A program made the translations under genes and the position numbers. From a virus (lineage: Duplodnaviria; Caudoviricetes): a DNA stretch of 64,000 nucleotides. The notes under the pieces are model-generated. The model worked only from the letters and a program-made list of their open reading frames with translations, had not been told where the DNA came from and did no database searches. Position 1 is the first letter of the stretch. Each line of letters starts with the position of its first letter. Shown piece by piece: positions 1-64,000 of this stretch. The DNA lies in IMG/VR virus record IMGVR_UViG_3300027255_000165, one strand, 5' to 3'.

Positions 1-94
1 CGTTCTGCCGATTGGCAATCATTTGTGCCTTTGAAACTGCATGCTTATCATCGCGTGATTCAATGTCAATTTGAAAGGTTACAGTATATCTCAT
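1..94 (-). CDS. hypothetical protein, 5' part only (MRYTVTFQIDIESRDD...), runs off window
   Basis: ATG at 94 overlaps the stop of the upstream ORF (ATGA); frame stays open to position 1. Confidence 0.6.
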   Translation of the reverse strand, partial: MRYTVTFQIDIESRDDKHAVSKAQMIANRQN

Positions 95-348
95 AGGTTG
101 TCTCTTACAGCGTTCTTTAGTAACATTTGGGAGGTGGGTGCAATACCGAAGTAAGTCCAATCGCGGCCTTCGCGAGCATTGTACCGTTCGCGACAATAGT
201 CCATGATAGTTTCATCAAAGTGGAGTTGCTTGCCGGTGATGTCGGTTACTGGGTGCCAGATGGTTTCCCATCCTTCGTTGAAGAAAGTTACCCAGGCCAT
301 TTCTTGATTTAAGTCTAGTACCATATTTTTATTAGAAGTTATAATCAT
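91..348 (-). CDS. hypothetical protein
   Basis: ORF track 91..396; ATG at 348 (or 324) is the more likely start given the upstream gene ends at 332. Confidence 0.65.
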   Translation of the reverse strand: MIITSNKNMVLDLNQEMAWVTFFNEGWETIWHPVTDITGKQLHFDETIMDYCRERYNAREGRDWTYFGIAPTSQMLLKNAVRDNL

Positions 349-658
349 AGTGTTTACGTGGAGCATCAGCGATTTTGCGCCAATCATAACGTCCAAGGGT
401 CATTCGCATTTCAACAACTTCACCAACTTCTTCAAACTCCCACTCTTGGGCACTGTTGTTGGTACAATGTGCTGAAAAACCACCTGGAATGAATTCCATC
501 TCAGTCTTATTCTTGGTAGCTTCGATCGGTTGTACATAAAGAATTGTCTTCGATTTGATACCAACGATTTTTCCAACTGGATTAACGTCAGAGTAAAGAT
601 ACTCGTTGATGTACTTACCAATCATGTCTTCTGTTGCGGTGAAAGTAGTTCTTGCCAT
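332..658 (-). CDS. hypothetical phage protein
   Basis: 108-aa ORF with A-rich leader, downstream of terminator and promoter at 693-738. Confidence 0.8.
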   Translation of the reverse strand: MARTTFTATEDMIGKYINEYLYSDVNPVGKIVGIKSKTILYVQPIEATKNKTEMEFIPGGFSAHCTNNSAQEWEFEEVGEVVEMRMTLGRYDWRKIADAPRKHYDYNF

Positions 659-692
659 GTTTTTTGTCTATTAGTTATCTGATTACTTAGTA

Positions 693-716
693 AATATAAC
701 AAAAAAACCCGAGACT
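693..716 (-). promoter_or_regulatory. class II promoter-like site, variant (GTTATATTTAC box)
   Basis: Shares the GTTATATT box and upstream CGGG with 20016, 51076 and 61062, but spacing differs. Confidence 0.5.
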
Positions 717-738
717 AAAAAATCTCGGGTTAAAAAAA
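701..738 (-). terminator. intrinsic terminator
   Basis: AACCCGAGA/TCTCGGGTT stem with T-tracts. Confidence 0.75.
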
Positions 739-755
739 TTGAAAAAAGTTTCAAA

Positions 756-1070
756 TTAGCTGGCTTTGGCCACTTTGTCAGCTGGTTGAGCGATGAAATC
801 CTCAACGTTAAGCTCTTGATTGGTTGTAAGACCCCATTGTAGAACAAACCAGCTCATCTCGTTTTCAGCTCCCTTCTTGGTCATGCTAAGCTCTTTACGC
901 AAGAACTCAACACCCCATTGAATGAATTCTTTTTCGGCTTCAGGCGTAGTCTTGTAACGAAGGTACCACATCGGGTCACTAATTACGTCTTCATACGTTT
1001 TACCGAAAGGAAGAAGCTGACGATCAACAAGCTGTTTGAAGACTCGAGTTTGTTTGTCTCTTCGATTCAT
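756..1070 (-). CDS. hypothetical protein
   Basis: 104-aa ORF, tightly packed with neighbours. Confidence 0.8.
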   Translation of the reverse strand: MNRRDKQTRVFKQLVDRQLLPFGKTYEDVISDPMWYLRYKTTPEAEKEFIQWGVEFLRKELSMTKKGAENEMSWFVLQWGLTTNQELNVEDFIAQPADKVAKAS

Positions 1071-1071
1071 G

Positions 1072-1278
1072 TTAGTTTTGAATTAATTCAGTTTGAAAGA
1101 GCACATCTTGATCTTGAAAATAAATGAACGTATCAAGTGCCATTGATACCATTAGGGTTCCAGGCGAGTGCTCTTCAAAATATTCAATTTTAATACCTGA
1201 ACCCATATACGAACTGTCTGCCAATAGACCGTTGAAAACCAACAAGTCTTTTTGTGAAATGTAGATATAGACTTTCAT
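1072..1278 (-). CDS. hypothetical protein
   Basis: 68-aa ORF; start overlaps upstream stop (TAATG). Confidence 0.7.
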   Translation of the reverse strand: MKVYIYISQKDLLVFNGLLADSSYMGSGIKIEYFEEHSPGTLMVSMALDTFIYFQDQDVLFQTELIQN

Positions 1279-1412
1279 TAGTTATATATTTCGTCGTGGC
1301 AGCTTGAACACAATTGTCCAGCACCCTCAACATAATGATAACGAAAATCGATGTGAGTTGACTCCTCGTATTGAGTTTCAACGCTACAGCTTACACATTT
1401 TTCTTTTGCCAT
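1278..1412 (-). CDS. 44-aa CxxC...CxxC zinc-binding micro-protein, not in ORF track
   Basis: MAKEKCVSCSVETQYEESTHIDFRYHYVEGAGQLCSSCHDEIYN; A-rich leader; stop coupled to next ATG. Confidence 0.75.
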   Translation of the reverse strand: MAKEKCVSCSVETQYEESTHIDFRYHYVEGAGQLCSSCHDEIYN

Positions 1413-1433
1413 TTTGAATTGAATTAAGATTCG

Positions 1434-1507
1434 TGACCCGTACGAGATTCGAACTCGTGATCTTCTCCGTGAAAGGGAGATGTCCTAAACCGCTAGACGA
1501 ACGGGCC
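1434..1507 (-). tRNA. trnE: tRNA-Glu(UUC), CCA not encoded
   Basis: Cloverleaf GGCCCGT...TCTCC-CTTTCAC-GGAGA...GTTCGAATC...ACGGGTCA. Confidence 0.95.
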
Positions 1508-1515
1508 GTTTAGTA

Positions 1516-1544
1516 TTTATACAGTCAAATCTAAAATTGTTTCA
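1516..1544 (-). promoter_or_regulatory. class I promoter TGAAAC-N17-TATAAA for tRNA-Glu
   Basis: Exact match to a motif recurring more than 10 times upstream of genes. Confidence 0.75.
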
Positions 1545-1802
1545 CCACTTACCAAGTGGACAAGAAGAATTTACAGATAGAGCTTTAGCTCTTAGGTGAC
1601 AACCACATCCTCGAACAATCTTACCTGTTTCCGCATGAGTTCCTGTTTTGGTTGGATCGCAAATTACACCGTTACGAATCTTGCAATCATGACAAATTGA
1701 AAGACGCTGCTCTGTTCTTTCTTTCAGGGCAGGTGCTAGGTTATCGTAATCTTGGAAGAGCAATCTTCCCCAACCTTCAATGATTTCTTTGATCTTACTC
1801 AT
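1542..1802 (-). CDS. small Cys-rich zinc-binding protein (DUF6171-like)
   Basis: RLSICHDC...GCGCHLRAK...SCPLGKW pattern. Confidence 0.75.
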   Translation of the reverse strand: MSKIKEIIEGWGRLLFQDYDNLAPALKERTEQRLSICHDCKIRNGVICDPTKTGTHAETGKIVRGCGCHLRAKALSVNSSCPLGKW

Positions 1803-1805
1803 ATT

Positions 1806-1842
1806 AAAAAGAAATGGACGGTTGAACCGAAGCTCAACCGTC
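1806..1842 (-). terminator. intrinsic terminator after tRNA-Ala
   Basis: GACGGTTGAGC-TTCG-GTTCAACCGTC (UUCG tetraloop) then ATTTCTTTTT. Confidence 0.8.
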
Positions 1843-1894
1843 TAATTTCGCCACATTAGCTCCACTTTGTTTTGCCTGAGAACAAAGAAACTCA

Positions 1895-1970
1895 TGGTGG
1901 AGGTAGAGGGATTCGAACCCACGACCCTCTGCGTGCAAGGCAGATGCTCTAGCCAACTGAGCTATACCCC
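1895..1970 (-). tRNA. trnA: tRNA-Ala(UGC), CCA encoded
   Basis: GGGGTATAGCTCAG...CTTGCAC...GTTCGAATCCC...CCACCA. Confidence 0.97.
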
Positions 1971-1974
1971 CATG

Positions 1975-2275
1975 AAAAATAGTAATAATGGGATTCCTGA
2001 CTACCCATACACCTTGGATCTACCCCTTTTCACCCATGGTCCAACAGAGTAGCTAGTTCTGTTGTAATGACCAGCTGGATTGCATACCAGCACCCGTTGC
2101 AAAGATCAGATAGCGTATCTTGGCGGGACCTCATTGACTACCAGGTTGCGCATTCTACCCTGTAGTTTGAGTGGTTTTATCTCATAGATCTGTGTGATCC
2201 AACATTCCTGCTTTTCAGCAGTTCAGCCAGTACCTTAAGGACTCTTAACCCCTTGTTCGGTCACATTACTATTTT
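1975..2275 (-). ncRNA. candidate ~300-nt multi-helix structured RNA, unassigned
   Basis: 11-bp closing helix AAAATAGTAAT/ATTACTATTTT and about 9 internal hairpins; no ORF; lies between two tRNAs. Confidence 0.6.
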
Positions 2276-2276
2276 G

Positions 2277-2349
2277 AGCGAAAGACCGGGTTCGAACCGG
2301 CGACCCTGACCTTGGCAAGGTCATGCTCTACCAACTGAGCTACTTTCGC
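2277..2349 (-). tRNA. trnG: tRNA-Gly(GCC), CCA not encoded
   Basis: GCGAAAGTAGCTCAG...TTGCCAA...GTTCGAACCC...CTTTCGCT. Confidence 0.95.
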
Positions 2350-2355
2350 AATTTT

Positions 2356-2450
2356 TTGGAGCTTCACCTTTTTAGCGCGCTTGCAGCATCAAGGTCCCAA
2401 CCTAAGCAGTCCGTCGACTGTGCTCTTAGGGTTTTACGTTTATCTCTCCA
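2356..2450 (-). ncRNA. candidate ~95-nt structured RNA, unassigned
   Basis: TGGAG/CTCCA closing pairs; CCTAAG-CAGTC-GACG-GACTG-CTTAGG hairpin; second hairpin CTTG/CAAG. Confidence 0.4.
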
Positions 2451-2456
2451 TTTTCT

Positions 2457-2552
2457 TGGTGGCGAGTAATTTGCGGTTACTCATTTCTACTTCTGAATGT
2501 GCTGATTAGGTTAACATCACAGCATGAATTTCATTTTCGTCTAATTACCACC
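2457..2552 (-). ncRNA. candidate 96-nt tRNA-like RNA ending in ACCA, unassigned
   Basis: Starts 1 nt after tRNA-Thr CCA; the 5' GGTGGTAATT pairs with 3' AATTACT-C-GCC, followed by ACCA. Confidence 0.5.
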
Positions 2553-2553
2553 T

Positions 2554-2629
2554 TGGAGCCTCCTGTCGGACTCGAACCAACGACCTACTGATTACAAATC
2601 AGTGGCTCTACCAACTGAGCTAAGGAGGC
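2554..2629 (-). tRNA. trnT: tRNA-Thr(UGU), CCA encoded
   Basis: GCCTCCTTAGCTCAG...TTTGTAA...GTTCGAGTCC...GGAGGCTCCA. Confidence 0.96.
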
Positions 2630-2688
2630 ATTAGGGGACGGTATCGAGTTGAGTGTTAGTCCCGTCCCCTAGGCTAGACTCAGTGGGA

Positions 2689-2853
2689 TTACTCAGCTAC
2701 TACTTCGGTAGCTTCTTCCGCAACTACTTCAGTGGTAGCTTCCTCAGAAACAACTTCCTCAACGGTAGTAGTTTCCTCAGTTACAACCTCTTCAGTGTTG
2801 TTACAAGCTACAGCGGCGAATGCCATTGCAGCTAGAAAAAGAGATTTTTTCAT
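2689..2853 (-). CDS. 54-aa acidic lipoprotein, not in ORF track
   Basis: MKKSLFLAAMAFAAVAC-NNTEEVVTEETTTVEEVVSEEATTEVVAEEATEVVAE; signal peptide II lipobox AVAC. Confidence 0.8.
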   Translation of the reverse strand: MKKSLFLAAMAFAAVACNNTEEVVTEETTTVEEVVSEEATTEVVAEEATEVVAE

Positions 2854-2914
2854 GTTACTCTTGTTTAAAGGTTAATAAAGAGAATCAATTCTCAATAGAA
2901 TTGCAATCTCTTCG

Positions 2915-2999
2915 CGGAGGCGGTAGGATTCGAACCTACGGACCTGTTACAGTCAACAGTTTTCAAGACTGCCGCGATCGACCACTCTGCCACGCCTCC
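2915..2999 (-). tRNA. trnS: tRNA-Ser(UGA), CCA not encoded
   Basis: GGAGGCGTGGCAGAG...CTTGAAA...long variable arm...GTTCGAATCC. Confidence 0.95.
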
Positions 3000-3012
3000 C
3001 TTTATTAGAACT

Positions 3013-3027
3013 AATATGTCAAAGAAC
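3013..3027 (-). promoter_or_regulatory. boxA-like antitermination element GTTCTTTGACATATT
   Basis: Matches rrn boxA-type consensus; just upstream of tRNA-Ser. Confidence 0.6.
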
Positions 3028-3053
3028 AGTGTTTTAGTACACGTCTGGGTTTG

Positions 3054-3135
3054 TGCGGATGAAAGGAATCGAACCTTCACTTCGTAAGAAACCAGATCCT
3101 AAGTCTGGCGCGTCTACCAATTTCGCCACATCCGC
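3054..3135 (-). tRNA. trnL: tRNA-Leu(UAG), CCA not encoded
   Basis: GCGGATGTGGCGAAATTGGTAGAC...CTTAGGA...GTTCGATTCC. Confidence 0.95.
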
Positions 3136-3209
3136 ATTAAAAAGGGAGTCTGTTTCCAGGGTCTCCCGTCTTTGTGTAACCAAAAACAAAGAACTATTTT
3201 GTTGTGTTA

Positions 3210-3238
3210 TTTATACCTGATGGTATGTTATAGTTTCA
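3210..3238 (-). promoter_or_regulatory. class I promoter TGAAAC-N17-TATAAA
   Basis: Exact motif upstream of tRNA-Leu. Confidence 0.75.
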
Positions 3239-3258
3239 TCGGGTTTAAACTTTTTTTG

Positions 3259-3332
3259 TGAACCCAACAGGAGTCGAACCTGTAACCTACACATTAGAAG
3301 TGTGTTGCTCTATCCAATTGAGCTATGGGTCC
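3259..3332 (-). tRNA. trnR: tRNA-Arg(UCU), CCA not encoded
   Basis: GGACCCATAGCTCAATTGG...CTTCTAA...GTTCGACTCC. Confidence 0.95.
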
Positions 3333-3360
3333 AAAGAGTTAATTTTTGTCTTTGATTACA

Positions 3361-3374
3361 GTATGTTAAAGAAC
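3361..3374 (-). promoter_or_regulatory. boxA-like element GTTCTTTAACATAC
   Basis: Between class I promoter and tRNA-Arg. Confidence 0.55.
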
Positions 3375-3386
3375 GATATTCAGTTA

Positions 3387-3415
3387 TTTATACTCTAACT
3401 TGAGAGTTTGTTTCA
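3387..3415 (-). promoter_or_regulatory. class I promoter TGAAAC-N17-TATAAA
   Basis: Exact motif upstream of tRNA-Arg. Confidence 0.75.
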
Positions 3416-3416
3416 A

Positions 3417-3659
3417 TCACTTGGCCGAAGCTTCTTTGATTTCGTTAATCTTTTGAAACTCGTACTTACCCTTGATAAATTCATTTAGAGAGCGACCCTG
3501 TGAGGAGGCTGAAGCGAAGAATACGTAGTCTTCGACTGACACGTTTTCATAAACGTAAGTTGCGTGATCAAAGTGAACTGTTAGGACCTTGTGCTCGTAG
3601 TTGTAAGAACTAGATTTAACAGTTGATGAGTTGTATTGATTTGTTTGTGAAGTTATCAT
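3417..3659 (-). CDS. KTSC domain protein
   Basis: SSTVKSSSY...LTVHF...YVYENV...F..ASSQGRSLNEFIKGKY pattern. Confidence 0.8.
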   Translation of the reverse strand: MITSQTNQYNSSTVKSSSYNYEHKVLTVHFDHATYVYENVSVEDYVFFASASSQGRSLNEFIKGKYEFQKINEIKEASAK

Positions 3660-3670
3660 TATAAATGAGT

Positions 3671-5122
3671 TTAGATTTCCCAAATTGTTTTTCTATTATT
3701 GGTATTGTGACATAAAAGAAATTGCCCTCTAAATGTAGAATACTTTTCAGTTGTTTTTAAACGATTGATAAAGTCTAGGTCTTCTCCCATCGTCAATGAA
3801 TTCCTCCAACGATGAGGAACTTCTTTATGATGAACGATTTGCCAAGTTCCATTTTGGCCCATTGCTTTAGTAGATGCAATCTTTTGATTAATTACAATTA
3901 ATTGACATGCGTTTCTTAATTCTTCATATCCTTTAACATTATTATCCATTCCAAAATATTGAAGCATTAGCTTATTTGGATTTTCAATTAAAGGAAGCAT
4001 GTAATACATGTCAAATAAAACAGTAGTTCCATTTGGCGCTGTCGTAATTGCATTACTAATTAAAGATAAATGATTTTCTAAAATGATGTCGTCTGTGTCT
4101 AGGTAACATATCCAATTATATCTCGCTACTGACCTTCCTACTTCTCTTAGTGTTCCAGGCCAAGTTGAATCTGATTTTTCACATTTAATCAACCTAATTA
4201 AAGGATCTTGTTTCCATCTTTCTTCGTAGATCTGATTAGTTCTTTCACAGCCATCACTGATGATGATTAATTCCTTTTGTTTGTAAATCTGTGCTTTAAA
4301 TGATTCAACAGCTCTGATAAACTTTTCAACGGGATTTGATCTACTGCCAGCGTATTCACCAAGAAAAGATGGCATTACAACTGAAATGCCTACCTTTTGT
4401 TCTTTAAGAACAGGATTATCAGCCCTTCTATCCCATCCGGAATGTGTAACATATCCATCTTCATCATTTTCAGAAAGGCTCCAAACTGAAAATCCTCTAT
4501 CTCTATAATATGCGTCGACTAGGTGTTCTCTGTTAAGGCCTGAGTAACCTTCACTTAAAAGTTTCCAATCACTTAATCTTTTCAATCCAGGATTCCAACT
4601 AAAACCCATATAATTTTTAATTATCATATCGGTTCCATCGTCATTAGCTCCTTTGACAGTAAAACTGACGGGCTTTACTATTCTTATAGATACCCCTTCT
4701 TCTACCGAGTGAATTTGCGAATCAATACTATTAAGAATCTTGTCTGACTTTGGTCTAATCCAAACTTGTAAAATCTTTGGATATTTTTCTAAAACTTTTA
4801 TTGATTTTTCAATAAAACCCGATCGATTAAAATCCCAATCTTCTTCACAATGGAATACGTATTCTGTTTCCACCATTGAATACGCTTTATCTATGGATCC
4901 TGTCTGTCCTAACTTCTCGTAATTGAAAATGAATTCGAGCTTATTATCGTATTTTTGATTTAAGACTTTGCATTGTTCGAAAACTTTTAAATCAGCAGAA
5001 TCTTCAGTAATCAAATATCTGTCGATTGGATATGTATTAAACTTAAAGAAAGACTCTAGGGTCTTTTCTAAAAGATCAACTCTTCCACATGATGTTAAAA
5101 CAAATGTTACTCCCTTGTTCAT
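3671..5122 (-). CDS. fused double GT2-family glycosyltransferase
   Basis: Two GT-A starts (FVLTSCGR; ISVVMPSF) with acidic motifs HCEEDW and YLDTDD. Confidence 0.85.
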   Translation of the reverse strand: MNKGVTFVLTSCGRVDLLEKTLESFFKFNTYPIDRYLITEDSADLKVFEQCKVLNQKYDNKLEFIFNYEKLGQTGSIDKAYSMVETEYVFHCEEDWDFNRSGFIEKSIKVLEKYPKILQVWIRPKSDKILNSIDSQIHSVEEGVSIRIVKPVSFTVKGANDDGTDMIIKNYMGFSWNPGLKRLSDWKLLSEGYSGLNREHLVDAYYRDRGFSVWSLSENDEDGYVTHSGWDRRADNPVLKEQKVGISVVMPSFLGEYAGSRSNPVEKFIRAVESFKAQIYKQKELIIISDGCERTNQIYEERWKQDPLIRLIKCEKSDSTWPGTLREVGRSVARYNWICYLDTDDIILENHLSLISNAITTAPNGTTVLFDMYYMLPLIENPNKLMLQYFGMDNNVKGYEELRNACQLIVINQKIASTKAMGQNGTWQIVHHKEVPHRWRNSLTMGEDLDFINRLKTTEKYSTFRGQFLLCHNTNNRKTIWEI

Positions 5123-5142
5123 TATCTTATCGACTAATGTAA

Positions 5143-5171
5143 TTTATATAACATCTAAGGAGTTTGTTTCA
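5143..5171 (-). promoter_or_regulatory. class I promoter TGAAAC-N17-TATAAA
   Basis: Exact motif upstream of the GT2 gene. Confidence 0.7.
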
Positions 5172-5251
5172 CTAAGAAATAAAGTTGTCTACCTATGAAA
5201 CCAATTACATTAGAAGGCATAGAAGGATTGGTTCTAATCCTGGGTTGAAGG

Positions 5252-7507
5252 TTAGAATCTGTCGTTGACTACTCTAACGTCAATACCTGACTGAAGGATT
5301 TGCGCTAGCTTCTTGAGTTCGGCCGTTGAAATTGCAGAAGATTCAGATTTATTATTCTCTTTACCTGGAACTTCAGCACCTGTGCCTGGCTTTTTAGGAG
5401 GAGCAGTTTCACCACCACCTGGAAGTAAACCATCGAGGAAGCTTCCTTTCTTGTCTCCTGCTTTTTCTAATAGCTCTGACAAGTGATTCAAGGCTTCAAC
5501 TAGTGAAGATCCCATTTTCTCAATGGCAGTTTCTCCATCGTTCTTTGCAAGATATGCAAGACCTTCATATAACTTTCTGACCTCTGTGACTTTCTTTAGA
5601 TCAAGTGAATTAACACCTTTGGTCCAATCTTGCATTGAATCGGCCATGTCTTCCATTGCATCGGCCATATCTTCGTATGCTTCTGCAGCGGCTTCAATTT
5701 GATCAACCGTCATACTCTTGCCGGCTTCCACAAAAACAGCTGTCATTGCACCGATAATTTGCTTGGTCTTATCAACGGTTCCTTTAACATCAATTTCTTG
5801 CTGAGAAAACGTTTTAATGAACTCTGACAATTTAACCAGCGGATCTGACATCTTTTGAACAATCTCAATACCTTCTTCTACCTTTGAGTTACCAAACCAA
5901 CCCCATGGGTCAGCTGCTTCTGGCATTGCGCCAATCTTACCAAATGTAGATGATAGAGCAACTACGATTTTTTGAGTGTTGCGAGTGACGGCGTCAAAGT
6001 CTTCATCCTTTAGCTGTCTAAATGCAATAGGGTTACCGTTTTTATCCCACTTAGTAGGGAATCTTAGTAACGCCATTTCTTGTACTCCAGTTGCAATACC
6101 GGTTAGTGCTCTACCCATACCCGAAACAGCTGAAATACCTTGTGCAACCACAGATGTATCTGAACCGCTACCGAACATTGCACCGATTAGTCCAGCACCT
6201 CCTCCAGGATATTTCATGCCCACTTTAGCAAATGAGTCGGCTAAAACAGTCGTGACTTTATCAATTTGACCAGGTAGAGTTTCATAATCAATTTGCATCG
6301 ATTGAAACTTTTCGATACCTTTCGAAATCGATATTAGAGCTAAACCTGACATGATCAAGGCCGGCGCAGCGGCATACATTGAAGCAATTGATTTAACAGG
6401 TAATGTAAACGATCGTGCAAGGGATAGAATTGCCCATTCCATGTTTGACATCATTCTACCAGCACCAAACCCTAAGAAACCTTCGGTTACATGGCCTGAA
6501 TCCGCTAACAAATAATCAAACTTTCCAGGTTTCATTACAGCTGCAATGGCTGCAAATCCAGCAGAGACTAATAATAATGCTAAACCCGATATCACCATTG
6601 CTGCCGCGCCAGGAATAATAAGTACTGCAGCGGCTCCGGCAGCTGCCATTAAAACTCCAAGTCCGGTGACAGTTGCTCCGACTTGAGCAATCGTAGTCCA
6701 ACCTTCTGAGGTTGGTGGAACGGCAGTTCTAAAAATCGCAAATGAAGCTGCTAAAATTAAAAGCGGTAGACTCGACAATCCAATCGCGATTGCACCTCGT
6801 TGAATAAGCGGTGATAAAAGACCTGCGATACTAAATACTATTGCGGTTCCTAAAACTAAGACAGCTAGGAAAACTCCCATACTAGCAATGGCTCCATTAC
6901 CAACTCCACCGAACGTAGATTCAATGATTAGATAACTCACTGCCAATCCACCTGAAAGTGTTATAAATGCTAAACCTGCAATAGCTAATCCTGTTGCAAC
7001 CTTTTTGATTGTTCTATCAATGCCCATTGCCTGGATCAAAAAGAATATACTGGCAACTGCTAAGATCATGAAGGCCGCTAATGGTAGGGCCACCATACCT
7101 ATGATTAATAGAGGAAGTGAAAGCGCCAACATTGCTGCAAATTTGAAAATAGCTTTACCTAGTCCTACAACGGCTGATATACCCTTGACGACTGAATTGA
7201 TCTTTTTCTCCATTTGTTCTCCAGACGGAGCGGCATTTATAGAATCAATGATAATTTTAAAAGCCTGTGCAATGCCTTGAGCTGCTGGACCAATTAGCTT
7301 TAATGTAGCTTTATCTAAACCAGTCAGTGGAGATTTATATACAGATGTATTCTTTTCTATTTTTTTCAAGTAACCGATCATTTCTTCAATCTTACCCAAC
7401 AAAGCACCGCCGGGTGAAACAGACTCTGCTGTCACCCTAGTGGCGGTTTCAATGTTTTGAAGACTTTGAGATGAAAGTTTCTCGAATGGAGAACTGAAAA
7501 GTTTCAC
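5252..7507 (-). CDS. tape-measure-like tail protein
   Basis: 751 aa, Ala/Gly-rich helical with hydrophobic segments; follows tube and chaperone genes. Confidence 0.7.
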   Translation of the reverse strand: MKLFSSPFEKLSSQSLQNIETATRVTAESVSPGGALLGKIEEMIGYLKKIEKNTSVYKSPLTGLDKATLKLIGPAAQGIAQAFKIIIDSINAAPSGEQMEKKINSVVKGISAVVGLGKAIFKFAAMLALSLPLLIIGMVALPLAAFMILAVASIFFLIQAMGIDRTIKKVATGLAIAGLAFITLSGGLAVSYLIIESTFGGVGNGAIASMGVFLAVLVLGTAIVFSIAGLLSPLIQRGAIAIGLSSLPLLILAASFAIFRTAVPPTSEGWTTIAQVGATVTGLGVLMAAAGAAAVLIIPGAAAMVISGLALLLVSAGFAAIAAVMKPGKFDYLLADSGHVTEGFLGFGAGRMMSNMEWAILSLARSFTLPVKSIASMYAAAPALIMSGLALISISKGIEKFQSMQIDYETLPGQIDKVTTVLADSFAKVGMKYPGGGAGLIGAMFGSGSDTSVVAQGISAVSGMGRALTGIATGVQEMALLRFPTKWDKNGNPIAFRQLKDEDFDAVTRNTQKIVVALSSTFGKIGAMPEAADPWGWFGNSKVEEGIEIVQKMSDPLVKLSEFIKTFSQQEIDVKGTVDKTKQIIGAMTAVFVEAGKSMTVDQIEAAAEAYEDMADAMEDMADSMQDWTKGVNSLDLKKVTEVRKLYEGLAYLAKNDGETAIEKMGSSLVEALNHLSELLEKAGDKKGSFLDGLLPGGGETAPPKKPGTGAEVPGKENNKSESSAISTAELKKLAQILQSGIDVRVVNDRF

Positions 7508-7544
7508 TTATTTAGCATAGATGTTTTTTACTCTAGTCTATATA

Positions 7545-7868
7545 TTAGAGCTTTGGCATTTTAACTGAAGGCATCTTCATTCCTCCCATGCTACCTGCGT
7601 TAAAGTTACCGTAATTTGGCATCTTTGGCATTTTAGCTTGTGACTTCATTTCAGCAGATTGGTCATCATACTGCTCTTGTTCCTTCTTATTTGATTTATC
7701 TTGCTCTTTTAAGTGGTCTATCAGGTGCTTAACATAATACCAGTACTCATAGTATGGCATCTGTTCAATCTCACTCGGTTGTAGTCGAATGTGATGCGCA
7801 AGATAGAACTTAGTCTTAAAGAAGTTCTCCAGAGAGATCTGAAATAAGGAAAAGAGATTTGATCCCAC
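7545..7868 (-). CDS. gp51-like baseplate/tail assembly chaperone, possibly translated by frameshift
   Basis: SLENFFKTKFYLAHHIRLQPSEIEQMPYYE resembles T4-like gp51 pattern; weak GTG start inside upstream gene. Confidence 0.6.
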   Translation of the reverse strand: MGSNLFSLFQISLENFFKTKFYLAHHIRLQPSEIEQMPYYEYWYYVKHLIDHLKEQDKSNKKEQEQYDDQSAEMKSQAKMPKMPNYGNFNAGSMGGMKMPSVKMPKL

Positions 7869-8742
7869 CGGGAAAGTTCATAGGTACGAGGACCTCCTCA
7901 CCCTCGTGGTCAACTTTCAAATCAGTTTTAACACCGACCTTCATCTTTTCAGCTAATCTATAGATGACCATGTATTTCTTTTCATTCCAACCCTGGAACT
8001 CAATTTCTTTTTCAAAAATAACCTTAGAACCAAATCCTCTCCAATCAGTTGTAATGTATGGAAGAATTTGTAAGAATGATTGATCAAACGTCTTACGCTC
8101 TCTTTGACGAAGTTGAATGAATTTTGTAACCTCTTCCATCACACCGATTGAAGGTGGTCTCATTACAACTTCACCTGCAGATTTAGTTTGAATAACAAAT
8201 GCGCGAGCTTCTTCACTGTAATATGGAGCAATCTCTGAATCAATATCTTCGGTCTGAAGGTACTTAATTGATAATTCTACATCCATGTTTTTACCATCGT
8301 GTTGATGCTTAATCATGATTTTATTCTCTGGTTCAGGAAAAGTAAGATCTCTGATCAAAAGAAGTAAATAGATTCTATCTTCCTCAAGGATGTCCTTATA
8401 TGAAAGAATTCTTGAACCTGATTGAATTCTGACACAACCTTTAATGATTTGATTTAACTTTTCTTCGATATCGAGAATGTTGCTTTCGTCAAGTGTTGAG
8501 AAGTGTCTAATTTCAGCTACTCTCGCAGATCTAATTTTAATTGAAGTATCGACTGGATAAAACATACCCTCAGATGGTACATCTTCGACTTTAACATCAA
8601 CATATCCCAAATGAATGTCTGAATCCAATGTGTCATTGTTAAACCTAGTCATTGACGCTTTGCCAAGACCGTTCTTTTTTACTTCTTCAACGATGCCGTC
8701 TTTCTCGTCAACCATTGATTTGTAATCGTTTTCTTCGCTCAT
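7816..8742 (-). CDS. gp26-like baseplate hub assembly / tail chaperone
   Basis: Position between tube and tape measure; VPSEGMFYP...IKIR..RV.EI pattern. Confidence 0.6.
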   Translation of the reverse strand: MSEENDYKSMVDEKDGIVEEVKKNGLGKASMTRFNNDTLDSDIHLGYVDVKVEDVPSEGMFYPVDTSIKIRSARVAEIRHFSTLDESNILDIEEKLNQIIKGCVRIQSGSRILSYKDILEEDRIYLLLLIRDLTFPEPENKIMIKHQHDGKNMDVELSIKYLQTEDIDSEIAPYYSEEARAFVIQTKSAGEVVMRPPSIGVMEEVTKFIQLRQRERKTFDQSFLQILPYITTDWRGFGSKVIFEKEIEFQGWNEKKYMVIYRLAEKMKVGVKTDLKVDHEGEEVLVPMNFPGGIKSLFLISDLSGELL

Positions 8743-8744
8743 AA

Positions 8745-8969
8745 TTATTTGTTTTTAAGTTGCTTTAACCTGGTTTTGTCAAATGTCTTCTGATCATCTG
8801 ACGTAGATTCGATTTTAAGTCGGATTAATTCTCTAATGAAAGCTGACATTGAAATTGGTCTTGATCCGTTTTCAATTGCGTCATTAAGAATGATTCTGTT
8901 GAGAATTGCCACCTCATCTTCAGACAGAAGAACCTGAAGTTTTTTGGTAAGCTTTGATGTATCGTTCAT
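8745..8969 (-). CDS. ribbon-helix-helix-like small protein
   Basis: KKLQVLLSEDE...SMSAFIRELIR pattern. Confidence 0.5.
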   Translation of the reverse strand: MNDTSKLTKKLQVLLSEDEVAILNRIILNDAIENGSRPISMSAFIRELIRLKIESTSDDQKTFDKTRLKQLKNK

Positions 8970-9005
8970 ACTACCTTGATAAGATATTATCTTTTAAAAA
9001 GTGTC

Positions 9006-9043
9006 AAAAAAGGGAGCAGATCTTATGAACCTGCTCCTCTTTT
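9006..9043 (-). terminator. intrinsic terminator after tail tube gene
   Basis: GGAGCAG/CTGCTCC stem with flanking A/T tracts. Confidence 0.7.
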
Positions 9044-9049
9044 ATAAAA

Positions 9050-9604
9050 TTATGCAAGTTGTTCTTTCCAAGAATCAACTCTCCAAGTAACCTCTAGGGT
9101 TTGAGGAGCTGCGTCTGAATAGTCACCACCCTCTAGGAATGGAAGACCTGATGAAATGAACGCATCTTCTAGAGTAACTGTTCTAAAGATGTCACCTGCT
9201 CTGTTAAATTGTGTTACGATGATAGTACCAACGTAATCTTTCTTTAGGCCAAAAGCACCGGTATTTGGATTGTAAATCAAATTATACCATTGTTTTAGCG
9301 TCTTGTATACGTATGCTTCGTTAGCTTCGTTCAAGTTAAGTTCGAAAGCGATTGCAACGTCTAGTGCAGTTGAATCTGGTTGAGATGCAAATGAACGTGT
9401 TACAAACTTAAACTTCTGCTCCTGAGTACCAATCTCTTTGTTGATTGCTAGACCAGAAATTGACTTAACTTGCTGAAGAAGCATGTTAGCACCTTGTACA
9501 CCTGCAGGTGGGATAATTGTTACTTCGAACAGTGACTGTTGTACTGGTTCAAAGTTTCTACCCTTTCTGCTGGTCTGATCGTTTGAATAGTGTGGTAAAG
9601 GCAT
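9050..9604 (-). CDS. gp19: tail tube protein (gp19-like)
   Basis: Follows sheath; FEVTI...TLKQWY...IIVTQFNR.G...LEVTW..D pattern. Confidence 0.85.
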   Translation of the reverse strand: MPLPHYSNDQTSRKGRNFEPVQQSLFEVTIIPPAGVQGANMLLQQVKSISGLAINKEIGTQEQKFKFVTRSFASQPDSTALDVAIAFELNLNEANEAYVYKTLKQWYNLIYNPNTGAFGLKKDYVGTIIVTQFNRAGDIFRTVTLEDAFISSGLPFLEGGDYSDAAPQTLEVTWRVDSWKEQLA

Positions 9605-9623
9605 TTTCTTCTTAAGCTTTTTT

Positions 9624-9631
9624 TATATATC
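9624..9631 (-). promoter_or_regulatory. late promoter GATATATA (tube)
   Basis: Octamer recurring upstream of structural genes. Confidence 0.7.
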
Positions 9632-9634
9632 TAA

Positions 9635-11929
9635 TTAGCTGAAGTTACCAGTTGAGATTTCTCCAGTGTTTAGGATCGTAGTTCTGTGAACAACAATCTC
9701 TAGACCTTTAACTGGTTCAACATAAGTATCGACGATACCCATATTTGCATCAATCACATCATTGGTATTGTTTGTAGTGTCCATTACGTTTTTGTAATCG
9801 TAAACACCAAAGTCAGCTTTAACTGATTCCATAAATGAGTCAGCTAGAGTTTTAATTTCAAGTCTTGTTTGAGCAGTGTTGAACTCAAATACGTAATCCT
9901 TAAGAATGTTGGCAATACCTTCCTGTATGAAGATCAACACCTCCCTTACGTGAGCCGATGACAGCGCTGATTGAACAGACTGCTGTGCAGTCTTGTTACC
10001 GAGAATTGTTAGACCAACGCCTCTTTGGAAGACGATTGGGTTGTAACCGAATGGCTCAAGAACATCTCTGTCCGCCTTGTCGAATGCGTATTCTGCGCCT
10101 GATACACCAGAACCAGAAACTACACCTCTTCTTGGACCAGCAACGATTGCCCATGGTAGAGAATCAGTGTACTTGTCAATGAAGTTGTTAGAAACGTAAG
10201 ATGCTGGAGGAACGATTAGATCTTTATTGTTCTCTCTAACAACTAGACCTGGACCGTAGTAGAATGCAAAGTTAGCACCTTCGTTGATTGAAGGTAGAGA
10301 ATACAATGAAGTTGGGTTCTTGTCTAGGTTACCGCCATTCGCAACGTAATTTACATTGAATGCACCATTATCATCGATGAAAGATGGGTTTGTAGATGCT
10401 TTGAATTCAAAGATCATTGGCGCGTTTAGGATGGCAGAAGCATTCTGTCTAGTCTTAGCTAGGTTTGAAAGCTGTGACTTATTTAGAATACCGTTCGCAG
10501 ATTCATAAGAACCAAATGTATCAACAATGTATCTGTACGTGATGTTATCTTTGTCTGCTAGAGTGTTACCTAGGTTTGTACCAGTGTTTACTGCGTCTAG
10601 GCAATCTAGGATAGACTGTGTACCAATCTTCGCTCCATCTAGAACGAATGGGTAATAGACAGCAGTTGCTTCTTCGTATGAAGAATAAGCTCCTGCAAAT
10701 ACTGCAGCTGGTGTCGTATGTACGTAAACTGTGTAAGTTGTAATTGGATCTGCCGGAGGTGCTGGTGCTGTAGTAGCTGGAATAACGTTTTTAATGATTC
10801 TAGTTACCTTAGCAAGTCTATTGGTAGCGTCAGCATGAATGTAGTGACCAACCTTTAGATCAAACGTTGGTGGAGTAAGTATACCCTGGTATGTGAATGT
10901 TGCGGTGTTTGAACCAGCAGCATATACCCATGCAGCATCAATCATAACATCTCTATCACCTGTAGTTAAAGAATACGATAGAGCGTCTAGAGAATCACCA
11001 GTGTGACCGATTAAATCAACTGCAGTACCGTTTGCTTCGTCAAGAACTGCATCTTCTAGAACAGCGCAGAACAAACCTGTTCTTCTTGCTTCAGAATTGA
11101 TCATTGTCTCAACGTACATTTGGTTGCCTTCTAGATCTGTGAAACCTGGAAGAATAGAACCAGTGTATTGTGCAATTAGAGATACTTGTCTTAGGTTAGC
11201 AAATTCAGCAAGCTTAGTCTTATCTAGACCATCAGCTGTAAAGAATTCGCCATAAATAGGATCTGTGTCCATTACAAGTGCATCAAAGCCTCCTTTGAAT
11301 ACGAATACGTCAACCATGAAGTCTGACATATAATCAAAGTCATTTAGGTATGCAGGAACGTTACCTTCTCCGTACCACTCTCTTGCAGTGATATTGAAAG
11401 GTTTAACGTCTTGTGCTTGTCTAACAATAACAGTGATAGGATCTTGCTTAATGTTAGCAAATCTTAGAACGTTACCTTTAATAGCATTACCGACTACATT
11501 GTTAACTGCGTCGTCAGAAGGAGTCCAGAATTTTTCAATGTTGAAAAACTTTGAGTACTCATTTTCATTCTCAATTGCAGTTGAAAGTGCATCTGAAGCA
11601 TCAGTTACAGGTGCTGCATAAGAAATTTTGTCATTGCTATCAAATTTAGCTAGGTTAAGAGCTAGGATAGGACCTCTTGTTAGAGCTGTAAGAGCTGATC
11701 TGTGGAAGAACATGCCTTTTTTCTCCAAGTTGCGATCAATGCTACCAAAAACATTGATGAACTGTTCAACTGAGTCGATCAAAACAGGAGAATTGTATGG
11801 TCCTTTCTTAGAGTGACCAACAATCAATCTGATTGTTTCGGCTGGAATGTTGACAGTCTGCGACTTATCGAATTCAAGTCTGTATACACCAGAGCTCTTG
11901 AATTGTAGAAGTTGTGGACTTAGTGCCAT
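9635..11929 (-). CDS. gp18: tail sheath protein (gp18-like)
   Basis: SSGVYRLEFD N-terminus; AGPRRG, NPIV...GNKT, SSAHVRE C-terminal sheath motifs. Confidence 0.93.
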   Translation of the reverse strand: MALSPQLLQFKSSGVYRLEFDKSQTVNIPAETIRLIVGHSKKGPYNSPVLIDSVEQFINVFGSIDRNLEKKGMFFHRSALTALTRGPILALNLAKFDSNDKISYAAPVTDASDALSTAIENENEYSKFFNIEKFWTPSDDAVNNVVGNAIKGNVLRFANIKQDPITVIVRQAQDVKPFNITAREWYGEGNVPAYLNDFDYMSDFMVDVFVFKGGFDALVMDTDPIYGEFFTADGLDKTKLAEFANLRQVSLIAQYTGSILPGFTDLEGNQMYVETMINSEARRTGLFCAVLEDAVLDEANGTAVDLIGHTGDSLDALSYSLTTGDRDVMIDAAWVYAAGSNTATFTYQGILTPPTFDLKVGHYIHADATNRLAKVTRIIKNVIPATTAPAPPADPITTYTVYVHTTPAAVFAGAYSSYEEATAVYYPFVLDGAKIGTQSILDCLDAVNTGTNLGNTLADKDNITYRYIVDTFGSYESANGILNKSQLSNLAKTRQNASAILNAPMIFEFKASTNPSFIDDNGAFNVNYVANGGNLDKNPTSLYSLPSINEGANFAFYYGPGLVVRENNKDLIVPPASYVSNNFIDKYTDSLPWAIVAGPRRGVVSGSGVSGAEYAFDKADRDVLEPFGYNPIVFQRGVGLTILGNKTAQQSVQSALSSAHVREVLIFIQEGIANILKDYVFEFNTAQTRLEIKTLADSFMESVKADFGVYDYKNVMDTTNNTNDVIDANMGIVDTYVEPVKGLEIVVHRTTILNTGEISTGNFS

Positions 11930-11960
11930 AATTTTATATTGGACTTTTTTTTGCTTTAAC

Positions 11961-11968
11961 TATATATC
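11961..11968 (-). promoter_or_regulatory. late promoter GATATATA (sheath)
   Basis: Recurring octamer. Confidence 0.7.
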
Positions 11969-11988
11969 AAGGAAACTACGACAATTTA

Positions 11989-13818
11989 TCAATTCAACAG
12001 ATCATAAATGTCATATTGTAGATCTCCGTCAGTGTTTTGATCTTTATAAAGAATTTTCTCCATGTAGTTGTGAAGTTCTTCATCAATGTGATCAAGAACC
12101 TCTTCAATGAAGTCAGCGTAATCAACTGTTAAGAAGAATTCAGTGATCGTGACACACGTCATTAGAGTATCGTCATTACCATGTTGAGCACCATAAGAAC
12201 CATTTACAAGAGTACCGAACATTGATGCTTCTGTTACTGTTTGATGTTCAGTGAAATCAATTCTATTACCCTCAACTAGCTTTTTAAGGTTCTGACACAT
12301 CACAGGTTTATTGTCGGATTTGACTCTAATGCCTGGTTTCAAAACCCTTGCATCGTGGCGGTGTCTGAATCTAACAATCATCTCTTCATCAAACTCGTTT
12401 CTCTGTGGGAATAGAGTTGTCAAATACTTAATTAGAATAGAACCATAGGTATTGTATTCAATGATCAATTTAACGTTCTCAGGCTCAAAGATTTCAACTG
12501 ATAGGGTATAAAGTACTTTAGCAAAGTCTTCAATTACGTGCTCATTAGACCTAAATAGACCAATCTGCTTTAACGTGAAGAAATCGTACATTGCCCCTGG
12601 GTTTTGAACGTACTTCATTTGCTTCTTTTTCATTGGCACTATCTCGAATAGGTTGATTACAGAATAGTCGCCACCGTTACCTTCGGCAATGTCAACTGAG
12701 AACACATAATATCTACCTTCTTCCTTTGCGTATTCAACATCAAAATCCGGAGCAAACCCAAGGTATCCCTTCAAATCCATGTGAATGTTTTCAAACTCTT
12801 CAAGATCTTCGTATTCGTATTTAGCCATTCCCTTGCGAAGTTTCTTCATCGTTACGGGGTCAAATAGTAGGTTTGATGATGATACGAATTCATTACCGTA
12901 TTGGCGGTTAAAGGCTTCTTCAGAGCCCAGGTTACCTAATTCACGTTCATACCATTCATCGTCTCTGTCGGGGTGTTGCCACCAGTCAATACGAGTGGCT
13001 TTATAGGCATTTAGCCCCTTCTCTGCAGCTGAATAGATTTCATAGAACTTATTGAAACCGTTAGGTGTAGAAGTGATGATGATACGTGATACCTTTGACG
13101 CCGACAGGGTAGGATATACGTTTTCATAGAACGTATCTACAATTGAACCGTGAATGTGTGCAAACTCGTCCAAGAATAGAGTGTGAATCGTAAAACCGAT
13201 ACCTGCTTTAGCAGTGGTAGATTGACCTACAAGACGACAACCGTTATCAGCTTTAACGTTCATAACGTCATACTTAATAATGCCCGGTTTCATAAAGAAG
13301 GGTAGGTTCTCAATTACGGTTTTGGCCTTATCGATAATTTCTTTAGTTGTATCTGACTTGTTCGCAAGAAGTAGAGTGTTCTTGTCAACTTGGAAAGTTA
13401 GGTACCATGCGTTAAAGATTGAAGCTGTAACGGTTTTACCCATTTGGCGAGAAGCTAGAACTACATTAAATCTTTCATTTTGAAAGTTACGTAACATGTC
13501 CTTTTGATAGTCTCTAAGCTTAACTTTACGAATACCTTCGTCAGTCATAACCACTGCATACTTTTCAGCAAAGTATACAATATCACTTGCACATTTTGCA
13601 AGTTCTTGAATTTCTTCGTCAGTGTATTCAAATACAATGTTACCCTTTCGTAGAAATTGTTTACCCTCATAGAAGGGCAAAGAAATCTTTGGACGATAAC
13701 CCTGGTCCATCGCAACTACTAGATCAGATACCTTTTTAGATGACCATACTAGTTTTGCTGCGGTGGAATCATCGTTATCCTTTGGGATCCAAACGTTATC
13801 TCCTACGTAATCGCTCAT
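11989..13818 (-). CDS. gp17: terminase large subunit
   Basis: LRDYQ, Walker A ASRQMGKT, Walker B LFLDEFA, ITSTPNG, nuclease VDIAEG and DDTLM. Confidence 0.96.
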   Translation of the reverse strand: MSDYVGDNVWIPKDNDDSTAAKLVWSSKKVSDLVVAMDQGYRPKISLPFYEGKQFLRKGNIVFEYTDEEIQELAKCASDIVYFAEKYAVVMTDEGIRKVKLRDYQKDMLRNFQNERFNVVLASRQMGKTVTASIFNAWYLTFQVDKNTLLLANKSDTTKEIIDKAKTVIENLPFFMKPGIIKYDVMNVKADNGCRLVGQSTTAKAGIGFTIHTLFLDEFAHIHGSIVDTFYENVYPTLSASKVSRIIITSTPNGFNKFYEIYSAAEKGLNAYKATRIDWWQHPDRDDEWYERELGNLGSEEAFNRQYGNEFVSSSNLLFDPVTMKKLRKGMAKYEYEDLEEFENIHMDLKGYLGFAPDFDVEYAKEEGRYYVFSVDIAEGNGGDYSVINLFEIVPMKKKQMKYVQNPGAMYDFFTLKQIGLFRSNEHVIEDFAKVLYTLSVEIFEPENVKLIIEYNTYGSILIKYLTTLFPQRNEFDEEMIVRFRHRHDARVLKPGIRVKSDNKPVMCQNLKKLVEGNRIDFTEHQTVTEASMFGTLVNGSYGAQHGNDDTLMTCVTITEFFLTVDYADFIEEVLDHIDEELHNYMEKILYKDQNTDGDLQYDIYDLLN

Positions 13819-14468
13819 TCTTCAGTGTTATCTGTTGTATCTTCTTCAATTTCAGCGTCTTCGACGTTACCTGCGATTGAAGCCTGAATCTTTGACATCA
13901 GATCTTTGGTTCCACGCTGAACGTTAGATGAACCCTTTTCATTGTTAAAGTCCTCAGAGATTTGACGATTTGTCTTTTCCTGATATAATTCAGAATCTCT
14001 AGCGATACGCTTCATTGATTCTTCAGTTGCCATCAAATACATCGTTTGTGATTTGATGATGTCCAACATTGACTTTTGTAGGGTTGCAAGAACCTCGAAC
14101 ATCCTAGGAGCCATGTCGCCATCCTCGATGGTCTCTAATAAACGAGTTAGTGCTCTTTCACCCGCTTGGAGTTGATACACTAGAGATGACATCGTCATCT
14201 CGTCCATCTTTCTCTTGGCTTTAACGTATTCATTATGTTCAATGATGTCGGAATCTAGATAGAACCTCATCAAGGCATCAATGGTCTTTTTAGCCTGTTT
14301 ATCTGCACCAGTTTTAACCTCTAAGAAGTTAAATGTTGGTCTATGGTGTGCTGGAAGCTGTGGATCTACGTCAATGATTCCTTCAAGGGATTCATTGTCT
14401 CCGATCAAACTATCCAATTCATTTCTAATCTCGTCCGCTTGGGAACGAAGAGTTTTCTTATCCGACAT
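13815..14468 (-). CDS. gp16: probable terminase small subunit
   Basis: Directly upstream of and overlapping TerL; PRMFEVLATL resembles the gp16 motif. Confidence 0.6.
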   Translation of the reverse strand: MSDKKTLRSQADEIRNELDSLIGDNESLEGIIDVDPQLPAHHRPTFNFLEVKTGADKQAKKTIDALMRFYLDSDIIEHNEYVKAKRKMDEMTMSSLVYQLQAGERALTRLLETIEDGDMAPRMFEVLATLQKSMLDIIKSQTMYLMATEESMKRIARDSELYQEKTNRQISEDFNNEKGSSNVQRGTKDLMSKIQASIAGNVEDAEIEEDTTDNTEE

Positions 14469-14492
14469 AATGGTAATAAGTTATTCTGGTAG

Positions 14493-14500
14493 TATATATC
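14493..14500 (-). promoter_or_regulatory. late promoter GATATATA (terminase)
   Basis: Recurring octamer. Confidence 0.65.
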
Positions 14501-15182
14501 AGAACTTCGGAATACCGCCGATCTTTTCGGCTCTGAATCTCCAGTGGTTGATCACCTCTTCTCTGGTTTCAGGGGTTAGGTAATCCTGTGTGTCTAAGTA
14601 TTGATTGACAGTATCAATCATTGACATCTTTCTTTTCTTGGCTTCGTATCTTAAACCTTGAAGATTTGCATCAACCTCCTTTGGTAGCAATAGATACATG
14701 TGTTGTGGTAGAATTCCAGACTTAATTAACAGTCTCATCTGTTGATCGTCTTCATTCGGTTTACCACCCCTATAATTGCCAATGTTTGGACCGTCTTGTG
14801 TGATGTGTTCAATTTCATGTCTAATAACATCTGCAAGGTGCATATAAATTTCAGACCAATACCCTGGTAACCACTTTGGGTTAACGTCAAAGTCAATAAT
14901 GATGTAAGGTGTTTGATCTTCGTCATCGTCATCGATGTCTCGACCGTCTGCTCCGGTTGTATTGTGAATGTCAAATCCCTTTGACTTGAAATGAATGTTT
15001 GCGTCAAAATCAAACTCCAATCCTGGAAGTTCTATTTGCTGATAGAAGCTACCTTGACTTTTACCAGATTTATGGTCAGTGACCCACTTCTTAAAACAAT
15101 CTTTTAGAAGTTGACTTGCAACTCCGTCAAGTTTAGCTCCCTTTTCATATAGGGCTTGAAATTCAGAGTATCGTATGATCAT
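14499..15182 (-). CDS. HExxH metallopeptidase-like protein with capsid-targeting-like N-terminus
   Basis: RHEIEHITQ plus downstream KEVDA; N-terminal MIIRYSEFQALYE. Confidence 0.55.
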   Translation of the reverse strand: MIIRYSEFQALYEKGAKLDGVASQLLKDCFKKWVTDHKSGKSQGSFYQQIELPGLEFDFDANIHFKSKGFDIHNTTGADGRDIDDDDEDQTPYIIIDFDVNPKWLPGYWSEIYMHLADVIRHEIEHITQDGPNIGNYRGGKPNEDDQQMRLLIKSGILPQHMYLLLPKEVDANLQGLRYEAKKRKMSMIDTVNQYLDTQDYLTPETREEVINHWRFRAEKIGGIPKF

Positions 15183-17116
15183 CTTGCGTTTCTATATCGT
15201 TGGTACGAAAGAGATGGAATGGCGTTATCTATCACCAATGCGTATTGTGCGTCTCTAACTAGAGATTGGTTTAACACATTGGAATGTTGTTCTTCCTCAA
15301 TGGTCTTTTTCCAAATTCTAATGTTTGTCATCTTTAATTTACCACCTCTTAATTGATAACCTCTATCCACATCCCAAATAAATGATTGTGTTGTAGGTCT
15401 AATTTCTCTAAATTGAAGTTCAAGGTTGTTATTACCATCTTGTGGTCTAACGTAATTGAGTTGTTCATTTAGATAGTACATATACACTCCAATTTCTCTA
15501 AAGTCGTTTGATAGATTGATAACAATCGCATACCATTCGTCAGTTGACATGATCATACCGTGCATGAAAGTGTATGGTTGATTATTAATCATCAACTCTA
15601 ATTTTGATGATGAAAGTCTTGCCGTTAAACCAACGCCAAACTGTTCGCCTTGGATCAAAACATATTTGGTTGTATCTAAGTTATCAAAGGTCGGTTGAAC
15701 CCAGAATGTAAATGCTAAGTTTTCTTCTTGCGTTTGTTTTGCAGGTTGAATATATTCAACTGCAGTCTGATCATTTGGAACAGTACTTAGATTATAGTGA
15801 TGCTTAGATACAATTGTCCATCTGTTTTTCAAATCATAGTCAACTATTTTAACTAGGGCATTTGCACCAGTTCTAACGCCATCTTCCCAAATATGAGATA
15901 CTCCTTGAAGTTGTTGCGGCTTTGTAACCTTTTTGCTCTCGTCCTGAATTTCAGCTCCAAAAATGTCATCCATTCCAACTACTAGGTCTTGCAATTCTGC
16001 TTCTGCCTCTGGAGACTTGATAACCGCCGAACGATCTTGATATTTCGCTAGCATCACTCTCCAGTATGTATGGTTAACATTGAACTCATCTGCCAGTGAC
16101 ACAGATTTGACCTCGTACATCCTGTTTAGTTTTGGGAAGTACAAGTAATCTTTAACTCTTGGTCTCTTAAATGGTCCGAAAGTCTTTTCAAATTGATAGT
16201 CAGCAATGTGAATTTCAAAATCTTCAAAGCCCATGCCGAAGATGTCGTAATTGATTTGTTGTGTTGGCATTTCATTATCTGGAACCGAAACTTTAACGTC
16301 TCCTTGGGCAACTACGTTAAACAAAGAATACTCCATGAAAGTAACGTCTCTGGTTCTTTCATCGGGTTCAGTTCTGTAATATCTTACTGGCCATCCAAAG
16401 ATGTCAGTTGAAATTTCTACAAGCTGTCTGTACAGATTATCGCTCTTATTTAATTCGTATGGCTTAAAGATATTTTCATCAGTCGTACATGGTTTAATGT
16501 TGGCGCAACCAATATATGAATATGGATCATCGCATCCTAAGCAATACTGTGGACAAGCTATGATTTCTCCTTCAGTGGTTTCAAGTGTGAACGTAATACT
16601 GATCATCGTTAATGACGCACCTAGCGTTAAACGATCAACAGTACCTTTAACGTCAATCCAAAGTGGTCTCGTTCCATCCCATGCGATAAACATCAGATCA
16701 CCAGGATTCATATCTTTGGTCAATAATTTGAATTCACTGAATTCTTCATTAGTGTGAGACCATCGGTATTCGTAAATAAACTCATTGTTTGCATCTGGCA
16801 AAATCATGAAAGTTGCCATCGATGCAGTGAAAGGTGCTGGATCAGCAAGTTCAATGTGAAGTGGAGTAACTTGAAGTGCAACTTCAAGTACGTGATTACC
16901 TACGATGATAGAATCACCAGGACTTAGATTAAAATTAGTACCGTACCCTGAAACGGTCGTAGACCCTTCAGTAAAACTAATTTTACCTACCGTATAATCG
17001 TTACTTAGACCGGCCAAAATAGACCAATCTGTCACACGAATTACGTTTTCATACGGATCGACAAGTTTTCCAATGATGAAATCTCCGATCTCATTTGCTG
17101 TTGAGCCAGTTACCAT
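15179..17116 (-). CDS. neck protein (gp14-like domain) with N-terminal extension and C-terminal LamG-like domain
   Basis: FGWPVRYY...PRVKDYLYFP..NRMYEV gp14-like region; beta-rich C-terminus ending NIRIW. Confidence 0.6.
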   Translation of the reverse strand: MVTGSTANEIGDFIIGKLVDPYENVIRVTDWSILAGLSNDYTVGKISFTEGSTTVSGYGTNFNLSPGDSIIVGNHVLEVALQVTPLHIELADPAPFTASMATFMILPDANNEFIYEYRWSHTNEEFSEFKLLTKDMNPGDLMFIAWDGTRPLWIDVKGTVDRLTLGASLTMISITFTLETTEGEIIACPQYCLGCDDPYSYIGCANIKPCTTDENIFKPYELNKSDNLYRQLVEISTDIFGWPVRYYRTEPDERTRDVTFMEYSLFNVVAQGDVKVSVPDNEMPTQQINYDIFGMGFEDFEIHIADYQFEKTFGPFKRPRVKDYLYFPKLNRMYEVKSVSLADEFNVNHTYWRVMLAKYQDRSAVIKSPEAEAELQDLVVGMDDIFGAEIQDESKKVTKPQQLQGVSHIWEDGVRTGANALVKIVDYDLKNRWTIVSKHHYNLSTVPNDQTAVEYIQPAKQTQEENLAFTFWVQPTFDNLDTTKYVLIQGEQFGVGLTARLSSSKLELMINNQPYTFMHGMIMSTDEWYAIVINLSNDFREIGVYMYYLNEQLNYVRPQDGNNNLELQFREIRPTTQSFIWDVDRGYQLRGGKLKMTNIRIWKKTIEEEQHSNVLNQSLVRDAQYALVIDNAIPSLSYQRYRNAR

Positions 17117-17123
17117 AAACTAT

Positions 17124-17624
17124 TTATACTTCAATGTTTTTGGCCTCGTCGGAAGGTTCTTCACCAATGATCTTTGGAACCGATGGTTTCTGACTGAAAG
17201 TTGGCTTTGAAACCGGTTTAGATTTGACAATATCCTGAGGTTTGTAAACTTCACCCGCAATCCAAGATGCAATGAAACCCGTAAGTGATACGAAGTAAAC
17301 TGCTAGATCGCTCAAATTAGCCTTAAACCATATTGCAAATCCACCAACAATGGTCCATAGAGCAACGATAATGTATATCATTACTTCTCGTCTAGAGTTT
17401 GGACCCTCTTTCATTAAACCAGTCTTTTCACTTGGCCTACGAGACTCTCCCCAGATATAAGTTGCAACGTATGCTGTTAGTGAACCAAAGTAGGCTGCAA
17501 GTTGAGTGAAATCAGTATCTTTATAAGCTCCAAGAACTCCCATTGTAATCCATAACAGAACAACAATGTAAACCAACTCCTCACGCTTACCAAAATCCTT
17601 TAGTAATTCGCGTAGTTTTTTCAT
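17124..17624 (-). CDS. membrane protein with 2-fold internal repeat (holin candidate)
   Basis: Two ~50-aa repeats, each with two hydrophobic helices; basic/acidic tail. Confidence 0.7.
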   Translation of the reverse strand: MKKLRELLKDFGKREELVYIVVLLWITMGVLGAYKDTDFTQLAAYFGSLTAYVATYIWGESRRPSEKTGLMKEGPNSRREVMIYIIVALWTIVGGFAIWFKANLSDLAVYFVSLTGFIASWIAGEVYKPQDIVKSKPVSKPTFSQKPSVPKIIGEEPSDEAKNIEV

Positions 17625-17645
17625 TCAGAAAGTGAGACTTTCTTT

Positions 17646-17653
17646 TATATATC
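17646..17653 (-). promoter_or_regulatory. late promoter GATATATA
   Basis: Recurring octamer. Confidence 0.65.
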
Positions 17654-18304
17654 TCACCAATCCGTGACTAAAAGTACTTCAGGATTATCACCTTCCAGTT
17701 TATGGTCAATGATGTCTAAAATCATTGCAAGGGATTCGGCCGTTTGATCAGACATGTCTTCTGAACCTAAAATACTTTCAACTCCCATAGTCAATCGCTT
17801 AATAGGCATTGAGTTGTATGGCTTTTCACCAATCAAACCAGCAGATCTCAACAGTGGATTGATCTTTTTAATTTCATGAACATCAATAAATTCGCTCAAT
17901 CTAACGGTCGCTCTAAGAATCTTATAAGAATACTTTATTTGTCGAGTTGTATTTTCAAAATCTTCAATTACTCTACTAAAGTTTCTACGCTTGGAAAGTG
18001 TTAATTTGATCCATTTTAATCTGCCAAAATCTTCAACAATCTTGTGAAGAAAGAATAGAGATGAAGCATCCTTGTGAATCAACTCAAAGGTGATGGCCTT
18101 AATACGTCTAATTTCTTTCTCAAAGTTATATTCAAACATCGTCTCCAATTGATATGGAGTAACTAAAATAGATTCATCGTCAACCCTCATGTAGTCCAAC
18201 TGATTCAGACATTTAGTCCAAATCAAATTATCATAGTGATTATACTTGAACAGCGTCACGTCAATCACATCTACGAAGTCGGATGAGTTGTATATTTTCA
18301 TCAA
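17654..18304 (-). CDS. hypothetical protein
   Basis: 216-aa ORF overlapping upstream stop. Confidence 0.8.
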   Translation of the reverse strand: MMKIYNSSDFVDVIDVTLFKYNHYDNLIWTKCLNQLDYMRVDDESILVTPYQLETMFEYNFEKEIRRIKAITFELIHKDASSLFFLHKIVEDFGRLKWIKLTLSKRRNFSRVIEDFENTTRQIKYSYKILRATVRLSEFIDVHEIKKINPLLRSAGLIGEKPYNSMPIKRLTMGVESILGSEDMSDQTAESLAMILDIIDHKLEGDNPEVLLVTDW

Positions 18305-18732
18305 TAAACTTTGATTGATTTTTCAATCATTTGAAGGTCTTTGTACAATTCAAATTGCGCAAACTTTTTCAGTTCTTCAAATTCTCTTTTGCCAATTTCA
18401 TTTTTGGTCATATAGAATTTAACTGCTTCGTCTGAAGGTATATATTGATCTTTTACTTTGGCTGCAGACGGTGAAGCTTTTTTGGTCTTGGTGTAAATCC
18501 AACCTGGAACGCCTTTAAATCTACCTGCGACCATTCTCCAACTATCAACCACGTGAGAACCTTCAATACCGTTAAGATTGAACGCGTTTGCATTATCAGG
18601 AAACTTAATCGAAAAGAAACGATTGATCATAAAGAAATGACGCTTCTTATTATGCTGTTTAATAGCATCGTACTCTTTGGGTTTTTCGAACATCATTTTA
18701 ATGAAGTCGAACAATTTAGTTTCGTCCAGCAT
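18301..18732 (-). CDS. gp62: clamp loader small subunit (gp62-like)
   Basis: FFMINRFFS...WIYTKTKK...AVKFY pattern; close to gp44. Confidence 0.6.
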   Translation of the reverse strand: MLDETKLFDFIKMMFEKPKEYDAIKQHNKKRHFFMINRFFSIKFPDNANAFNLNGIEGSHVVDSWRMVAGRFKGVPGWIYTKTKKASPSAAKVKDQYIPSDEAVKFYMTKNEIGKREFEELKKFAQFELYKDLQMIEKSIKVY

Positions 18733-18761
18733 ATTAATTATACCCCGTAAATATGTTAAGT

Positions 18762-19994
18762 TTAGAACAATTCGTTCAGCTTCTTAGTCTTAGGTTGATC
18801 TTCCTTCTTTGGCTTTTCATCAACTAATTTTAGACCGCTAAAGGGATCCATTCCTTTGGGTACGACTTGTTTATCGCGATCAGTAAAGCCCGTTCCTTCA
18901 AGGATGCGTTCCATCTGTGATAGATTATGGAAATTAGGACTATCATAAGGCTTAGAGATTTCCTTATAGATTGCTTTTAGAATAGGTTCTGGTATGATGC
19001 GAACGTGAAGAAACATTAGTTGAATGTTTTGCATCAAATTAGAAGCAATCTGTTCTACGTTTGAGTTACCAACCGACCTATAGATTACATCGCACATGTG
19101 CTGACGATTTTCTTTGATGAACAAATGTTCTACCTGAAAACTACCATAGTCTTTTTCATATTGTGCAAGAATCTTTTCAGATTGCTTTTCTGTGATTGAA
19201 AAGGTACGATGCTTGCCATTATTCATTTGCTTATCGTAAGTGACAACTGAAGGTATGTTATCTGATTTATCACCGATAAGAATCTTTTTGAACAGAAATT
19301 CACGTGAATCTATTTCTTCAATACTAACGCGATTACGTTTAACCCAATCATTAATATCATCTTTAAGACTACCTGCGATGTCAGAACCTGATAGGTTAAA
19401 TAGTAAGTCATCATCAGACTTGGTATCATTAGACTCACCCTCTAATAGAGCGGTGAAACCGTTAAATGCAATAAGATTACGTTTAGTGTTGTAGTACCAA
19501 AGAGTATAACCATCAGTGGCTTGGGTGTAATCAACCAATTGAATAAGATCACGGTCGCCTGTCCATACGATGCAATTGCGGCCCTGATTGTTTAATTCAG
19601 TTGCCCATGCAAACAGAATATCGTCAGCTTCGGCACCATTAGTTTGTTGAACAATAACACCCTGTTTTTGAAGAACCGTACGAAAGCTATCGTATACACT
19701 ATACACTGCATCCCAATCGACTGAGTCATCGGCTACACGAGTACCCTTGTATTCAGCTTCAGGAAACAGATCTTTACGCCAAGACTTAGAATCAACAGCA
19801 ACAACAACCTGATCAATGAAAGGTCGCATTTTACGAATTTCGCTGGCAATATCGATACACAGCTTGCGCATGAACTGTGCTTTTTCCTTTTCATCTCCTA
19901 ACAGTTTACCGGACTTGCTACGAGGCATGACATATAGACGGCTGTATACAAAGTAGTTGCCATCGATCATTAACGTGTGTTTGCCTAATTTCAT
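18762..19994 (-). CDS. rnh: RNase H / 5'-3' flap exonuclease
   Basis: LMIDGN, SWRK..FP.YKGTR, AEADD, TGDRDL, ILIGDKSDNIP motifs. Confidence 0.92.
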   Translation of the reverse strand: MKLGKHTLMIDGNYFVYSRLYVMPRSKSGKLLGDEKEKAQFMRKLCIDIASEIRKMRPFIDQVVVAVDSKSWRKDLFPEAEYKGTRVADDSVDWDAVYSVYDSFRTVLQKQGVIVQQTNGAEADDILFAWATELNNQGRNCIVWTGDRDLIQLVDYTQATDGYTLWYYNTKRNLIAFNGFTALLEGESNDTKSDDDLLFNLSGSDIAGSLKDDINDWVKRNRVSIEEIDSREFLFKKILIGDKSDNIPSVVTYDKQMNNGKHRTFSITEKQSEKILAQYEKDYGSFQVEHLFIKENRQHMCDVIYRSVGNSNVEQIASNLMQNIQLMFLHVRIIPEPILKAIYKEISKPYDSPNFHNLSQMERILEGTGFTDRDKQVVPKGMDPFSGLKLVDEKPKKEDQPKTKKLNELF

Positions 19995-20015
19995 AACTTT
20001 TATCTTTATAGGGCT

Positions 20016-20039
20016 AATATAACAAATTCCGGTGACCCG
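20016..20039 (-). promoter_or_regulatory. class II promoter CGGGTC-N10-GTTATATT
   Basis: Identical architecture at 51076 and 61062. Confidence 0.7.
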
Positions 20040-20045
20040 AGGAAA

Positions 20046-21002
20046 TTATTGCTTAATAATTGTTTGTATTTTGTAAATACATGACAACATTGTAATAACT
20101 GGATCAATCACATTGATTCGTTGAGCTTGATGCTCAGCGACAACAATGATGATTTGAGGAATAAATCTTGCAGCCTGTGTTTTTTCTTGCTTGATGTATT
20201 CAATGAAGTCTTGTCCTAGTGATTGTAGAACATCATCAACACGATTAGAGTATTCACTAACGAGAAGCTTATAGTTCTTCACTGGATCCATTTCGTTAAA
20301 GATGAGTTCAAACACGTCTTTATAGACCGAGTTGAATCGTTTTACATCTTCGATACCAATTGAAGTGGTACCCTGTGACTTATAACCTTGAAGTTTGTTT
20401 AAAGTTGTGCGAAGGTCTGGGAAGTTACGACGAACAAACTCAACCAATGCATCTTTTTCAATCGTCAAGTCTTCGTCTTTACAAACTTCATGAACGCGGC
20501 GAATGTATTTCTTAGTTAATTCAGCTTCTTCATTCTTATCAAAGTCAAAGTTAATGACTTCAAATCGGCTAAGAATTGGATCTGGTAACTTGTTAATGTA
20601 GTTACATGTTGCAATGAATCGTGAGTTGGAAGCAAATTGTTCCATCGTAGCACGAAGAGCCTTGAAGAACTGATCAGATACACCATCGACCTCATCAAGA
20701 ATAACTACCTTGAATTTATTTCGGTCATCTAGGATTGACATGGTTGAACAGAAGTCAGTGATACGAGTTCTGATAACATCAACTGATGTATCTGTTGAAG
20801 CGTTAATATATAGGTAAGGTAACTCAAACTGATTGACAATTGCCTTAGCAGTTGATGTTTTACCAGTCCCTGGGCTTCCAGCGAACAGCATGTTCTGTTG
20901 GATTCCATCTTTGAACTTGTTCATCACTCGTTCGGGTAGAATCAAATGGTCCAAGTTCTTTGGACGGTACTTTTCAGTAAAGAGTTGCGTCAATGATTGC
21001 AT
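20046..21002 (-). CDS. gp44: clamp loader large subunit (RFC/gp44)
   Basis: TEKYRP, Walker A GSPGTGKT, ILDEVD, SRF motifs. Confidence 0.95.
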   Translation of the reverse strand: MQSLTQLFTEKYRPKNLDHLILPERVMNKFKDGIQQNMLFAGSPGTGKTSTAKAIVNQFELPYLYINASTDTSVDVIRTRITDFCSTMSILDDRNKFKVVILDEVDGVSDQFFKALRATMEQFASNSRFIATCNYINKLPDPILSRFEVINFDFDKNEEAELTKKYIRRVHEVCKDEDLTIEKDALVEFVRRNFPDLRTTLNKLQGYKSQGTTSIGIEDVKRFNSVYKDVFELIFNEMDPVKNYKLLVSEYSNRVDDVLQSLGQDFIEYIKQEKTQAARFIPQIIIVVAEHQAQRINVIDPVITMLSCIYKIQTIIKQ

Positions 21003-21021
21003 AATTTACACGTTTACAGAG

Positions 21022-21051
21022 GTTATACCTCACAGCTTACAGTTAGTTTCA
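21022..21051 (-). promoter_or_regulatory. class I promoter TGAAAC-N18-TATAAC
   Basis: Upstream of gp44; -10 box lies within palindrome GAGGT-TAT-ACCTC. Confidence 0.6.
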
Positions 21052-21558
21052 ATGGCATACGCTAAGAAATATCCGCACATCAAATATAAAGACGGGGTCA
21101 GGGGCAAACATGGAGTTGCGTTTGAAACCCTGTCCAAGTTACATAAGCGTTTTCTACTAGAACATCCAAACATCAAAGACTTTGTAAAGGATGAGCAGAA
21201 ACTGAAGGCTGTATTAGGATTATTCAGAGGTTCAAATGATCGTCACAAGACCAAGCTGTTCTATGACTGGATTGAAGGTGATCTTAAAAAGATCGACGAT
21301 GTATACGATTCTTATAGATCGATCGATTGGGCTTGCGCAATCTCTGGACGTCCGATCAAATCTAAGATGGGTGACTTTAGCGCTCGAAACTTTGTACACC
21401 CAGAGTATTGGGATGCCCTTGAGGTTGGCATTAACCAGAGTGTACTGAAATCTTCACTTGAGTTTCGCCAAAAATGTCAACAGCTCCTCCTGAATGAACA
21501 GAAGGAGCTGATGAAAGTGTTCAAAAAGAATGCTAATCCTCGAAAGAGATTAGATTAG
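21052..21558 (+). CDS. hypothetical protein (counter-oriented)
   Basis: 168 aa from ATG 21052; fills the gap between gp44 and head genes. Confidence 0.8.
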   Translation: MAYAKKYPHIKYKDGVRGKHGVAFETLSKLHKRFLLEHPNIKDFVKDEQKLKAVLGLFRGSNDRHKTKLFYDWIEGDLKKIDDVYDSYRSIDWACAISGRPIKSKMGDFSARNFVHPEYWDALEVGINQSVLKSSLEFRQKCQQLLLNEQKELMKVFKKNANPRKRLD

Positions 21559-22764
21559 TTTTGCAAATCTATCTTTAACTGTGTTAATAGTGTAACGTGA
21601 TTCGTTTAAAGAATTAGAGTATTCTACCTTTTTAATTTTAGCATCGTACTTGGAATATAAAGGTGTTCCGTTTAGTTGCCATTCTTCTTTTTCTGAAATT
21701 TCAGAAGCAAGTTCATTTAAACCCAATTCTTCAGCCCTTAGAATCAATGATTCTTTTGTAGCAGTCTTTTTAACCAGTGCAGATTTAGCATCTTTCATCT
21801 GTTTAATATCTTGTTTAGACTTATCGATTTCGGCTTTAATATTGATGATCTTTTCGTCGAAAGATTCGGGATCGGTTGACTTTGCCTTTTCGTCTTCAAC
21901 TGATTTTAGCTTCTTCTTAAGATCAGCTTCTCTTGCCATTTCATCTTTGATATTCTGATCATATTGAGCAATATCTGCCTCCATGTTATCGTCTTTTCTA
22001 GGTTCTTCCTGTTGAGGTTCCTGTTGAGGTTCCTGTTCAGGTTCCTGTTGAGGTTCATTATTGGATGTTTTTTTAGCTTTCGCCGCCGCAGCTGCTTCTT
22101 GATCCTTTTTATCTTGCGCAGATTTCGCAGCTGTTTTTTTATCTTCTTCAGAAGGTTCAAGCTCTTTTAGAGCAGCTTCATTTTCTTTGTATCTTTTTTG
22201 AAGATCGGCCATTCTTTGCTTTAAATCACCAGCTTCTTTTTTATCAATACCTGCACCTGAGTGAGCTTTGATAACTGCTAGCTCTCCTTCAATTTTAGCG
22301 TTTGATAATTTCTTATCTACTAAACCTCCTTTGTTAGCAAATCTATCATTGACAGCATCTTGTAGAGATTTGATTTGACTGGTAAGAAGGGTTTCCCTGT
22401 CTTTGATCTTGTTCTTTTGCTCTGTGTTTGGAGCTTCATCCCTTGCAATCTCAAGAGCAACTTTATTAACCTTAATGTTATTAACCTTCTTTTGAGCTTT
22501 AACGGCTTTCATTGAAGTAATCCATTGAACGATAATGTTGTCGTCGCCGGCTTCTTCAATTTTTTCAGGAGTATTGAATTCTTCTTCTAGCTCCTCAGAT
22601 ACTTGAGAAACTAGAGTTTCTAGTGATGTGATGATAGTATCGACATCTTTAATAACCGCCTCTCTTGAAGTAGCGGACGTTGTTTCTGCCGCGGCAGGGG
22701 CTTCAGCACCTTCCTTTAAGAAAGATTCATAAAGCTTGATCGCAGATTTCATCTTTAATTTCAT
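21550..22764 (-). CDS. internal head / prohead core protein
   Basis: Downstream of capsid gene, late promoter, AIKLYESFLKE signal, coiled-coil and charged. Confidence 0.65.
   Translation of the reverse strand: MKLKMKSAIKLYESFLKEGAEAPAAAETTSATSREAVIKDVDTIITSLETLVSQVSEELEEEFNTPEKIEEAGDDNIIVQWITSMKAVKAQKKVNNIKVNKVALEIARDEAPNTEQKNKIKDRETLLTSQIKSLQDAVNDRFANKGGLVDKKLSNAKIEGELAVIKAHSGAGIDKKEAGDLKQRMADLQKRYKENEAALKELEPSEEDKKTAAKSAQDKKDQEAAAAAKAKKTSNNEPQQEPEQEPQQEPQQEEPRKDDNMEADIAQYDQNIKDEMAREADLKKKLKSVEDEKAKSTDPESFDEKIINIKAEIDKSKQDIKQMKDAKSALVKKTATKESLILRAEELGLNELASEISEKEEWQLNGTPLYSKYDAKIKKVEYSNSLNESRYTINTVKDRFAKLI
22006..22053. repeat. 12-bp tandem repeat x4 (EPQQ/EPEQ linker)
   Basis: ttcctgttgagg x3 plus one ttcctgttcagg. 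Confidence 0.9.
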
Positions 22765-22792
22765 AGTTGTAGATGTATTTTTATCTATAACC

Positions 22793-22800
22793 TATATATC
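22793..22800 (-). promoter_or_regulatory. late promoter GATATATA
   Basis: Recurring octamer. Confidence 0.65.
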
Positions 22801-22804
22801 CTAT

Positions 22805-22837
22805 AAAAAAAGAAGGGCTCCATTTCTGGAGCCCTTC
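22805..22837 (-). terminator. intrinsic terminator after major capsid gene
   Basis: GAAGGGCTCCA/TGGAGCCCTTC stem plus T7. Confidence 0.85.
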
Positions 22838-22863
22838 AAGAAGGATTATACTAAATCTAAAGA

Positions 22864-24357
22864 TTAAGCTAGGTTTAGTAGGTTAGACCAAGTAGCACCA
22901 GCTGCGTCATTCGTAACTTCGAATGATACGTACTGAGTCTCTGGGTGGAAACCTGCTTCAACTAGAGCGAATCTAGACTTAACAGCAATCTTAGGAGCCA
23001 TAGTACCCTCTGCGATAGTCTGAACTGATTCAGCCATTAGGTATGGCATGAATACTAGACCTGGAGAGTTACCATCACCTTTTCTACCAACTACTACAGT
23101 GTAATCGTCCCATGCTTTTCTTGGATCAGTGTAAACATTGATACCAGCAACAGAACCTACAGGGTAGATAGCACCAGCAGCTTGAGAGATAGTGTTAGCC
23201 ATTGGGTTTGCAACGAAACCAGCTACAGCTTGAAGAACAGTTGCAGTCTGTGGACCAACAACTGCGAAGTTACCAGCACCTCTTCTACCTCTGTTAGCGA
23301 TCAAGTTAGCAGCAGCTAGAATCTGTGAAAGAAGTCTTCTGTGAACTGAAGCAACAGTCTCGCCACCAGCTAGATCAGCAGCAGCAGGAAGTTTTAGGTC
23401 GAAACCAGTTGAATTACCAAGTACATTAAGAGGAGCTGCTGGGAATACAGACTTAACGTTTCTGTAACCTAGAACCTTCATTTCTCTTAGGATTAGGTTG
23501 TTGATTGACTGAGTTAGTTCGTTAGTTAGAACTGCCTCAACTTGAGCTACAGCGTCAACACCGAATTGCTTAAGATCTTGAACTTGCTCTCTAGTAACTG
23601 CAGCAGCAACTTGGAAAGTTTCAGCAGCAACTGACTTAGAGAATAGAGATAGACCCATGATGTTCTCAGCCTTTCTCTCACCGTCTTCTCTCTTGAAAGG
23701 ATCGCCAGCAGCGTTAGATGCAGAGAAACCAGGAATGTGGTCTTCTAGAGCCTTAACTAGTTCAACTGTTGCAGCTGGAACAGCTACAGCCAATCTGAAG
23801 TCAGCTTGTACGTTAGCATCGATTAGTGCAGTACCGATCACCTTGTAGATGTCGTTACCGTCGATTCTTGAAGTACCAACGAACTCGTATGCAGCGTGAG
23901 TAGCACCACCAGCGATATCAGCACCAGTACCTGAATCAGTTGAGAAGTAGTATACGTTAGCTAGTTTAGCGTCATCTCTCTTCGCGCCACCGTCGTATAC
24001 GAAGTCTAGGTAAGAAAGTAGACCCATTGGACCAGCCATAGGAACTACAGGAACTAGATCTAGACCTACAGTTTGTGCAGCAACTTGCATTGCTAGAGGA
24101 AGTAGTGATGGAGACTTGTCACCAGAACCGTCACCTGCAGAACCTGCAGTGTTGAATGCTGATGGGAAAGAAACTGCACCCATACCTTTTACCATAGATG
24201 GTAGAACTGAAGAAAGTGTAGCTTCTTCATAAAGCTTGTGATTGTGGCAGTATTCTGACATCCAAGCTAGTTTGTTTGAATCGTTGATACCAGTAGCAGA
24301 CTCGATGATAGGAGCCCATGTTGCTCTGATTTCAGCTTCATTGATTAAATTTGCCAT
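22864..24357 (-). CDS. gp23: major capsid protein (gp23-like)
   Basis: W.PIIE N-terminus, LVPVVPMAGP.GL, NRGRRGAGNF, YTDP, PYL, P.IAVKSRF. Confidence 0.96.
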   Translation of the reverse strand: MANLINEAEIRATWAPIIESATGINDSNKLAWMSEYCHNHKLYEEATLSSVLPSMVKGMGAVSFPSAFNTAGSAGDGSGDKSPSLLPLAMQVAAQTVGLDLVPVVPMAGPMGLLSYLDFVYDGGAKRDDAKLANVYYFSTDSGTGADIAGGATHAAYEFVGTSRIDGNDIYKVIGTALIDANVQADFRLAVAVPAATVELVKALEDHIPGFSASNAAGDPFKREDGERKAENIMGLSLFSKSVAAETFQVAAAVTREQVQDLKQFGVDAVAQVEAVLTNELTQSINNLILREMKVLGYRNVKSVFPAAPLNVLGNSTGFDLKLPAAADLAGGETVASVHRRLLSQILAAANLIANRGRRGAGNFAVVGPQTATVLQAVAGFVANPMANTISQAAGAIYPVGSVAGINVYTDPRKAWDDYTVVVGRKGDGNSPGLVFMPYLMAESVQTIAEGTMAPKIAVKSRFALVEAGFHPETQYVSFEVTNDAAGATWSNLLNLA

Positions 24358-24438
24358 TGTAATTTATAATTTTTTTTGGCGTTTGGTTTTGATTCGACAT
24401 GCTTGAACGTTTTGCTTCTTCGTTCTTGTCGATTAGGG

Positions 24439-24446
24439 TATATATT
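24439..24446 (-). promoter_or_regulatory. late promoter AATATATA (capsid)
   Basis: Recurring octamer; followed by a 5' hairpin at 24394-24432. Confidence 0.7.
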
Positions 24447-24530
24447 CAGTTAATTTGATAACCTTTTCAGATTTTTTTGAAAAAAATGAAAAATATGATT
24501 TTTTATTTACCTGATTATGTTTTATAAGAA

Positions 24531-24557
24531 GAGCCCAGACCCAATGGATCTGGGCTC
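24531..24557 (-). terminator. terminator-like hairpin after protease/scaffold gene
   Basis: GAGCCCAGA/TCTGGGCTC stem. Confidence 0.6.
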
Positions 24558-24564
24558 GTTAGTA

Positions 24565-26700
24565 TTACTTCTTAAATCTCTTAGCGATTTCTTCGCCAAT
24601 ACCAGTTACATCGTAACCGATAGATTTCTTAGGAGCTTCTTCTTTCTTAGCTTCTGTGATCATAGTTAGCTTTTCCATAACTGGAGCAACTTCTCTTAGA
24701 TCTCTTGTTTGCCAGAAGTTAGCAACTTGGTAAGGAGTAGAAAGCTTCACCATCTTAGCTTGAGCAGATAATTGATTTCTCTTAGCTTCAGATAGGTTAT
24801 TCCAGATCTCTTTGTATTCAGCTGGAGCAGCTTCCACAAAGTAAGGAGTAGTTTGACCTGCAACTTCAACTAGAGCACCTTCCATTAGAGTAACAATTTG
24901 TGACTCTGTTAGGTAACCTCTACCTTCAACTGCTGAAAGAACTTTAGTTCTGTCTTCAACTTCTAGTTCGTTGAATCTTGTCTTAGTAGATTCAGATACA
25001 AACTTGAAGAAGTGAGGATCGTTAGTCTTCTTTTCAGTAGCTTTGTTGATTAGAGAAGAAAGCTTCTCAGAGATTTCTCTTTTGTAAGACTCTAGAGCGT
25101 CATCGGTGATTGCATCTTCTTCAGATGGAATTTCCTGATCAGCTTGCTTAGTGATTTTCTTATCGTCTTCAGAAGAAACTTCGTCCATATCAGCTTCTAG
25201 GTCTTCAGCGTCGATAGCACCTTCAGCAGATTCTTCAACTTCTTCACCTTCTTTAACTGTTACAGGGTATGTCTTACCGTCGAATTCAAATTCTTTCTCA
25301 CCTTTATCTTTAGCTTCTTTAGCTGCAGCAGCGAAAGCTCTTCCTTCTTCGACTTCTTCAGTCTCTTCAGTCTCTTCTGACTCTTCAGCTTCAACAACTT
25401 CTTTAGCAGCTTCTTCACCTTCATCTTCTGGTGCGTCTTGATCAGCTGCGTCAAGTTCTTTCTTGTCATCTTCAGAGTAAACCTCTTTAGTGTCAGCCTC
25501 TAGGTCTTCAGCTTCAACACCAGCTTCTTCACCAGCTGCATCAACTGAACCTTCAGCTGAATTGTCACCAACGTTTTCTAGCTCGTTCTTGTCTGCTGCT
25601 TCTTCGTGATCTTTTGCTGCTCCTTCACCTTCTTCTTCAACGATTAGGTTAGAATTAATAGTTTCAGCAATGTAATCAGCGTATTCAGAGATTGACTCGA
25701 TGTTTTCTTTTAGGTAGTTTAGATACTTTTGAACATTCTCACCTGTAGTAACACCTTCGTTGTAAGATTCTGCCAAATAATTAGCGTAATCCTTAACGTT
25801 ATTTACTGACTCAGCGATGTGCTCAGAGTATTCAATTCCTTGGTCCAACTTTTCTGCCAAGTAGTTAGAGTATTCGATGTTACCATCTAATTTTTCTGCA
25901 ACGTACTCAGAGTACTGAATACCTTTGTCAGCTCTTTCAGCAACGTATTCTACGTACTCTGTAAGAGCTTTCATCTTCTCTTCAATAGTCTCAGTAGAAA
26001 CGGCGGCTAGAGCTTCTTTAAGCGATTTGATCTCTTCAGCAAGGTAGGCAGAGTACTTGTTGAAATCTTCAACCGCTATAAATCTAGCTTTGTTTTCCAT
26101 GATGTTTGTATCGTTATTTTCGATTTTAGTTTCTGTTTCAAGTAGAGTAGCAACTCCTCCAATTTCATAGATTTGAATTAGATCGTCGTTAGCTAGTCCG
26201 TAAGATTCATTTACTCTTGCAAGTTCAGCGTTCTCGAAACCTGGATCAGCAACTAGATCGTAAGTGAAAAGTTGCTTGATTTTAACTTTACCGTCTGATT
26301 CAACAACACCAGCAGCTCTTGAAGAGATGTGCAATGGAATGCCAGAATCAACTAGAGCTTTAGCTTGCTTTCCAGCATCTGTGTCTAGTAGTCTGATTCT
26401 ACCTCTGATTTGCTTAGAATCTTGATCGTAGTGAAGTTCCTCGATTACGTGTGAAACGTTTCTTAGAGAAATGTCAAATTTTTGTGGGTGATCAAGCTCA
26501 CCTAATAGCTTAGATGACTTGATTTTCTCCTGTAGAGATTCGATTTGTGGTAAGTATTCTTCAGCTGTATAGATACGATTGTTTCTATTCTTTTTGTCCA
26601 GCTCTCCGAAAATACCTTCGAGTACGTATGAACCTCCTTCTGATTTGAAGTCCAGTGTATTCGATGATCTCTCAAGGATCAATAGATTATGTTGATTCAT
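24565..26700 (-). CDS. gp21: prohead protease (gp21) fused to acidic scaffold (gp22-like)
   Basis: NRNNRIY, GELDHP, ISSRAAG, TYDLVADPG in N-terminal ~170 aa; long acidic coiled-coil follows. Confidence 0.92.
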   Translation of the reverse strand: MNQHNLLILERSSNTLDFKSEGGSYVLEGIFGELDKKNRNNRIYTAEEYLPQIESLQEKIKSSKLLGELDHPQKFDISLRNVSHVIEELHYDQDSKQIRGRIRLLDTDAGKQAKALVDSGIPLHISSRAAGVVESDGKVKIKQLFTYDLVADPGFENAELARVNESYGLANDDLIQIYEIGGVATLLETETKIENNDTNIMENKARFIAVEDFNKYSAYLAEEIKSLKEALAAVSTETIEEKMKALTEYVEYVAERADKGIQYSEYVAEKLDGNIEYSNYLAEKLDQGIEYSEHIAESVNNVKDYANYLAESYNEGVTTGENVQKYLNYLKENIESISEYADYIAETINSNLIVEEEGEGAAKDHEEAADKNELENVGDNSAEGSVDAAGEEAGVEAEDLEADTKEVYSEDDKKELDAADQDAPEDEGEEAAKEVVEAEESEETEETEEVEEGRAFAAAAKEAKDKGEKEFEFDGKTYPVTVKEGEEVEESAEGAIDAEDLEADMDEVSSEDDKKITKQADQEIPSEEDAITDDALESYKREISEKLSSLINKATEKKTNDPHFFKFVSESTKTRFNELEVEDRTKVLSAVEGRGYLTESQIVTLMEGALVEVAGQTTPYFVEAAPAEYKEIWNNLSEAKRNQLSAQAKMVKLSTPYQVANFWQTRDLREVAPVMEKLTMITEAKKEEAPKKSIGYDVTGIGEEIAKRFKK

Positions 26701-26722
26701 GAACCTTATAGTATATTTGGTT

Positions 26723-26730
26723 TATATATC
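26723..26730 (-). promoter_or_regulatory. late promoter GATATATA
   Basis: Recurring octamer. Confidence 0.65.
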
Positions 26731-26757
26731 CTGATGAAAAAAGAGAAAAATGATTTT

Positions 26758-27102
26758 TTATAGATCTGCTAGAGGATCTTCCTCTCCATCTCCACCATCA
26801 GCTTCTTTCTCAGCTTCTTTTTCTTTCTCTTTCACTTCTGCTTGATAATCATTGAAATACTTTTTGATCTTTTCAATGTCTTCAGTAGAAAATGATAATT
26901 GACCAAACTTATCGTACATTTTATCTACTGTTTCTTCCTCTGTTTCAGAAGATATTACAATGCCTAAGATCTCTTCTGAAGAGATTTCAGTTCCATCGGT
27001 TGTAATCATATCGTCGATCACAACTTCTGATTCTTCTCCGGCTTTAATAGCATCTTCAGTAATTGAAGACCAGTATTGTTCAAATGTCTTTAGATTTTTC
27101 AT
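26758..27102 (-). CDS. acidic prohead core protein (gp67/68 position)
   Basis: Between portal and protease; MKNLKTFEQY signal. Confidence 0.65.
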   Translation of the reverse strand: MKNLKTFEQYWSSITEDAIKAGEESEVVIDDMITTDGTEISSEEILGIVISSETEEETVDKMYDKFGQLSFSTEDIEKIKKYFNDYQAEVKEKEKEAEKEADGGDGEEDPLADL

Positions 27103-27120
27103 AGTCTATTTATCTGTGTG

Positions 27121-28728
27121 TTACATTCCTCCGCCCATCGCTGCCATTGGGTCTGGATCATCTTCACCAGCTTGTTTAGCTTCTTTACGAGCTTTATATG
27201 CATCGTTAGCTGCTTTATCGTCTGGAGTTAGTTTTAAGTATCTGTCAACTAAGAAGTCCATATCAAAGTAGTGTTCTTCTTCCATCGTTGCAGGATCAGT
27301 AATAACTAGGTTATCTTTCAATGAACCGATGAAGTCAATTCTACGTTCCATGATTTCCATGTTCTTCAGTTCAGCAAACATGTTCTCTTCATTAAATCTT
27401 AGAGCGATTTGAGTTCTAAATGCAGCATCATCTGCAAACTCTGGGAATTTAATAGACAACTGGATGAACAGTGGCTTTACAAGAACTTCTTGGAAAGCTG
27501 ATCTCAAACGTCTAACAAATTTAGAGAACTTGATTTCGTCTCTAATCATACCGTCAGCTGCAAGGTTGAATTCACCACCGCCATCTTCATACATGAAACG
27601 GTTGAATGGAATCTTAGATACATGCTTCAACTTATCAGAGAAGTACTTAAGAGCTTCCGTGTCTGATAGATCTGGACCATCACCTCCTAGGGTTTCAATC
27701 TCTGGTGATTCACCTTCTTTTGAAGGCAACCAGTATTCTTTGTTGAACTGCATCATTGGCTTACCGTCGGTTGTCAGTGTACCTGATTCCCAATCAAAGT
27801 CAACGACTTCTTTATAGTTATTCATCAATTGTGCTAGAGATTGCTTAGCACGTGTTTTTGATTTACCACCCATTGGAATCACAAACTTCATTCTGAATGA
27901 AGCGTTAGTCACTGCCCAAATAACTCGGGTGTGTTCCATGATTCTCATTAGGTTAAATGCTCTAACCAATCTTTCTACATAAGAAACTCTTGATGCAGTT
28001 GTAATTGAAGAGTATGAGATGTAAATGATCTGTGCATCATAAAGAACTCTTTCCTTAATAGGATCATCCTTATATTGAATCCAAACCTTTTTACCGTCTT
28101 CTTTATTATAACCTGGCATTAGGGTTACAGGATCTAGTTCTTTAAAACCAATGATCTGCTTTTGGTCAGGTGAATAAATGATTTCAAACGCTAGGTAACC
28201 ATCAATCAGGAACTTTCTAAAATAGTACCATGCAGATTGATCTTGGTTAAAACCAAAGTATTGATAGATTTCTCTAAATGCTCTCTTAAAATAAGCATCT
28301 ACTTCATCTGATACATCAAATCCGATGATGTCAGGATAACAGAAAAAGTTCTTTTCATCATAGACAACTGTCTCATCACAAAGAATGTCAAGAATGTCTT
28401 CAATTTCATCATGAAGTGAGAATCTTCTAAGCTCATCTCTTTTAGCAGGATAGTTTTTATCAAAGAAAGGAATTTGCTTTCTCATGTTGGTGTCGGTCAT
28501 CGACAACGCTGCAAACGCAGCATAGATGTCGTCATTGTCAACACCCATCGGGTTGATCTGACCGTAACCGAATTGCGCTTCCATTGGTCCGATTGCTTGA
28601 GATTGGCGCAATACCAAATCATCATAATACATACCGAACGACGAAAGTCGCTTCAGACCATCACTAAGAGTGAATGGTCTTCTGCCCGTCGATAGGGGAC
28701 CGTTTCTATTTTCTACAAAACCTGCCAT
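27121..28728 (-). CDS. gp20: portal protein (gp20-like)
   Basis: FRKFLIDG, RIMEHTRVIWAVTNA, EYWLPSKEG..PEIETLGG, KIPFNR. Confidence 0.95.
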   Translation of the reverse strand: MAGFVENRNGPLSTGRRPFTLSDGLKRLSSFGMYYDDLVLRQSQAIGPMEAQFGYGQINPMGVDNDDIYAAFAALSMTDTNMRKQIPFFDKNYPAKRDELRRFSLHDEIEDILDILCDETVVYDEKNFFCYPDIIGFDVSDEVDAYFKRAFREIYQYFGFNQDQSAWYYFRKFLIDGYLAFEIIYSPDQKQIIGFKELDPVTLMPGYNKEDGKKVWIQYKDDPIKERVLYDAQIIYISYSSITTASRVSYVERLVRAFNLMRIMEHTRVIWAVTNASFRMKFVIPMGGKSKTRAKQSLAQLMNNYKEVVDFDWESGTLTTDGKPMMQFNKEYWLPSKEGESPEIETLGGDGPDLSDTEALKYFSDKLKHVSKIPFNRFMYEDGGGEFNLAADGMIRDEIKFSKFVRRLRSAFQEVLVKPLFIQLSIKFPEFADDAAFRTQIALRFNEENMFAELKNMEIMERRIDFIGSLKDNLVITDPATMEEEHYFDMDFLVDRYLKLTPDDKAANDAYKARKEAKQAGEDDPDPMAAMGGGM

Positions 28729-28750
28729 GTGTTAAAAACTAGTTTCTCGT

Positions 28751-28758
28751 TATATATT
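28751..28758 (-). promoter_or_regulatory. late promoter AATATATA (portal)
   Basis: Recurring octamer. Confidence 0.6.
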
Positions 28759-28760
28759 CT

Positions 28761-29366
28761 TCATTTTTTGTTGTAATCTCTGAACTGTCTCTGAATGCTA
28801 GCTAATGAAGCTCCTTCTAGTTCTATGAAATCGCACAACGCAATTAGGTGCCAGTTCTCATAACTAACAACCGCTTGCTTTCTTTTCAACATCGGGATGT
28901 ACTGCCTAACAGCAAATCCAAACCCGTATCTGTCTAAATAACTTTTTGCACCTGCATAAGTCATTTGTAATCGACCCTGAGCATTGGCATCATCCTTTGC
29001 TCTTGTCGTTAGTGTCTTAATAGAACCACTGAGACGTGTGTAAATATCGTCTAACAGTTTTTCTTTAATTTCAACCGGTAATAGATTTAGATTGATTCCG
29101 CAATCATTTCCTGCTACTGGATCGAGCGCTAACACAACGGGATTTCTGTCCCACCATGCAAGATATTGTTCTGTTTTCGGGTTATCATACCTGAAAACAT
29201 ATATTTTACCGGGAATAAAGGGTAAAGTTTTCGATTTAGCAACACTTTTATCTCTAAAAGAGTTTAAAGCTTTGTTATACCATACCTCGGCCGCCTTTCG
29301 AGCAGCCGTCTTACCTCCATTATCCTTAGAATACTTTGCTATTTTAGATTTGATTTCTCCCATCAC
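28761..29366 (-). CDS. gp2: DNA end protector protein (gp2-like)
   Basis: PGKIYVFRYD.K...WWDRNPVV...GINLNLLP pattern. Confidence 0.8.
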   Translation of the reverse strand: MMGEIKSKIAKYSKDNGGKTAARKAAEVWYNKALNSFRDKSVAKSKTLPFIPGKIYVFRYDNPKTEQYLAWWDRNPVVLALDPVAGNDCGINLNLLPVEIKEKLLDDIYTRLSGSIKTLTTRAKDDANAQGRLQMTYAGAKSYLDRYGFGFAVRQYIPMLKRKQAVVSYENWHLIALCDFIELEGASLASIQRQFRDYNKK

Positions 29367-29839
29367 TTAAGCGAGTTTTCTGTCATAACAACAAACCTAC
29401 AACCTCGGTCTTCAGCATACTTTTTAGCTGAAATATATTTATCACGATTCGTAACGTACTGTTCGGCTAAGAATTTATAACCGTCAATTGCCTTTTTCGA
29501 ATTTGTCTTCGGTGGTTCAGGCTTAGTGATTTGAGCTTCGGGTTTGATTTCAACAATCAATTGCTCTTGGGAACCATCTTCCTTTAGGATCTTAATGTAA
29601 AAATCGGGGTGGTAGGTTCTTTCTTTTTTGTAAAGAGTTGACCAATACTTGATTTCAATCGGTTCACTAGACCACATTAGAACTCTTTCATTGGTGTCGC
29701 ACCAAATCATGAACTTACGTTCCCATGAACTTCTGAAAATAACGGGTTGCGGACCCACATACTTTTCTAAGTTGTGAGGCTTATAGTAACCTTGGATGAA
29801 TCCAGATTTCTTAGTAGGTTTAACCCGTTTAATTGACAT
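29363..29839 (-). CDS. gp4: head completion nuclease (gp4, TnsA-like)
   Basis: QGYYKP.N..KY.G, FRSSWERKFM.WCD, WSSE, YHPDF, VEIKP. Confidence 0.92.
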   Translation of the reverse strand: MSIKRVKPTKKSGFIQGYYKPHNLEKYVGPQPVIFRSSWERKFMIWCDTNERVLMWSSEPIEIKYWSTLYKKERTYHPDFYIKILKEDGSQEQLIVEIKPEAQITKPEPPKTNSKKAIDGYKFLAEQYVTNRDKYISAKKYAEDRGCRFVVMTENSLK

Positions 29840-30210
29840 TAAATTGTGTAAATTCCACCTTCTCCATCTTCGGTTCTATAACCTGCACGATCGATTGAAA
29901 GTGTGCCCTTATACTTTTGTGGATGAATCTTATTCCAACCCTTTGCATAACCTCGCTTTGCAATCTCTGTAAAATATGCAAATGCATTAGGGTATTGTGG
30001 ATTGAAGTTTCTCCAATACTTCAACATATCTAGTAGCGCAAACTGAAGACAGTCCTCTCGATCTTCATCGTAGACGTATTTCATTTTACGAATGGCTCGA
30101 TCCGCCAAAAGCATCAGCATTTTTTCAGCATCAGAAGTTAATTTGTCCTGATCTTTTGACTTAACGATCTCGTTGTAAAGATCCTTGTTATTAAGATAAT
30201 TTCTAGCCAC
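29839..30210 (-). CDS. gp55: late transcription sigma factor (gp55-like), compact
   Basis: YLNNKDL...REDC...NFNP...NAFAYFTEI; GTG at 30210 is the likely start because the class I promoter lies at 30238. Confidence 0.85.
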   Translation of the reverse strand: MARNYLNNKDLYNEIVKSKDQDKLTSDAEKMLMLLADRAIRKMKYVYDEDREDCLQFALLDMLKYWRNFNPQYPNAFAYFTEIAKRGYAKGWNKIHPQKYKGTLSIDRAGYRTEDGEGGIYTI

Positions 30211-30237
30211 TGTTGTGTTGTGTATTATTTGATACCT

Positions 30238-30279
30238 TTTATACACCTAAAAGGCCAGAAAGTTTATTCCTGGCCTTTT
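30238..30279 (-). promoter_or_regulatory. class I-like promoter ATAAAC-N18-TATAAA overlapping terminator AAAAGGCCAG/CTGGCCTTTT
   Basis: Both elements visible in the intergenic region. Confidence 0.55.
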
Positions 30280-30298
30280 CGTGTAGGGTTAAAGTAAA

Positions 30299-31066
30299 TT
30301 AAAGTGCAGATTTGACTTCGGCAATATCTGCCTCAATCTTCTTGATCTCACCTTCAATCAGAGCATCAGCTGCTTTGATTTCATCGATAGATCTGTCTGC
30401 GTCAGCTAGAAGATTTCTCTGATCCTTTAAGAAGTGAATCATTTCTTCTAGATTTTCGATCTTCTTAAGAGTTACAACTCTATCAGCTGCTTCACCTTCT
30501 AATAGATTAGATAGGAACATTGAAGCGTCAAGACCAGTCTTTTCAGTTACGTACTCAATCGCTGTATTTGCAGTGTTAACTCTTGTGAACTTCTGCATTC
30601 TTGTAGATTTGTTGAACGTAGATGTGTAAACGTTTTCTTCTAGTTTGAATAGATCTACAACGTTATTAGCATTTTCAAATGTCTGAACGAAATCTAGAGC
30701 GATGTACTTATCAACGTTAGAAGCTGCTTCAACGAATAGCTCAGCGGTCTCTTTATGTTCGTATCTAATGACACCGGCTGCCAAAACGTGATTAACGAAA
30801 GATTCAGATAAAATCTCGCTATTACCCAAGAAGAACTTGCCTTCTTCGATCGAGTATCTCATTCTGTTAACTCCATGAAACCATCTGATTTCATTGTTTT
30901 CAAATCTGAATGCTGAAAGAGCTTCAACAAGTCTTGTAAATTCTGAAGGGATTTGACCTTCTGCTTCTGAGATCTCGTTAGTTTCAGTGTTAACTACATA
31001 AGGTAGGTTTCTTACTGCAACTAGAACTTGATTCTCGCTTAGTTGGAAAAATGGTGAAATAATCAT
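30299..31066 (-). CDS. hypothetical virion protein
   Basis: 255 aa; GATATATA at 31095-31102 upstream. Confidence 0.75.
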   Translation of the reverse strand: MIISPFFQLSENQVLVAVRNLPYVVNTETNEISEAEGQIPSEFTRLVEALSAFRFENNEIRWFHGVNRMRYSIEEGKFFLGNSEILSESFVNHVLAAGVIRYEHKETAELFVEAASNVDKYIALDFVQTFENANNVVDLFKLEENVYTSTFNKSTRMQKFTRVNTANTAIEYVTEKTGLDASMFLSNLLEGEAADRVVTLKKIENLEEMIHFLKDQRNLLADADRSIDEIKAADALIEGEIKKIEADIAEVKSAL

Positions 31067-31104
31067 CTTTGAGTGATTTATTTTAATCTTTAACTATATA
31101 TCAG

Positions 31105-31893
31105 TTAATCTACGATGCCCGGGGGATTGGATACATTAGTTCTATCGAACCTGTCGGGCGCAGTTTCAGTGGTGTAAGAATGAATTTCAAACATTCTGTT
31201 ACCAATGTGCATTTCAGTTTCAAATTCAAACGATGGAATGAATGAACTAACTTCAACTGAGAAAGTAATTTTGTAACCTTCTTTAGAGTCGAATGTAAAT
31301 TCAATTGGTCTCTCGGTTGTGTAGTCCTCGGGCATTGCATAGTATGAAGAGATTCTATATGTGCCTTCATCTAAGTGGCCAACCTCGACGTTAAAGTAGT
31401 TTGACTTATACAACCTTTTAATGATCATCTCAGTGATCTTAAAGTTATCTAGTTGTGAGGAAGTAATAATCTCAATATCAAATGAAAGATTGACCGGAAT
31501 CATCTCAAACTCCGCTGTGTAACCTTCCATAGCACCTTGATCGTTCATCTTAGCGTATTCACCCCTGGTTCTCTTGTTAACCAGTTTAGAAGAATCAATT
31601 GACATTGAAGTTAGGTTTGCAACACCTCTTGGAACAATGTCATAATTGCCATCCGCTCTAACATCTCCTGGAGCACAGTTCAAACCGTCCTTGGTTAAGA
31701 ACAGAAACTGATCCTTTAAAAAGTCTTCATCTCCAGAAATAGAGTAATAGAATGGCACGTCAACCTCAACTCGAGTATCTGCATCCATCTGACGATAGAA
31801 GTAAACTTTGTTGTTAAGGTCTGCAAGAAGTCCGATGATCAAGTGTCTAATAACACTGTCATCCTTGTTGTACTTTACGTTGTATGTTGCCAT
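31105..31893 (-). CDS. gp15: tail terminator / sheath stabilizer (gp15-like)
   Basis: IRHLIIGLLADLNN..., VDVPFYY, VPRG, PVNLSFDIEI; late promoter at 31898. Confidence 0.65.
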   Translation of the reverse strand: MATYNVKYNKDDSVIRHLIIGLLADLNNKVYFYRQMDADTRVEVDVPFYYSISGDEDFLKDQFLFLTKDGLNCAPGDVRADGNYDIVPRGVANLTSMSIDSSKLVNKRTRGEYAKMNDQGAMEGYTAEFEMIPVNLSFDIEIITSSQLDNFKITEMIIKRLYKSNYFNVEVGHLDEGTYRISSYYAMPEDYTTERPIEFTFDSKEGYKITFSVEVSSFIPSFEFETEMHIGNRMFEIHSYTTETAPDRFDRTNVSNPPGIVD

Positions 31894-31905
31894 ACACTAT
31901 ATATC

Positions 31906-33579
31906 TTATTCGATGGACTCTATCTCGAACTTCGAGAACCCGTTATCACGATAGATCTGTAACTTTTTGTCAAAGATTTCGTGAGGTAGAACGGTGTGAT
32001 TGATAACAAAGGTGTTGATCTGGTTTTCTTTGATCACCTGTGATAGAATCTTCAAGATGTTGTAAACACCATCCTGGTCAACAGAACTCAACAATTCGTC
32101 AAGGAATAGAAGGTTCAATTGTGGGAATCTGAGTTTTAGGATCTTGATGATGGCAATGATGATAATGAAATCCGCCTTCTTACGTTCACCGGTTGATAGG
32201 GTCATTGGGTTAACCTCTTCACCGTGATTGGTAATGATACAATCAAACTTGTCATTGAATCGAATGTGGAACGGAAGGTGCATTGTGTTCGCCATTGCAG
32301 CGATGTTGGTGTTCAATCCAGGTAGAATAGTCTTAACCGCTAGATTCTTCACACCGTCTTCACCTAGGATTGATTCAATCAACTCTAAGAACTGATAATC
32401 ATTAGAGTGTTTAGACTTATCCTGACTCTTTTGAACCTCTTGGTCTTCAAACTCACGAATTAGGGAGTTCAAGGATTCAAACTGTTCTGATGCCCCAACC
32501 GTTTCTTTGATCTTAATCAACTCATTCTTGATTGAACGAATGTTGGTATTCAGGGTTGAAACCTTATCTAAGACCGCACGTTCTTTAACACGAGTATCAT
32601 TAATCTTTTGTTTGATTAATTGAACCTCTTGTTCCGCCTTTTGAAGTTGTTCTGGAGTTTCATTAACTCGGTCTTTGTACTCCTTTTTCTTGTGAACGTG
32701 AAATTCAGAATCTAAAGGTGCTTCACAAGTTGGACAGGTGTTGTTCTCGTATAGGGACAGTTTTCTCTTCGCAGATTCAAGTTCGTACTTTAGTTTGGTG
32801 TAACTTGAGGTCTTGGTTTCAAGATCAGTTTCAAACGTGCCAATCCTGTCAGTGATCTGATCTCTTGCCTCTTCAAGTTTCTTACGATTGTCATCAAACT
32901 TTACCAGTTGTGACTTTAATTTTTCAATCTGACCCTTGGACTTTTCATCACTCTCCGCTTGTAATTGATTCAACTTCATTTTAACCTGAACGATTGATTC
33001 TTCAATCTGTCGCAGTTCAGTGTCATACGAATCAATATCCGTCTTTAGGTTCTTACGTTCCTCCTTAACGGTTCGTTGCATGTCGTTCAGGATTGAGAAC
33101 CCAAACATACGGTCAATGATCTGTTTCTTGTCCATTGGGGACATGGTCAAGAAGGATTTAAAGTCGTTGATTGATAGGATAATAATGTTCTTGAATACGT
33201 GATATGGAATTCCATACACCTCTTCTTCAAGATACTCTTGAACTGATCTCTTACCCGCTTTGTCAAACTCAACCCCATTAACTAGGACTGAGAACCTAGA
33301 GGGTGCAAGACCACGTTCAATCTCAATGTCCATCGTACCACACTGAAGTTTGATACGAACCCATAATTCACGGTTAATACGGTTTGGAAGATCTGACATT
33401 CGAACACCTTCAACCTTACCATACAGGGCAAAGATGATTGCATTCGCAATGGTGGTCTTACCGTCACCGTTTTTACCCAGGGTCAAATACAACTCCGCCT
33501 TATCGTCAGAGAATTCAATCTTTTGAACCTTGTTTCCGTAAGATGCGATGTTCTTAAACTCTATCGACTTAATCTTCAT
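31906..33579 (-). CDS. gp46: recombination ATPase (gp46/SbcC)
   Basis: Walker A GKNGDGKTT, CPTC hook, signature LSTGE, Walker B LFLDE. Confidence 0.95.
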   Translation of the reverse strand: MKIKSIEFKNIASYGNKVQKIEFSDDKAELYLTLGKNGDGKTTIANAIIFALYGKVEGVRMSDLPNRINRELWVRIKLQCGTMDIEIERGLAPSRFSVLVNGVEFDKAGKRSVQEYLEEEVYGIPYHVFKNIIILSINDFKSFLTMSPMDKKQIIDRMFGFSILNDMQRTVKEERKNLKTDIDSYDTELRQIEESIVQVKMKLNQLQAESDEKSKGQIEKLKSQLVKFDDNRKKLEEARDQITDRIGTFETDLETKTSSYTKLKYELESAKRKLSLYENNTCPTCEAPLDSEFHVHKKKEYKDRVNETPEQLQKAEQEVQLIKQKINDTRVKERAVLDKVSTLNTNIRSIKNELIKIKETVGASEQFESLNSLIREFEDQEVQKSQDKSKHSNDYQFLELIESILGEDGVKNLAVKTILPGLNTNIAAMANTMHLPFHIRFNDKFDCIITNHGEEVNPMTLSTGERKKADFIIIIAIIKILKLRFPQLNLLFLDELLSSVDQDGVYNILKILSQVIKENQINTFVINHTVLPHEIFDKKLQIYRDNGFSKFEIESIE

Positions 33580-34700
33580 CCTTCCTCAGTGTTTACCTCG
33601 TAGTTATAGACACATCTGTCATGTAGATCTTTTAGAGTCTGATGTATCTTTTGTTTCATTTCATCGTCATGAGGTAACCCATCTACGTAGGTTCTGAATA
33701 GGTGTTGGATGTTATAATTTTTGTACTGTCCTTCAATCTCATCCATATCATACAGATCCTTGTCGATGATGTCTTGTTCCTGATAGATGTTGGGTTCGAT
33801 TCGTCGAGCGGACTTTTGAATCTTCTGAATTAGGGTGCCAAGGGATGCAGTCTGTGCAATCGAACTTGGAATGTACAGATCAACAAAGTTATTGTCAATG
33901 TGTTTCTTAAAGTCACCTAGAGTGGTATTGTACAGTGTAGTAATGTTGTACTTTACAAACTTGGGTGAATACTTGTTCTCAAAGAAGGTTTCTTCCATTG
34001 TTGACAAGTCAACCAGGTCAAATCCTTTAGGGTTTCCAGAATCTGAACGGGTTAGTTGGTACGGAGTACCAACCATTCGGAGTTGTCCTTTCTTTTGACG
34101 GTAGTGAATGTGACCTGAATACACTGCGTCATAACGATCAAAGTTTTGAGAGTCAGACCCATGTTCATTCTTAACCTTTGAATTCAATGCAACGCCTCGT
34201 ACTTCTGAGTGACAGAAAACGATGTTAGAGTTAGGAAACTCAGCGAGGGTTTCAGACTCATGATCAACGTCTCTTCTCCATGGCATCAGTAAGATCTTCT
34301 TGTCTAACCACTTATATTCGATCGGGTCTTTATAAACCTGTACACCTGGGATCCACTTGATTGAATCAATCGCAGACACGTCATTAGATTTCTTGGCCCA
34401 AATGTCGTGGTTACCAACAATAACATGTGTAGGTAGAATCTTACCCAGTCTTTCGAACAGGTTGATTGCATAGTGGAGAACCTTTAGGTTGATGGACTGA
34501 CGATTGTCAAATGCATCACCAACCTGAACCAACACATCACCAGGTTGAACGTTCTTTTCAAGGGTTGGAATAAACACCTTATCGTAAAAGTCCTGTTGAA
34601 TTTCCAACCACTCCTGAGAATTGGCACGAACCCCTAAGTGCATATCACCTAGGATCCACACCCTTTTAACGGGTTGTTGAAGTGTTTTCTGATCGATCAT
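33576..34700 (-). CDS. gp47: recombination nuclease (gp47/SbcD)
   Basis: GDMHLG, GDAFD, GNHD, GHIH phosphoesterase motifs. Confidence 0.95.
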   Translation of the reverse strand: MIDQKTLQQPVKRVWILGDMHLGVRANSQEWLEIQQDFYDKVFIPTLEKNVQPGDVLVQVGDAFDNRQSINLKVLHYAINLFERLGKILPTHVIVGNHDIWAKKSNDVSAIDSIKWIPGVQVYKDPIEYKWLDKKILLMPWRRDVDHESETLAEFPNSNIVFCHSEVRGVALNSKVKNEHGSDSQNFDRYDAVYSGHIHYRQKKGQLRMVGTPYQLTRSDSGNPKGFDLVDLSTMEETFFENKYSPKFVKYNITTLYNTTLGDFKKHIDNNFVDLYIPSSIAQTASLGTLIQKIQKSARRIEPNIYQEQDIIDKDLYDMDEIEGQYKNYNIQHLFRTYVDGLPHDDEMKQKIHQTLKDLHDRCVYNYEVNTEEG

Positions 34701-35146
34701 TAGAATAATCGGTTAATGTTCTTCTTCTTAAGAATTCCTGTTTTGTTGTCAAGTTCTTCAATCAAACCCTCCTTAAAGGTGTTTGATAGGGAATTATAGA
34801 ACTTGGTTGGGTGAACGTTAAAGTAATCGCATAACTCAGAAAAGATTTCAATTCTAGAGTGGTTACGTACAAGTTCTCCTTCAATGTAATCATAAACGCT
34901 ATTGATGTCGTTCTTCTTCAACTTACGTGAATCTGAGAACTCGTCTAGATCATTAAAGGTTTTGAATCGTGAAGATTCAATTAGAGCGTGAATCTTTTCC
35001 TGTAGGATTCGCTGTTGAATCTTTTCTTCTTCAGGTCGATCATCAGTCCATTGTGGACTGAGGTTAAAGGTCATGGAGCCATCCAATTCGAATTCAGTTG
35101 ATTCGAAGTTGTTGTCAAATATTTTATCGTGTCTTTCGCGTGACAT
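34700..35146 (-). CDS. probable late transcription co-activator (gp33-like)
   Basis: C-terminal ELCDYFNV...SLSNTFKEGLIEE...LKKKNINRLF resembles gp33 helical pattern with a clamp-type tail. Confidence 0.5.
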   Translation of the reverse strand: MSRERHDKIFDNNFESTEFELDGSMTFNLSPQWTDDRPEEEKIQQRILQEKIHALIESSRFKTFNDLDEFSDSRKLKKNDINSVYDYIEGELVRNHSRIEIFSELCDYFNVHPTKFYNSLSNTFKEGLIEELDNKTGILKKKNINRLF

Positions 35147-35149
35147 ATC

Positions 35150-36463
35150 TTATAGTGTATGTATGTTTGAACCGGTGATGTCCTCGGTTTCGTTTAGTCT
35201 CATCATATTATAGTTGATTATCAACCTACATTTTGTACCCTTACCTTCACCATCTCTGATCTTTAGGATTTTCAACCAGTACTCAAAGTTCGCTCGCATC
35301 AAATCATCTTGAATAATACCCAACATTACATCTGCAGTGTGTGATAGACCTGCAGATTCCGCAACGTCAGACATTGAGATGTCAGATGCATTATATCCTG
35401 AACGCGTGATCTGTGTCGCTGTAACAATTAGCCAATTGTTACGAACTCCCATTGCACGAAGATCTTCAGCGATCTGTTTGATTTTCAGATAGGTGTTCTC
35501 CGAGTTTGGATTTCTGTAATTTGAAAGAATGTTAATGTAGTCAATTACGATTACATTTAGTTTTACTTTCTTTTCTTCTTCAACTTGTTTGAGGTACGAT
35601 TCAATATCGAGAACCGTCGCCTGTGAAGTTGGAAACTGTTTAACGAATAGATTTCCAGGAGGAGTTAGACCATTACCAACAGTTTCCAATCTACGTTGAA
35701 TGTAGTCCTTATTCTTTGACTTTTCCTGGTACTCGTTGATTGGAATTGATAGAAGGTTTGAACCAATACGTTTTACAAACTTATGGTCCGCCATTTCTGC
35801 AGTAATGACCGCAGTGTTGTGACCCATTTTAACAGCGGTTGCAGCATCATTCGCTAGAAAGATTGACTTACCGATGTTTTGTTCACCAACGTAAACAATT
35901 AAGTTACCACCTCTATCATATCCACCGCCAAGAAGACGGTCAATAAAGTTGTAACCCGAACTTACCTTTTCAGTTTCTTTTTGATCGTGGGCATTAGGGT
36001 CAAAGAAGTCTAGACCCAGGTTAGAATCAAAGTTAATTGAGTTACGGTCATTGATTAGACCTTTAAACTTATTGACTAAAGCATCAACGTTTTCAGGTGT
36101 AACTGTAGTGGTCTTAATGAACTCGATTGAATCTGCGAGAGATTCATTGAAGTTGCGCCATTTGATCCAAGACTCTGCGGTTGAGGTCAACCATTCGTCA
36201 TCGTATTCATGTAGATTGACATCATAGATGAGGTCAATCATTTCATCACTTACCTTTTCTTTTTGCTTTGAACTCTTAACGAGTAGCTTCATCTGATCCT
36301 TAGAAGGAGTCTCGTGAAACCGCTCGTAGAACTTGTGAGCTAATTTAGATAAGTGATCAATCTCTTCAGAAGTGTAGAAACCACCCTTGATGGTATCTAA
36401 ATACTTTACCCTCTGTAGAGATAGCTTAAAGAATATCTTTTCAAAATCTTGACCGAACTGCAT
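35150..36463 (-). CDS. gp41: replicative DnaB-like helicase (gp41)
   Basis: Walker A GEQNIGKS, IVIDYIN, TATQITR, SESAG-like AESAG..TAD. Confidence 0.95.
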   Translation of the reverse strand: MQFGQDFEKIFFKLSLQRVKYLDTIKGGFYTSEEIDHLSKLAHKFYERFHETPSKDQMKLLVKSSKQKEKVSDEMIDLIYDVNLHEYDDEWLTSTAESWIKWRNFNESLADSIEFIKTTTVTPENVDALVNKFKGLINDRNSINFDSNLGLDFFDPNAHDQKETEKVSSGYNFIDRLLGGGYDRGGNLIVYVGEQNIGKSIFLANDAATAVKMGHNTAVITAEMADHKFVKRIGSNLLSIPINEYQEKSKNKDYIQRRLETVGNGLTPPGNLFVKQFPTSQATVLDIESYLKQVEEEKKVKLNVIVIDYINILSNYRNPNSENTYLKIKQIAEDLRAMGVRNNWLIVTATQITRSGYNASDISMSDVAESAGLSHTADVMLGIIQDDLMRANFEYWLKILKIRDGEGKGTKCRLIINYNMMRLNETEDITGSNIHTL

Positions 36464-36476
36464 TATTGAGTATATT

Positions 36477-37052
36477 TTAGGCTTCTATACGAAATTGACC
36501 AACTTGTTTACTATATGGTTCATTTTCCCATAGATTAATTGCAATTGCATGTCGAGTTCCACTCGTTACTGGTTTAACTTCATGAACATAATTGCCTGCT
36601 CCAAAGATAATTAATCGATTAGGTTTAGCCTTTACGATCTCAGGTGGAGAGTTCACTCCGTCTGTGTAAATTGCTAATTCTCCACCTTCAAATTCTTGAC
36701 CTGCTGGATAATATACTGTTCCTATTAATGGAATCACAATAGCACCAGTTTTTTCAAACCAAGCTTCATCTTTATCGTAATGATTTCCAAGAATATTTTT
36801 GAATCCTTTTTCTGGATTAGCAGTTTGAATTCCAGTCCAATATTCAAATCCATTGATATTAAAGCTCTCATTGATTGGACAATTATGTCCCCAAATATAT
36901 TCAATCAATCTTTTCTTAATTGTATTAGCTGATGAATCCCACCATCCTCCCCAGTAATAATAAACACCGGGATCGGCAAAAAAAGTTTGATCAGCTGCAA
37001 TATCTTTAAGCAACATTTCATCTTTTACGAAGTTATCAATTACTACAATCAT
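36477..37052 (-). CDS. 2OG-Fe(II) oxygenase (prolyl-hydroxylase-like)
   Basis: HYD, FEGGEL, PNRLIIF, HEV.PV..GTR motifs. Confidence 0.85.
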   Translation of the reverse strand: MIVVIDNFVKDEMLLKDIAADQTFFADPGVYYYWGGWWDSSANTIKKRLIEYIWGHNCPINESFNINGFEYWTGIQTANPEKGFKNILGNHYDKDEAWFEKTGAIVIPLIGTVYYPAGQEFEGGELAIYTDGVNSPPEIVKAKPNRLIIFGAGNYVHEVKPVTSGTRHAIAINLWENEPYSKQVGQFRIEA

Positions 37053-37354
37053 TCGAATGGATTTATTATAATTTTGTAGGCTTCTTTGCCCGGTTGATCT
37101 TTAGTCTGTTCTAAATAACCTTCTTCTAATAGTTTATTTAGAGATGCATCGATCACTTCTGGTGAAAAGTCTTTGAAGTGATATTGGACTACAGCATGTT
37201 TGGTAAAACTATCCTTATAACGATCTGGATTACGATAGGCCAGATTGATATAGAAATGTAAGATGTCAAAAGGATCTGGATAACTTTCCAGATCCTTTTC
37301 AATCCCTAGGATAAATTTAATTGGGAGACGATCTTCGTTAATCGTTAGCAACAT
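37049..37354 (-). CDS. hypothetical protein (possible winged helix)
   Basis: 101 aa; SLNKLLEEGYL...YKI pattern. Confidence 0.7.
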   Translation of the reverse strand: MLLTINEDRLPIKFILGIEKDLESYPDPFDILHFYINLAYRNPDRYKDSFTKHAVVQYHFKDFSPEVIDASLNKLLEEGYLEQTKDQPGKEAYKIIINPFE

Positions 37355-38462
37355 CTTCTAAGATCTCATCAATGTTTATATCTTCGATCTCTTCCATATT
37401 GTAGTTGAAGATCGGTTGAATGTGTGCATCGATTCTCTTTAGAACCTCAGTCGTGAATACCTTATCAGTGAAGAAGTCTTTGTTATCGACTGCTTCGTCA
37501 AGGTGTTCACAAACCCAAGTGCGTGCAGTTTTCTTTAAGATCTTCTCACCGGTCTTAGGATCGATAGTTCCTCGATCGACACCGCAAATATCCCATGATA
37601 CGTAGTTTTCAAGACCAACGTAACGGTTCATGCCTTTAGAGAAGTGCAAGTGAAACTTGATCTTTGAAGGTTTAGCGAAACGGTTCTTGTTAGGTGACGC
37701 AGTAACGATAATACCTGCTTTCTGATCTCCTTCTTTCAATTGTGCCTTGTTCAAGAATAAAACGATTGACGCTGCATATTCAGGACCTGTACCTCCACCT
37801 GCAATTTGAGTTGGGATAAAGGATTGTGATTGATATGTGTGGTTGGTGAACAAGAAAGGAATCTTTAGATCTGCCATCGGAGTCATGATAATTCTAAAGA
37901 TTGACTTTAGAACCTTTGAACGTGTCATATCCGACTTATCAGACCCCGATGCAGCATCGTCAATTTCCTTTGCGGTTGCAAGGTTACCGGCAGAATCAAG
38001 AATAATTAGGATCTTAGGCAATTCTGCGCCTGATGCTTTTGCATCTTGCATTTTCTTGGTGATGCGGGTGACTGAAGTACGGAAATCTTGAACCGTATTA
38101 ACGGGTTGATAGTTAACTTTGTTTGTATCAATGCCAAACTTCTTCATTTGATCTCGATCCACCGCAGCTTCAGAATCATAATAGATGATACTGTAGCCCA
38201 TGTCAATTGCCCTCTTCACCGTGTTCAACATCAAATATGTCTTACCCGTTCCTGAAGGACCAGCAACCGAACATGCTCTATTATTTGGCCATCCGCCAAA
38301 CACAGACCCTGAGATACATGCGTTCAGGTTATAGTTGCCGGTGTCGATCCACTCTGTAACTTCACTAAAAGAAGAGTGTTCCATGATAGAACCTAACGGA
38401 TTGATGTCCTTCAACTCTGCGTTAAGATCTTCAAATGTGAATTCAGTTAATTTCTTCGCCAT
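37338..38462 (-). CDS. uvsX: RecA-like recombinase
   Basis: IDTG...LN..ISG, Walker A GPSGTGKT, YDSE, ILDS.GNL, GGG.GP.YAAS. Confidence 0.95.
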   Translation of the reverse strand: MAKKLTEFTFEDLNAELKDINPLGSIMEHSSFSEVTEWIDTGNYNLNACISGSVFGGWPNNRACSVAGPSGTGKTYLMLNTVKRAIDMGYSIIYYDSEAAVDRDQMKKFGIDTNKVNYQPVNTVQDFRTSVTRITKKMQDAKASGAELPKILIILDSAGNLATAKEIDDAASGSDKSDMTRSKVLKSIFRIIMTPMADLKIPFLFTNHTYQSQSFIPTQIAGGGTGPEYAASIVLFLNKAQLKEGDQKAGIIVTASPNKNRFAKPSKIKFHLHFSKGMNRYVGLENYVSWDICGVDRGTIDPKTGEKILKKTARTWVCEHLDEAVDNKDFFTDKVFTTEVLKRIDAHIQPIFNYNMEEIEDINIDEILEDVAND

Positions 38463-38652
38463 TGTTTTCTAGGGTTTGTTGTTCTTTTTCTCGAAGAGCT
38501 TGAAGCTCTGTTAATAGTTTACCTGTCTCGATTTCAATCTTTGACATGTTATCCTGTAGACGATTCAACTCACGGTAAATGAAATCATATCGTTCAACAA
38601 AGAATATTTCGTTTTGTGATAGACCTTCAAGGTCTCTTGGTCTGAGTGCCAT
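38443..38652 (-). CDS. small coiled-coil protein
   Basis: 69-aa ORF overlapping uvsX start. Confidence 0.7.
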   Translation of the reverse strand: MALRPRDLEGLSQNEIFFVERYDFIYRELNRLQDNMSKIEIETGKLLTELQALREKEQQTLENNGEEIN

Positions 38653-38656
38653 ATTT

Positions 38657-38785
38657 TTAGTAAGCTGGACTGTTTTGCTGGATGTAATCCCATACTAGTT
38701 TGCGAACAGATGCTCCAAATTCCATGTCGTTTGGATTTTCAGTGTGAAGTTCAACTAATTGGGTCATGAGTTTATTATCTTCCAT
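38657..38785 (-). CDS. 42-aa hypothetical protein, not in ORF track
   Basis: MEDNKLMTQLVELHTENPNDMEFGASVRKLVWDYIQQNSPAY; class I promoter upstream. Confidence 0.65.
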   Translation of the reverse strand: MEDNKLMTQLVELHTENPNDMEFGASVRKLVWDYIQQNSPAY

Positions 38786-38801
38786 GATTAGTGTATTTTA
38801 A

Positions 38802-38830
38802 TTTATACTACGTGAATGTGTTTTGTTTAG
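38802..38830 (-). promoter_or_regulatory. class I promoter CTAAAC-N17-TATAAA
   Basis: Motif match upstream of micro-ORF and uvsX operon. Confidence 0.6.
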
Positions 38831-40035
38831 AACAAAGAAGTTGAGTAAATTAGATTACGATTAATGGACTGTAATCCAACTGACGTTAACAATCGATTCA
38901 AGGGATCAATGATTGATTTTTCAAACTGTGTTTCGTAATCAACCTGTGGCGCAAATTCATAAGGATGATCTCCTGGAAGGTATGCAAATACGTCTGAAAT
39001 TCCACCTGGATCAATTGCGTGATAGATCTTCAACTTCTCACCATTACCAATCAGTCGATACTTTGATTTGAATTTTTGGTTGTTGTTCAACAAGAAGTTG
39101 TAATATCCTGCAGCCTTTACGTTGGGCGGACACTTTAGACCAAACTGAAATTCAATATGATCATCAACAATATATCTTTCAATGTTATTTGTTCTCTTAT
39201 TGAACGCAATTTCATCGAGCTTGGCCATCTTGAACTGCTTCTTGGCTTCGCTTAAGAATGATGTAAGTTTTTGAAGGGTGTCTGCTGTAGGGCCAGCCTC
39301 TTCATTAAACATAATCTTAAGGGCCTCTGTTAATTTAGCCCTAGCAAACGTAGGAGTAGAGGATTGAATGGTATCAAATCCAATGGTCTTTACTTTACTC
39401 AGTGGCTTATGGCGTTCAGTCGTAGGAATCTTATCATCCCACGCAATATCCTGAATGTACTTTTTCTTACTCATCCAAATGCCAGAGTAGGCCACTGTTT
39501 CTAGCTCAAAAACTAAGAAGTTATCGGTGTTGGCTGCTACTGCATACTTTTCCATTGCTTTAACAATATACTCTTTAATTCTAAAATTGTATACTGCTAG
39601 GATGAATGTATCAATGGTCATCGGTTCTCCTGTCCATTCACATGTTTTATACATCTCATCGAACTGTACGTAGCACGAATCAGTATCAATGTAAATTACA
39701 GATGGGCGGTGGCATTGTCCTTTAACTGTTACGCCGATGTGTTCGTGTAACTTAGTGTCTTTATGCCAAAAATCATGAAAGTACTTATTTAATACTTGTT
39801 CAGAATACAGGATAGCGTTTTGACCCTGTAAGGTAATTGATTCGGCAATATCTAGATTAAAGAAGTGAAACCACTTATTACCAAATGCACCGTAAACTGA
39901 GTTTAGCGTTACCTTAACCGCTTGCTCATAAGCCGTAAACTTGGCGGACTCTTTTTGATAATAGTCCACCAAGCTTTGTAGCTCGTCTTTTCCTAGTCGA
40001 TCTAGGGAAGTATTCTTTAGTTCTTCTAAAGTCAT
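38827..40035 (-). CDS. gp43: family-B DNA polymerase, C-terminal half (fingers-b, palm, thumb)
   Basis: Motif B KVTLNSVYG, motif C YIDTDS, KKKY; lacks exonuclease and motif A. Confidence 0.93.
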   Translation of the reverse strand: MTLEELKNTSLDRLGKDELQSLVDYYQKESAKFTAYEQAVKVTLNSVYGAFGNKWFHFFNLDIAESITLQGQNAILYSEQVLNKYFHDFWHKDTKLHEHIGVTVKGQCHRPSVIYIDTDSCYVQFDEMYKTCEWTGEPMTIDTFILAVYNFRIKEYIVKAMEKYAVAANTDNFLVFELETVAYSGIWMSKKKYIQDIAWDDKIPTTERHKPLSKVKTIGFDTIQSSTPTFARAKLTEALKIMFNEEAGPTADTLQKLTSFLSEAKKQFKMAKLDEIAFNKRTNNIERYIVDDHIEFQFGLKCPPNVKAAGYYNFLLNNNQKFKSKYRLIGNGEKLKIYHAIDPGGISDVFAYLPGDHPYEFAPQVDYETQFEKSIIDPLNRLLTSVGLQSINRNLIYSTSLF

Positions 40036-40784
40036 TATTCAGCCGTTTGACAAGTAGCAATCGTCAACAATGTGTTAGAGTCATTAGACTTCATAACAAC
40101 CTTATTTGCTGATACGTAAACTGCGTACTCTTCACGGTCTAGAAGATTCAAATACTTTTTGTAAAGGGTTGCAGAAGCTGATTGACCATTGTACTCTGAA
40201 CCTGCTTGATAGTTATAAGTCTTACCTTTAACTCGAACACCTTCGCCATTCGCTTTAATTTCAAACGTTTCATCTTTATCAAGATTAAACAGTGACTTGA
40301 TTTTACCAAGTGTGAAAGTGTCAAGCGTAAAATCAAATGCCGACCCTTCACGTGAAAAGATGCCTTCAATTTGAGAATCTGTAAGATCTTTGAAACCAAG
40401 AGAAGGTTCAGAACAAACTAGTGTGATTTCAAGTTCATTATTGAAAATCTTCATTGTAGATGATACATAGTCTTCTTCGTTCTCGATCAATTCGATCTCT
40501 GCTGAGATTTGATCTGAACCAAACATCTTAATTGCTTCAAGAACTTTGTTAGCGTCAAAGAAAGCAACTTTGATTTCCTTACCTTCAGGAAGATCACCAT
40601 CGACAGTGAACAACTCTGAAATTGGCTGTGAATGCATTTTAACTGCATCACGTTGTGGTAGATAAACCGCAGATTGAATGTTACCGTTACGCAACTTGAA
40701 GTACAGGAATGAATCGATTGACTTCAGGCGATTAACGAACTCTACGAATTGGTTCTGATCTACGCGATTGATTTGAATTTTCAT
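40035..40784 (-). CDS. gp45: sliding clamp (gp45-like)
   Basis: 249 aa two-domain beta/alpha size; coupled to polymerase C-half by TAATG overlap. Confidence 0.7.
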   Translation of the reverse strand: MKIQINRVDQNQFVEFVNRLKSIDSFLYFKLRNGNIQSAVYLPQRDAVKMHSQPISELFTVDGDLPEGKEIKVAFFDANKVLEAIKMFGSDQISAEIELIENEEDYVSSTMKIFNNELEITLVCSEPSLGFKDLTDSQIEGIFSREGSAFDFTLDTFTLGKIKSLFNLDKDETFEIKANGEGVRVKGKTYNYQAGSEYNGQSASATLYKKYLNLLDREEYAVYVSANKVVMKSNDSNTLLTIATCQTAE

Positions 40785-40838
40785 GCTTAATTATTTTCGT
40801 TTAGTTATTGTATAGTAAAATTGGTAATTTGTTTCACA

Positions 40839-40863
40839 TAAAAAAACCCGCTCAAAGCGGGTT
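40839..40863 (-). terminator. intrinsic terminator after nrdA
   Basis: AACCCGCT/AGCGGGTT stem plus T-tract. Confidence 0.75.
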
Positions 40864-40874
40864 CTTAAATAATG

Positions 40875-42674
40875 CTATCCATCACAACTTAAGCAGTCAA
40901 TCATTGCTCGTTGAGCAATATCTCCTCTTAGCACTGATTCTGTTCGCATGTAGTATAATGTCTTAACGCCTTGCTTATATGCCTCTAGGTGAACTTGATT
41001 GATGTACTTGGGTTCAGCCTCGTTAGGGAAGGCAAGGTTAAGTGAAACCGCTTGGTCAATGTATTGTTGACGAATACCAGCTTGACGAACTAATTCCATT
41101 TGATTGATTTCCTTAAAGGTCAAAAATACATCTTTGAATGGAACCCACTTGTCTTTTTCAATTTCAGAAAGTTTATCATATTCCTTTTGATTGATGTATG
41201 TGAATTTCTCACCTTCTTTGGCGTACCACTTGTCAAGAGATTCTACTCCTTGAACCGATCCACCATCTATCAAAATTTGATCCCAAACTTCTTTAGAGTT
41301 TAGTTTGATCATGTTCAGTGCCGTGTCAAGGGTTGGGTTCTTGCGAATGAATGTACCTTTTGCAGTTTGCTCGGTGAAAACGTTGGCAGCCCATGGCTCA
41401 ATACCCGCTGATACGTTTCCTGACAGTTTTGAATTTGAAACTGTTGGGGCAATGGCACGAAGGTGTGTATTTCTCATACCTGTTCCAACACACCACAGTG
41501 GCTCGCCATACACTTTTGCCATGTCTCGTGAAGCTCGTTCCGATTCAATCTTAATTTGAGAGAAGATCTTACGTGTTTCAAATTGTGCGCCCATTGCGTC
41601 AAATGCAATACCTCTTTCTTGTAGGTACGTATGCCATCCAAGAACTCCAAGACCCAGTGCTCGACCTTTTTCAGCTGAACGAACAGAGTTCTCGAAGCCA
41701 CGCATGTATTTTGCACGTGTGATAAACTCTTCTAGGACGCCGTCTAGGAACCATGTTGCAGTGTAAACCAGATCAGTGTCCTTCCACTCGTCGTATTTTG
41801 CAAGGTTGATTGAAGACAAACAACAAACGAATGAGTGGTTCTCGTCAGTATGAAGAGTAATCTCAGAACAAATGTTGGTCATAAAAACCTTTAACTGATT
41901 GTTCTTGTAAGCATCTGGATTTTGACGGTTAACGTTACCTTTAAACATGATGTAAGGCTCGCCGGTCGTTCTACGCTTACGAAGAACTGCAGCCCATCGT
42001 TTACGGGCTTCCTTGTCTCCTTGTTCAAGCTTCATCATAAATGAATCTGAGACAACAACACATTGGTGCATATTTAGAGATTGACGATTAACGTCTCCTT
42101 TGGGTTCTCTAATTTCTAGCCACTCCCAAAAGTCACCGTGCTCGATATCGATATTAACTGATGCTGCACCTCGACGAACTGAACCCTGATTTGTCGCTAG
42201 AATCGATGAATCGTAGATCTTAATAAAAGGAACTACGCCATCTGACGTACCGTTCTGTGAAATGTTCGAACCTGCAGGACGAATCATATTAACTCCAATT
42301 CCAACTCCGCCACCGTGTTTTGCAAGTAGCATCATTTCAAGATTCTTGTTACCAATCTCTTGAATTGAATCGCCTACATCAATACCAAAACATGAAATTG
42401 GTAGACCTCTTTCGGTTCCAGTGTTTGAGAAAACTGGAGTTGCTAGGTTCAACCAACCCTTCCACATGTAATCAAAGAATTTACTAGCCAAATCAGGCTT
42501 ACGTAATCTCTTTGCTACAGTGGTAGCAACTCTCCAATATGCATCCTTTGGTGTTTCACCTTCTAAAAGATAACCTTTAGATACTGTTTTAACGTAAACT
42601 TCAGTGTTGGCCCATATTGGAAAGTCAACTCCAACTTCCCATCCTAAAAATTCACCATGATTAATTTCTTCCAT
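40875..42674 (-). CDS. nrdA: ribonucleotide reductase class Ia alpha subunit (no ATP cone)
   Basis: LATPV, PISCF, GGGVG, TNICSEI, CCLSS, APT.S.S, C-terminal YY and CLSCDG. Confidence 0.96.
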   Translation of the reverse strand: MEEINHGEFLGWEVGVDFPIWANTEVYVKTVSKGYLLEGETPKDAYWRVATTVAKRLRKPDLASKFFDYMWKGWLNLATPVFSNTGTERGLPISCFGIDVGDSIQEIGNKNLEMMLLAKHGGGVGIGVNMIRPAGSNISQNGTSDGVVPFIKIYDSSILATNQGSVRRGAASVNIDIEHGDFWEWLEIREPKGDVNRQSLNMHQCVVVSDSFMMKLEQGDKEARKRWAAVLRKRRTTGEPYIMFKGNVNRQNPDAYKNNQLKVFMTNICSEITLHTDENHSFVCCLSSINLAKYDEWKDTDLVYTATWFLDGVLEEFITRAKYMRGFENSVRSAEKGRALGLGVLGWHTYLQERGIAFDAMGAQFETRKIFSQIKIESERASRDMAKVYGEPLWCVGTGMRNTHLRAIAPTVSNSKLSGNVSAGIEPWAANVFTEQTAKGTFIRKNPTLDTALNMIKLNSKEVWDQILIDGGSVQGVESLDKWYAKEGEKFTYINQKEYDKLSEIEKDKWVPFKDVFLTFKEINQMELVRQAGIRQQYIDQAVSLNLAFPNEAEPKYINQVHLEAYKQGVKTLYYMRTESVLRGDIAQRAMIDCLSCDG

Positions 42675-42692
42675 TCTATAATTCTTATGTAC

Positions 42693-42721
42693 TTTATACC
42701 GCTAGATTCAAATCTGTTTAA
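42693..42721 (-). promoter_or_regulatory. class I promoter TTAAAC-N17-TATAAA (nrdA)
   Basis: Motif match. Confidence 0.6.
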
Positions 42722-43728
42722 GAAAACAAATCGTCTTCATCCCAGTTTTCATCTTCACCAGCCTTTGAGTAATCCGTAGGGCGTACTGCGAAGAAGTCTG
42801 TATGCGTATGCCCGCCTGTTAAGTGATAGAACCAATCAAGTTCTGCGGCTGCTGATTCATCAAACTTAAAGATAGATTCATAACCAATTTCATTGAGCTT
42901 TTCATTGGCTCTTTTCTTGATGAACTCTTTTAAGTCTGATGCATTTAGATTTTCTAGATCGCCAGCTTCAAAAATCTTATCGATGTAATTCATTTCCATT
43001 TCGACCATAAGATGTGCAGCTTCTTCAACCTGTGATTGTACTGCATTTCTTAGGTCTGGATACTCTTCACACATTTGACGGAACAATTGACATCCCATTT
43101 TTGAGTGAAGAGATTCATCTCTAACTGACCATTTCATTTGCTGACCAATACCCTTTAAAAGGTTTCTCATTTGAAACGAGTATAGAACCGCAAATGAAGA
43201 ATATAGAGCTACTCCTTCGGCAAAGGCTGAAAAAATAGCCAATGAACGAGCAACGTCTTTTCGAGCTTCCGCTGACCTAGCCAAATCTTCATGGGTGTAA
43301 TCCGCTGTAGTACCCATCAAGAACTCAAAACGTGCAGCTGTTGAAGGCTCATGTAAGAATGCCTTAAAATCCTCAAGGCCTAATGTTTCGTTTAGATATG
43401 AATACGCTGTTGCATGGATGGTTTCTTGCGAACCAAACATCATTGCCATTTGCTTAATTTCATGTTTAGGGAACCAATTGGTTACCATGCCGGTCCAATA
43501 ATCAGAAACTGCACATTCAGTCTGTGCAAACCCCAATAAAATGTTACCGACCAAATTCTTTTCAGATGCTGAAAGATTTTCATTCCAATCTTTCACGTCG
43601 CCTTGCATCGAAATCTCCGTATGAAGCCAAAAGGCCTGTGCTTGTTTTAGCCATCCCTCTGTGTAATAAATTGGATATTCAAAGGGCTTAAATTCTATTC
43701 TTTCTTTAAATAATTGAGATTTTGACAT
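42718..43728 (-). CDS. nrdB: ribonucleotide reductase class Ia beta subunit
   Basis: FWL..E, FAQTE, ETIHATAY, AEGV.LYSSF, RDESLH. Confidence 0.96.
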   Translation of the reverse strand: MSKSQLFKERIEFKPFEYPIYYTEGWLKQAQAFWLHTEISMQGDVKDWNENLSASEKNLVGNILLGFAQTECAVSDYWTGMVTNWFPKHEIKQMAMMFGSQETIHATAYSYLNETLGLEDFKAFLHEPSTAARFEFLMGTTADYTHEDLARSAEARKDVARSLAIFSAFAEGVALYSSFAVLYSFQMRNLLKGIGQQMKWSVRDESLHSKMGCQLFRQMCEEYPDLRNAVQSQVEEAAHLMVEMEMNYIDKIFEAGDLENLNASDLKEFIKKRANEKLNEIGYESIFKFDESAAAELDWFYHLTGGHTHTDFFAVRPTDYSKAGEDENWDEDDLFS

Positions 43729-43872
43729 TTTTTAAAAAACGTATTTTTTTTACTATTGCTATTAGACGACAAAGGGTCCTTAATTCATTAGAACTGATGG
43801 ACCCGGGGTGTAACTTTACGATACATTGTATATATCATGGCTGTTACGAGGGGCTCTAAATATAATAACTGA

Positions 43873-45276
43873 TTAAAATCCTTTTAGTACCTTTTTAGCT
43901 TCTTCAGCTTTAGTGAAATACTCGTAAGATTTTGCCTTATATTCTTTACGCTGTGTGTAAAGATCTGAAAGAATTTGCTTCAATATTGAATCTTTCTTAT
44001 CGTACACAACTCCGTTAACACAGACGATTTCATCTTCATTCTTTCGTCTTTCAGGAATCTCAGACTTTGGAATGATTTCTTTATATGAGTCAGGTGAGAT
44101 GTTAAACTGTCGCATGATTGAGGGGTACAGTGAAGCAAAGTCAAATGCAGATACACCTTGATAGAAACCAACAACCGGTTCTTTAACATAAGCACCAGCA
44201 TATTGGCCATCCTTTGAACCTTCATCTCTTTGTTCTGATCCAATTCTCTTATTAAGGGCTGACATCTTACGTGCAATCAGAGCTTCCGTTACAGCAACTG
44301 GTGATGCAGCTTTATAGAGAGGCATCTTGGTGATTGAAGCCAGGGTCAATAGAACTTCCATTGACTTAAGCTGTTGATCTATATAATAGACTAGACATGA
44401 GTCAACTACGTTATAGAATACGTATTTTGTAAAGTCATTCTCGTAAAGGTCCTGTAAGGATCCATTATACTTGATCTTATTTGTCTTCAGTACTTGACCA
44501 GATACATAATCCAAAGCATTAGATTCTTTTACCTTGACCGTGCGATCGTACTTATCATACAATTGCATGTAATCTAAGATGCCGATGTGCAGCGGTCTAG
44601 AATCATTCTTATCAAGTGATTGAGTCATTGAGGCTTCTTTGATGTCAATCTGGAGACGCTTACATCGGTTAACGATATATTGCCAGTCATAGTTGATAAA
44701 GTTCCAGCCCGTCATCATCGGAAACTTAGGTAAGAACCGATAAATGAATGTTGCCACCATGTCATGTTCATTCTTAAACTGACGGTATTCAAAGGTCCAA
44801 TCCTGATCGAATTGTTTGAAGTATTCATTAGTGTCAGCTTCGATTTTCTTAACTTTTTCAAGAGAAAGTTCTTCTAATCCAAGAACAATGGCCTTACGTT
44901 CTGGCGTAATGATTGAGAATGTTAGGATTCGTGATTTGGCTTCTTCAGCTTTAGGGAAACCATCTACGATCTCGGTTTCAATATCGACAAAGTATGTACG
45001 AGGAAGATTGTATGCAAAGATTTCTTCTTTGTCTCGTTCGGGTAAATTGTCTAAGTAATAGATCAAAGAGAACTTATTGAACTGGCGAGCAGGACCCAAC
45101 TTGATAGGACGACCGTCCCAGTTTGTCAAGGTCTCATGTTTATAACGATCCATTGGATCGGTGATGTACCAGTTCTTAAATTGCTCAACAGGGTAGCGCT
45201 TGAAATTAACCTTGCCTTCCTTGTCGTAATATGAAATAATGACTTCTTTGTCTCTTTGTTCTACGTCTAATAACAT
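43873..45276 (-). CDS. gp43: family-B DNA polymerase, N-terminal half (3'-5' exonuclease, palm motif A, fingers-a)
   Basis: ExoI DIETE, ExoII GWN...YD, ExoIII YNVVD, motif A DFASLYPS; ends in the fingers helix. Confidence 0.94.
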   Translation of the reverse strand: MLLDVEQRDKEVIISYYDKEGKVNFKRYPVEQFKNWYITDPMDRYKHETLTNWDGRPIKLGPARQFNKFSLIYYLDNLPERDKEEIFAYNLPRTYFVDIETEIVDGFPKAEEAKSRILTFSIITPERKAIVLGLEELSLEKVKKIEADTNEYFKQFDQDWTFEYRQFKNEHDMVATFIYRFLPKFPMMTGWNFINYDWQYIVNRCKRLQIDIKEASMTQSLDKNDSRPLHIGILDYMQLYDKYDRTVKVKESNALDYVSGQVLKTNKIKYNGSLQDLYENDFTKYVFYNVVDSCLVYYIDQQLKSMEVLLTLASITKMPLYKAASPVAVTEALIARKMSALNKRIGSEQRDEGSKDGQYAGAYVKEPVVGFYQGVSAFDFASLYPSIMRQFNISPDSYKEIIPKSEIPERRKNEDEIVCVNGVVYDKKDSILKQILSDLYTQRKEYKAKSYEYFTKAEEAKKVLKGF

Positions 45277-45740
45277 TAGTATCCTCGGTTTTGACGATCG
45301 TGATTCTCTGCGTTCTTGGCCATGTAAAGGTTGACTACATCTTTTGAAGTCATACCGATTGAAATTGCGAAATTCATGAAGAAGTGCAAGCCATCAACCC
45401 ACTCATAGTAGAGTTCCAATCGATCTGCTTCACTAAGATCTTCAACTTTCATGTCAACTGCCTTAGCGTTATCCTTCTTCCAGTACTTCCATGCAGCTGA
45501 ACCAATTCCATCGTTAACACCTCCTAGTGAATCGAACATTTCGTTTAGTTCATCACTTAGAGCGTGCTTGTTGACCATCCAAAAGTCTGCAATCTGCTTA
45601 AGGGTCCAACCTGTGAAGTCAAATCCAAGGCGAGCTTGTAATTCTTTTTGCTTGTTGTAGATTAGACCAAAGGTGTCTTCAACGCCTGTGTAGAAATCTT
45701 CTACGTTAAGGTCTGAGCATTTATTATCTGTGTTTGCCAT
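45276..45740 (-). CDS. dCTPase/dUTPase, all-alpha NTP pyrophosphatase (gp56-like)
   Basis: DELNE, EWVD.LHF, Y..KNAENHDRQNRGY. Confidence 0.88.
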   Translation of the reverse strand: MANTDNKCSDLNVEDFYTGVEDTFGLIYNKQKELQARLGFDFTGWTLKQIADFWMVNKHALSDELNEMFDSLGGVNDGIGSAAWKYWKKDNAKAVDMKVEDLSEADRLELYYEWVDGLHFFMNFAISIGMTSKDVVNLYMAKNAENHDRQNRGY

Positions 45741-45751
45741 ATATCTTGTAC

Positions 45752-46972
45752 TTAGAAAAGTGAATTTGTTTGTAAAGTAATTGGCTTTTCTGTTTGTCTT
45801 TTATTAACACTTGCGATAGCATTGAACAAATCAGTGTTAACAACTTCAGGTGCATTGTGCAATTTAGCTAGACGGAATGAATTCTGTCTGAATTCATCTC
45901 GACGCTTGTGATCAGCTGCCAATTCTAGAATCTGAGGAATTGAAGCTTCAACGTTATTCTTATCAACGAAGATTGCAAAATCTTTTAGTTGACTGAAAGG
46001 AACCCCTTCAGTACGGTGAATAACGTGATCTCCCCAGTGTTTATCAAACAAAGGAATGGTACCTGCTGCAATTACCTCGCACATTGCATACTCAATCATT
46101 GAGCCGTAAAGGCGTTCGGGTAGGTTAAAGAATTCTGCACCAAACATTGAGTTTGACAACTCACCCATACCTTCAGCTAGATTATAAGGACCGTAAATGT
46201 AGACCTTATCAGTGAGTTGAGGATATGTGACTGGATTCTTCGTGTCATGGACTTCAAATACATCTTGACGTGGAGTGCGATCATCGTTCAAGAACATTGG
46301 TAGGGCACCAATAGAACGTTCAACGCCTCGAGCTTCAGTTACCACGTCTTCATTTTTCAAAAGGTTCATCAAATCAAACATTCTGAATGGATCCTTAAAT
46401 CCAGCGAAACGACCAAAGTAAGTGATTCTTCGAGTCTGCTTTTCAGCTGATTTCCAAACAGGCTTCCAAGCATCGTAATCGTAAGGATTGAGATTCATCT
46501 CAATCAATGGAGTGTTTGGAGCGTGCTCACGCATTTTGTTTGCGAAGTTAGATGTCAACGAGTAATTGAACATTGCATCCATTTGACTCATGATCTCCCA
46601 ATAGCGATGGTTCTTATTAAGATTCGCCATGTTGTGGTCAAGGCAGTTACCAACCTTTACTGGTTTGGTTAGACCATATACACAATGTTCGATAAAGTCT
46701 TCGTTAAATTCATCACCTACTGATTTGTGAGGGAATGAAGTGTAATAGACCACATCACATTCGTTCAATTCTTTAGCGACCTTAGGAATGTCTTTGCGCT
46801 TAAAGTTAGTTGCAATAATGTCAGTTGACTTGTGACGAGGCCACATCTTTTCTGTTGCTGCGTAAATGGTTGCTTCGTGACCTTCTTTAATCAACCAGTT
46901 GTAAAATTCAATGGTGTGGCGAGTCAATCCACATCCTTCTACTCCTTTAGCTAGTACTAATGCTATCTTCAT
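45752..46972 (-). CDS. agt: DNA alpha-glucosyltransferase homologue (GT-B)
   Basis: N-terminus KIALVLAKGVEGCGLTRH matches T4 a-gt RICIFMARGLEGCGVTK; YFGRF...K, EY...E motifs. Confidence 0.85.
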   Translation of the reverse strand: MKIALVLAKGVEGCGLTRHTIEFYNWLIKEGHEATIYAATEKMWPRHKSTDIIATNFKRKDIPKVAKELNECDVVYYTSFPHKSVGDEFNEDFIEHCVYGLTKPVKVGNCLDHNMANLNKNHRYWEIMSQMDAMFNYSLTSNFANKMREHAPNTPLIEMNLNPYDYDAWKPVWKSAEKQTRRITYFGRFAGFKDPFRMFDLMNLLKNEDVVTEARGVERSIGALPMFLNDDRTPRQDVFEVHDTKNPVTYPQLTDKVYIYGPYNLAEGMGELSNSMFGAEFFNLPERLYGSMIEYAMCEVIAAGTIPLFDKHWGDHVIHRTEGVPFSQLKDFAIFVDKNNVEASIPQILELAADHKRRDEFRQNSFRLAKLHNAPEVVNTDLFNAIASVNKRQTEKPITLQTNSLF

Positions 46973-47015
46973 TTTAAGAAACGTTTAGTTATTTTATACA
47001 CGAAGTGGGATTTGT

Positions 47016-47498
47016 TTAATCCCACCAGTATCTTATGTTATGTTCAATCATTCTCCACAGGATGTCATGGGCTCGTTTGGTTTTATATGCAGTTATTTTC
47101 ATCTGCTCTGACCAAATTTGCATGATCTCTTCGTTGTGTTGATCATCAACTGCCTTTTCCCATCTAATGTCAAGAGAATACATGCCAGTTGCTTTGTTTT
47201 CAATAAACTCAAACTTTTGCTCGCCGTATATCTTTTCCATCATGACTGCCATTTCGTCATTATACTTTTCATCATATACAATGTCCATTAGTTTGATGAC
47301 AGTTCTAATTCTAGAAGCTTGATGAAGAGAATCACGACGATAAGATTTAGAAGATTCAAAGAACTTGGCCTGACGTTCAAGTTGGTGCTTGAATAATTCT
47401 ACTGAGTAACGGAAATCAAAGTCATAACCCTTCCAAATCATGGGTAGAAAGTCGATGACACGTTGTATTCTTCTAAAAATATCTTTAATCATTTTCAT
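47016..47498 (-). CDS. hypothetical protein
   Basis: 160 aa ending in WWD. Confidence 0.8.
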   Translation of the reverse strand: MKMIKDIFRRIQRVIDFLPMIWKGYDFDFRYSVELFKHQLERQAKFFESSKSYRRDSLHQASRIRTVIKLMDIVYDEKYNDEMAVMMEKIYGEQKFEFIENKATGMYSLDIRWEKAVDDQHNEEIMQIWSEQMKITAYKTKRAHDILWRMIEHNIRYWWD

Positions 47499-47697
47499 AT
47501 TTTATTTCAAGATTTCCAGCTATTTGATACGCTTCGGCCAGTTTGTCGTTAGCCTCGTCAATTAGCGTTTGAATGTCTTTATTCAACTTAGCAACTGGAT
47601 GCTGAGTCAAATTGTTTTCAATCACCATCATAATGACGCTCAATCGATCTGTCATTTCATGATAGTGAAACTCATCAAGTTTAGGCATTCTAGCCAT
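47485..47697 (-). CDS. hypothetical protein
   Basis: 70 aa, coupled to neighbours. Confidence 0.75.
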   Translation of the reverse strand: MARMPKLDEFHYHEMTDRLSVIMMVIENNLTQHPVAKLNKDIQTLIDEANDKLAEAYQIAGNLEIKYEND

Positions 47698-48056
47698 TAC
47701 ATTGCAGGGCCTACAGGTGATGTACGAGGCTTTGGAGTGGTATTGATTTTGATCAATACTTCAAACACGTCTTCTCCGCACTCGAATTTGACATACTCTC
47801 TTGAGTTTTCAACCACACTTGTAATCAATGGGCTTGTATATGCAGCTGAGTTTTTTACCTGTGCTTTTTTCAAGTTTGCTAGATCTAATGAATTAATATC
47901 TGCAACCTCGAGTTCGAGCGCCATTGCATAATTTAGGGCTGGATTGGTTTCAATTCTCTTACCAACTTTGTCTTTAGCCGTGTAAGAAATCCAGTTTAAT
48001 TTGTCTGCGGTCATAAATTCTTGACCGTTCTTTTTGATTGTGAAGTTAGCTTCCAT
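47697..48056 (-). CDS. hypothetical protein
   Basis: 119 aa, coupled to neighbours. Confidence 0.75.
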   Translation of the reverse strand: MEANFTIKKNGQEFMTADKLNWISYTAKDKVGKRIETNPALNYAMALELEVADINSLDLANLKKAQVKNSAAYTSPLITSVVENSREYVKFECGEDVFEVLIKINTTPKPRTSPVGPAM

Positions 48057-48222
48057 GTCCTTTGATATGTGATAGTTTTTCGACCATTGAATTTATTCTT
48101 CGTTTATACGCTTCAGCCTTTTCAGTGTAACCGTTTTCGATGGCTCGATTGTAGCGCTTTTGAAGTTGGTGTAGTTTGTGACCTAACCTTTTAGATTCAA
48201 AATGTTCGATAATTCTTTTCAT
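48046..48222 (-). CDS. 58-aa basic helical protein, not in ORF track
   Basis: MKRIIEHFESKRLGHKLHQLQKRYNRAIENG...; TAATG coupling. Confidence 0.65.
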   Translation of the reverse strand: MKRIIEHFESKRLGHKLHQLQKRYNRAIENGYTEKAEAYKRRINSMVEKLSHIKGHGS

Positions 48223-48392
48223 TACTCCGTTTTTAAGTCGTCTAATTTAACATAGACTGGTTCATTTCCATGGTTTTCAAATACCACATCAACGAATATA
48301 ACGTTATAAAACTCGTAGAAATCCTTGATGGATCCACGTCCAAATTTTGGATGGTGGACTTGGGTTCCTTTACTCAGTAATTGGGTACTCAT
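48222..48392 (-). CDS. 56-aa SH3/Tudor-like protein, not in ORF track
   Basis: KGTQVHHPKFGRGSI...VDVVF pattern. Confidence 0.7.
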   Translation of the reverse strand: MSTQLLSKGTQVHHPKFGRGSIKDFYEFYNVIFVDVVFENHGNEPVYVKLDDLKTE

Positions 48393-48663
48393 TCTTCTCG
48401 TTGATGTAGTTTTCTAAACCTTGAATATAACCAACCGCATCTAAGAGATTATCGCGCTTGTGATTGTAGCTTTCACGTGAAAACTTAAGAGCGATTAGAG
48501 CCATGTACATTTCACGACCGGTAACATTTAAACCTGTCATGCCGTTGAAGACCATCGCTGCACGATCCATGCCTTCAGAGAAGGGGCCATACATGCGATC
48601 TTTTTCTTCTGAACGATTATTAATAAGCTCGTGAGCTTCTAGTGCAATTGATTTGTTTTCCAT
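48370..48663 (-). CDS. DUF6378-like protein
   Basis: R...YG.F...A..F...MIALK.SR..H.RDN..D..GY pattern. Confidence 0.7.
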   Translation of the reverse strand: MENKSIALEAHELINNRSEEKDRMYGPFSEGMDRAAMVFNGMTGLNVTGREMYMALIALKFSRESYNHKRDNLLDAVGYIQGLENYINEKNEYPITE

Positions 48664-48667
48664 ATAG

Positions 48668-48697
48668 ATTATACGTAATTAAAGGTGTTTAGTTTCA
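48668..48697 (-). promoter_or_regulatory. class I promoter TGAAAC-N18-TATAAT
   Basis: Motif match. Confidence 0.55.
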
Positions 48698-49368
48698 TTG
48701 ACCCACTCGGGTTTTCCATTGGCGAGACCCATGATCTTGATGTGCTTGCCGCCTGCAATTCTCTTGGTCTTTTCAATTGCCTCTCTGTGAGTTCGAGCCC
48801 ACACGCAACAAACGAAATCTTGTCTTTTACTCCACGCTGATTGCATTTCACGCTCATCTTCGTAGTGTAAGTAATAGACCACAGTTGCTTTGGGTTCGTT
48901 TTGCTCTCGTTCAATCTTTTCAACCTCTTGACGAGCCCAATCGATGTACCAGTTCAAAACGTGATCTTCCGGATCAACTGAATAATCATACAGCTGGAAG
49001 ATCTTCCATGAATCGAGGGCGTACTTACCAACTCCTGTTAAATCTCCCAACCGATCCACAGGGATGGTGACAGGATCTTTGAAAGTGTCTGTTAATTCGA
49101 GCCACTCGCGGCTAAATTGTTTCCATTGTTTAGCTCGTCGATTATAGAATCCAAGAGATCGAATGATTTCAATGATCTCTTCATCTGATGCAAACATCAA
49201 TTCCTCAGGCGTTGGAAATCGATCAAAGAAGTTATACCGTACTTTTTCTACCTGTTTGTAGTTGGTTTGATTCAACATCATACAGACGATCATCATCTGC
49301 CATGGGTTGTCTCTAAGTTGTTCTTGGCGGGTGTTCCAGGGTGATGTCTCAAGCCTGATTCTCAGCAT
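48679..49368 (-). CDS. MBD4-like HhH-GPD DNA glycosylase
   Basis: NPWQMMIVCMMLNQT, FPTPE, LGFYNRRAK, HhH LTGVGKYALDSW.IF, P.DH.L..Y. Confidence 0.88.
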   Translation of the reverse strand: MLRIRLETSPWNTRQEQLRDNPWQMMIVCMMLNQTNYKQVEKVRYNFFDRFPTPEELMFASDEEIIEIIRSLGFYNRRAKQWKQFSREWLELTDTFKDPVTIPVDRLGDLTGVGKYALDSWKIFQLYDYSVDPEDHVLNWYIDWARQEVEKIEREQNEPKATVVYYLHYEDEREMQSAWSKRQDFVCCVWARTHREAIEKTKRIAGGKHIKIMGLANGKPEWVNETKHL

Positions 49369-49645
49369 CGTCTTCCTTTTTAAGATCTTCTAACTTCTTT
49401 TTCTCGGCTTCAACTTTATTTTCTAAGTCTTCAACTGTTGTTCCATTAAAAAGGGTTAGAATGACTGAATAGATTACCAATGGCCAAACCAAAATCATGT
49501 ATAGTCTTTCAGCCGTAGTGTATCGATTCTTTTCGTAGGTTTCTTCATCAACTACATTGCGAATGTTGTAATGCATTAGATCCATCAATAGTGAAAAGAA
49601 GATGCCTAGGCCAAGGTAGATTTGTGCGTATGTTAGAATACTCAT
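49349..49645 (-). CDS. small 2-TM membrane protein
   Basis: Two hydrophobic segments (YLGLG..., ILVWP...). Confidence 0.75.
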   Translation of the reverse strand: MSILTYAQIYLGLGIFFSLLMDLMHYNIRNVVDEETYEKNRYTTAERLYMILVWPLVIYSVILTLFNGTTVEDLENKVEAEKKKLEDLKKEDDAENQA

Positions 49646-49660
49646 AGAATAGAGATAAGA

Positions 49661-49681
49661 AGAGCGGCACTAGGCCGCTCT
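49661..49681 (-). terminator. terminator-like hairpin
   Basis: AGAGCGGC/GCCGCTCT stem. Confidence 0.6.
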
Positions 49682-49691
49682 TCAATTAGAA

Positions 49692-50825
49692 TTAGTTGAG
49701 CAATTCTCCAACTTGGGTTCCAAAACCGGAGAAGGGAGATCGAACCTGATTGCCAAGGTTCCAATCTTTACCAAGAATGTTACCGGCTTGAACCATCAAG
49801 CGAGTACCATCGTGTGCTTGTACACCTTCAACGATGTCTTGACCGTGAGTTGCAAAGTGAGTGACTCCGTTAACGATAGACCAGATAGATTGGTCAGTTG
49901 TTGCGTTAGCAAGTTCTTTAGAGTTCAACTCGCTAGTTGAAACTCCAGCACGAGAGTAAGCTAATTCATTTTGTGCCAAAGGAATCCAGTTGTCTGCACG
50001 ATCACCTGCACCTGCATCTTTAATCAACTTGTGAGCCCATTGCATTTCCTTCAAAGAAGCTGCAGTGTTCTTGGCCTTCTTAACCAATGAGTCAAACTCA
50101 GTTGGCATGAATTGGCGCTTAGCAAGATCACGAAGGTACTCGTTGAACTTTTCCATTGAATCAGCTGTCAATGAAGTCAAGTTGTAAGTGTCAGCTGCCA
50201 TTGAGGTGGTCAAGCCATTAGTACACCACATACGATTTACGTAAGGAGATACTTGAAAACCCGTGATAGGTGAGTTCTTAAGAGTGATACCCGCTTGGAA
50301 CACTTCTGTTTCATCACCAGGAACAGCCCATGAAGCATTAGGATTGAATGCATTGATGGTAATGATACCAGTTCCAGGATCAGTTGTCCAGTTTACTACT
50401 CCAAACTTACCGCGATCAATGATCTCTTCTGCATTCTCAATGAACTGAGAGTTTGAGATCAACTCGTTAGAATGTTTGGTAAAGTTGACAATCAACTTAG
50501 AAACTGGATTCAAAACCAAAGTGATTTGGCTTAAGTTACCGCGGTTAGAAGCCATAGCGTTCTTAACCGTGTTGATGAATTGAGCTTTAGCTTCAGCATT
50601 GAACAGTCGTTCAAAGCGATCAGCAAATTGCTTGCTCATTCCAATGATTTTCATCAAGGACTTGAAAGCACCATTAGTGATTCCAATGCGGTGACCTTGA
50701 TACTCGATCGTCTTTTCGTCGATCAATTTGATGTCTCGAACTGGCACAGTCTTACGAAGAGCTTGTGCATTCAGTGATTCCTCTTTCCGCGTGAGGATTG
50801 CGTCGTTAGATAGTGTTGCTACCAT
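49692..50825 (-). CDS. DUF932-like protein
   Basis: GITLKNS...VNRMWCTNGL motif; WSIVNGVTHFATH. Confidence 0.65.
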   Translation of the reverse strand: MVATLSNDAILTRKEESLNAQALRKTVPVRDIKLIDEKTIEYQGHRIGITNGAFKSLMKIIGMSKQFADRFERLFNAEAKAQFINTVKNAMASNRGNLSQITLVLNPVSKLIVNFTKHSNELISNSQFIENAEEIIDRGKFGVVNWTTDPGTGIITINAFNPNASWAVPGDETEVFQAGITLKNSPITGFQVSPYVNRMWCTNGLTTSMAADTYNLTSLTADSMEKFNEYLRDLAKRQFMPTEFDSLVKKAKNTAASLKEMQWAHKLIKDAGAGDRADNWIPLAQNELAYSRAGVSTSELNSKELANATTDQSIWSIVNGVTHFATHGQDIVEGVQAHDGTRLMVQAGNILGKDWNLGNQVRSPFSGFGTQVGELLN

Positions 50826-50849
50826 GGTTTTAATTTATTTTAGGTTTAG

Positions 50850-50878
50850 ATTATATTTATTTACTTGATTTTGTTTCA
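50850..50878 (-). promoter_or_regulatory. class I promoter TGAAAC-N17-TATAAT
   Basis: Motif match. Confidence 0.7.
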
Positions 50879-51048
50879 AAAGACATTGTGAGAGACGCGA
50901 TACCGACCATTCCAAGAAGGGCGGCGGTAAAGAGTTCGTTAATGGGGTCAGCGAAGTGAATGAATTCCTGAACGGAACCTTTCATTAAGCCAGCTACGAT
51001 CAGAAAACTGAGAGCTGAAACGGCGAGAGATTTGAGATTTACTTTCAT
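50857..51048 (-). CDS. small 2-TM membrane protein
   Basis: Hydrophobic ORF downstream of class II promoter. Confidence 0.7.
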   Translation of the reverse strand: MKVNLKSLAVSALSFLIVAGLMKGSVQEFIHFADPINELFTAALLGMVGIASLTMSFETKSSK

Positions 51049-51075
51049 AGTGTCTATTACCAATTGTTATAAGTA

Positions 51076-51099
51076 AATATAACCAATAAATCTGACCCG
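51076..51099 (-). promoter_or_regulatory. class II promoter CGGGTC-N10-GTTATATT
   Basis: Exact motif. Confidence 0.7.
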
Positions 51100-51177
51100 A
51101 AAAAACTTTTTGTGAAAAAAGTGCAACTTTTTTTCGAATAGATAGCTCATAAACCCAAATAACACACTTATGTAGAA

Positions 51178-51321
51178 ATGGCAAAAGCAAGTGCATCAGT
51201 AATGTCTCTTGACAAACCTAAAAGAAAGAGACCGGGCGTTCACGCTAAAAAGAAGAACTCTGTTCACAAGACGGGTAAAAACTACAAGAAGAAGAACAGA
51301 GGCCAAGGTGGTCGTCGCTAA
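51178..51321 (+). CDS. 47-aa highly basic peptide, not in ORF track
   Basis: MAKASASVMSLDKPKRKRPGVHAKKKNSVHKTGKNYKKKNRGQGGRR; followed by a terminator; AATAGATA upstream. Confidence 0.75.
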   Translation: MAKASASVMSLDKPKRKRPGVHAKKKNSVHKTGKNYKKKNRGQGGRR

Positions 51322-51326
51322 GCCCT

Positions 51327-51350
51327 AAAAAAGCCTGATCTCTCAGGCTT
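51327..51350. terminator. terminator between convergent genes
   Basis: AAGCCTGA/TCAGGCTT stem with flanking A/T. Confidence 0.7.
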
Positions 51351-51366
51351 ATTCTAGTGTGTTAAG

Positions 51367-52410
51367 TTAATTACTTAACGGTGCTTTGATTTGCTCATGA
51401 CATTGATATTCGAACAATCGAATATGGTCATGTGTCAAATCCTCTATTTTGCCAGAGATTGGCATGTCAACTGTGACGTATGGTAAGTCAAATGGCTCAC
51501 GTCTAATTTGCTGACTTGCCTGTGAAAGGTGATTGAGATACAAATGAGTATCTCCCAAACTTCCAATCAATTCATCTGGGATCATGTTAACGGCCTTACC
51601 AAGGATGGTAAGTAGAAGTCCGTACGACGCGATATTAAATGGTAGACCCAAGAACGTGTCAACTGAGCGTTGATTCCACATCAATGAAATCTTACGGCGA
51701 GGAAAATCTCTTTCATCAAGATCTTCATGTTCTAGGTTAACTGCATAATAATCATTGTGCCCGATTGATTCAGCCCAGCGCGATCTACGCTCTTTAATAC
51801 TCATTTCGGTGGTGTAAACTTGAAACCCATAGTGACACGGTGGAAGAACCATATTAGGCAACTGCTCAACGTTCCATGCATTAACCATCAATCTGCGAGA
51901 ATCTGGATTAGTCTTCAAGTCGTCAATCAACTGTTGGATCTGATCTATGCCTGGTTTTCTTTTGGTTTGAGTGCCTAAAATGTAATTGGTTTCATATTGA
52001 CTGCCCCATTCACGCCACTGATTACCATAGATTGGTCCTAACTCACCGTTTATTTCAGCAAATTGTTCATTGGTTTTGATAAGTTCAATGAACTCATCCA
52101 TAGACATTTGATTATTAGTCCTACTTTTGTATGCTTTATATGCATCACCGTTCCAAATGTTGCACCCATTTTCAACGAGGAACTTGATGTTAGTATCTCC
52201 CCGAAGGAACCATAGCAGTTCAGTCACCATTGTTTTCCACGCCATCTTTTTAGTGGTCAACAATGGAAATCCAGTTCGCATGTCGTGGCGAACCTGCCTT
52301 CCAAACAAGCTCTTTGTTCCAGTGCCGGTTCTGTCTTCTTTGATCTTACCGTTTTGAACGATATCGCTCAACAGTTTTTGATAGTCTAAATCTAACCAAT
52401 TTGTCATCAT
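51367..52410 (-). CDS. thyA: thymidylate synthase
   Basis: DRTGTGT, PLLTTKK, GPIYG.QWR, LPPCH, QRSVD..LGLPFN (dUMP-type Asn). Confidence 0.96.
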   Translation of the reverse strand: MMTNWLDLDYQKLLSDIVQNGKIKEDRTGTGTKSLFGRQVRHDMRTGFPLLTTKKMAWKTMVTELLWFLRGDTNIKFLVENGCNIWNGDAYKAYKSRTNNQMSMDEFIELIKTNEQFAEINGELGPIYGNQWREWGSQYETNYILGTQTKRKPGIDQIQQLIDDLKTNPDSRRLMVNAWNVEQLPNMVLPPCHYGFQVYTTEMSIKERRSRWAESIGHNDYYAVNLEHEDLDERDFPRRKISLMWNQRSVDTFLGLPFNIASYGLLLTILGKAVNMIPDELIGSLGDTHLYLNHLSQASQQIRREPFDLPYVTVDMPISGKIEDLTHDHIRLFEYQCHEQIKAPLSN

Positions 52411-52559
52411 TTTACCCAATCTTGAAATGCTAGTTCGTACGATTCAACTCTTTCGATTCCTTCTTCCATGAATTTTTTAGCGGTTTCAATCACCTCTAGA
52501 CGAAGGCCGTATGCATCAGCCTCCATTAGAATTTCTTCAATTTGATTTTCAGCACCCAT
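52407..52559 (-). CDS. 50-aa hypothetical protein, not in ORF track
   Basis: MGAENQIEEILMEADAYGLRLEVIETAKK...; coupled on both sides. Confidence 0.7.
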   Translation of the reverse strand: MGAENQIEEILMEADAYGLRLEVIETAKKFMEEGIERVESYELAFQDWVK

Positions 52560-52771
52560 TAACTTAAAAGTTTTTTTGCGGTTGAAAGTTCAGCCATCAA
52601 CGTATACATGTGCCATTCATGGTCATAGTTTTCGTCTTCTTTAACAAAAGATAATTCCATGTCAATATATTGTTGCATCACGGACTCTGCAACCGCCAAT
52701 TGAGTCATGTTTTCACATGACCGAATAGTGTTCAGGGCCTTTAAAAAATAGAGTTGTTGATTGACTGCCAT
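52559..52771 (-). CDS. hypothetical protein
   Basis: 70 aa directly after class I promoter. Confidence 0.7.
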   Translation of the reverse strand: MAVNQQLYFLKALNTIRSCENMTQLAVAESVMQQYIDMELSFVKEDENYDHEWHMYTLMAELSTAKKLLS

Positions 52772-52775
52772 GTAA

Positions 52776-52804
52776 TTTATATCGCAGTCGTGAGGAAAGT
52801 TTCA
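52776..52804 (-). promoter_or_regulatory. class I promoter TGAAAC-N17-TATAAA
   Basis: Exact motif. Confidence 0.7.
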
Positions 52805-52806
52805 GA

Positions 52807-53367
52807 TTAATTGTTAGCAATGCCAATAATTTGACGAACCTTGCTAAGCATATTTCCTTTTTCGATCATTTCTTGATCTGGAATGGGAACTGAGCCCTTT
52901 TCATAATCTCCACCGCCAACAGATTCTTCTTCTGGTTGATCAGGTGAAAATGCCTTTAATTGTTTTTCAACAATGAATTCCTCCATTGTCATTAAGAGTT
53001 TACGTCTCTTTTTCTTTTTCTTACGATACTCTTCCTTAGCATCGCCTTGGCCGGCAGGTACATCTCCTGAACCATCGGAGCCGGCATCGGGTAAAACAGG
53101 GTCTCCCATCCCACCCAACATACCTGGACCAAGATTCGATAAAGACGCTCCACCCAACGTGCTGAACATCGTATCTTCCTTAACCTCTGGAAGACCTTCA
53201 TGGCTTGTTTCTGCAAAATCTTTAAGTTGTTTAAGTGTCATACTGTCTACTAGATCTGACACCTTATTTCTGTAAGTCGCGTCAACGTCTGAAAGTTGCA
53301 TATCGCCCTTCTTGACGGCGTATGCAACTCCCATTAAACGTTGTTGTGATTTACTAGTGCTTGGCAT
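52807..53367 (-). CDS. DUF3008-like N-terminal domain protein
   Basis: MPSTSKSQQRLMG.A.A.KKG...M..KQLKDFAET...LPE pattern. Confidence 0.65.
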   Translation of the reverse strand: MPSTSKSQQRLMGVAYAVKKGDMQLSDVDATYRNKVSDLVDSMTLKQLKDFAETSHEGLPEVKEDTMFSTLGGASLSNLGPGMLGGMGDPVLPDAGSDGSGDVPAGQGDAKEEYRKKKKKRRKLLMTMEEFIVEKQLKAFSPDQPEEESVGGGDYEKGSVPIPDQEMIEKGNMLSKVRQIIGIANN

Positions 53368-53393
53368 TTTAATAGCTCTATATTGTTTAGAGA

Positions 53394-54086
53394 TTAGACT
53401 CTAACGCCAGCAACTTTTGCCAATTCTCTTAACTTAGCTTGAGCTTGTTGAAATTTAGAAAATACTTCGTCGTATGTCTTTTTACGAGCTGCAACTTCAT
53501 CGCAACCCTTTTTAAGATCTTTACAAGTCTCTTTTACACCTTGTAATGCTGATCCTGCTTTCATAAAAGCTTTTCTTGATGATTTATATTCACCTTTAGC
53601 AAAAGAATATAGCGCTAACATATCCGATGACATTTTATCCTCTAACTTATCGCATTTAGCAATCACCTTTTCTGCAACTGCATCTGCTTTCGTCTCCTCT
53701 GCTTCGTCTCTCTCTTTCAAAGATTTCATCAAATTTTTCTTATCTGATGGAACGTGTTGCAACATTGCAGACCATTTAGAAGATTGATAACTCAATTCTC
53801 CAATAATTTGAATTGTTTTTGCAACAACTGGTCTAACTTTCTCTTGATCTTTGTCTTTATCACCACCTTTAAGCTTTTCTAATTCAGCTTCTAGATCTAG
53901 TTTGTTACCGTCTAGATCATTTAGGCGAAGTTCAGCCTCATCTTCATCAAAGTCGCCATTGTCCATAGCGTCTTGAACATCTTCCATTTCTTTTTCGATG
54001 TCCTGCAATTCTGCTTGAATCTCTTTAATTCTCTTCTCGTTAGAAGCTTCGAAGATGAATTGTTCAAATAGTTTTACGTGTTTCAT
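53394..54086 (-). CDS. putative internal head protein (coiled coil)
   Basis: N-terminal MKHVKLFEQFIFE; TATAAATA upstream. Confidence 0.75.
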   Translation of the reverse strand: MKHVKLFEQFIFEASNEKRIKEIQAELQDIEKEMEDVQDAMDNGDFDEDEAELRLNDLDGNKLDLEAELEKLKGGDKDKDQEKVRPVVAKTIQIIGELSYQSSKWSAMLQHVPSDKKNLMKSLKERDEAEETKADAVAEKVIAKCDKLEDKMSSDMLALYSFAKGEYKSSRKAFMKAGSALQGVKETCKDLKKGCDEVAARKKTYDEVFSKFQQAQAKLRELAKVAGVRV

Positions 54087-54124
54087 TATTTATAGATATG
54101 TTTAATCTTTAGTTGGTTTAATGA

Positions 54125-55132
54125 TTACCAAGCGTAATCCATGTCATTTACTTTTTTAACCTTGTCTTTAATGCTCTTAGCGTAGGTAGAAGCTTCTCTT
54201 GTGTAGTATTTACTACCTTCAGGATTTTTAGCATCGTTAGTGTATCTAACATAACTTTGATACATGTCAAGTATATTAGAAATAACGTTAGCGGCATCTC
54301 TCATAGAGATTTCGCGACCTTTCTTGTCGGTGCCAATGATCATTGACTCGTATCTACCCGCAGTCTTATTCTTAAGAGCGCTTTGAATATGTCCAGTTAC
54401 AGTTTCAATTGCCTTTTCAACCATACCGTCAATATCATCGCTGGCTGCTCTAGTTGCAAGAATCATTTTGTATCTGTTCATGTTCTCCTGTTTGAATTCC
54501 TTATCTGTCATGAATGCTGTTGCGCCTGCTTTAGCAGCTGATCTGCTAGCTTTTTGATCTGCAGCGCTTGGAAGAATAGATGGATCAAACATTAGAACTC
54601 TATCTGAAACCTCAGAAATTCTCTTGATGTTTGATAGACCTGAAGCACCATAACCAGAATGTTGCTTGTCAATGCCTATAGATGAAGCTTCTTTACCGTA
54701 TTTACCGGCATTCTTTAGTTTTGGTTCGTAAGGAGCTGATCTATTCCATCCTCTAGTGTAATCCATTGCAAACATTTCATTTTTACCATTTGCAATGGCC
54801 AAAAGAGTGTTACCTGGAATAGTACCGTAACCGGTGTATTTAGATTGACTGTGATCAGCGTATGGGTTTCCTTTCTCATTATCGGAGATATAGAAAAAGA
54901 TAGCGTTAGGGTGAGCTTTGGTCTTATAAGCCTCAGCTGGGTGTAGTTCAACCACTTGATCGTCAGTAATTTCATCTAGCTTAACCTTAGTGAAATTATA
55001 AACTGCTTTCATTATGTCCTTCCTAGCCGAAGATAGGCCAAGAATAGAAGCCAACTTTGAAGACTTGAATGCTTCGTTAACCTCTAATGACTCATTAACA
55101 AAGCTTTCGAATGTTGTGTGAATCTTATTCAT
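54125..55132 (-). CDS. putative internal head protein
   Basis: N-terminal MNKIHTTFESFVNE. Confidence 0.75.
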   Translation of the reverse strand: MNKIHTTFESFVNESLEVNEAFKSSKLASILGLSSARKDIMKAVYNFTKVKLDEITDDQVVELHPAEAYKTKAHPNAIFFYISDNEKGNPYADHSQSKYTGYGTIPGNTLLAIANGKNEMFAMDYTRGWNRSAPYEPKLKNAGKYGKEASSIGIDKQHSGYGASGLSNIKRISEVSDRVLMFDPSILPSAADQKASRSAAKAGATAFMTDKEFKQENMNRYKMILATRAASDDIDGMVEKAIETVTGHIQSALKNKTAGRYESMIIGTDKKGREISMRDAANVISNILDMYQSYVRYTNDAKNPEGSKYYTREASTYAKSIKDKVKKVNDMDYAW

Positions 55133-56144
55133 TTTCGTTTACTGTTTTAATTTTAGATAGGATTCTCTGGCCGTACTTCGACAGTGAGATACCATCTTCT
55201 GAAACGTTGAAGTAGTGACGATTTGATTTCGCCCATCTTCTAGAAGCAGTAGAGAATTCCTTAATGATTGTTTCAAATTCTTCAGTCGTTACTTTACCGT
55301 CTGCAATTGCTTCGATGATCTTGTCTCTGACTGGACCAAACTTAGATACTGTGATCTGTGGATAGTTGTCAGTGTAACGTCTTTTTAGAGTGATTTTACC
55401 TTCGGTGATTTGTTCACCTTCTAGGATTACGATAGATGTAAGGCCACCCTTTGTGAATGAATCAACGTCCATTTTGAACTCGTGACCCATGATTTCGCTA
55501 AACATCTTAATCATGCCATAACCTTCAAGGGAAGATGGAGACATGTACGATGACATGTTCATTTGGAAACCACCTTTAACTTTAGAGATTCTTTTCAGAG
55601 CTTTATCAAAGCCAACCTCACTGAACACTTGTTGCATCGCATATCTGATGTCTTCCATGTTGTAACCTTTAGCTTCGTCAATTTCGCCTTCAATCTCAAC
55701 TTCGTTTTCTAGAGATTCTGGTACGCCCATTGCAAATTTGCTTAGATCTGGTTCGTAGTCCATACCAAAGCCGTATCTTACGTAATTAGCGCCTTGAGTA
55801 TCAACGAAAACACATTGACCGTAGTAGTCCTTAAGTTCACCTTGTTCGTGATTCAACCAAAGAATAAAGATCGTTTCAGTAGGTGTGTTTGCAAAATTAG
55901 CATAGATTCCTTTTGGTGCCATTTTACCCCAAACATCCTTAGATGTATAAACTGGAATGTGGGTTAGGTCTAGTTCTTTTTGCTGTGCGTCTTTCAGCTG
56001 AACAGCGTTTGAACCAAAAAGATCAGATGTGTAAGCTGGCTTTCTCTCAATGTTTCTACCACCATAAGTTTTGAACAGGGTATAAGCCTGATCTTCGTTG
56101 TAGAATTCATTTAAGAATGTTCCAAATGACTCAAATACTCTCAT
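55125..56144 (-). CDS. putative multi-module internal head protein
   Basis: N-terminal MRVFESFGTFLNE; modules separated by IDE/ITE; late promoter at 56177. Confidence 0.75.
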   Translation of the reverse strand: MRVFESFGTFLNEFYNEDQAYTLFKTYGGRNIERKPAYTSDLFGSNAVQLKDAQQKELDLTHIPVYTSKDVWGKMAPKGIYANFANTPTETIFILWLNHEQGELKDYYGQCVFVDTQGANYVRYGFGMDYEPDLSKFAMGVPESLENEVEIEGEIDEAKGYNMEDIRYAMQQVFSEVGFDKALKRISKVKGGFQMNMSSYMSPSSLEGYGMIKMFSEIMGHEFKMDVDSFTKGGLTSIVILEGEQITEGKITLKRRYTDNYPQITVSKFGPVRDKIIEAIADGKVTTEEFETIIKEFSTASRRWAKSNRHYFNVSEDGISLSKYGQRILSKIKTVNENE

Positions 56145-56182
56145 TTTTAAGTGTTGTCTTTTTTAATATCTTATTTTATATA

Positions 56183-57334
56183 TTACGCATCTTCTCTTAC
56201 TCTTAGTAGGGCTCCTGACATACCAAAGATGGCTTCTTTACCAGCTCCGTATTGTGATGCAATATCGGTTCCTTGAACCTTCTTCAACCCTGAAGTAATG
56301 TTCATTGCCTCTTTTCTAAAGACAACGAATTTCATTTTAGCGTATTTCTTTTCAACATTTGCAAGACCATCATTGATGTCTTTAACTAGCGATTCAACGC
56401 CTGCTCTAACATATTCGTTCTTTGCAAGCATTCTGTATAGTGCTTCTTCGTTTGAAACGTCAGCCATATTAACTTGCTTAATGATCTTAAATTTACCTGC
56501 TTTAATATCTGCTTCCTTTGCGGGTTCGATAATAAAAGACATGTTTGGATTACCGGGTGAAGTTGATTTCACCTCAATGATATCGTATCCTGTAGACCTA
56601 TTCGCTAATTGCTCTTTTGCAATCTTAATGAAATCAATCACAGAGCTAATAAGTTCTTTTGATACTTCACCTCTAGAAAAATCAGAAGCTGCTGATTTAC
56701 CTTCACCTCTTGAATTTACGGTCGCAGCTGCATTGAAGATTTCAGGGTGCATATCTTTTAGACCTGGAATTGCAACAATCTCTTCTGTGATTTCGGCAAC
56801 GTGTCTCATTTTTCTCAACCATACGAATTGAGAAGCTGCACCTGCATTACCCAATCTGAATGGAGAATGAGAGTCAGCGTATGACTTAACTTCGTATTGT
56901 CCTTTTTCATTGTGTGTTACGTCAAAGGATTCTCCGCCGCCTGAGATTCTAACACCATCAACCACCCAAGCCAACCACAATTCACCAGGACCAATACCCT
57001 TTGATTGCGTATTGAATAGACCATTTGAGAACGAAGATGAATTAACTTCTTTAAGATAGTTAGGCTGTAGGGCCTCAAGGCTCGAATACTTTCCAAGTCC
57101 TTCAACGAAGATTGCAAGATCCTTACCTGACAGGGAATTAAGTGTCTTAATCATGTCGGCAAAAGGTGAACCTCCTGTCCTTTGTAGGTTTTGAAGGTAC
57201 TTATCAAATTGTGCCTTCTTAGAAGAAACCGCTTTAGTAAGAGCAGGGTTCTTAATTCCGTATGCTGTGTATTCTTCAGTCTCGTTGATCAGCTGAAGTT
57301 CTCTTGCAAAATTAGATCTAATTAAATTACTCAT
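56183..57334 (-). CDS. PD-(D/E)XK nuclease-like protein
   Basis: GIGPGE...FDV...YEVK motif; ATG at 57334 overlaps upstream stop. Confidence 0.55.
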   Translation of the reverse strand: MSNLIRSNFARELQLINETEEYTAYGIKNPALTKAVSSKKAQFDKYLQNLQRTGGSPFADMIKTLNSLSGKDLAIFVEGLGKYSSLEALQPNYLKEVNSSSFSNGLFNTQSKGIGPGELWLAWVVDGVRISGGGESFDVTHNEKGQYEVKSYADSHSPFRLGNAGAASQFVWLRKMRHVAEITEEIVAIPGLKDMHPEIFNAAATVNSRGEGKSAASDFSRGEVSKELISSVIDFIKIAKEQLANRSTGYDIIEVKSTSPGNPNMSFIIEPAKEADIKAGKFKIIKQVNMADVSNEEALYRMLAKNEYVRAGVESLVKDINDGLANVEKKYAKMKFVVFRKEAMNITSGLKKVQGTDIASQYGAGKEAIFGMSGALLRVREDA

Positions 57335-59192
57335 TGCTAAACTTGTTGATGAACTGTTCAAAGGTCATCAATTCTTCATTTACTTTTGACTCCGCAGCTG
57401 TCATAGCTTTTAAAAGCTCAGACTGTAGAACTGGGTACATTCCGTGAAGTGACTTTGGTGTCATTCTTTGAAACTCTGTCTTATTATCGGACATCATTGC
57501 GTTTCTAACCGCAGTTGCTGAGATGTCATCATCTGTTCTGTGAATTTCATGCATACCAAACTCAGGTAGAACGTTCAATTGTTCTCTGTACGTTTCTTTG
57601 TATGCCTGTGAAGAGTAAGCTGCCATTCTATCTGTACCTGTACCCCATAAGACTGGTTCGTACTTAGGTCTTAACTCATTGAATAGGGCGTCAATTGCAG
57701 CGAATGGAACAACAATAATATCTTTTAGGAACTTGTATTCCCTTTGAACTGCCTTAAACATTTTCATTTGCATTGCCTCGTCATAAGGTCTTTTGAATGC
57801 ATCTTCCTTTTTAGCCGTCTTTGACTTAACTAGGAATACTACAACTGGTAGGCCGTTCTGATCATGTAGAGACTGAAGAACTTTAGCGTGACCTAGAGTA
57901 AAAGGTTGGAATCTGCCAACAAACATATTTACTTTTTGTTTACCATGTTCTAGGGTCTTAACCTTTAGGGCTTCATTAACTTCTCCTTCTGGAGCATCTT
58001 CCTGAATTGAAGACCACTTCTTAAATGATGTAAAGTCCATTACGTCGTTCTCTTCTAATTTTGCGTCAATCTGCTCGTAAATCTTATCGATGATCTCGTT
58101 TAGCTGTGCAACCATGTCCTCGGTTAGAATATCACTTGCCTTCTCTCTTTTATTTCTAAAAGAAGATAAAACAATTTTGAAAAGCTCAGATAGGATTGGG
58201 TTGTTGACGTATTTTAAGGTTTGTTCGTTTTTCAAAAACGCGGTGTTTAGATTAAAGGCTTCATTCTTTGCGAAATCAGCTGTCTCAAACTTAACACCAA
58301 TATATTTTGCGGCATTAGCCTTAATGTAATCGTTAAATGATTCAGACATGATTTCTATAAATCTTCTGTCTTTCTTTTCTTCAACTAGTTTGTATTGTGA
58401 AAAATCATGGTTTGTGAAGTATTCAATAACGTCTACCATTGTGATTTGATAAACATCAGAAGACTTTCTTTCTGTTTCTTCATTCTTTCTTCTATAATCT
58501 TCTAGCTTGAAAGACTTCATTGATTTGCCATCAACAAACGAAACAACTAAACCATCAATTTCTTCATTAACTGATTCATTCAGCGCAGTTCTAGACATGC
58601 CTGAATTAAAAATGTTATAGATGTCTCTGGTGAATGAACGATTTTCGTATACTTTTTCAAATTCATTATCGTTCATTTCTAGAATTTTGATCAATTGCTC
58701 CTTCTGGAACATCGTCAGCATGCCTTCGAAGATCACAGGTGGCTTTTGAACATCAAGTTTCTTTGCCCACTTGTTTAGGACCTCAGTGTCTCTAATCACC
58801 TTAGAAACCCTGCCTGATTCGTTAAGAACCTGGATATGCGTTAGAATTAAATTATTCTTAGGAAGAAGAGCGTACTTAAAATTTGGAGTTTCATTTTCAA
58901 TCAGATAATCAAAACCAAACTTCCAATCCTTCGGCATGTCGCTCTTCATTTCATCACCTAAACCTTGAAAGTGACGAATAGCATTTTCATAAAATCTAAC
59001 GATAGTACGATCTACAATATCCATAGCTCTTTCAGAACCTGATTTGTAGTACTTGTTGGTTAGATCATCTCTTCTGACGTGAAATGATGAAGCAGCGATC
59101 TTCTCAACAGCGTGAACCTTTTGGGTTAACATTGCCATGAAGTTTTCGCGATTCGTATCGTTGAAGTGATCTCTAAGTTTAGGTAGTGCCAT
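57327..59192 (-). CDS. degenerate ligase-like domain fused to HIGH-family nucleotidyltransferase (NMNAT/cytidylyltransferase-like)
   Basis: N-terminal EKI..., IDGLVV, FKL; C-terminal GRFQPFTLGH and ISATAVR. Confidence 0.75.
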   Translation of the reverse strand: MALPKLRDHFNDTNRENFMAMLTQKVHAVEKIAASSFHVRRDDLTNKYYKSGSERAMDIVDRTIVRFYENAIRHFQGLGDEMKSDMPKDWKFGFDYLIENETPNFKYALLPKNNLILTHIQVLNESGRVSKVIRDTEVLNKWAKKLDVQKPPVIFEGMLTMFQKEQLIKILEMNDNEFEKVYENRSFTRDIYNIFNSGMSRTALNESVNEEIDGLVVSFVDGKSMKSFKLEDYRRKNEETERKSSDVYQITMVDVIEYFTNHDFSQYKLVEEKKDRRFIEIMSESFNDYIKANAAKYIGVKFETADFAKNEAFNLNTAFLKNEQTLKYVNNPILSELFKIVLSSFRNKREKASDILTEDMVAQLNEIIDKIYEQIDAKLEENDVMDFTSFKKWSSIQEDAPEGEVNEALKVKTLEHGKQKVNMFVGRFQPFTLGHAKVLQSLHDQNGLPVVVFLVKSKTAKKEDAFKRPYDEAMQMKMFKAVQREYKFLKDIIVVPFAAIDALFNELRPKYEPVLWGTGTDRMAAYSSQAYKETYREQLNVLPEFGMHEIHRTDDDISATAVRNAMMSDNKTEFQRMTPKSLHGMYPVLQSELLKAMTAAESKVNEELMTFEQFINKFSNE

Positions 59193-59194
59193 TT

Positions 59195-60484
59195 TTATCT
59201 TCCGTATTTAATAATACCCATTAGCTGGTTGATTGCAGCAAAGGTGCCAGTTAGCTTATATATTTTACCCTTATACTTGAACACTAGACCTTCAGAAGGA
59301 ATGATTGAATCAATTCCACCAATTCTTGAAAGTCTGTCAAGTTCAGCTTCAACCTTTTGAATTTGCTTAACGTCTCCGCCTTTCTTAATCTTACCCGCCT
59401 CTGTTCTAATCTGATTGTGAAGTCTTTGCATTTCCTGATCAGGTGAAGCAGCCAAGAAGTTTGAAGCATTCTTTAGAACCTCAGAACCAAACTCTAGGAA
59501 AAGATCTTCAAATGGTCTAATGTTTTCTTTGTATTTCTTACCAGCATCCATCTTATCGTATTGCTTGATCTTATCCATACCTGCAGCGTCAACGAGTTTG
59601 GCCATGGCTCTAAAGTCCATGCCTTGTTTGTTGTTATAGGCCCATCTCTGAAGAAGACCTTCTTTTACGTCTTGTGTAAGGTTAGGGAATGAAGCATCGA
59701 TCTCTTCTCTCCACCACATTTCATGATAACGTGAAACCTCGTCTGAATCAGAAAGCTTGTAACGATTCTTAAGGTCTTCAATCTTCTTCATGAAATAAGG
59801 TAGCTTGGCAGAAAAGTCTTGGTGCTTTCTCAGAACAAGAACCTGTGGAGGAATGATCGTGAATGTTTTACCAATGTGAGCATTAACGTCTTGTAGAATC
59901 TTTGTAAGCTCTTTAGCTGCTCCAGGACCAGACTCACCAGTAATGTTTCCGTTACCGTCAGTGTATTTAATTCCGTGGAACTGAATTACATCTTTATCGT
60001 AATTGATGACATTAGAGTTACCCGAAAAGATTAACTCCATATTCATGAAGTTCTTACCGCCGTCAAAGTATTTTTCTTGTGAATCTGACTTCAATTTGCC
60101 TAGGGCTGAAGCTAAATCATTAGCTGCCATAGTAAATGTCTTACGAACTCCCTCTGAAGGGTGATCAGCAAACATTGAAGTAACTCCACTAAGGTCCAAT
60201 GGGTTTTTCAACTGACCTGCATTTCTTGCAAACATTGTAACGCCATCTTTAACTGTTGCAAAGATGTTTTGACCATCTGTTTTTTCAGTTGGATCTTCTT
60301 CGAAGTTCAATTCTCCCTTTAGACCTGCTTCAATCATGGCTTTAAAGTCGCCAAACGTTAGATCTTTGTCATCAAACGGATGTGACATGTGACCAGCAGC
60401 ACCACCCTCTAAAACGAGGTCAGAGCCGGCCAAGCTTTGACCTGCTCTTTCAACGATGAATTGGTTATAAGTTAATAATTTCAT
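59195..60484 (-). CDS. RNA-ligase-superfamily covalent nucleotidyltransferase with capsid-targeting signal
   Basis: Motif I EKTDG, III MEL, IIIa QFH, IV SEGLVF, V YKL; no OB domain; N-terminal MKLLTYNQFIVE. Confidence 0.7.
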   Translation of the reverse strand: MKLLTYNQFIVERAGQSLAGSDLVLEGGAAGHMSHPFDDKDLTFGDFKAMIEAGLKGELNFEEDPTEKTDGQNIFATVKDGVTMFARNAGQLKNPLDLSGVTSMFADHPSEGVRKTFTMAANDLASALGKLKSDSQEKYFDGGKNFMNMELIFSGNSNVINYDKDVIQFHGIKYTDGNGNITGESGPGAAKELTKILQDVNAHIGKTFTIIPPQVLVLRKHQDFSAKLPYFMKKIEDLKNRYKLSDSDEVSRYHEMWWREEIDASFPNLTQDVKEGLLQRWAYNNKQGMDFRAMAKLVDAAGMDKIKQYDKMDAGKKYKENIRPFEDLFLEFGSEVLKNASNFLAASPDQEMQRLHNQIRTEAGKIKKGGDVKQIQKVEAELDRLSRIGGIDSIIPSEGLVFKYKGKIYKLTGTFAAINQLMGIIKYGR

Positions 60485-60756
60485 TAGATTTTATCTTGAA
60501 ATACTATTTTACCGGTAGCATCTTCAAGTGTGAAATGATAACCGGACGTTGGGTAACGCTTTTTAAGAGTTGTCCAGTTCGCTGGAACGGCGTCGGGAAT
60601 GTTAATTACTTCCTGATGAATGACTGCTCCAACCTGGGCGCCTTTAGCGTGAACTACTAGTGTCACTGGGAAGGCAGCATCTTTCAATGATTTCTTAATC
60701 TTTGAGAAAGATACTTCTTCATTAACAAATGCTTCGTACAATTTTACGCGTTTCAT
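60484..60756 (-). CDS. putative internal head protein
   Basis: MKRVKLYEAFVNE; ATGA coupling. Confidence 0.75.
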   Translation of the reverse strand: MKRVKLYEAFVNEEVSFSKIKKSLKDAAFPVTLVVHAKGAQVGAVIHQEVINIPDAVPANWTTLKKRYPTSGYHFTLEDATGKIVFQDKI

Positions 60757-61055
60757 AGTGACCATGGGTGATTTTTAGCAACAAACTTTTTACCGTGAAT
60801 AAGGCCTAGAACATCTCTGTCCTTTTCACTGTGTTGTAATTTGAATGTATCGTGATCATATTTCCAATGAGCCTCTTTAGAACCTTTACGAAAACCGTAT
60901 GTCATATCCTGCTTCTTGTCATAAGATACCATGTTATCAGGGTGAAGCTCCTTGTATGATTCAACAAATTTGTTGTACTCATAAGGAGTCATCTGATTAT
61001 AGGTCATGAAAATACCTTCAGAGATGAACTGTTCATATAGTTTAACGTGTTTCAT
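60753..61055 (-). CDS. putative internal head protein
   Basis: MKHVKLYEQFISE. Confidence 0.75.
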   Translation of the reverse strand: MKHVKLYEQFISEGIFMTYNQMTPYEYNKFVESYKELHPDNMVSYDKKQDMTYGFRKGSKEAHWKYDHDTFKLQHSEKDRDVLGLIHGKKFVAKNHPWSL

Positions 61056-61061
61056 AGGGCT

Positions 61062-61099
61062 AATATAACCAAAAAAACCGACCCGGAAAAATCCGGGTC
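61062..61099 (-). promoter_or_regulatory. class II promoter fused to terminator hairpin
   Basis: GACCCGGA/TCCGGGTC hairpin plus T7; CGGGTC-N10-GTTATATT; ATG 6 nt downstream. Confidence 0.7.
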
Positions 61100-61108
61100 A
61101 GATTATTT

Positions 61109-62959
61109 TTATCCTTTAGCGATCTTTGCAAGCTCTTTAGCAACGTTCTTTGCTTCAGCGCCTTTTAGACCACCTTCTGTTTGAACAAGATTGAATAGCT
61201 CGTCTTCTGACATTGATTGAAGTTCAGACTCAGAGTGCTTACCTTTCTTTAGATCAACTAGAGACACATAAAGTTCCATTGCCTTTTGCTCGTCCTTAGC
61301 TGCCTCTTCGACCTTGTAAGTCTTACCATCGAATTCAAACTCTTCTTCGCCAGCTTCTTTAGCCTTTCTTACTGCGTCACCGAAAGCATTGCCTTCTTCA
61401 ACTTCATCAGACTCGCGAACTGGAACAATACCTAGTTTGCTAGATGCTTTGCCAAGGTTGTTTTCAACTGCTTCAACGTTTTTAATGATATTCTGAATGG
61501 CCTTTCTCCAAGCTGCGTCGGTTGTTTCTTCAGCTAGATCATTTAGCTTTGCGTATAGATCTTCAATTAGACCGCCGACTTCGTCGTAAATATCTACTTC
61601 AGCTTCATATACTTTTGATTCTTTAATGTATTCTGCTAAGTCTTCGTCACACCATCCATAATCACAATCTGCTAATACAGTTTCAAGGTCTTTTCTCTTA
61701 CCTTGCATTAAGATAACTGGGTGACCACCTGCTGGACCGTCCATTTGCTTGTTAATAATTTTAACATTATTCTTCTTTAAGAATTTTAAGAAGTCTTTAT
61801 TGTCTGGATCCATTGCGTCCATTTCAACTTCTGCTTCGAATAATTGCTCATTCTCTTCATTGACTACTGCTTCAAAAGCTGGAACAAGATCTCTATCTCC
61901 ATAAAGGTCGATCATGTACCACTTGCCGTCTCTTTCGTCATAAAGGTATGCATATTCTGCACCATTAGCGTCAGCGTCGTTGATATACTTCTTCAAATTC
62001 TTAACTGAACCCTTAAGAGGTGTCATAGAGTTTTTATCGTTATAGAACTTAATCTTATTGATGTCAGCCTCTAGACCTGAATTATCTCCCTTTGTGATAA
62101 CTGCATCAACATCAGAACCAGATTTGTAACCTTTCTTAATAACTGGCAACATGTGTTCTGGGTAAGAATCGTAGTGAGTGTATACTGATGCAATCTCGCC
62201 TGACTTATAAATCTTACCGAATTGGCCTCTTGTACCTTCTTCAATGATTTGCTCTAGAGAGTTTAGGTTAACTGACTCGTTAAGATTGAATTTTGTGATA
62301 GCGTTAAGAAGCTTATCAGCCGCGTCATTTTCACCAATTTCTTTTAGGTAATCTACTGTGCCGTTAGCGATTGCATAACCGTCCCACTTAGCAGCGTTAG
62401 CGATGTCTGAATAAACTTGACCTTGGCCCTTTGCTCTCGATGCAGAACCGATTGCCTTTGACGTAACGATTTCTTGGTGAAAGTTAGCATCTTCCATTGC
62501 ATCAGCGTAAACCCTAGCGATTGCATTTAGTTCTTTAACGCCTGACTTTTTCCAAGCATTGACTACTGAACTACGCTCTCTTTTGCCTTCGTTAACTTCT
62601 TCGGTTTCCTTTGCTTCCTCTGTCTCAGATTCTTTCAAAGTGATTGGGTATTTCTTACCGTTCCATTCGAACTCTTTTTTACCCTCTCTTTTTGCCTTTG
62701 AAGCAGCGAAAATGAAAGCTCTACCTTCAGCAATTCCAGCCTCTTCTTCGTTTAGATCGAATAGTTCGGCGGTGAAAGCCTCTAACTGATCTTCTGTAAG
62801 TTCAGAAGCTCTAGTTACGTTATATTTCTTCAGAAGCCCATTAAATGAAGCGGCCGCTTCACCTCTTGAAACTTCTTTTTGTTGGTTCTCGGCCTCTTCT
62901 CTAAGCTGTGTTTTTAGCGTAGAAAATGACTTGAAATTTTGAATACGTTCCATTTGCAA
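61109..62959 (-). CDS. multi-module internal head polyprotein
   Basis: Late promoter at 62996; acidic linkers with (I/L/V)xE sites separating repeated and distinct modules. Confidence 0.75.
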   Translation of the reverse strand: MQMERIQNFKSFSTLKTQLREEAENQQKEVSRGEAAASFNGLLKKYNVTRASELTEDQLEAFTAELFDLNEEEAGIAEGRAFIFAASKAKREGKKEFEWNGKKYPITLKESETEEAKETEEVNEGKRERSSVVNAWKKSGVKELNAIARVYADAMEDANFHQEIVTSKAIGSASRAKGQGQVYSDIANAAKWDGYAIANGTVDYLKEIGENDAADKLLNAITKFNLNESVNLNSLEQIIEEGTRGQFGKIYKSGEIASVYTHYDSYPEHMLPVIKKGYKSGSDVDAVITKGDNSGLEADINKIKFYNDKNSMTPLKGSVKNLKKYINDADANGAEYAYLYDERDGKWYMIDLYGDRDLVPAFEAVVNEENEQLFEAEVEMDAMDPDNKDFLKFLKKNNVKIINKQMDGPAGGHPVILMQGKRKDLETVLADCDYGWCDEDLAEYIKESKVYEAEVDIYDEVGGLIEDLYAKLNDLAEETTDAAWRKAIQNIIKNVEAVENNLGKASSKLGIVPVRESDEVEEGNAFGDAVRKAKEAGEEEFEFDGKTYKVEEAAKDEQKAMELYVSLVDLKKGKHSESELQSMSEDELFNLVQTEGGLKGAEAKNVAKELAKIAKG

Positions 62960-62994
62960 ATGATTATGTATTTTTGTAGTATGTTATCTTAAGA

Positions 62995-64000
62995 CTATAT
63001 ATCACCCTCAAAGGTTACCCTTTTAATTTCATATCTAAACTTTTCTTGTCTATAGATCTTTTGGCGGGCAATACCGTGTTTATATAGGTAGTTGTGATGG
63101 CCTTCGTATGTAATATCGTCAACGAAGTCAATGATATTTACAGCATCCTTTGATTCATGTTGTCTAAGGCCACGACCAATTGACTGTCTAATAATGATCT
63201 CGGATTTGAAAGACTCGGTGAAAAAGATGTTGTGAATCTTTTTAATTGAGATACCTGTCGAGAACGTTCCATAAGACGCGACGATGATAATGTCATCACC
63301 TTGTTCCATCTTCTTTTTATATTCTTCTCTAATATCCTTATCAGTTCCTCCATCAACATAGTAGACTGCCTTGTTACTTCTTCTACGAAGTTCTTCGTAT
63401 AGTCTTTTACCGTGTTCAATTCTATGGAATAGCACAAGTGAGTTGTTTGGAATCTTAGCGATTACTTTACTAATAAAGTTTAATCTTCCAGGTGATTGTA
63501 TAATGTAGTTTTGTTCAAGCTGAAATACGTCTTTATTTTCGTATCTGTTTGTTGACAATTCCATAAACGCCTTACGTGCTGTTTCTGGTGCGTAATTCAT
63601 TTCAATTACTTTCACATTACACTTTGCAATATGACCTTCATCTTGTAAAAAAGCGGCCTTAACCTCAGTGATAAGAGGTCCAGTATGTGACATTAAGGTT
63701 AAACGATCTAGTGTGTTATCCTTTGGAATAGTACCTGATAAACCAAACCTATAGGTCGCGTTTTCACACTTCTGTAGAATGGTTTTGATTGAGGCTGATT
63801 TGGCCTTGTGCGTTTCATCGACAATCACACAATCAAACTGTTCAAAGAAGTCTTTTCCCTTTTTAACTAGCGATTGATATGTTCCTATAACAATGTTTCT
63901 AGAGTCTTTAATCTTTTGACCAGCATAAACTTGCTGAATCATCATTTGAATTCTATTCTCGTAATTGTATTCTCCAAAGTCCTCAGTTGCTTGAACAACC
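62995..64000 (-). CDS. uvsW: SF2 DNA helicase (UvsW-like), 5' end outside window
   Basis: IVDETH, GLSGT, ASYGTFSTGISI, QSIGRGLR; frame open to window end. Confidence 0.93.
   Translation of the reverse strand, partial: VVQATEDFGEYNYENRIQMMIQQVYAGQKIKDSRNIVIGTYQSLVKKGKDFFEQFDCVIVDETHKAKSASIKTILQKCENATYRFGLSGTIPKDNTLDRLTLMSHTGPLITEVKAAFLQDEGHIAKCNVKVIEMNYAPETARKAFMELSTNRYENKDVFQLEQNYIIQSPGRLNFISKVIAKIPNNSLVLFHRIEHGKRLYEELRRRSNKAVYYVDGGTDKDIREEYKKKMEQGDDIIIVASYGTFSTGISIKKIHNIFFTESFKSEIIIRQSIGRGLRQHESKDAVNIIDFVDDITYEGHHNYLYKHGIARQKIYRQEKFRYEIKRVTFEGDI

Follow-up and report, generated by a model that had tools for sequence, protein, structure and literature searches.

We consider it likely that the 96 nt at positions 2457 to 2552 on the minus strand of the window (the whole 64,000-nt stretch of viral DNA analyzed here) encode a member of an uncatalogued RNA family that is carried once per genome in phage tRNA arrays, released by tRNA processing, and active in trans. 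The family appears uncatalogued relative to Rfam and the 50,697 phage records on deposit, a comparison that does not extend to the 10,006 candidate virus RNAs catalogued in 2023 (PMC10690425). A preliminary description of the same DNA had read the element as a tRNA mimic placed directly behind tRNA-Thr, with an encoded ACCA left single-stranded like an acceptor end. Part of that reading stands, namely, a non-tRNA RNA in a tRNA slot with a helix-hairpin stack. The chargeable ACCA end does not stand, being both paired and unconserved.

The window belongs to a 170.6-kb record in IMG/VR, that of a myovirus (tail sheath, portal, and large terminase). Among cultured phages, those closest to it by large terminase (31 to 34% identity) are Tenacibaculum and Flavobacterium phages and Sphingomonas phage PAU. 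The cluster in the window comprises seven tRNA genes, each of them on the minus strand (ARAGORN and Rfam). The features around and within the element are as follows, in minus-strand order.

2554 to 2629, minus strand: upstream tRNA-Thr(tgt), read from 2629 to 2554 (ARAGORN; 69.5 bits in Rfam)
2553, minus strand: single A between tRNA-Thr and the element
2457 to 2552, minus strand: the 96-nt element, a member of a conserved RNA family; element position p is window coordinate 2553 minus p
2547 to 2552, minus strand: 5' strand of helix P1, nt 1 to 6 (GGUGGU), pairing with nt 90 to 95
2530 to 2540, minus strand: 5' side of the long arm, comprising P1b (nt 13 and 14), the purine-rich internal loop GAAAA (nt 15 to 19), and P2a (nt 20 to 23)
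2520 to 2524, minus strand: 5' strand of P2b, nt 29 to 33 (UGCUG), with covarying pairs 31:51 and 32:50
2505 to 2519, minus strand: L2, a nearly invariant 15-nt apical loop with the central self-complementary hexamer GUUAAC
2500 to 2504, minus strand: 3' strand of P2b, nt 49 to 53 (CAGCA), covarying with nt 29 to 33
2483 to 2497, minus strand: 3' side of the long arm (P2a nt 56 to 59, GAA, P1b nt 63 and 64) and the junction AGAAAU (nt 65 to 70)
2464 to 2482, minus strand: hairpin P3, nt 71 to 77 paired with nt 83 to 89 around the loop CGCAA (nt 78 to 82), with compensatory changes in five of seven pairs
2458 to 2463, minus strand: 3' strand of P1, nt 90 to 95 (GCCACC), which holds the CC of the claimed ACCA
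2457, minus strand: nt 96, unpaired after P1 at a discriminator-like position (A in 10, U in 11, C in 5, and G in 0 of 26 distinct sequences)
2358 to 2449, minus strand: element 2, a separate structured RNA between the 96-nt element and tRNA-Gly, read from 2449 to 2358 (covarying stems, 17 distinct homologues)
2276 to 2349, minus strand: downstream tRNA-Gly(gcc), read from 2349 to 2276 (ARAGORN)

The letters are as first described: the element runs from 2552 to 2457 and begins 1 nt (A 2553) after the CCA of tRNA-Thr. That tRNA ends in discriminator U plus CCA, and the CCA varies among relatives (CCG in locus L004, CAA in L084). The earlier remark that most tRNAs of the cluster lack an encoded CCA is also correct, as only two of seven (Thr and Ala) carry one. 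The insert in the window is bordered by CCAAG on either side. Further along the same array, 180 nt downstream, there is a manA-type RNA; the sole manA signal in Rfam is at 1978 to 2285, outside the element. A small Cys-rich protein is encoded 650 nt downstream. By its distribution, element 2 is not part of the 96-nt element: L084 has only the 96-nt element, and the L034 group has only element 2. Element 2 carries an invariant GCGCGC.

Homologues of the element number about 40 (26 distinct sequences). Six variants were obtained by synteny, from homologues of the Cys-rich downstream protein and their contigs, and are free of pattern-retrieval bias. The syntenic arrays have diverged copies, and in one of these arrays, L084, the element stands alone between Thr and Gly. 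Two scans of IMG/VR, each using as its pattern an invariant unpaired segment from a different part of the RNA, gave 33 additional instances besides assembly contigs, scoring 85 to 126 bits with a covariance model. The window element itself scored 124 bits with covariance model R1 and 117 bits with R2. The two patterns largely agreed, with 30 of 34 loci common to both. Conservation of nt 10 to 26 and nt 55 to 72 is partly forced by these patterns, and only the six synteny variants and the overlap of the pattern sets are unbiased in this respect; the 18-mer at nt 55 to 72 was identical in 30 of the 34 loci fetched with a pattern that excludes it.

Other searches returned less. An exact 26-mer covering P3 and the 3' end had 0 matches in IMG/VR, being too strict a pattern, and a scan of a single metagenome gave near-identical copies only. 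By blastn, the array matched deposited phages in its tRNAs only, and the element alone had no match in the 50,697 deposited phage records. Relatives of the neighboring protein P0002 led to one useful locus, with L002, L003, and L005 being nonsyntenic. When IMG/VR loci were anchored on identical halves of tRNA-Thr and tRNA-Gly, the element appeared in one near-identical contig only, and the Thr-Gly spacer was highly variable in related arrays (about 20 nt, element 2 alone, or unrelated structured inserts). These tRNA-anchored loci first suggested a lineage-specific insert, an idea that was overturned by the 33 further copies retrieved with the unpaired-segment patterns.

Comparison of the homologues indicates that the element folds as a three-way junction of a 6-bp P1, a long interrupted arm (P1b, P2a, and P2b), and P3. 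In the six synteny variants, P1, P2b, and P3 were 97% paired, with six pairs changed on both sides and none of 500 shuffles as good. With P2a and P1b added, 97.4% of the cells were paired across the 26 distinct sequences, and compensatory changes occurred in 10 of 24 pairs (39 cells); again, 0 of 500 shuffles did as well, and sliding the partners left 30 to 48% paired. The hairpins GAGUAA-CCGCAAA-UUACUC (P3) and UGCUG/CAGCA (P2b), both noted in the preliminary description, are borne out by compensatory changes in homologues. In P3, the most informative of the helices, pair 73:87 is GC in 13 sequences and AU in 13, and pair 74:86 occurs as six pair types. The closing pair 77:83 also covaries (C.A, U-A, U.G, and G-C), leaving a CGCAA pentaloop in most members, in line with the reported absence of a GTTC T-loop. 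In the long arm, the counts over the 26 sequences are AU 22, GC 2, and GU 2 at 22:57 in P2a; CG 22, UA 3, and UG 1 at 31:51 in P2b; and UA 25 and CG 1 at 32:50. P1b is invariant, hence offering no covariation by which to judge its pairing. A mutual-information scan for pseudoknots found none beyond the nested helices.

The pairing of P1 decides the fate of the proposed acceptor-like end. A 10-bp stem that would leave ACCA single-stranded had 0 compensatory changes and four broken cells, in L084, in the six-variant alignment. The alternative register, GGUGGU/GCCACC, in which the CC of the supposedly free ACCA takes part, was 100% paired in the same six variants, with a G:C-to-A:U double change, and 98.7% paired in the 26 distinct sequences. 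Over this larger set, the counts are 22 GC and 2 AU at pair 1:95, 24 GC and 2 AU at pair 2:94, and 22 U.G and 4 U-A at pair 6:90. The change of G2:C94 to A2:U94 is found in L084 and L089, and that of G1:C95 to A1:U95 is found in L091 and L124. Conservation of the ACCA end among homologues had been named beforehand as the point on which the mimic claim turned, and the 3' ends read CCA, CCU, CCC, CAU, CUU, and UCU, with CCA in a minority of the distinct sequences. Because positions 94 and 95 covary with 1 and 2, and because nt 96 varies (A 10, U 11, and C 5 of 26), the element encodes no single-stranded CCA that could be charged. Nothing indicates aminoacylation.

Folded on its own, the window copy gives the 6-bp GGUGGU/GCCACC stem, the GAGUAA-CCGCAAA-UUACUC hairpin, and the internal UGCUG/CAGCA hairpin, and the energy of this fold does not stand out from chance (z = -1.55; 17 of 200 shuffles did as well). 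The case for structure is thus comparative throughout. The fold can be assigned to the tRNA-sense strand because the conserved U6.G90 wobble (22 of 26) would be C.A on the opposite strand. The 3' strand of P3 continues without a gap into the 3' strand of P1, forming a 12- to 13-bp stack that resembles the acceptor/T-arm stack of tRNA. The GAAAA/GAA internal loop presumably recalls a k-turn, a resemblance to which we attach no weight.

Conservation is distributed unequally between paired and unpaired bases. Pairwise identity is 93.7% in unpaired columns, 86.9% in paired columns, and 72% in the P3 stem, and 33 of 47 unpaired columns are invariant. The higher conservation of unpaired bases also holds in the six-variant synteny set and in the 15-nt loop L2. 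This loop lies outside both retrieval patterns yet is nearly invariant, and it has 15 nt in all members except L120 (16 nt). As read from these alignments, stems that drift by compensatory change around near-fixed unpaired bases bear the mark of a working RNA with a specific partner. The conserved unpaired strands fit a trans-acting RNA whose partner would be recognized by sequence.

The element occupies a tRNA-like position in most arrays. All instances share the strand of the tRNAs. In most loci, the element starts 1 to 4 nt after the upstream tRNA and stops 1 to 7 nt short of the next one. These distances can be set beside the modal tRNA-tRNA gap of 3 to 5 nt in element-bearing arrays, where 79 of 230 gaps do not exceed 10 nt. 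The flanking tRNAs vary from locus to locus (Thr>Met, Thr>Gly, Thr>Ser, Leu>Met, Gly>Gly, Met>Asp, and Glu>end), and tRNA-Gly follows only 4 nt past the element in L084, L089, and L125. The tRNA slot is not universal, because the upstream gap reaches 21 to 22 nt in L087, L095, and L121, 18 nt in L103, and 246 nt in L123. A tRNA directly downstream is absent in L103, L122, and L124.

Copy number was exactly one in each of five phage records, and the element was not found in 44 array loci of other phages. Carriers include phages with large terminases 57 to 58% identical to that of this phage and also a complete 91-kb phage without a detectable homologue of this terminase. Among 185,579 prokaryote species genomes, the single true match was a 2.8-kb tRNA-array contig in a Schleiferiaceae (Flavobacteriales) metagenome-assembled genome (MAG). 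This contig is most simply read as phage DNA and gives a weak pointer to the host. The carriers are uncultivated marine phages, with Flavobacteriales as their probable hosts.

The array is transcribed in nature. Contigs from RNA libraries cover it, and one of 1,594 nt (depth, 98.8) runs from Ala to Thr with the element inside it; as assembled contigs, they cannot show RNA ends, and DNA carryover is possible. In runs X19, X21, and X24, some RNA contigs pass directly from tRNA-Gly to tRNA-Thr. We read these contigs as relatives without the spacer RNAs, like L008, rather than as products of splicing, and a stretch that no contig covers carries no evidential weight.

Co-transcription and tRNA-tRNA spacing are the reasons for which we infer release by host tRNA-maturation enzymes. 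The element would be co-transcribed with the array tRNAs. Trimming of the 3' end of the upstream tRNA-Thr by host enzymes would then create its 5' end, and an RNase P cut at the downstream tRNA would free its 3' side. In T4, precursors of tRNAs spaced less than 5 nt apart are matured from one precursor by host RNase P, which also cuts non-tRNA substrates (PMC11143913). The element would thus be set free, with a few extra nucleotides at most, as a discrete and stable species of about its 96 nt, shielded by its paired ends. Its unpaired purine-rich strands and loops, rather than its stems, would carry the function through a specific partner in trans.

Four other explanations compete with a released, trans-acting RNA. 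The first, which we regard as rather unlikely, is that the RNA associates with itself: the L2 hexamer would form a kissing-loop homodimer or drive assembly with other array RNAs, as in GOLLD and ROOL, RNAs that are found close to phage tRNA islands and come together by kissing loops (PMC12286853). The history of the hexamer speaks for this idea. Most copies have GUUAAC, whereas the L096 group, L103, and L122 have GUCGAC, and both single-step intermediates exist, namely, GUUGAC in L123, which self-pairs via G.U, and GUCAAC in L121; the latter, however, breaks the palindrome. From the flanking states that copies share, GUCGAC seems to have arisen by two separate routes, and U37 changes to A or G, which could pair with U44 of the partner. 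The self-duplex of the variant loops reaches -13.7 to -15.1 kcal/mol (matched by 1.7 to 3.3% of shuffles), but that of the commonest loop is weak at -5.8 kcal/mol, equaled by 28% of shuffles. The invariant GCGCGC of the neighboring element 2 also speaks for the idea. Against this, a 6-nt palindrome in a 15-nt loop is expected by chance about 15% of the time (a rough estimate), and the independent events are few.

A strict tRNA mimic, which is the idea of the preliminary description with the CCA added after transcription rather than encoded, is unlikely. RNase P and RNase Z would cut the element out, the host CCA-adding enzyme would tail nt 96, and the product would serve as a decoy or substrate for synthetases, anticodon nucleases, or tRNA-sensing defenses. 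Such a mimic accords with the tRNA slot, with the single unpaired, discriminator-like base after P1, and with the dimensions of the stack: P1 of 6 bp and P3 of 6 to 7 bp, 12 to 13 bp in total, closed in the window copy by a 7-nt loop, correspond to an acceptor/T minihelix. Host CCA addition would be needed in any case because most phage tRNAs of the cluster have no encoded CCA. The details of tRNA identity point the other way. The encoded ACCA is paired and unconserved; there is no T-loop consensus and no D arm, and the apical loop has 15 nt rather than 7. Neither G3.U70 nor any other recognizable identity set is present, position 3 being U-A. The Rfam tRNA and tmRNA models and relaxed ARAGORN reject the element, and neither a CCA-adding enzyme nor RtcB was found in this phage's record.

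We think it quite improbable that the element acts only in cis, keeping pre-tRNAs from misfolding or guiding RNase P or RNase E, and is idle after its release. A processing or insulating device of this kind would be consistent with the paired termini and the tRNA-like spacing. At the Thr-Gly position, other arrays hold structured spacers unrelated to the element or lack a spacer of this sort, so structured filler is common and dispensable. A mere spacer would nevertheless hardly keep 33 of 47 unpaired positions invariant across differing terminases and flanking tRNAs, and since these tRNAs differ by locus, the element does not serve the folding of one particular tRNA.

It is highly improbable that the element is a decayed tRNA gene, a neutral spacer, a tiny mRNA, or a tmRNA-like RNA. 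The 3' end GCCACCA does resemble a tRNA 3' end, and the window insert has CCAAG on both sides, but strong purifying selection and a single copy per genome exclude a pseudogene. The candidate frame AUG AAA UUY NUG NNN UGA (nt 19 to 36), with an A-rich leader ahead of its AUG, is kept in 26 of 26 variants, and four of its seven distinct changes are synonymous. Its start codon, however, takes part in P2a, the helices account for the changes at nt 22, 31, and 32, and a test would need more than seven substitution events. A second, tmRNA-tag-like frame (GAC GAA AAU ...) was rejected, as nearly all of its changes are nonsynonymous. Against a tmRNA-like RNA stands the absence of G3.U70, of a T-loop, and of any tmRNA match. 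We give no weight to two further resemblances: that of the L096-group loop to 16S rRNA helix 44 and that of loop triplets readable as stop-codon anticodons.

Beyond the preferred reading of a released RNA acting in trans, a broader one would group the element, element 2, and the manA-type RNA as co-encoded tRNA-slot RNAs, cut from one transcript by host tRNA maturation and acting as tRNA-shaped or self-assembling particles. We find this doubtful as it stands. Examples of what it would allow are a CCA-tailed decoy that soaks up a tRNA-directed defense or translation factor and a dimer that docks via its palindromic loop. If it were true, phage tRNA arrays would be operons for RNA-only effectors, beyond aids to codon usage. 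The usual view is that phage tRNA arrays supply codons and that the DNA between the tRNAs is filler. Here, an element is kept once per genome in the place of a tRNA, across phages with different terminases. To our knowledge, RNA C and RNA D of phage T4 are still unexplained after 50 years, and self-assembly is by now established for GOLLD, ROOL, and manA. A small, easily synthesized, array-linked RNA offers a tractable entry to the non-tRNA RNAs of phage tRNA clusters, and a covariance model for it lets annotators catch a feature that tRNA finders and Rfam miss.

Comparison with known RNA classes sets the element apart from each in turn. At the gathering score, Rfam found only tRNAs in the array, and at E values up to 10, nothing relevant appeared over the element; the check for tRNA-like identity likewise gave no tRNA or tmRNA match over 2457 to 2552. 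ARAGORN did not accept the element with introns allowed, in tmRNA mode, or at 80% thresholds, and at 60% thresholds, it gave nonsense calls only. The element has no D stem of a canonical tRNA, as nt 7 to 28 lie in other helices, and in place of a 7-nt anticodon loop on a 5-bp stem, it has a 5-bp P2b under a 15-nt loop. It resembles the tRNA-like domain of tmRNA in its paired 5' and 3' ends, in the hairpin adjoining the 3' strand, and in a short internal open frame. However, tmRNA has G3.U70, a GGUUCGA T-loop, and pseudoknots, whereas the 96-nt element has none of these, pair 3:93 being U-A in 26 of 26 sequences, and matches no tmRNA in Rfam or ARAGORN -m. A tmRNA comparison in the Schleiferiaceae MAG was dropped, as the search for tmRNA gave only tRNA-level matches.

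Y RNAs are small RNAs with a tRNA-like module that sometimes occur in phage tRNA arrays (PMC4201824). The element shares with YrlA and other Y RNAs its small size, paired termini, and a tRNA-like module, but it has no T-loop or D-loop mimic and no match to YrlA (RF02553) in Rfam at E values up to 10. Their partner Ro60 (TROVE, PF05731) was not found in this phage's record or in five other carriers (one 100% complete and most of them incomplete). GOLLD, ROOL, and manA are, like the element, structured phage RNAs near tRNA islands; they associate by kissing loops (PMC12286853), and GOLLD and ROOL form RNA-only cages. These RNAs are ornate and 200 to 800 nt or longer, whereas the element has 96 nt and three helices, would self-associate only hypothetically, and is not matched by the GOLLD, ROOL, or manA model in Rfam. 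An acceptor-like helix stacked on a hairpin is also seen in the tRNA minihelix substrates of RNase P (PMC11143913) and in plant mitochondrial t-elements, which place tRNA end-processing sites on non-tRNA transcripts (PMC1920247). The t-elements flank mRNAs and serve only as cut sites; the element, by contrast, is a stand-alone, sequence-conserved RNA among tRNAs, and its cleavage is hypothetical.

The closest conceptual relatives are RNA C and RNA D of T4 (species 1 and 2), array-linked small stable RNAs of undetermined function (PMC9697503). Like them, the element is a non-tRNA RNA encoded with phage tRNA genes, on the same strand and at tRNA-tRNA spacing inside the array. It differs from them in size, host group, and fold, and its processing is proposed rather than seen; blastn against the 50,697 phage records gave no homology to rnaC or rnaD. 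The comparison made in the preliminary description holds up in this sense: as a stable, non-tRNA RNA within the tRNA array of a phage, the element would be a conceptual counterpart of RNA C and RNA D.

The spacer between tRNA-Thr and tRNA-Gly in these arrays (the Thr-Gly slot) is a hot spot of interchangeable RNA cassettes. Besides element 1 (the 96-nt structured RNA following tRNA-Thr), the slot in the window holds a second structured RNA, element 2, and further conserved features lie in the neighboring intervals of the tRNA cluster:

Window 2689-2853, minus strand: 54-aa ORF in the tRNA-Ser/tRNA-Thr interval, conserved in locus L004.
Window about 2630-2690, minus strand: conserved motif CACUGAGUCUAGCC and then a variable structured region, just 5' of tRNA-Thr.
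Window 2358-2449, minus strand: element 2 (second spacer RNA), with covarying stems in its homologues.
Window 1972-2275, minus strand: RNA of ~300 nt in the tRNA-Gly/tRNA-Ala interval, with a weak match to manA (RF01745, 25.5 bits).

Element 2 is an independent and widespread RNA family. Across 17 distinct homologues among the examined loci, one stem changes from GGAG/CUCC to GGGG/CCCC and GAGAGG/CCUCUC and another from ACCUU/AAGGU to UCCUU/GAGGA; GUCGACGG and GCGCGC are invariant. It is found both with and without element 1 and also directly adjoins tRNAs (e.g., 5' of tRNA-Arg in L046, L058, and L062). The Rfam search returned no match for element 2. In other arrays, the slot is occupied by unrelated structured RNAs, either after tRNA-Thr in L010, L011, L013, L018, and L019 or likewise within the slot in L037, L040, L048, L051, L053, and L066. 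In one of these RNAs, a stem reading ACUCGCC/GGCGAGU covaries with ACUUACU/AGUAAGU and is accompanied by an 11-bp hairpin whose loop is GUUGCAAA; another constitutes a 150-nt family.

The flanks of element 1 also differ between arrays. In three of them (L087, L095, and L121), the boxA-like motif GTTCTTTAACATATT, which has its window counterpart at 3361-3374, lies immediately 5' of element 1, making the latter the first gene after the motif, 21 to 22 nt from tRNA-Leu. In L090, L091, L105, L107, L111, and L122, element 1 is preceded by ...GAATCCTGTCCTGACTACAA; a sequence of this type is located after the spacer in L010. GAATCCTGTCCTGACTACAA resembles the acceptor end and T arm of a tRNA without an ARAGORN call, possibly one that is long or intron bearing. 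The gene 3' of element 1 in L090, L091, L105, and L107 received the call "tRNA-???(tg)," in which the anticodon has two bases. Where element 1 is the last in the array (L103 and L122), it is followed by a common AT-rich stretch and a CCAUGG...CCAUGG hairpin, a region that may represent a terminator or a further RNA.

On the other side of tRNA-Thr, the CACUGAGUCUAGCC motif and its variable structured region recur in many related arrays (L034, L038, L041, L045, L047, L064, and L067); in L064, the motif is directly 3' of tRNA-Ser. The product of the 54-aa ORF combines a lipoprotein-type signal (…AAVAC) with an acidic Glu/Thr/Val tail. Other sequence replaces this stretch in a relative from RNA-library run X20.

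The phage record containing the window (G000; 170.6 kb) differs from it at 7 of 64,000 positions and encodes 18 tRNAs, covering 18 amino acids, at three places. ARAGORN called no tRNA-Val or tRNA-Trp in this roughly 70% complete record.

Homologues of the ~300-nt manA-like RNA lie upstream of tRNA-Gly in L032, L036, L052, L056, L059, and L065. In four metatranscriptomes, this RNA was recovered as short contigs at depths of 99 to 273, with sequencing-adapter ends in three of the four runs, and the manA-like RNA is therefore an abundant, discrete RNA species.
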